From: Pseudomonadota bacterium
Lineage (GTDB): Bacteria; Desulfobacterota; Desulfobacteria; Desulfobacterales; RPRI01
Direction: 5' to 3'
DNA length: 17,256 nucleotides
NCBI GenBank assembly: GCA_043825875.1
Contig: JBDRRF010000042.1
Location: 1-17,256 of the forward strand
Under the pieces are notes generated by a model, which was not told the origin of the DNA, searched no databases, and saw only the letters and a list, made by a program, of their open reading frames with translations. Each line of letters opens with the position of its first letter. The stretch's first letter is position 1. Positions 1 to 17,256 of the stretch are shown piece after piece. The position numbers and the translations under genes are program-made.

Positions 1-139
1 CACTTTCAAAACGTTTCAGTTTGGTCAAGCTCAAGGCGGGAGAAAATTTCAACCACAGGAATACATTTAGTATTTCGAGGATTGAAATTTGAGCCCAACG
101 CTTAAGATCGGCCAAAATGGGGCGTTTTGAAACTGGCTC
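1..139. repeat. MITE-like palindromic intergenic element, left end probably clipped by the window edge
   Basis: cactttcaaaacg (1-13) matches the reverse complement of cgttttgaaactg (123-135) at 12/13. Nested imperfect inverted pairs (tttggtc/ggccaaa, aaatttcaa/ttgaaattt) give one long hairpin. It ends 16 nt before the rnj start. Confidence 0.7.
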
Positions 140-155
140 AACAGGAAATATTAAA

Positions 156-1802
156 ATGCTAAAAATTATTCCTCTTGGAGGGTTGGGGGAAATCGGCCTA
201 AACATGATGGCCTTTGAATATGGCGATTCTATATTTGTAGTCGATGCCGGGCTTATGTTTCCGGAAGATTACATGCTTGGAGTCGATTTTGTAATTCCTG
301 ATATATCCTATCTTAGACAAAATAAATCCAGGATACTTGGAGTAGTTTTGACTCACGCTCATGAAGACCATATCGGGGCACTTCCTTATTTGCTCAAAGA
401 TATAAATGTGCCTGTTTTTGGAACCTCGTTTACTTTAGGCCTTGTCCGGCACAGGCTTGAGGAGCATTCTCTGCTTTCTTCCGCATTGTTGTACGAAATC
501 TCATCCGAAGAAAAACTGAAACTTGGACCCTTTGAAATTGAGTTTATTAAAGTAGGGCACAGCGTTGTTGACGGGGTTGGGCTTGCAATCAGAACTCCTT
601 TGGGCCTTATTGTTCATACTGGCGATTTTAAAATCAGTTATACAATGGAAGGAATGATAACAGATGTGCATAGTTTTGCACGCTGCGGAAACGAAGGAGT
701 CTTATGCCTGCTTTCAGACTCAACAAACATTGAAAAAGAAGGTTATACTATTTCTGCAAAAGAGATAGGCGAAACAATTGCAAGAATTACTGCAGGATGC
801 ACGGGTAGAATAATAATTGCTCTTTTTGCCTCAAATATCGCAAGAATCCAGCAGATTGTTAACATTGCAGAAGCACGGGATAAAAAGATTATTTTCAATG
901 GCAGAAGTATAGAAATCAGCGTCAGCATAGCAAAAAAGCTTGGCTTTCTTAAAGTTCAAGATGGAATTGAGATCGATATAAACCAGATAAATGATTTTCC
1001 GGACGATGAAATAATTATGATTACCACAGGCAGCCAGGGTGAGCCCCTGTCTGCCCTTGCACGTATGGCTACTGGTGCGCACAAACAGATAAGTGTAAAA
1101 AAGAACGATACCATTATTCTTTCTTCCAAGTTTATCCCCGGCAATGAAAGAGCAATTACTAATATCATAAACAAGCTTTATAAACGCGGAGCGGATGTAA
1201 TATATGAAAAAATATCAAATATCCATGTATCCGGCCATGCTTTCAAAGAAGAACTGAAATTAATGATAACCCTCACAAAACCAAAATATTTTATTCCAAT
1301 ACATGGCGAATACAGGCACATGTCTCTTCATGCCCGCCTTGCAGCAGAAGTAGGAATAAAGAGGGAGAATATATTGCTTGCAGAAAATGGCCAGGTAATT
1401 GAGTTTGATGAAAAAGGCGGAAAGATTAAAGAATCTATTACAACCGGTCGAATTCTTATCGATGGAAAAGGCATTGGTGATGTCGGAAGAAGTGTTCTCA
1501 AAGAAAGAAGATTGCTTTCTGAAGAAGGGCTTGTAGTTGTTAATATGGCCTTTGACGAAGAAACAGGCATTATTATATACGGACCTGAAATAGTTTCAAA
1601 AGGGTTTGTTTTTGAAACTGAAACAGGACATCTGCTTGAAGACGCTAAATGTGTTATTCTTGAAATAGTTGATGACATAACGCCCGGTATAGATGACAGG
1701 ATCAGTAAAATAAAATCCGGCGTTCAGAGCGCATTAAGAAAATATTTTAATTTTGCAATTAAACGCAGGCCTGTTATACTTCTCTTTATTATAGAACTAT
1801 AA
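156..1802 (+). CDS. rnj: Ribonuclease J (metallo-beta-lactamase/beta-CASP)
   Basis: IIPLGGLGEIGLNM N-terminus, THAHEDHIG metal motif, HTGDFK, GSQGEP, IHVSGHA, PIHGEYRH. Start set at ATG 156 (acagga upstream) because the longer ORF start at 117 lies inside the repeat element. Confidence 0.97.
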   Translation: MLKIIPLGGLGEIGLNMMAFEYGDSIFVVDAGLMFPEDYMLGVDFVIPDISYLRQNKSRILGVVLTHAHEDHIGALPYLLKDINVPVFGTSFTLGLVRHRLEEHSLLSSALLYEISSEEKLKLGPFEIEFIKVGHSVVDGVGLAIRTPLGLIVHTGDFKISYTMEGMITDVHSFARCGNEGVLCLLSDSTNIEKEGYTISAKEIGETIARITAGCTGRIIIALFASNIARIQQIVNIAEARDKKIIFNGRSIEISVSIAKKLGFLKVQDGIEIDINQINDFPDDEIIMITTGSQGEPLSALARMATGAHKQISVKKNDTIILSSKFIPGNERAITNIINKLYKRGADVIYEKISNIHVSGHAFKEELKLMITLTKPKYFIPIHGEYRHMSLHARLAAEVGIKRENILLAENGQVIEFDEKGGKIKESITTGRILIDGKGIGDVGRSVLKERRLLSEEGLVVVNMAFDEETGIIIYGPEIVSKGFVFETETGHLLEDAKCVILEIVDDITPGIDDRISKIKSGVQSALRKYFNFAIKRRPVILLFIIEL

Positions 1803-1818
1803 AAATAGGACAACAAAT

Positions 1819-3954
1819 ATGAGAAAGGAACTAATAGGAATCTTTCTGTTTTTTCTTGTCATTTTTACTTTAATAAGCCTTTTGTCATACAGCCCTTATG
1901 ATCCGTCTGTTAATAATTTAAAAACCGTCGGTGAAGTACATAATCTATTTGGTGTTATAGGTTCCTGTATAGCAGATGTTTTTATTACTCTTTTTGGAAT
2001 AGCCTCATTTTTTATTCCCGTAACTATTCTTCTTGTCAGCATAAGATTTTTCAGCGCTTATACAAAGCAGATAATTATCTACATACTTGTAGGCGGACTC
2101 ATTCTTACAATAGCATCAGCCAGTCTGCTATCATTTCATGAAAACAGCTTTTTAATATTAGGAAGTAAATTCCCCTCAGGCGGGATAATAGGAGTTTTTT
2201 TAAAATCCTTTCTTGTAAAATACTCCAATGTCACTGGATCAGTTATTATCCTTATTCTTTCTCTGGCGATAGGCTTTATTTTTGCCACCGGCCTTTCGAT
2301 AATAAGTACTTTGAAACGATCATGGAATATATTTTTAATTGCTACAGAACGCTTAAAAACACAGGCAGTATTACGCAAAGAACGAAAGGAAAAAACTAAA
2401 AAACGTTTAAGAATAAAAGCCGAACAAAGCGGTGAAAACGAGCATGAAATAGAAATAAAGTCTATAAAGAGAAAACCCGTTAAACAAATGCCTGTTCCAA
2501 AACAAGATGTGTTTGATTTCATGCGTGATGCCAATGAATTTGTGCTGCCTTCCGTAAGTTTTCTGGATAATCCTTTGGCAAGATCGGCTGGGATTAATGC
2601 TGAAAACCTTAAAATGCAGTCAAAGCTTTTGGAAAAGAAACTGGAAGATTTTGGTGTAAACGGTAAAGTGGTAGCAGTTACTCCGGGTCCTGTAATTACA
2701 ACTTTTGAATATGAACCAGCTCCGGGTGTAAAGATAAATAAAATCGTAAATCTTACAGACGATCTATCTCTTGCGCTTCGGGCTACAAGCATAAGAATAG
2801 AAGCACCGATTCCCGGAAAGGCAGTAGTCGGTATTGAAATACCAAATGCCGACAGAGAAATAGTCAAATTCAAGGAAGTAGTAGTTTCAAGCGCTTTTGA
2901 TAAATCCAAATCAAAACTTACAATTTGTTTGGGAAAAGATAAAATAGGAAACCCCGTTGTAGCAGAGCTTGACAAAATGCCCCATCTTCTGATTGCAGGT
3001 GCAACAGGTTCGGGGAAAAGTGTGGCTTTAAACACCATGATATGCAGTCTTTTGTATAAATCTACTCCCGATGAGATTAAACTTCTTATGGTCGATCCTA
3101 AAAGAATTGAGCTTTCCATGTACGATGGTATTCCTCATCTTATTACTCCGGTTGTTACAGATATCAAAAAAGCTACAAATGCCCTATTCTGGGCTGTTAC
3201 TGAAATGGAAAGAAGATATGTTATTCTTTCAGAAAGTCATGCAAGAAATATAAATCAGTATCAGCATAAAGTTGCCAAAGGAGAAAAAAATGAAAAAGGG
3301 GAAGATCTTGAAAAACTCCCCCTTATAGTCATTATTATAGACGAGCTTGCTGATATGATGATGGTAGCTTCGCGTGATGTGGAAGTTTCTTTAACTCGCA
3401 TCGCCCAAATGGCAAGAGCTGCGGGAATTCACCTGATTCTTGCAACTCAAAGACCTTCTGTAAACGTATTGACCGGTATAATAAAGGCTAATTTCCCTAC
3501 CCGTCTTTCCTTTCAGGTCTCTTCCAAAACGGATTCGAGAACCATCTTAGATGCCAATGGTGCTGAAAGTCTTTTAGGTAACGGAGATATGCTTTTTATG
3601 CCACCCGGAACTTCAAGGATTCAGAGAATACACGGAGCATACATATCCGAGGCTGAAATAACAGAAATAACAGAATTTTTAAAGAAACAAAAAAAGCCGG
3701 AGTATGACGAAAAAATTACGGAAGCACGAACAGCTGACGAATCCGGTGATGAGGAAACCGAATACGACGAAAGATATGACGACGCAGTGGCACTTGTTAC
3801 AAAAACCGGCCATGCGTCAATATCAATGGTACAAAGGCATTTGCGCATAGGCTATAACAGGGCGGCCCGTATAATCGAAGTCATGGAAAAAGAAGGAGTC
3901 GTAGGACCTTCAGACGGCGTTAAACCCAGAGAAGTACTTGCAAATCGGCTGTGA
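1819..3954 (+). CDS. ftsK: DNA translocase FtsK/SpoIIIE
   Basis: N-terminal multi-TM domain, Walker A GATGSGKS, IIIDELADMM, HLILATQRPSV, GAESLLGNGDML, and the gamma-domain motif QRHLRIGYNRAARIIE. Confidence 0.98.
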   Translation: MRKELIGIFLFFLVIFTLISLLSYSPYDPSVNNLKTVGEVHNLFGVIGSCIADVFITLFGIASFFIPVTILLVSIRFFSAYTKQIIIYILVGGLILTIASASLLSFHENSFLILGSKFPSGGIIGVFLKSFLVKYSNVTGSVIILILSLAIGFIFATGLSIISTLKRSWNIFLIATERLKTQAVLRKERKEKTKKRLRIKAEQSGENEHEIEIKSIKRKPVKQMPVPKQDVFDFMRDANEFVLPSVSFLDNPLARSAGINAENLKMQSKLLEKKLEDFGVNGKVVAVTPGPVITTFEYEPAPGVKINKIVNLTDDLSLALRATSIRIEAPIPGKAVVGIEIPNADREIVKFKEVVVSSAFDKSKSKLTICLGKDKIGNPVVAELDKMPHLLIAGATGSGKSVALNTMICSLLYKSTPDEIKLLMVDPKRIELSMYDGIPHLITPVVTDIKKATNALFWAVTEMERRYVILSESHARNINQYQHKVAKGEKNEKGEDLEKLPLIVIIIDELADMMMVASRDVEVSLTRIAQMARAAGIHLILATQRPSVNVLTGIIKANFPTRLSFQVSSKTDSRTILDANGAESLLGNGDMLFMPPGTSRIQRIHGAYISEAEITEITEFLKKQKKPEYDEKITEARTADESGDEETEYDERYDDAVALVTKTGHASISMVQRHLRIGYNRAARIIEVMEKEGVVGPSDGVKPREVLANRL

Positions 3955-3983
3955 TCTTTGTTATCAACAAATAATGGAAAATT

Positions 3984-4334
3984 ATGACTGGATCTATCTG
4001 TTTAAGGATCTTTATACTTATTAGTATAATGACGATTAGCGGTTGCAGCAGCGTCGCATTTCTTGTCGCGAAATATCATACCCATACCATGCTGTTTAAA
4101 TATGAAGGCCAGGCTCAATCGGTTTGTCTTGCCGGTGATTTTAATAAATGGTCACAAAATACTCACTGCCTTGATAAGCAAAACGGGGTATGGTCAATCC
4201 AATTGATGCTCCCGCACGGGACTCATCGCTATGCATTTATTATTAACGGCAAGCAATGGGTGGTTGATCCAAATGCTCTTTTTACAGAAACTGACGGTTT
4301 CGACAGACAAAATTCAGTAATTGTTATTAATTAA
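3984..4334 (+). CDS. Predicted lipoprotein with a CBM48/AMPK-beta-like (E-set) glycogen-binding domain
   Basis: Hydrophobic N-terminus ending in ISGC (lipobox-like), then V.LAGDFNKW...GVWSIQLMLPHGTHRYAFIING.QWVVDP...DGF..QNSVI, the typical AMPK1_CBM/CBM48 pattern. Confidence 0.85.
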   Translation: MTGSICLRIFILISIMTISGCSSVAFLVAKYHTHTMLFKYEGQAQSVCLAGDFNKWSQNTHCLDKQNGVWSIQLMLPHGTHRYAFIINGKQWVVDPNALFTETDGFDRQNSVIVIN

Positions 4335-4455
4335 GAAATTGTGCATCTTTATCCAGAATCTGAATGTGACCAATATTCATTAAAAACGTATATTATTATG
4401 GAGTGTAAAATAATTTTAAACTGTGAAATGTTTTTCTCTGGCGTGAGTACTGAAT

Positions 4456-5028
4456 TTGAAAGAATCCCTGCTGATAAAATCCATACTGGATGGAAATGCA
4501 CAAGAATACGCTATTCTGGTAAACCGGTATAAGCGCCCGATTTTCAATCTTTTGTTTCGCATGACCGGCAACAGGGAAGATGCAGCCGACTTGGCTCAGG
4601 AAACATTTTTAAAAGCATATAAAAATTTTGAAAAATTCAAACTAAGTGAAAGTTTTTTCCCCTGGCTGTACGCAATTGCGTTAAATTTAGCCCGGGACAG
4701 CTGGCGTAAACAAAAACACGCCACAAAACATGCGGAAGAAGTCGGTCGGTTAATGGAAAACTGTCCGGAAGAAAAGACCTATGCAGAAGATCGGATTATA
4801 GTATCAATGGATACAAGGCGTTTGAAAAACTGTCTGAATCAATTGCCCCATAATTACAGGGAGGCATTGATATTGAGGTACCATGAAGGTTTGCCTATGA
4901 GAGATATCGGCAAGGCTCTCGGGGTTTCTACAAGTGGTGCAAAAATGCGTATAAGCAGAGGGTTAGAAAAGCTGCGTGATCTGTTTCAATCGTCTTTTTC
5001 TATCAGTAAAAAGATATCCAAGGAATAA
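4456..5028 (+). CDS. ECF (group IV) RNA polymerase sigma factor
   Basis: Region 2 motifs (REDAADLAQETFLKAY, FFPWLYAIALNLARD) and region 4 HTH (LPHNYREALILRYHEG...DIGKALGVS..GAKMRISRG). The TTG start is uncertain. Confidence 0.95.
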   Translation: MKESLLIKSILDGNAQEYAILVNRYKRPIFNLLFRMTGNREDAADLAQETFLKAYKNFEKFKLSESFFPWLYAIALNLARDSWRKQKHATKHAEEVGRLMENCPEEKTYAEDRIIVSMDTRRLKNCLNQLPHNYREALILRYHEGLPMRDIGKALGVSTSGAKMRISRGLEKLRDLFQSSFSISKKISKE

Positions 5029-5036
5029 CAGGACCA

Positions 5037-5642
5037 TTGAAGAATATGCCAAATAAATTTTCAAATAAAGCTCCTGACATAAATTATCTGACCGGTATAA
5101 TTGCCGGCCTTCCGGATGAAGAGCCGCCAGACGGCTTCACGCAAACGGTTATGCAGCAAATTTCACCTAAGCAGGCCAACATATGGCAAAAATTCTGGCG
5201 TCTTCTGATAACTCCTTTCACAGTTATTTCCATTCGCCCACTTCATACAGCCGGTACTATAATATTAATAGTAGGTCTTCTATTTGCATATAAAACAATT
5301 TGGATATCTCACATATATTATCCTCTTACTGCAAACTCAAAAACGGCCAACATCAAAACTGTTAACTTTATTTTAGATTACCCATCAGCCACAACAGTAG
5401 CAATTATTGGATCATTTAATCACTGGCAGCCGGAACATTATCATATGCAAAAAAATCCGACAGATGGCACATGGCAACTTTCCGTTAAGATGCAACCCGG
5501 CCGCCACACTTATGCTTTTGTTGTTGACGATAATAAAATCATTGCTGATCCCCGCGCATTGTGGGAGCAGGATGACGGTTTTGGAACCCGAAACTCCATC
5601 CTAACCATTAGTAACGGATATTCAGATGAAAACCAAACTTAG
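5037..5642 (+). CDS. Putative membrane-anchored anti-sigma factor with a C-terminal CBM48-like domain
   Basis: Directly downstream of the ECF gene. Cytoplasmic LPDEEPPDGFTQTVMQQI segment typical of anti-sigma N-termini, one TM (AGTIILIVGLLFAY), then VAIIGSFNHW...GTWQLSVKMQPGRHTYAFVVD...DP...DDGFGTRNSIL. Start could be ATG 5046. Confidence 0.82.
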   Translation: MKNMPNKFSNKAPDINYLTGIIAGLPDEEPPDGFTQTVMQQISPKQANIWQKFWRLLITPFTVISIRPLHTAGTIILIVGLLFAYKTIWISHIYYPLTANSKTANIKTVNFILDYPSATTVAIIGSFNHWQPEHYHMQKNPTDGTWQLSVKMQPGRHTYAFVVDDNKIIADPRALWEQDDGFGTRNSILTISNGYSDENQT

Positions 5643-6558
5643 ATATAGTTTATTACTGTTTATCCTGTTTTTGCTCATCGTACCCTGTTACGTATGTGCC
5701 GAAGATAATACTATGCTTGATAACGAGATTCGCCTGGCAAAGTCTTCGGGCATGGATGACGAGAGCATAGGCCGGATACTTTCTGCCGCCAACAGGCATC
5801 AATTAAGTAATGAAAATAAAATACGCTGGATTAAACAGATACGCACAGCCGCTCAGGAAGGGCTTCCTGCATCAGTTATGGTCAACAAGATTGAAGAGGG
5901 AGTGGCTAAAAATGTTGAGGCACAAAGGATTGATGCGGCCTTAGGAAAGACTTTACATCAATTGCGCTTTGTCAACAAACTGACCGAGGGTGAACCTCAT
6001 AACCGCGAAACCTCTACACCCCCGGAAAGAAACCGGATAAATGCCAGGATTAGCGAATTGCTATCTGCCGGATTAACTGAAACTGAAATGAACAGTCTTT
6101 ATACATCCTGGAAGTCAGCTTCTCCGAACCAAAAGCTTGAAGCAATGACCTTTTATGCAGTTGCCAAACAGTCCGGTCTCAACCCCAAAGAGGCCAGCCA
6201 TATCGCTTCTTCAGGTATTGAACATAATCATTTTCACAGCTTTCCTCTTGAGCTATCCATGATGATCAAAGCTGCCAAAGCAAATAAAATTGCAAATTCT
6301 AAAATTACTTCTGAAGCACTTAAAGTAATAAACGGCAAGCAAACGGTTCAGCAAGCGCACAGCAAAATGGGTATTCGCCAATTACACCCCAATCCAAGCA
6401 GAGTATACGATGATTATCCGAATAATAATATGCAGCCTATGGGAATGAGAAGCAACAATAGCCGTTTCGGAAGTTCCAGTAGTGGAAGTTCCGGCAGCGG
6501 CAGTTTCGGCGGCGGACGCAGTGGTGGTGGCGGCGGTGGCGGCGGAAGAGGCCGCTAA
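5626..6558 (+). CDS. Secreted, probably helical hypothetical protein with a Gly/Ser-rich C-terminal tail
   Basis: Sec-type signal peptide (…YVCA/EDN). Overlaps the anti-sigma gene by 17 nt. Ala/Glu/Lys-rich body and tail GSSSSGSSGSGSFGGGRSGGGGGGGGRGR. Confidence 0.8.
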   Translation: MKTKLRYSLLLFILFLLIVPCYVCAEDNTMLDNEIRLAKSSGMDDESIGRILSAANRHQLSNENKIRWIKQIRTAAQEGLPASVMVNKIEEGVAKNVEAQRIDAALGKTLHQLRFVNKLTEGEPHNRETSTPPERNRINARISELLSAGLTETEMNSLYTSWKSASPNQKLEAMTFYAVAKQSGLNPKEASHIASSGIEHNHFHSFPLELSMMIKAAKANKIANSKITSEALKVINGKQTVQQAHSKMGIRQLHPNPSRVYDDYPNNNMQPMGMRSNNSRFGSSSSGSSGSGSFGGGRSGGGGGGGGRGR

Positions 6559-7154
6559 ATAACACTCAGTTATTCAAAGCTATCTCTGATTTACATCTAA
6601 AAACCCGATCAGTTATAAATTTATGTTCCTCTCCCCTACCCTTTTGATTCAATTTGAACCGCCACAAATATCGCATTTCCTATTACTTCCAGCAAAGAGT
6701 TTCTATCCTGGAACCCTTTGATTCACATATAGCATTTGTCAGAATAATGTTCCAATTACAGCACATTCGAAATATCAGGATATGGTAGGTGCATAACCTT
6801 TCAAACGGAACAGATTGTATGTGGTGATATCCTGCAAGAAATATGGAAAAATTGCTGTTACATTGGAGTTAACGATAAGATTTGGAAATTAAAAGACCAA
6901 GTCTTATACAGTGAGAAACACTAGTCCAACCACAGTTGACAGAACTTACAATGGTGCAGTTGCCTTGGCAGTTATCGAAATAATAAATAACCCGGACGTG
7001 TTTACCTATAGTAATAATTAATTGAGAAATAATATAGTCAAGCTGCTTAGATTGATACTATGATTGCAAATCCCGGCTCTTTGGCAAAAGGCAGTTATTG
7101 CAAGATCGCCCGGTATGGCAGATCATTTTTAATATCTATAAGGAGAAAGAAGTA

Positions 7155-7373
7155 ATGAAAAAACTAAATCGCATTAGAAACATGCGTATGGTGCTGATCA
7201 CCACATTGGTAATCAGCATTCTTTTTAGCGTAGGATGTGCACAGAAATACGCCTTTAATACCGGGCTACCTGCATCGGATATATCTGTTACAGAATGGCA
7301 ACACCAGGGATTTTACGATTATGCCATCGACAACCGGTTTGATCTTGACAAGGCATGCTCCGAAGGGGTTTAG
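7155..7373 (+). pseudogene. Truncated Bor/Iss-family-like lipoprotein
   Basis: aaggag RBS, ATG 7155, lipobox SVGC followed by AQ..., H..F and DLDKAC..G as in lambda Bor. It stops at the point where the Bor C-terminal half should begin, 13 nt from the end of the convergent vapC remnant. Confidence 0.55.
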
Positions 7374-7386
7374 AACATTTTCTCCT

Positions 7387-7565
7387 CTAACCGATATAGA
7401 TTGGTACATTTAGATTTTTAGCAGCTTCTATCAGTTTTTTATCCAAAGTAGCTAAAGGAATGCCTTTTCTTATTGAAAGATCGAGATATGATGCATCATA
7501 GCTGGAAAGATTGTTTGTCCTTGCCAAAGACAGTATATCCGCCATAATTCTTTCCGGGCGCTCAT
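7387..7565 (-). pseudogene. vapC: VapC/PIN-domain toxin remnant with an internal deletion and frameshift
   Basis: The minus strand 7563-7387 reads ERPERIMADILSLARTNNLSSYDASYLDLSIRKGIPLATLDKKLIEAAKNLNVPIYIG*, the PIN C-terminal half (YDAxY, ATLDxxL). The ATG at 7565, adjacent to the antitoxin stop, is out of frame with it. Not in the ORF track. Confidence 0.85.
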
Positions 7566-7805
7566 TTACTCTTGCCCGTCTTCTATCATTTCACGTATAG
7601 AAAGACAGCCGAGGCTATGTTCGTTCCGAAATTTTCGGATATCAGAAATTACTTCTCTTGTATCAGCAGATATTGCCTGGTTAACAGGTTGCAACACAGC
7701 AACAACAATCCCATGTTTCGTGATTGTTATACGTTCGCCCTTCATCACCCGCTCAAGCAATTTGGGCAGATGTGTTTTTGCTTCATATGCGCCAACTGTT
7801 TCCAT
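7566..7805 (-). CDS. Phd/YefM (prevent-host-death) family antitoxin
   Basis: METVGAYEAKTHLPKLLERVMKGERITITKHG..VAVL, the canonical Phd N-terminus. AGGAG RBS at 7812-7816 on the minus strand. Confidence 0.93.
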   Translation of the reverse strand: METVGAYEAKTHLPKLLERVMKGERITITKHGIVVAVLQPVNQAISADTREVISDIRKFRNEHSLGCLSIREMIEDGQE

Positions 7806-7815
7806 AAGTTACTCC

Positions 7816-7835
7816 TTAGACTAGTTTAGACCAGC
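7816..7835. promoter_or_regulatory. Candidate Phd operator (tandem TTAGAC(T/C)AG)
   Basis: ttagactagt ttagaccagc direct repeat containing the palindrome actagt, immediately upstream of the antitoxin RBS. Confidence 0.45.
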
Positions 7836-7987
7836 TTAACAGTATGAAAATTATTTTCCAATAACAAAAAAGATAATTAATCTTCAACAATAAATATTTG
7901 ATTTTAAACTTATTGTGGCTTCTTTTTTAGCTATTATCTAATAGCCATTCAATATAGTCAGCATATGTCAGATAATAAAACAACAGA

Positions 7988-8016
7988 TTGACAGATAATC
8001 ATACATATGGTATCTA
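7988..8016 (+). promoter_or_regulatory. Sigma-70 type promoter of the HTH-Panacea TA operon
   Basis: Perfect TTGACA (7988-7993), 17 nt spacer, then TGn-TATCTA (8008-8016). cagataat is repeated at and upstream of the -35, a possible operator. Confidence 0.55.
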
Positions 8017-8044
8017 TATTTTCAAATCGCAGGAGAATATAAGC

Positions 8045-8833
8045 ATGGATACTTTTTATAAAAATTTAGGATTGAAGATAAAAAAAATAAGAGAAAAAAC
8101 AGGATTGTCCCAAAATTCTCTGGCACAAAAGCTGGGAATTAGCAGAGTGGCTGTTTCGCAAATAGAATCCGGAGACAGAAAAATCAGTGCTGAAGAGATA
8201 GTTATGCTTGCTGAAACATTTAATATCCAAACGGATGTTCTGTTGGATATTACAAAAGATATAAAAATCGTATTTCAAAAAGACACAAAGAAACAAGCAA
8301 AAAAACAGGAAATCAGAATCAGTGTTCCTCAAAGGAATCTGCAAAAATTTAAGGAAGTATTAATCTATATTCTTGAAAAAGTCGGGTCCAAACCCAATGT
8401 TGGAGAAACGGTTCTGTATAAGCTTCTTTATTTCATAGATTTTAATTTTTATGAAAAGTATGAAGATCAATTAATAGGAGCAACTTATATAAAAAACAAG
8501 TATGGGCCAACGCCTAAAGAATTTATAAAAGTCATAGAAGAAATGGAGGGAAAAGATTTGGTAAGGGTAAAAGACAATTATTTTAAATATCCGCAGACTA
8601 AATATTTACCTTTAAGAAAATCCGATCTGACTCAGCTAAAAGCACACGAAAAAGAAGTAATAGATGATGTTTTAAATACTTTGTCAAATATGAATGCTTC
8701 CGAGATCAGTGAATACTCCCATAATGATGTTCCATGGCAAACTACAGATGATGGAGATATTATTCAATATGAAGCAGTATTTTATAGAACTTCGCCTTAT
8801 TCGGTGAGAAATTATAATGAAAAAAGTCTTTAA
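8045..8833 (+). CDS. XRE-HTH fused to a Panacea (DUF4065/SocA-like) antitoxin domain
   Basis: N-terminal IREKTGLSQNSLAQKLGISRVAVSQIESGDRK HTH. C-terminal LYKLLYFIDF...Y.KNKYGP.P...ISEYSHNDVPW Panacea signature. aggag RBS before ATG 8045. Confidence 0.9.
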   Translation: MDTFYKNLGLKIKKIREKTGLSQNSLAQKLGISRVAVSQIESGDRKISAEEIVMLAETFNIQTDVLLDITKDIKIVFQKDTKKQAKKQEIRISVPQRNLQKFKEVLIYILEKVGSKPNVGETVLYKLLYFIDFNFYEKYEDQLIGATYIKNKYGPTPKEFIKVIEEMEGKDLVRVKDNYFKYPQTKYLPLRKSDLTQLKAHEKEVIDDVLNTLSNMNASEISEYSHNDVPWQTTDDGDIIQYEAVFYRTSPYSVRNYNEKSL

Positions 8834-9188
8834 TGAAATACGAAGACTCGCTGAATTTGAAAAGGATTTTAAGAAGCTTTTAAAAAAGTATAAAACTCTT
8901 AATGAAGATCTCGATACATTTATCAACAGTCAGCTTAAGCTTACTCATAAACTGGGAATAGACAATAAAGCAGTTGTCCAAATCTCAGATTCAGGAATTA
9001 AAACTCCCAGGATATACAAAGCAAAAAAATTTGCCTGCAAAGCTCTGAAGGGTCGTGGAGTAATGAGTGGCATAAGAATAATATATGCATACTATGAAGC
9101 AGAAGATATCATTGAATTTATAGAAATTTATTTTAAGGGTGATAAGGAAAACGAGGATAAAAATCGGATTAAAAAATATTATGGCTAA
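8817..9188 (+). CDS. RelE/ParE superfamily (HigB-like) toxin
   Basis: EFEKDFKKLLKKY, IYKAKK...KGRGVMSGIRIIYAY...IEIYFKGDKEN. Basic 123-aa protein overlapping the antitoxin by 17 nt. Confidence 0.8.
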   Translation: MKKVFNEIRRLAEFEKDFKKLLKKYKTLNEDLDTFINSQLKLTHKLGIDNKAVVQISDSGIKTPRIYKAKKFACKALKGRGVMSGIRIIYAYYEAEDIIEFIEIYFKGDKENEDKNRIKKYYG

Positions 9189-9280
9189 ATTTGGTACAAG
9201 TGCTGGCAAACTTAAAAGTCTGTAAGAAATATATAGAATGCAAAAAATAAACCTTAATAGATTAATAGCTTAACAACTTA

Positions 9281-9324
9281 CGAACTGTTTTAACTGTTAA
9301 CCGCAAATCGGCAACTGCAAACCG
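9281..9324. repeat. Degenerate heptamer tandem array (nnAACYG)
   Basis: cgaactg, ttaactg, ttaaccg, caaatcg, gcaactg, caaaccg. Confidence 0.65.
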
Positions 9325-9333
9325 TTTTCCTAT

Positions 9334-9353
9334 CGACGGATTTCTTTGCAATT
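9334..9353 (+). promoter_or_regulatory. Variant PEP-CTERM box (putative enhancer-binding-protein site)
   Basis: cgacgg-atttc-tttgca-att versus the local consensus TGTCGG-N5-TTTACA-ATT. About 130 nt upstream of the sigma-54 site. Confidence 0.55.
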
Positions 9354-9479
9354 TATGATGTTTTCAAAATATCGCTCTATTTATTGCTTAACCATGTTTT
9401 TTTAATAAAAACATATTAATGATATAAATTAGTATATTACTTATGTTATAATAGATTAAACTACTTCTTTACCACAATG

Positions 9480-9495
9480 TGGTATATTAATTGCT
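9480..9495 (+). promoter_or_regulatory. Sigma-54 (-24/-12) promoter
   Basis: tGG-tatattaatt-GCt, exact GG-N10-GC spacing, upstream of a PEP-CTERM gene. Confidence 0.8.
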
Positions 9496-9552
9496 TTTAG
9501 AAATAAATAGTAATTTTAAGCAGAATAAATTGAATTGATTTGGAGGTAATTT

Positions 9553-10239
9553 ATGAAAAGAATGTTGATAAATATAATTATTGTTGTAGTATTTTCAATA
9601 TTTTTAATTTCTCAAGCTTATGCAACTCCTTGGACTGACAGCACAATTCATTGGGATAGTTGGGCAGATGGAAGAACTTCACTTGACTCACTAGATGCTT
9701 ATGGTAACCCACAGATTTCAGGAGGAACTTATACAGCTAATTCAGGATTTTTAACCCAGATATCGTTCGATTACTATATAGGTGCAGACATAACTGCTGC
9801 CGGTGTTACTGCTGCTGATCTTTTTATTGATAATAATGCGGATGGCAATTGGGATTATGTAGTAAATCTTTATGCAGATTCCACCACAATTTATGGGATA
9901 AATATTGCTGAGTCAGCATCTGGAGCATATGAATTTTCTACTGCTAATAGCGGATGGGATTGGAGACACAATCACCCCATAGCACTTATTGACTACGGGT
10001 CAGATATCTTTGGTTCAGTTTCTTGGAACGGATTTGATAATTCGATTGGGAATCATACAACAACTGTAAATTTTGACAACCTTTCTGTTAGCAACGAATT
10101 TATTTTTGCATGGACAGTAAGCTGTGCAAATGATGTAGTTATGGAACACGGCTATTCTGTCCCTGAACCAGCTACACTTCTCCTTCTTGGCTTCGGCCTG
10201 GTAGGACTTGCAGGTGCAGGCAGAAAGTTGAAAAAATAG
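9553..10239 (+). CDS. PEP-CTERM sorting domain protein (exosortase target)
   Basis: ggagg RBS, signal peptide ending AYA, Ser/Thr/Asp-rich body, C-terminal VPEP-ATLLLLGFGLVGLAGAG-RKLKK. Confidence 0.95.
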   Translation: MKRMLINIIIVVVFSIFLISQAYATPWTDSTIHWDSWADGRTSLDSLDAYGNPQISGGTYTANSGFLTQISFDYYIGADITAAGVTAADLFIDNNADGNWDYVVNLYADSTTIYGINIAESASGAYEFSTANSGWDWRHNHPIALIDYGSDIFGSVSWNGFDNSIGNHTTTVNFDNLSVSNEFIFAWTVSCANDVVMEHGYSVPEPATLLLLGFGLVGLAGAGRKLKK

Positions 10240-10247
10240 ATTAATAG

Positions 10248-10282
10248 CAGTTCACAGTTGACAGTTTACGGTTAACGGTAAA
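10248..10282. repeat. Heptamer tandem array (CRGTTnA) flanked by a 17 bp direct repeat
   Basis: cagttca cagttga cagttta cggttaa cggtaaa. agaaagttgaaaaaata occurs at 10222-10238 and 10283-10299. Confidence 0.75.
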
Positions 10283-10313
10283 AGAAAGTTGAAAAAATAA
10301 TTCAATAACAAAG

Positions 10314-10344
10314 AGGCAGAGTCGAAATCGGCTCTGCCTTTTTT
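10314..10344 (+). terminator. Rho-independent terminator
   Basis: aggcagagtcg-aaat-cggctctgcct stem followed by a T-run. Confidence 0.88.
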
Positions 10345-10436
10345 ATTTCTCAGGAATTGATCCCTTCATAAGCTTGAGAACCTATAAGCTTTTTTGTTAC
10401 TCAATAGTGAATTATAAATCGCCAACCATATATTAC

Positions 10437-10456
10437 CGTCGGTTTTCTTTACAATT
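10437..10456 (+). promoter_or_regulatory. PEP-CTERM box (putative enhancer)
   Basis: cgtcgg-ttttc-tttaca-att, about 150 nt upstream of the sigma-54 site at 10603. Confidence 0.7.
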
Positions 10457-10602
10457 TTTATTTACAAAAAAGCTTTAGGATCTTTTCTCCCTATAGTCTC
10501 TATATAGCAATACCAATATCGATATAATTATTTTTTAGTATAAACAATATATTCATATAGTTAGTATAGTATAATAATTTTCCAATCCCCACACTCCGAA
10601 TC

Positions 10603-10618
10603 CGGTATATTTATTGCT
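10603..10618 (+). promoter_or_regulatory. Sigma-54 (-24/-12) promoter
   Basis: cGG-tatatttatt-GCt, nearly identical to the site at 9480. Confidence 0.78.
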
Positions 10619-10685
10619 TATATTTTAAAGAAAATAAGTGTATAGTATGATTTATAATTTCAACAAACAATGGAGAATATAATCT

Positions 10686-10853
10686 ATGAAAACCTTAAAA
10701 ATAATTTTAATTTTAGCTGCATCTTTGATTATTTCTGCGTCAACTGCATTAGCCGCACCTGAGGCTATTACTGTTCCTGAACCTGCAAGTATTATACTTC
10801 TTGGTTTCGGGCTGGTAGGGTTAATTATCTCCCGGAATAAATTCAAGAAATAG
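10686..10853 (+). CDS. Minimal 55-aa PEP-CTERM protein (signal peptide, 6 aa, sorting signal)
   Basis: Manual translation: MKTLKIILILAASLIISASTALA-APEAIT-VPEPASIILLGFGLVGLIISRNKFKK*. ggag RBS at 10672-10675. Too short for the ORF track. Confidence 0.9.
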   Translation: MKTLKIILILAASLIISASTALAAPEAITVPEPASIILLGFGLVGLIISRNKFKK

Positions 10854-10861
10854 TATAAAAG

Positions 10862-10902
10862 CGGTTGGCGGTTGACAGTTCACGGGTGACGGTAACGGTA
10901 AA
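10862..10902. repeat. Heptamer tandem array (CRGTTnA)
   Basis: cggttgg cggttga cagttca cgggtga cggtaa cggtaaa. Part of a 3' region duplicated from 10248-10344. Confidence 0.75.
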
Positions 10903-10926
10903 AGAAAGTTAAAAAAATAACTCAAC

Positions 10927-10962
10927 AAAAAGGCAGAGTCGAAAACGGCTCTGCCTTTTTTT
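10927..10962 (+). terminator. Rho-independent terminator
   Basis: aaaaaggcagagtcg-aaaa-cggctctgccttttttt, a near copy of the terminator at 10314. Confidence 0.88.
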
Positions 10963-11106
10963 ATTTTAATTAATATTTATCTCTCACAGAGTACACTGAG
11001 ATCTCAGAGTTTTTTTAATAATTTTTGCCCCCTGTAAATAGTCTTTTAACTATCAATTTTATTGATTATACGCTTTCGGTTGGGTTCCGGTATCTTTTTA
11101 AAAAAC

Positions 11107-11134
11107 ACGGGCGTATCGCGCAATACGCCCCTAC
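11107..11134 (-). repeat. GTAG-type REP palindrome
   Basis: Minus strand reads GTAG-GGGCGTAT-tgcgcg-ATACGCCC-gt. Confidence 0.72.
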
Positions 11135-11203
11135 GCAATAAACCGCTTTTCTCCGTGAAATGTAAACCGTTTTAAACCATGTACCATATTCTTCCGGATT
11201 TAT

Positions 11204-11230
11204 ACGGGCGGGTTATGAACCCGCCCCTAC
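11204..11230 (-). repeat. GTAG-type REP palindrome
   Basis: Minus strand reads GTAG-GGGCGGGTT-cat-AACCCGCCC-gt. Confidence 0.75.
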
Positions 11231-11241
11231 ACCTTTTATTT

Positions 11242-11370
11242 CCTGACCCGCAAAATTACCTCTGTACTTACCACCAGACTCCGCGAAGCAGATGGATGCT
11301 TCGGGCCGCTCTTCCGGAGCTGCCTGAAATACTTCCTGTTAATCCTGTAAATCCTGTCCGATATTTTTTT
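11242..11370. repeat. ~130 bp direct repeat, copy 1
   Basis: cctgacccgcaaaattacctctgtacttaccac...actccgcgaa...hairpin...tgttaatcctgtaaatcctgtccgatattttttt. The second copy is at 12355-12485. Confidence 0.9.
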
Positions 11371-11387
11371 CGGAATACTTTACAATT
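11368..11387 (+). promoter_or_regulatory. Orphan PEP-CTERM box
   Basis: tttcgg-aatac-tttaca-att. I found no GG-N10-GC promoter or PEP-CTERM gene after it. Confidence 0.5.
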
Positions 11388-11531
11388 ATCAATCAACATT
11401 CTGTATTTACATTATAATTTATTTCATTCTTCCGAATAGCGCTTTATAAAACCTGATATTCCAAACTCATCACAAATTGTAGGTTCTCTCTTCAGTCGAC
11501 AAATTCACCTGCTATACAGCAACAGCATATT

Positions 11532-11978
11532 TCAAGGCAGGTTTTCAAAATCGTCTAAATCTTTATGCCTTCCACTCGATTTCTTATTAATCTTCAATTG
11601 CTTCAAACTAATGATATTTACTTCAATTCCATCTATTTCATCAACAATCTTTTGCTTAAAGCACTCCTCAAAATTAACACCGGAAATCGTTGTTAATATT
11701 TCAATCCGTATAGGAGCAATACCCATGCGTATAATACTGTTCTTTTTAAGGAACAGTTCTTTTGATAATTGGGGTGTATCAAAACCGAATTCTTTTAAAG
11801 CCAATACCATTTGCTCCGCAATTTCAGGATCTATCGCTATCCAAATATCCATATCATTTGTTGCTCGTGGATATCCATGATAGCCAACAGCATATCCACC
11901 AATCAACAAGTATCTGATATGTTTAATCTTGAGTATATTCAAGAACTCTTTGAAGTCTGGAGGTAGCAGCATGTCCAT
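11532..11978 (-). CDS. Nucleotidyltransferase family protein (Pol-beta superfamily; possible TA component)
   Basis: YLLIGGYAVGYHGYPRATNDMDIW (GG..A, D.D motif) and C-terminal L.INKKSSGRHKDLDDFENL. Confidence 0.88.
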   Translation of the reverse strand: MDMLLPPDFKEFLNILKIKHIRYLLIGGYAVGYHGYPRATNDMDIWIAIDPEIAEQMVLALKEFGFDTPQLSKELFLKKNSIIRMGIAPIRIEILTTISGVNFEECFKQKIVDEIDGIEVNIISLKQLKINKKSSGRHKDLDDFENLP

Positions 11979-12159
11979 AATTAATCCTTCTTAATACTTC
12001 AATATGTCGCATTCTTTCAATTGGAGTCTTGGCAAACCAATAGTTCTTGTCATCCGATTGATCTGACAATGACACAACTGAGAAGAAACTTTTGTCTAGT
12101 TTTATATCAACCAATTCTTTATCCATATCTTTCACTTTCGTCATAATATCATCATTCAT
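11923..12159 (-). CDS. Small hypothetical protein, overlapping upstream partner of the nucleotidyltransferase
   Basis: gagg RBS before ATG 12159. LDKSFFSVVSL...DDKNYWFAKTPIERMRHIEVLRRINYG....RLQRVLE. Overlaps the NTase start by 56 nt. Confidence 0.75.
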   Translation of the reverse strand: MNDDIMTKVKDMDKELVDIKLDKSFFSVVSLSDQSDDKNYWFAKTPIERMRHIEVLRRINYGHAATSRLQRVLEYTQD

Positions 12160-12354
12160 ATTTATCCTCATATTATCATTACTATCTATTATTTATACTT
12201 ATATGTCAAGCCATCTTCCTTTTATCAACCAGGTAACCGCATTTAGATTTTTCATACACACTATTTTGAATGATATAATGTTTTTAGACAGGATTAACTG
12301 GATGGACAGGCAATAAGCCATTGCATGAAGCTACAATAAGAAAAGGCAAAAACG

Positions 12355-12485
12355 CCTGACCCGCAAAATTACCTCTGTACTTACCACGAAACTCCGCGAA
12401 ACGGAAACATGCTTCAGACCGCTCTTTCCGGTGCGGTCTGAAAAATATTCTTGTTAATCCTGTAAATCCTGCCCGATATTTTTTT
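12355..12485. repeat. ~130 bp direct repeat, copy 2
   Basis: Same sequence as 11242-11370 with substitutions. Perfect stem ttcagaccgc/gcggtctgaa at 12413-12442. An inverted partner of its 3' motif (gacaggattaactggat) lies at 12287-12303. Confidence 0.9.
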
Positions 12486-12492
12486 ATTACTG

Positions 12493-12551
12493 TGAACTGT
12501 AAACTATAAACCGCTTTTCCCCGTCAACTGTGAACCGTAAACCGTCAACCG
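12493..12551. repeat. Heptamer tandem array (TnAACYG)
   Basis: tgaactg taaacta taaaccg ... tcaactg tgaaccg taaaccg tcaaccg, the reverse complement of the arrays at 10248 and 10862. Confidence 0.78.
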
Positions 12552-12559
12552 CATTTTAC

Positions 12560-12579
12560 TGTCGGAATAGTTTACAATT
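12560..12579 (+). promoter_or_regulatory. PEP-CTERM box (putative enhancer)
   Basis: tgtcgg-aatag-tttaca-att. Confidence 0.72.
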
Positions 12580-12671
12580 TCAAAACCCACCTTTATCTTA
12601 TTTAAAATACTGTTATTATATTCTTTTATATCATTTCATCCTCATTTTCCAAATTTTTTCATTAAAAAAAC

Positions 12672-12691
12672 TGTCGGGATAGTTTACGATT
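12672..12691 (+). promoter_or_regulatory. PEP-CTERM box (putative enhancer)
   Basis: tgtcgg-gatag-tttacg-att, about 107 nt upstream of the sigma-54 site. Confidence 0.7.
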
Positions 12692-12794
12692 TTAAGCATG
12701 TGGTGGGTGATACGAAATAAAGGAACATTGTTGTATAATATTATTTATTATAAAATGCATAAGTTACAATTATTATAAAATTATTATTTGCCAT

Positions 12795-12810
12795 AGGCAT
12801 ATAATTTGCT
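12795..12810 (+). promoter_or_regulatory. Sigma-54 (-24/-12) promoter
   Basis: aGG-catataattt-GCt, GG-N10-GC spacing. Confidence 0.8.
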
Positions 12811-12883
12811 TAATTATAAATTAAACATATAAGAAACAAAAATTTGAAATAAATAAAAATAAAAAAAAGGAGGAGGCTTAAAA

Positions 12884-13513
12884 ATGAAAAGATTAATTAC
12901 CATAATCACAACATGTTTTATTGCATTCATTCTTATGGCATCAGGTTCAAACGTCATGGCGGATTCTATCGGAACCGGTGACATCATTAAATTATATGAT
13001 GCCGGTGGCACAACAGATGGTGGACCCTTTAAAGTTTACGAAGGTGGTATATATCAATTCGATACGTTCTGCCTGGAATTGAATGAGTTCTTAAGTTTTG
13101 GAACCGAATACACCGTGGAGATATCCGATTCAGCCAGTATGGGCGGTATTGGTGGTGGTTCCCCTGATCCTCTTGATGCCATGACTGCTTACCTGTATAT
13201 GGGTTTCAGGGCAGGCACACACACTGATGTCGATGCACTCCAGATGGCAATTTGGTTTATCGAAGATGAAACAACAGAATCGCTTGTAGGTACGGCATTA
13301 GACTATTATAATGAGGCATCAAAGAACGCAACTGACATCGGTCAAGTCCGAGTAATGAATCTTACTTCTGAAGTAATTGACCCATTGACCAGCGAAACCG
13401 TAATACACAACCAGTCCTTATTAACCATTGTTCCTGAGCCTGCTACATTGGTTCTTCTCGGGTTAGGTCTTATTGGCTTAGCAGGAATAAGAAGGAAATC
13501 TTTTAAAAAATAA
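12884..13513 (+). CDS. PEP-CTERM sorting domain protein with thioester-domain-like motifs
   Basis: aggaggagg RBS, signal peptide, FCLE / LQMAIW / NQSLL motifs, C-terminal VPEP-ATLVLLGLGLIGLAGI-RRKSFKK. Confidence 0.95.
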   Translation: MKRLITIITTCFIAFILMASGSNVMADSIGTGDIIKLYDAGGTTDGGPFKVYEGGIYQFDTFCLELNEFLSFGTEYTVEISDSASMGGIGGGSPDPLDAMTAYLYMGFRAGTHTDVDALQMAIWFIEDETTESLVGTALDYYNEASKNATDIGQVRVMNLTSEVIDPLTSETVIHNQSLLTIVPEPATLVLLGLGLIGLAGIRRKSFKK

Positions 13514-13536
13514 TTCATAATATTTATTTATAGATT

Positions 13537-13569
13537 AAAAAGGCGGAGTCTTTATGACTCTGCCTTTTT
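13537..13569. terminator. Rho-independent terminator, probably bidirectional
   Basis: aaaaaggcggagtc-tttat-gactctgccttttt between convergent genes. Related to the other two terminators. Confidence 0.85.
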
Positions 13570-13768
13570 AATTTTCTCACTCGCCCAAATAAAAAAACTG
13601 AAAATCTATCATCTATCGAATTTTCAACGAAGTCGAATTTATGTACCAGGAATAATTATTTAATATTCTTTAATTATATTAATCTAACCCGGTTTTTGGC
13701 TTCGTTTCTCATAGAATACCGTTTACGGTATAAAATTGCCTTTTATAAAACCATCAAATGTACTGGGA

Positions 13769-14896
13769 TCAACTTATTTTTTTAAAAGAAAAGAAATAGA
13801 ATCTCTGGATCAGACAAGCAATGCGGTACAGGCAGTTTAACAGAATATTCGGTATGTAAACAAGTGCTTCCGGCAGATAAACAATTTTACCTCCAAAACC
13901 CATTTTAAAATAGGTGGGTGTTTGTATTATTTCCTTTGGCAACACCTTATTTTGCTTTATATACAAAGCTGCTTTTCGATCTACAGAAACAAAATCTATA
14001 TACCTGTACCCTTTTGAGTTTGCCCATTTTATAAGGTTCCAGTAAAGCGCATCATTCGGCCTCATTTTATTGTATTTGCCCGACCAGCCACCCTTCCAGA
14101 ATATAAACCGGTCGTCAATTGTAACTGCAAGACCTCCGGAAACGGGTTCACCTTCATGTTGAATAAAAAAAAGTTTGAGATATCCTTGCGGTTTAAACAG
14201 CTGCCATATGGTTTCTATATGATTTTTATCAGGTGGGTTGGGCGCAACACCCTGACGCCTGCAAGTTTCCGACATAAGCTCAAAAAATATTCCCAGTTCC
14301 GTTTCACAACCTTCAAGAAAATTAGTACCGGTAGATATAGACCTTCTTATATTCCATCTCTTCTTTGCTGTCATCTGCTTTAAAAGAACGTTCTCATCTT
14401 TACCAAGATCAATCTGTAACGTAGTATCTATTATACCTTTATAAACTATATTGGGAAGAAACCCGTTTTTACACAGTTGAACAGAAATATTATCTGAATG
14501 GCAGGCAGGCTGAACTATAACTGCTCTTATTTTATGTTTTTTTACTATTGCCTTAAGCTGATCAATAACAAATGCCATGGTGGCAGCATCATTATCATTG
14601 ATAATAGGCCCCTGACTGACATATGCGATACGACCAAGAAAGCGTTTGGAAACCCAGAGCAGTTGAAATCCGCCGATTATCCCGATATGATTAGTTATTA
14701 CAACACGGATATAATTCCACCCATCCAGAGATTTGACCTGTGACCACAAACTTAACTGTTCATGCCGGCCCTCAGGTGCAGATTCCACAAAAGAATCCCA
14801 CTGTGAATCTATTGGATCAGGAGAAAGCCATGCAGTAAGAACAGATCCGTTAAGCCTTAGCTCAGTAATTTTTTTGTATTTATCTGTAACTATCAT
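13769..14896 (-). CDS. FemAB/FemX-like (double GNAT fold) aminoacyl/peptidyl transferase
   Basis: WDSFV...Q...WSQVK...GW, YVSQGP, IDL......LLKQM..K.RWNIRRS, PNDALYWNLIKWA...GY..IDF, FKMGFGG. Start placed at ATG 14896 to avoid a 127 nt overlap with the upstream gene. Confidence 0.88.
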   Translation of the reverse strand: MIVTDKYKKITELRLNGSVLTAWLSPDPIDSQWDSFVESAPEGRHEQLSLWSQVKSLDGWNYIRVVITNHIGIIGGFQLLWVSKRFLGRIAYVSQGPIINDNDAATMAFVIDQLKAIVKKHKIRAVIVQPACHSDNISVQLCKNGFLPNIVYKGIIDTTLQIDLGKDENVLLKQMTAKKRWNIRRSISTGTNFLEGCETELGIFFELMSETCRRQGVAPNPPDKNHIETIWQLFKPQGYLKLFFIQHEGEPVSGGLAVTIDDRFIFWKGGWSGKYNKMRPNDALYWNLIKWANSKGYRYIDFVSVDRKAALYIKQNKVLPKEIIQTPTYFKMGFGGKIVYLPEALVYIPNILLNCLYRIACLIQRFYFFSFKKIS

Positions 14897-14913
14897 AGTA
14901 AATAATATACAAT

Positions 14914-16092
14914 CTAACTTGCTCTCGGGAAAAATTTTTGATATAATATCCGTACAACTTTCACAAATCCTTTTGTTTCCAGAACCCTGCTTAGTCCATG
15001 CTTCATACACCACCGTAAAATAGGATTCGGAAAATAGCAATACTCCCCTGGCAGAAGAATAATTTTCCCCCCAAGCCCTGTCTTAAAAAAAGTAATAGAA
15101 CAATGAAAAGGCTCCGACCTGTCTCGCCCATTGAGAAGTTCCTCGGCATCCCGTCTGTCAATGCCTATAACATCAAAATATTTAAATCCTTTATCTTTTG
15201 CCCATTTAATTGCTTCCCAGTAAAGTAGATCGTTTGGATATAATTTAGAGCATCTTCCTGACCATCCGATACGCCAGGCACGAGCATAATCTCCAAATGT
15301 AAAAATCAACAAACTATTGATAAATTCATCATCTTGACGAAGCAACAGCAAATGTATCCACCCACGTGGAGCAAAAGCTGCCCAGAGCCGCTGAATAAAA
15401 TCATCACCAGGCAGATTAGGGCTGGTTCCCCTACGCTGACAGAGCAATCGCATCAGTTCCTTAAAAACTATGAGATGTTCAACCGATCCATGAATCAACT
15501 CTAATCTACTCTTAAGACTTCTTCTCTTAAGACTTCTTCGAACATGTTTTCTTGTCGTAGACCTCAAGTTTGTAATCAGCAAATCTTTATCAAGACTAAG
15601 GTCAATAATAACTGAGGCCTTAGCCCAAACAGAAGGAGGCAAAACATCCGGCCTTACCTGAAATCCTGCCAATAACATCTCCTGTACCATTGACTCTGAA
15701 AAGTAAGGAAGGCTTACAGCAAGATAAAAAAGACGGCGTTTTCCGGATAACCATTTGATCGCACGCAATACCAACGAAGGATCCGCTCCTTTCAAAACAA
15801 GAGGCCCGCGGCAGATATAGCCGATTCGAATCACTTTTTTTATCACAAATTCCAGAATCTGAGCGCCACCAATAATAAGCCCGTCTTTGACGAGATATAT
15901 CCGGACAGGCTTCCACCCATAATTACTGCGAATTTCCCCCCAGACAGAAGTTTGCTCCGGCTGAGGATCGCTGTGCATTTCTACAAACTGATCCCACTGC
16001 CTATCCTCGGCATCCGTCGAAACAACTAACTTGATTCCAAGATGCTTCAGATACTTATTTTCATACTTAGATTTGATCTTTTCATTCAGCAT
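14914..16092 (-). CDS. FemAB/FemX-like (double GNAT fold) aminoacyl/peptidyl transferase
   Basis: WDQFV...QTSVWGEIR...GW, GYICRGP, IDL, PNDLLYWEAIKWAKDKGFKYFD, FFKTGLGG. Paralogue of the neighbouring gene. Confidence 0.9.
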   Translation of the reverse strand: MLNEKIKSKYENKYLKHLGIKLVVSTDAEDRQWDQFVEMHSDPQPEQTSVWGEIRSNYGWKPVRIYLVKDGLIIGGAQILEFVIKKVIRIGYICRGPLVLKGADPSLVLRAIKWLSGKRRLFYLAVSLPYFSESMVQEMLLAGFQVRPDVLPPSVWAKASVIIDLSLDKDLLITNLRSTTRKHVRRSLKRRSLKSRLELIHGSVEHLIVFKELMRLLCQRRGTSPNLPGDDFIQRLWAAFAPRGWIHLLLLRQDDEFINSLLIFTFGDYARAWRIGWSGRCSKLYPNDLLYWEAIKWAKDKGFKYFDVIGIDRRDAEELLNGRDRSEPFHCSITFFKTGLGGKIILLPGEYCYFPNPILRWCMKHGLSRVLETKGFVKVVRILYQKFFPRAS

Positions 16093-16275
16093 TCCAATAC
16101 CCGAGTCTAATCTAATCGTAATAACTGCTTAATGCCGTATCGGCTCTTTTACTTTACAGCAGAATGATCAAATATTATACAAGTGATGGGATTTTCCAAG
16201 TCCATCAAATTTTTTGCGCTTAAGAATAGCAAAGGTGTGCCAATAATGCAATTTGATATTTACCACGAATGTTAA

Positions 16276-16470
16276 TCCAAGATATTTTCGCAACTGATCA
16301 TATATGGCTTTTCTCCGATACTTCGGTATCCACACAACATGATACTTACATTCCCATGATATATGATTTAAGCTTTTTATGTCTTTCACTTGAAACCTCC
16401 TTACCTGTAAACTATGAGCGGTTCACGGATAGGAGGTTTTCTTTATATCCCGGAATTGTCAAACTCCGGG
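16276..16470 (-). mobile_element. tnpA: IS200/IS605-family remnant: left-end hairpins and a 5' fragment of tnpA (Y1 HUH transposase)
   Basis: GTG 16389 starts MKDIKSLNHISWECKYHVVWIPKYRRKAIYDQLRKYLG, then similarity ends before the HUH motif. Hairpins aaacctcc...ggaggttt (16393-16439, covering the RBS) and cccgga...tccggg (16449-16470). Confidence 0.9.
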
Positions 16471-16618
16471 AGTTTACCTATGATTAATTATATAGCACAA
16501 CAACTTTTTCTTAAACCACTTCCCGAAGATTTCAACATCTCATCCGATGAATAGAATTCCTTGGACACCTTCAAAATGATCGCAGATGCTTTATAAGTGG
16601 GATATTGTTCTATTCCAC

Positions 16619-16638
16619 TGTCGGGAATCTTTACAATT
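16619..16638 (+). promoter_or_regulatory. PEP-CTERM box (putative enhancer)
   Basis: tgtcgg-gaatc-tttaca-att. Confidence 0.68.
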
Positions 16639-16726
16639 TCATTCAGCTCATATTATATTCATATTTATAATATTACAGCATTTAATTTGCTTAAACTCCG
16701 TCAAACCTTTATAATAGGCAAAATAG

Positions 16727-16746
16727 TGTCGGTTTTCTTTACAATT
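16727..16746 (+). promoter_or_regulatory. PEP-CTERM box (putative enhancer)
   Basis: tgtcgg-ttttc-tttaca-att. Confidence 0.68.
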
Positions 16747-17037
16747 ATTCGTATAAGTCTAAATAAACAAATAGTTATACTGACATATATTTTTTCTAAA
16801 TATAATAGCCTGATTATTTAATTAATAACTATTACTATTTATAGCATTTATTTTAATTAGCTTCGTTTGCATCAAAATTATCTATCCCGAATATGTCTGC
16901 ATTATTTATTTAATTAAACATTTGTCCCATTAAAAATTATTATTAAATATATTTATAGCTATTTCAATATTATATGCGCTTATATATCCTTGCGTCTTAC
17001 AGCTTGTGGCTTTACTTTTATACCATTTTACTTCCAG

Positions 17038-17072
17038 CCTTATTCCTTAGACCTTGAGCCTTTATCCTTTCT
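17038..17072. repeat. Second heptamer family (CCTTnnn x5)
   Basis: ccttatt ccttaga ccttgag cctttat cctttct, directly abutting the box at 17074. Confidence 0.65.
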
Positions 17073-17073
17073 G

Positions 17074-17093
17074 TGTCGGTTTACTTTACAATT
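17074..17093 (+). promoter_or_regulatory. PEP-CTERM box (putative enhancer)
   Basis: tgtcgg-tttac-tttaca-att, about 128 nt upstream of the sigma-54 site. Confidence 0.72.
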
Positions 17094-17217
17094 TTTGAAT
17101 GGTAATGAAAAAACCTATAACCTATTTATACCACATCAAGTTCATAGCAACTAATATATCATTTAAATTCTTATACTTATTGCTATTAATTGAAATTTAC
17201 AATTTCCATTTATTAGT

Positions 17218-17233
17218 TGGTATATAAATTGCT
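17218..17233 (+). promoter_or_regulatory. Sigma-54 (-24/-12) promoter for a gene beyond the window
   Basis: tGG-tatataaatt-GCt, one mismatch from the site at 9480. Confidence 0.8.
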
Positions 17234-17256
17234 TAATTTAATTAAAATTAATATAT

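Follow-up and report, generated by a model that had tools for sequence, protein, structure and literature searches.

The gene at 12884..13513 (+ strand) of the 17,256-nucleotide window, the whole stretch of DNA analysed here, encodes a 209-residue PEP-CTERM protein whose mature part is predicted to be a single thioester domain (TED), in which C63 and Q177 would likely form an internal thioester able to bond covalently to an amine at the cell surface or in the matrix. We assign this reading a probability of about 0.8, a figure that leaves the surface or matrix target broad, overlaps with the alternative of a different target considered below, and does not sum to one with the likelihoods of the other readings.

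An ordered motif set in a family of PEP-CTERM proteins

The gene is preceded by a purine-rich, ribosome-binding-like GGAGG (12872-12876) and followed by an inverted repeat flanked by runs of A and T (13534..13572), a likely terminator that separates it from two convergent FemAB-like genes. The protein begins with a likely Sec signal peptide (residues 1-26; 12884..12961, +), recognized by eye from its basic start, hydrophobic core and V-M-A end, and the structure model of the full-length protein shows a helix at 2-19 in this leader. The mature TED-like domain (residues 27-183; 12962..13432, +), delimited by the model and its fold matches, contains four conserved elements, all on the + strand: F62-C63-L64-E65 (13067..13078), a [YFL]C-hydrophobic-polar motif that aligns with the YC motif of actinobacterial TEDs and holds the predicted thioester Cys, C63; a Gly-rich loop, GGxGGGxPDPL (residues 82-98; 13127..13177), without a helix in the model and at the place where class I TEDs have helix alpha0; Q120-x-x-I-W124 (13241..13255), the equivalent of the TED motif TQxxxW with L for T, on the central helix (116-126); and Q177-S-L-L (13412..13423) on the last strand, where Q177, seven residues before PEP, is the predicted thioester Gln. 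A PEP-CTERM sorting signal with VPEP, a hydrophobic helix and an RRK basic cluster (13430..13510, +) completes the layout of PEP-CTERM cargo; it matched PF07589 (32.8 bits against a cut-off of 20.7, E 6.6e-08) and, also above cut-off, TIGR02595. Pfam and NCBIfam scans of the 209 residues gave matches to this tail alone.

A preliminary description of this DNA had read the motif set TFCLE (61-65), ALQMAIW (118-124) and NQSLL (176-180) ahead of VPEP (183-186), with a single Cys in the mature region. Every motif lies at those positions in the open reading frame, and the only Cys besides C63 is C11, within the hydrophobic leader; the motif observation is real. The three-motif ordered pattern with which we gauged chance was composed with the sequence and the published motifs already in view. 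Shuffling the mature part 100,000 times gave 2 matches; in the genome, the pattern matched 2 of the 2,671 stop-to-stop frames that are 150-400 residues long (one of them the 12884 gene) and 1 of the 10 PEP-CTERM frames (again this gene), and in the family it matched 230 of 233 rows. The protein departs from the published motifs at two places. L replaces the T of TQxxxW, as in 203 of the 233 rows, and the residue preceding Q177 is N rather than hydrophobic, being mostly A, K or R across the family. TQxxxW is itself described as having no fully conserved residue in known TEDs (PMC4450167).

In a first homologue search, which retained 20 proteins including the query from 64 candidates, C63, Q120, W124 and Q177 were invariant. 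GTDB genomes were then scanned with DNA patterns that included C63 and QxAIW and left out Q177, so that conservation of Q177 is an unbiased test; 274 of 358 stretches were confirmed, and the 80 loci kept contained 110 domain hits. Q177 and C63 each occurred in 108 of these hits, the two that lacked Q177 being truncated pieces. An alignment of the query with 106 of the hits (one duplicate and three fragments were left out) gave a profile that, searched against 1.84 billion representatives with an E limit of 0.001, found 4,622 clusters (50% identity). In the pooled alignment of 367 rows, C63 was present in 366, Q120 in 367, W124 in 366 and Q177 in 358 when counted by column, so that the residues singled out in the preliminary description all fall in near-invariant columns; by pattern, the Cys motif and the terminal Gln motif occurred together in 363 rows, where a lack of co-conservation had been named as one outcome that would speak against a thioester. 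The [YFL]C-hydrophobic-polar motif was found in 232 of 233 rows, and 296 of 367 domains had a single Cys. Among multi-Cys domains even counts exceeded odd ones (30 to 12) and some second Cys lay at 172-176, near Q177; parity as a test for a free C63 did not give a clean result and was set aside.

The 80 loci came mostly from Planctomycetota, deltaproteobacterial or Desulfobacterota-type genera, Acidobacteriota and Verrucomicrobiota. One locus, on a 5.8-kb contig, is titled Microbacterium; no match came from 120 further genomes of its phylum, and we suspect mis-binning. Presence was patchy, with 2 of 16 genomes of the same genus and 6 of 201 in a sample of the phylum (source genome included) carrying the family. 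The source genome has one copy by the larger profile, with which a weak second match in the genome (E 0.006) disappeared. A tblastn search of plasmids gave no match. The sources name the members, where a name was shown, 'hypothetical protein' or 'PEP-CTERM motif', leaving the family mostly unnamed. Divergent tandem paralogues were seen, 21 of the 80 loci having 2-4 domain hits, one of them a split gene; locus L059, from the cultured carrier Limisphaera sp. VF-2, has two copies. In the planctomycete loci L013, L020, L030 and L056, the tandem arrays mix loop-bearing and loop-less paralogues, and one copy in L030 (9121-9693, minus) has Thr in place of the Cys while keeping the Gln, which makes it a natural negative control.

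The 12884 domain carries neither an LPXTG anchor nor the isopeptide or ester stalk domains of TIE proteins. In relatives too the domain adjoins a PxP-type tail (125 of 126 and 132 of 134 proteins in two counts), which bears out the earlier view of it as compact and stalk-less. Longer fused forms were absent among 8,000 candidates, which is weak evidence, and one fusion was found later: an 801-residue protein (P0207) with an N-terminal TED-like domain, FG-GAP repeats after it and no PEP-CTERM tail.

Predicted fold and the surroundings of C63 and Q177

The AlphaFold2 model of the mature domain (pLDDT 96, pTM 0.90) has six strands and three helices, with C63 at the end of strand 56-63 and QxxxW on helix 116-126. 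In a fold search against 48,161 solved chains, all 8 chains with Z of at least 5 were TEDs, at Z 10.2-7.6 and rmsd 2.8-3.7 A, with alignments covering 120-139 of the 157 residues. Z near 8 is a middling value on the scale of the search tool, and the next match stood at Z 3.5; the same 8 chains led the search with the full-length model. The ten best Foldseek matches were likewise TED chains (probability 0.91-0.99, TM by query about 0.5), none of them reaching E 0.001, and a further Foldseek search gave a similar picture. The preliminary description had proposed a TED-like domain and suggested this very check, and TED structures came out on top in both searches, though with Foldseek E values above 0.001. 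As a further lead, the ESM Atlas structure matches included a Bacillota cluster in which all members carry a TED (TM 0.62). On these models, the mature part is predicted to be one domain of TED fold, a six-stranded barrel with a three-helix bundle.

Miller et al. define class I TEDs by helix alpha0 and class II by a beta-sandwich insert (PMC6194298). In both of our models loop 82-98 is without a helix, so the class I helix between strand D and helix alpha1 is absent, and helix 136-148 runs into strand 155-165, without the class II beta-sandwich of about 75 residues before the Gln strand. Because both inserts are missing from the model, the domain would belong to neither class; clusters of Gram-positive TEDs that blur the two classes have already been described by Monzon and Bateman (PMC9210967).

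Coevolution analysis bears on the placement of C63 relative to Q177. With 233 rows, the antiparallel register i+j=240, which sets 63 opposite 177, ranked first, and in 3 of 25 permutations the top register scored higher still; with 367 rows, the scores of 1.27 for i+j=242 and 1.17 for i+j=240 exceeded the maximum of every one of the 21 permutations (highest 1.03). The coupled pairs in the larger alignment were F59-T181 (z 4.4), L64-S178 (z 2.9) and T61-L179 (z 2.5). These couplings lend modest support to adjacent, antiparallel strands carrying C63 and Q177. A gapless back-count from the ends of the structural alignments put Q177 one position beyond the known thioester Gln in SfbI, CpTIE and PnTIE, and with the full-length model exactly on Gln247 of PnTIE, a coarse measure given that the ends of alignment ranges are not residue-level alignments. 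By analogy with known TEDs, we consider it very probable that the C63-Q177 thioester forms.

The same 367 rows revealed couplings of the Gly-rich loop with acidic residues (D95-E127, G90-D128 and G88-E129) and with N67 (N67-G91), as well as C63-E68 and E65-G87/G88. The acids are highly conserved (E65 in 365 rows, E68 in 358, D95 in 346, E127 in 348 and E129 in 343), and the GG loop and the pair E127 and E129 occurred together in 341 rows, were jointly missing from 21 and were discordant in 5. These counts include kin that are not independent, the 21 loop-less rows among them containing related planctomycete paralogues. The pattern is consistent with a loop at 82-98 that may be clamped by a metal.

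At the sequence level, the link to TEDs appears weak but specific. The HMMER comparison suggested in the preliminary description did not bring the protein itself into the known models, with no match to PF08341 (TED) at E up to 0.1 or to TIGR03934 (TQXA) at E up to 1, and succeeded weakly through its relatives: among 107 rows, PF08341 matched 24 with the E limit set at 1 and 4 with it set at 0.001 (best 2.7e-05), and TIGR03934 matched one (E 0.056). PF08341 was the sole Pfam family to recur among these rows, all others appearing in one or two. A PF08341 scan of the source genome found nothing, and its control was also without a match. The single-sequence search of solved structures returned no hits at E up to 10, and the family profile against solved sequences gave 12 weak matches, none significant and one of them relevant (FNE, E 0.61). 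Profile comparisons were made with class II-type actinobacterial TEDs and pLS20 p34, a set that holds no class I sequences. Against five actinobacterial TEDs, C63 and QxAIW aligned with their motifs (E 0.0034, hhalign probability 9.5%), with the Gln, on the far side of the class II insert, left unaligned; the comparison with pLS20 p34 gave E 0.22, and global mode gave nothing significant. In one ESM Atlas cluster, PF08341 is annotated on 11% of the members and Pseudomonadota is the commonest phylum; databases therefore already tag some diderm proteins as TEDs.

Sorting machinery, promoter and neighbouring genes

The source genome, 99.8% complete, encodes an XrtD-type exosortase with an EpsI domain and a second exosortase, both above cut-off, adjacent prsK and prsR genes above their cut-offs, and BamA, again above cut-off and indicative of an outer membrane. 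The earlier assignment of the protein as exosortase-targeted in a diderm host thus agrees both with its tail and with the genome. Upstream of the gene there are two copies of a 17-nt motif of PEP-CTERM promoters, motif 1 (12560..12576, +, a predicted PrsR site that ends in TTTACA, and 12672..12688, +), and a sigma-54-type promoter site, motif 2, with -24(GG)/-12(GC) elements (GG-N10-GC; 12794..12810, +) 73 nt before the ATG. The form of motif 1 used here, 17 nt ending in TTTAC[AG], was drawn from this window. Haft et al. described motifs 1 and 2 upstream of PEP-CTERM genes with a spacer of 32-92 nt (PMC1569441), against 105 nt for this gene. Motif 1 also lies ahead of 5 of the 9 remaining PEP-CTERM frames and occurs at 50 sites in 4.77 Mb at one mismatch. 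A sigma-70 scan found 6 sites where 6.2 were expected, and three RNA contig sets of the same study gave no coverage of the gene body, which has no bearing either way on its expression.

Around the relatives (81 loci), no strictly conserved neighbour gene was found; the recurrent ones encode TPR proteins (23), sensor kinases (15), polysaccharide export proteins (5) and the PEP-CTERM ATPase (4). The two FemAB/GNAT-family genes that converge on the 12884 gene (13769-16092, - strand) match the PEP-CTERM-associated FemAB model weakly, far below its cut-off. Their possible role as suppliers of acceptor amines was given no weight, such genes not being among the 30 largest neighbour clusters of the 81 loci.

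Other PEP-CTERM-related features are present in the window. A second PEP-CTERM protein (9553-10239, +, 228 residues), unrelated to the TED-like family, weakly matches the flocculation protein PepA model NF033554 along the greater part of its sequence, scoring 37.5 bits where the cut-off is 80. A 55-residue open reading frame (10686-10853, +), which has its own motif 1 site at 10437 and a terminator-like repeat, joins a leader almost directly to a PEP-CTERM tail and could be either a minimal cargo or a deletion remnant. Three further motif 1 sites (16619, 16727 and 17074, within 16619-17090, +) lie at the contig end, which suggests that another PEP-CTERM gene follows just beyond it. Between the PEP-CTERM genes, direct repeats at 11242-11370 and 12355-12485 (72 nt at 88% and 38 nt at 95%) flank a two-gene unit (11532-12171) for a 148-residue nucleotidyltransferase-like protein and an 82-residue partner, which looks like an inserted cassette of the toxin-antitoxin type; short repeats related to these were also seen in unrelated contigs of the RNA contig sets. 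A likely toxin-antitoxin pair is found at 7988-9188 (+), where a gene with HTH and SocA/Panacea antitoxin-like parts overlaps one of 123 codons without a confident family match. The region 3984-6558 (+) encodes an ECF sigma factor, a likely anti-sigma factor that bears CBM48, a small protein that also has CBM48, and an exported protein of 310 residues without a family match.

Possible mechanism, alternatives and significance

In the mechanism that we propose, the protein would be exported by Sec and then fold into the predicted TED barrel and three-helix bundle, with C63 and Q177 on adjoining antiparallel strands beside Q120 and W124. As in known TEDs, the C63-Q177 thioester would form spontaneously with loss of ammonia, and the Q177 acyl group would then be transferred to a target amine. 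Walden et al. reported the corresponding loss of 17 Da in 12 of 12 TEDs tested (PMC4450167), and acyl transfer by SfbI to an amine is described as reversible and pH-dependent (PMC13685950). Following the exosortase model (PMC1569441), an exosortase would cleave at PEP and join the new C-terminus, about seven residues from Q177, to a carrier. Because Q177 is seven residues from PEP, the outcome would be a very short covalent linker with two ends and no stalk; its target might be a Lys in a different matrix protein, or else the exopolysaccharide through one of its amino groups.

The chemistry would be the same if the thioester forms and serves another job, such as the capture of foreign molecules (small amines, or proteins from phages or predators) or a periplasmic role; the target alone differs, and we regard this as the more serious of the alternatives, albeit rather unlikely. 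The divergent tandem paralogues and patchy presence seen above would suit it, as would the short reach of a domain without a stalk, and some PEP-CTERM proteins, ScyE/F, are periplasmic (PMC12188702). The matrix reading is favoured over it by a promoter of the PEP-CTERM/PrsR type, which is tied to exopolysaccharide systems (PMC1569441), by recurrent neighbours that include TPR, polysaccharide-export and PEP-CTERM ATPase genes, and by the requirement of PEP-CTERM proteins for retention of exopolysaccharide on cells reported in three genera (PMC12188702, PMC9850573).

Two further explanations dispense with the thioester. The domain could have a TED fold in which C63 and the acids E65, E68, D95, E127 and E129 make a metal site and Q177 is structural, giving a metal-binding or non-covalent matrix protein. 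This fits the strong conservation of the acids (343-365 of 367 rows) and their couplings (C63-E68, E65-G87/G88, D95-E127), and the acidic cluster is unlike known TEDs, since Tokunaga et al. report that PF08341 lacks conserved acid-base residues in the vicinity of the bond (PMC13685950). It is nonetheless improbable: 21 rows lack the Gly loop and E127/E129 alike, yet C63, Q120, W124 and Q177 persist in the loop-less paralogues inspected, E65 falls where the usual Cys motif of TEDs has its polar residue, and the invariant Gln of the last strand would be left unexplained. Least probable is a Cys-nucleophile enzyme (an amidase, a transglutaminase-like protein or a protease) whose likeness to TEDs is a chance match of folds. 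The combination of a single invariant Cys with conserved Gln, Trp, Asn and acidic residues is reminiscent of Cys enzymes, and the fold scores are moderate; yet no His is conserved (11% in the highest column of the family alignment), the 8 chains with Z of at least 5 include no enzyme fold, and no enzyme family recurs in the Pfam and NCBIfam scans of 107 rows.

Compared with class I TEDs (CpTIE-TED 5a0g, SfbI-TED 5a0l, PnTIE-TED 5a0n, Cpa 2xi9/4c0z and FNE 5dcq; PF08341), the domain shares the predicted barrel and three-helix fold over its whole length (Z 7.6-8.4), the order of Cys motif, QxxxW helix and last-strand Gln, and the lack of a beta-sandwich insert; the Cys-to-Gln spacing has a family median of 128, against 129 in CpTIE (Cys138-Gln267, PMC4450167), and is 114 in the 12884 protein. 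It differs in the Gly-rich acidic loop that replaces helix alpha0 in the model, in L for T in TQxxxW, in its low identity (9-16%, with no PF08341 match for this protein), in a PEP-CTERM tail instead of LPXTG, in the lack of a stalk and in its diderm hosts. The best single match was to a class II TED (Z 10.2, rmsd 2.8 A, 120 residues), a class represented in our comparison by BaTIE 6fwv, SaTIE 6fx6, EfmTIE86 6fwy, pLS20 p34 and the Streptomyces 'Cys-Gln thioester bond-forming surface protein'. Helix alpha0 is absent in both, and the actinobacterial motifs LFEM..TYC[VI]D, TQxAIW and Q-T-[QL]-I-L resemble GGEF..TFCLE, LQxAIW and Q-D-Q-L of the family, which, in contrast, has no 75-residue beta-sandwich or slipknot and a QxxxW-to-Gln distance of 48-81 residues. 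With known PEP-CTERM cargo (TIGR02595; PepA of Zoogloea and Aquincola; hormogonium proteins of Nostoc) the protein has in common the leader, the tail, its own sigma-54 promoter with motif 1, and a genome encoding PrsK/PrsR and exosortases. It is unlike them in that no named NCBIfam PEP-CTERM subfamily covers the domain, such matches being to the tail and below cut-off, and the accounts in PMC12188702 and PMC9850573 describe no reactive chemistry of their own for PEP-CTERM proteins. The alpha-2-macroglobulin and complement thioester proteins, which also occur in Gram-negative bacteria and archaea, share the Cys-Gln thioester chemistry but have an unrelated fold, a local CxEQ motif and proteolytic activation (PMC6194298, PMC8416519), and were absent from the top fold matches.

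TEDs have been placed 'exclusively in Gram-positive bacteria' (PMC4450167) and, as of October 2026, in 'Firmicutes and Actinobacteria' (PMC13685950), and in the titles and abstract openings covered we found no description of a TED on PEP-CTERM proteins. More tentatively, and with the odds rather against it, the family may constitute a third, minimal class of TEDs with thousands of members in diderm phyla, acting as covalent staples of the PEP-CTERM system with a metal-clamped Gly loop as a gate. The means by which PEP-CTERM proteins bind exopolysaccharide to cells is described as unresolved (PMC12188702, PMC9850573); if the staple reading were true, it would provide the first chemistry for the retention of slime by PEP-CTERM proteins in flocs and biofilms. 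A 157-residue domain with two named residues would open one such mechanism to a single mass measurement, and it would also offer a small scaffold for amine-reactive tags. Furthermore, with its 4,622 clusters and with named members that come mostly from Planctomycetota, Desulfobacterota-type bacteria, Acidobacteriota and Verrucomicrobiota, the family would extend covalent adhesion from host binding to environmental biofilms.
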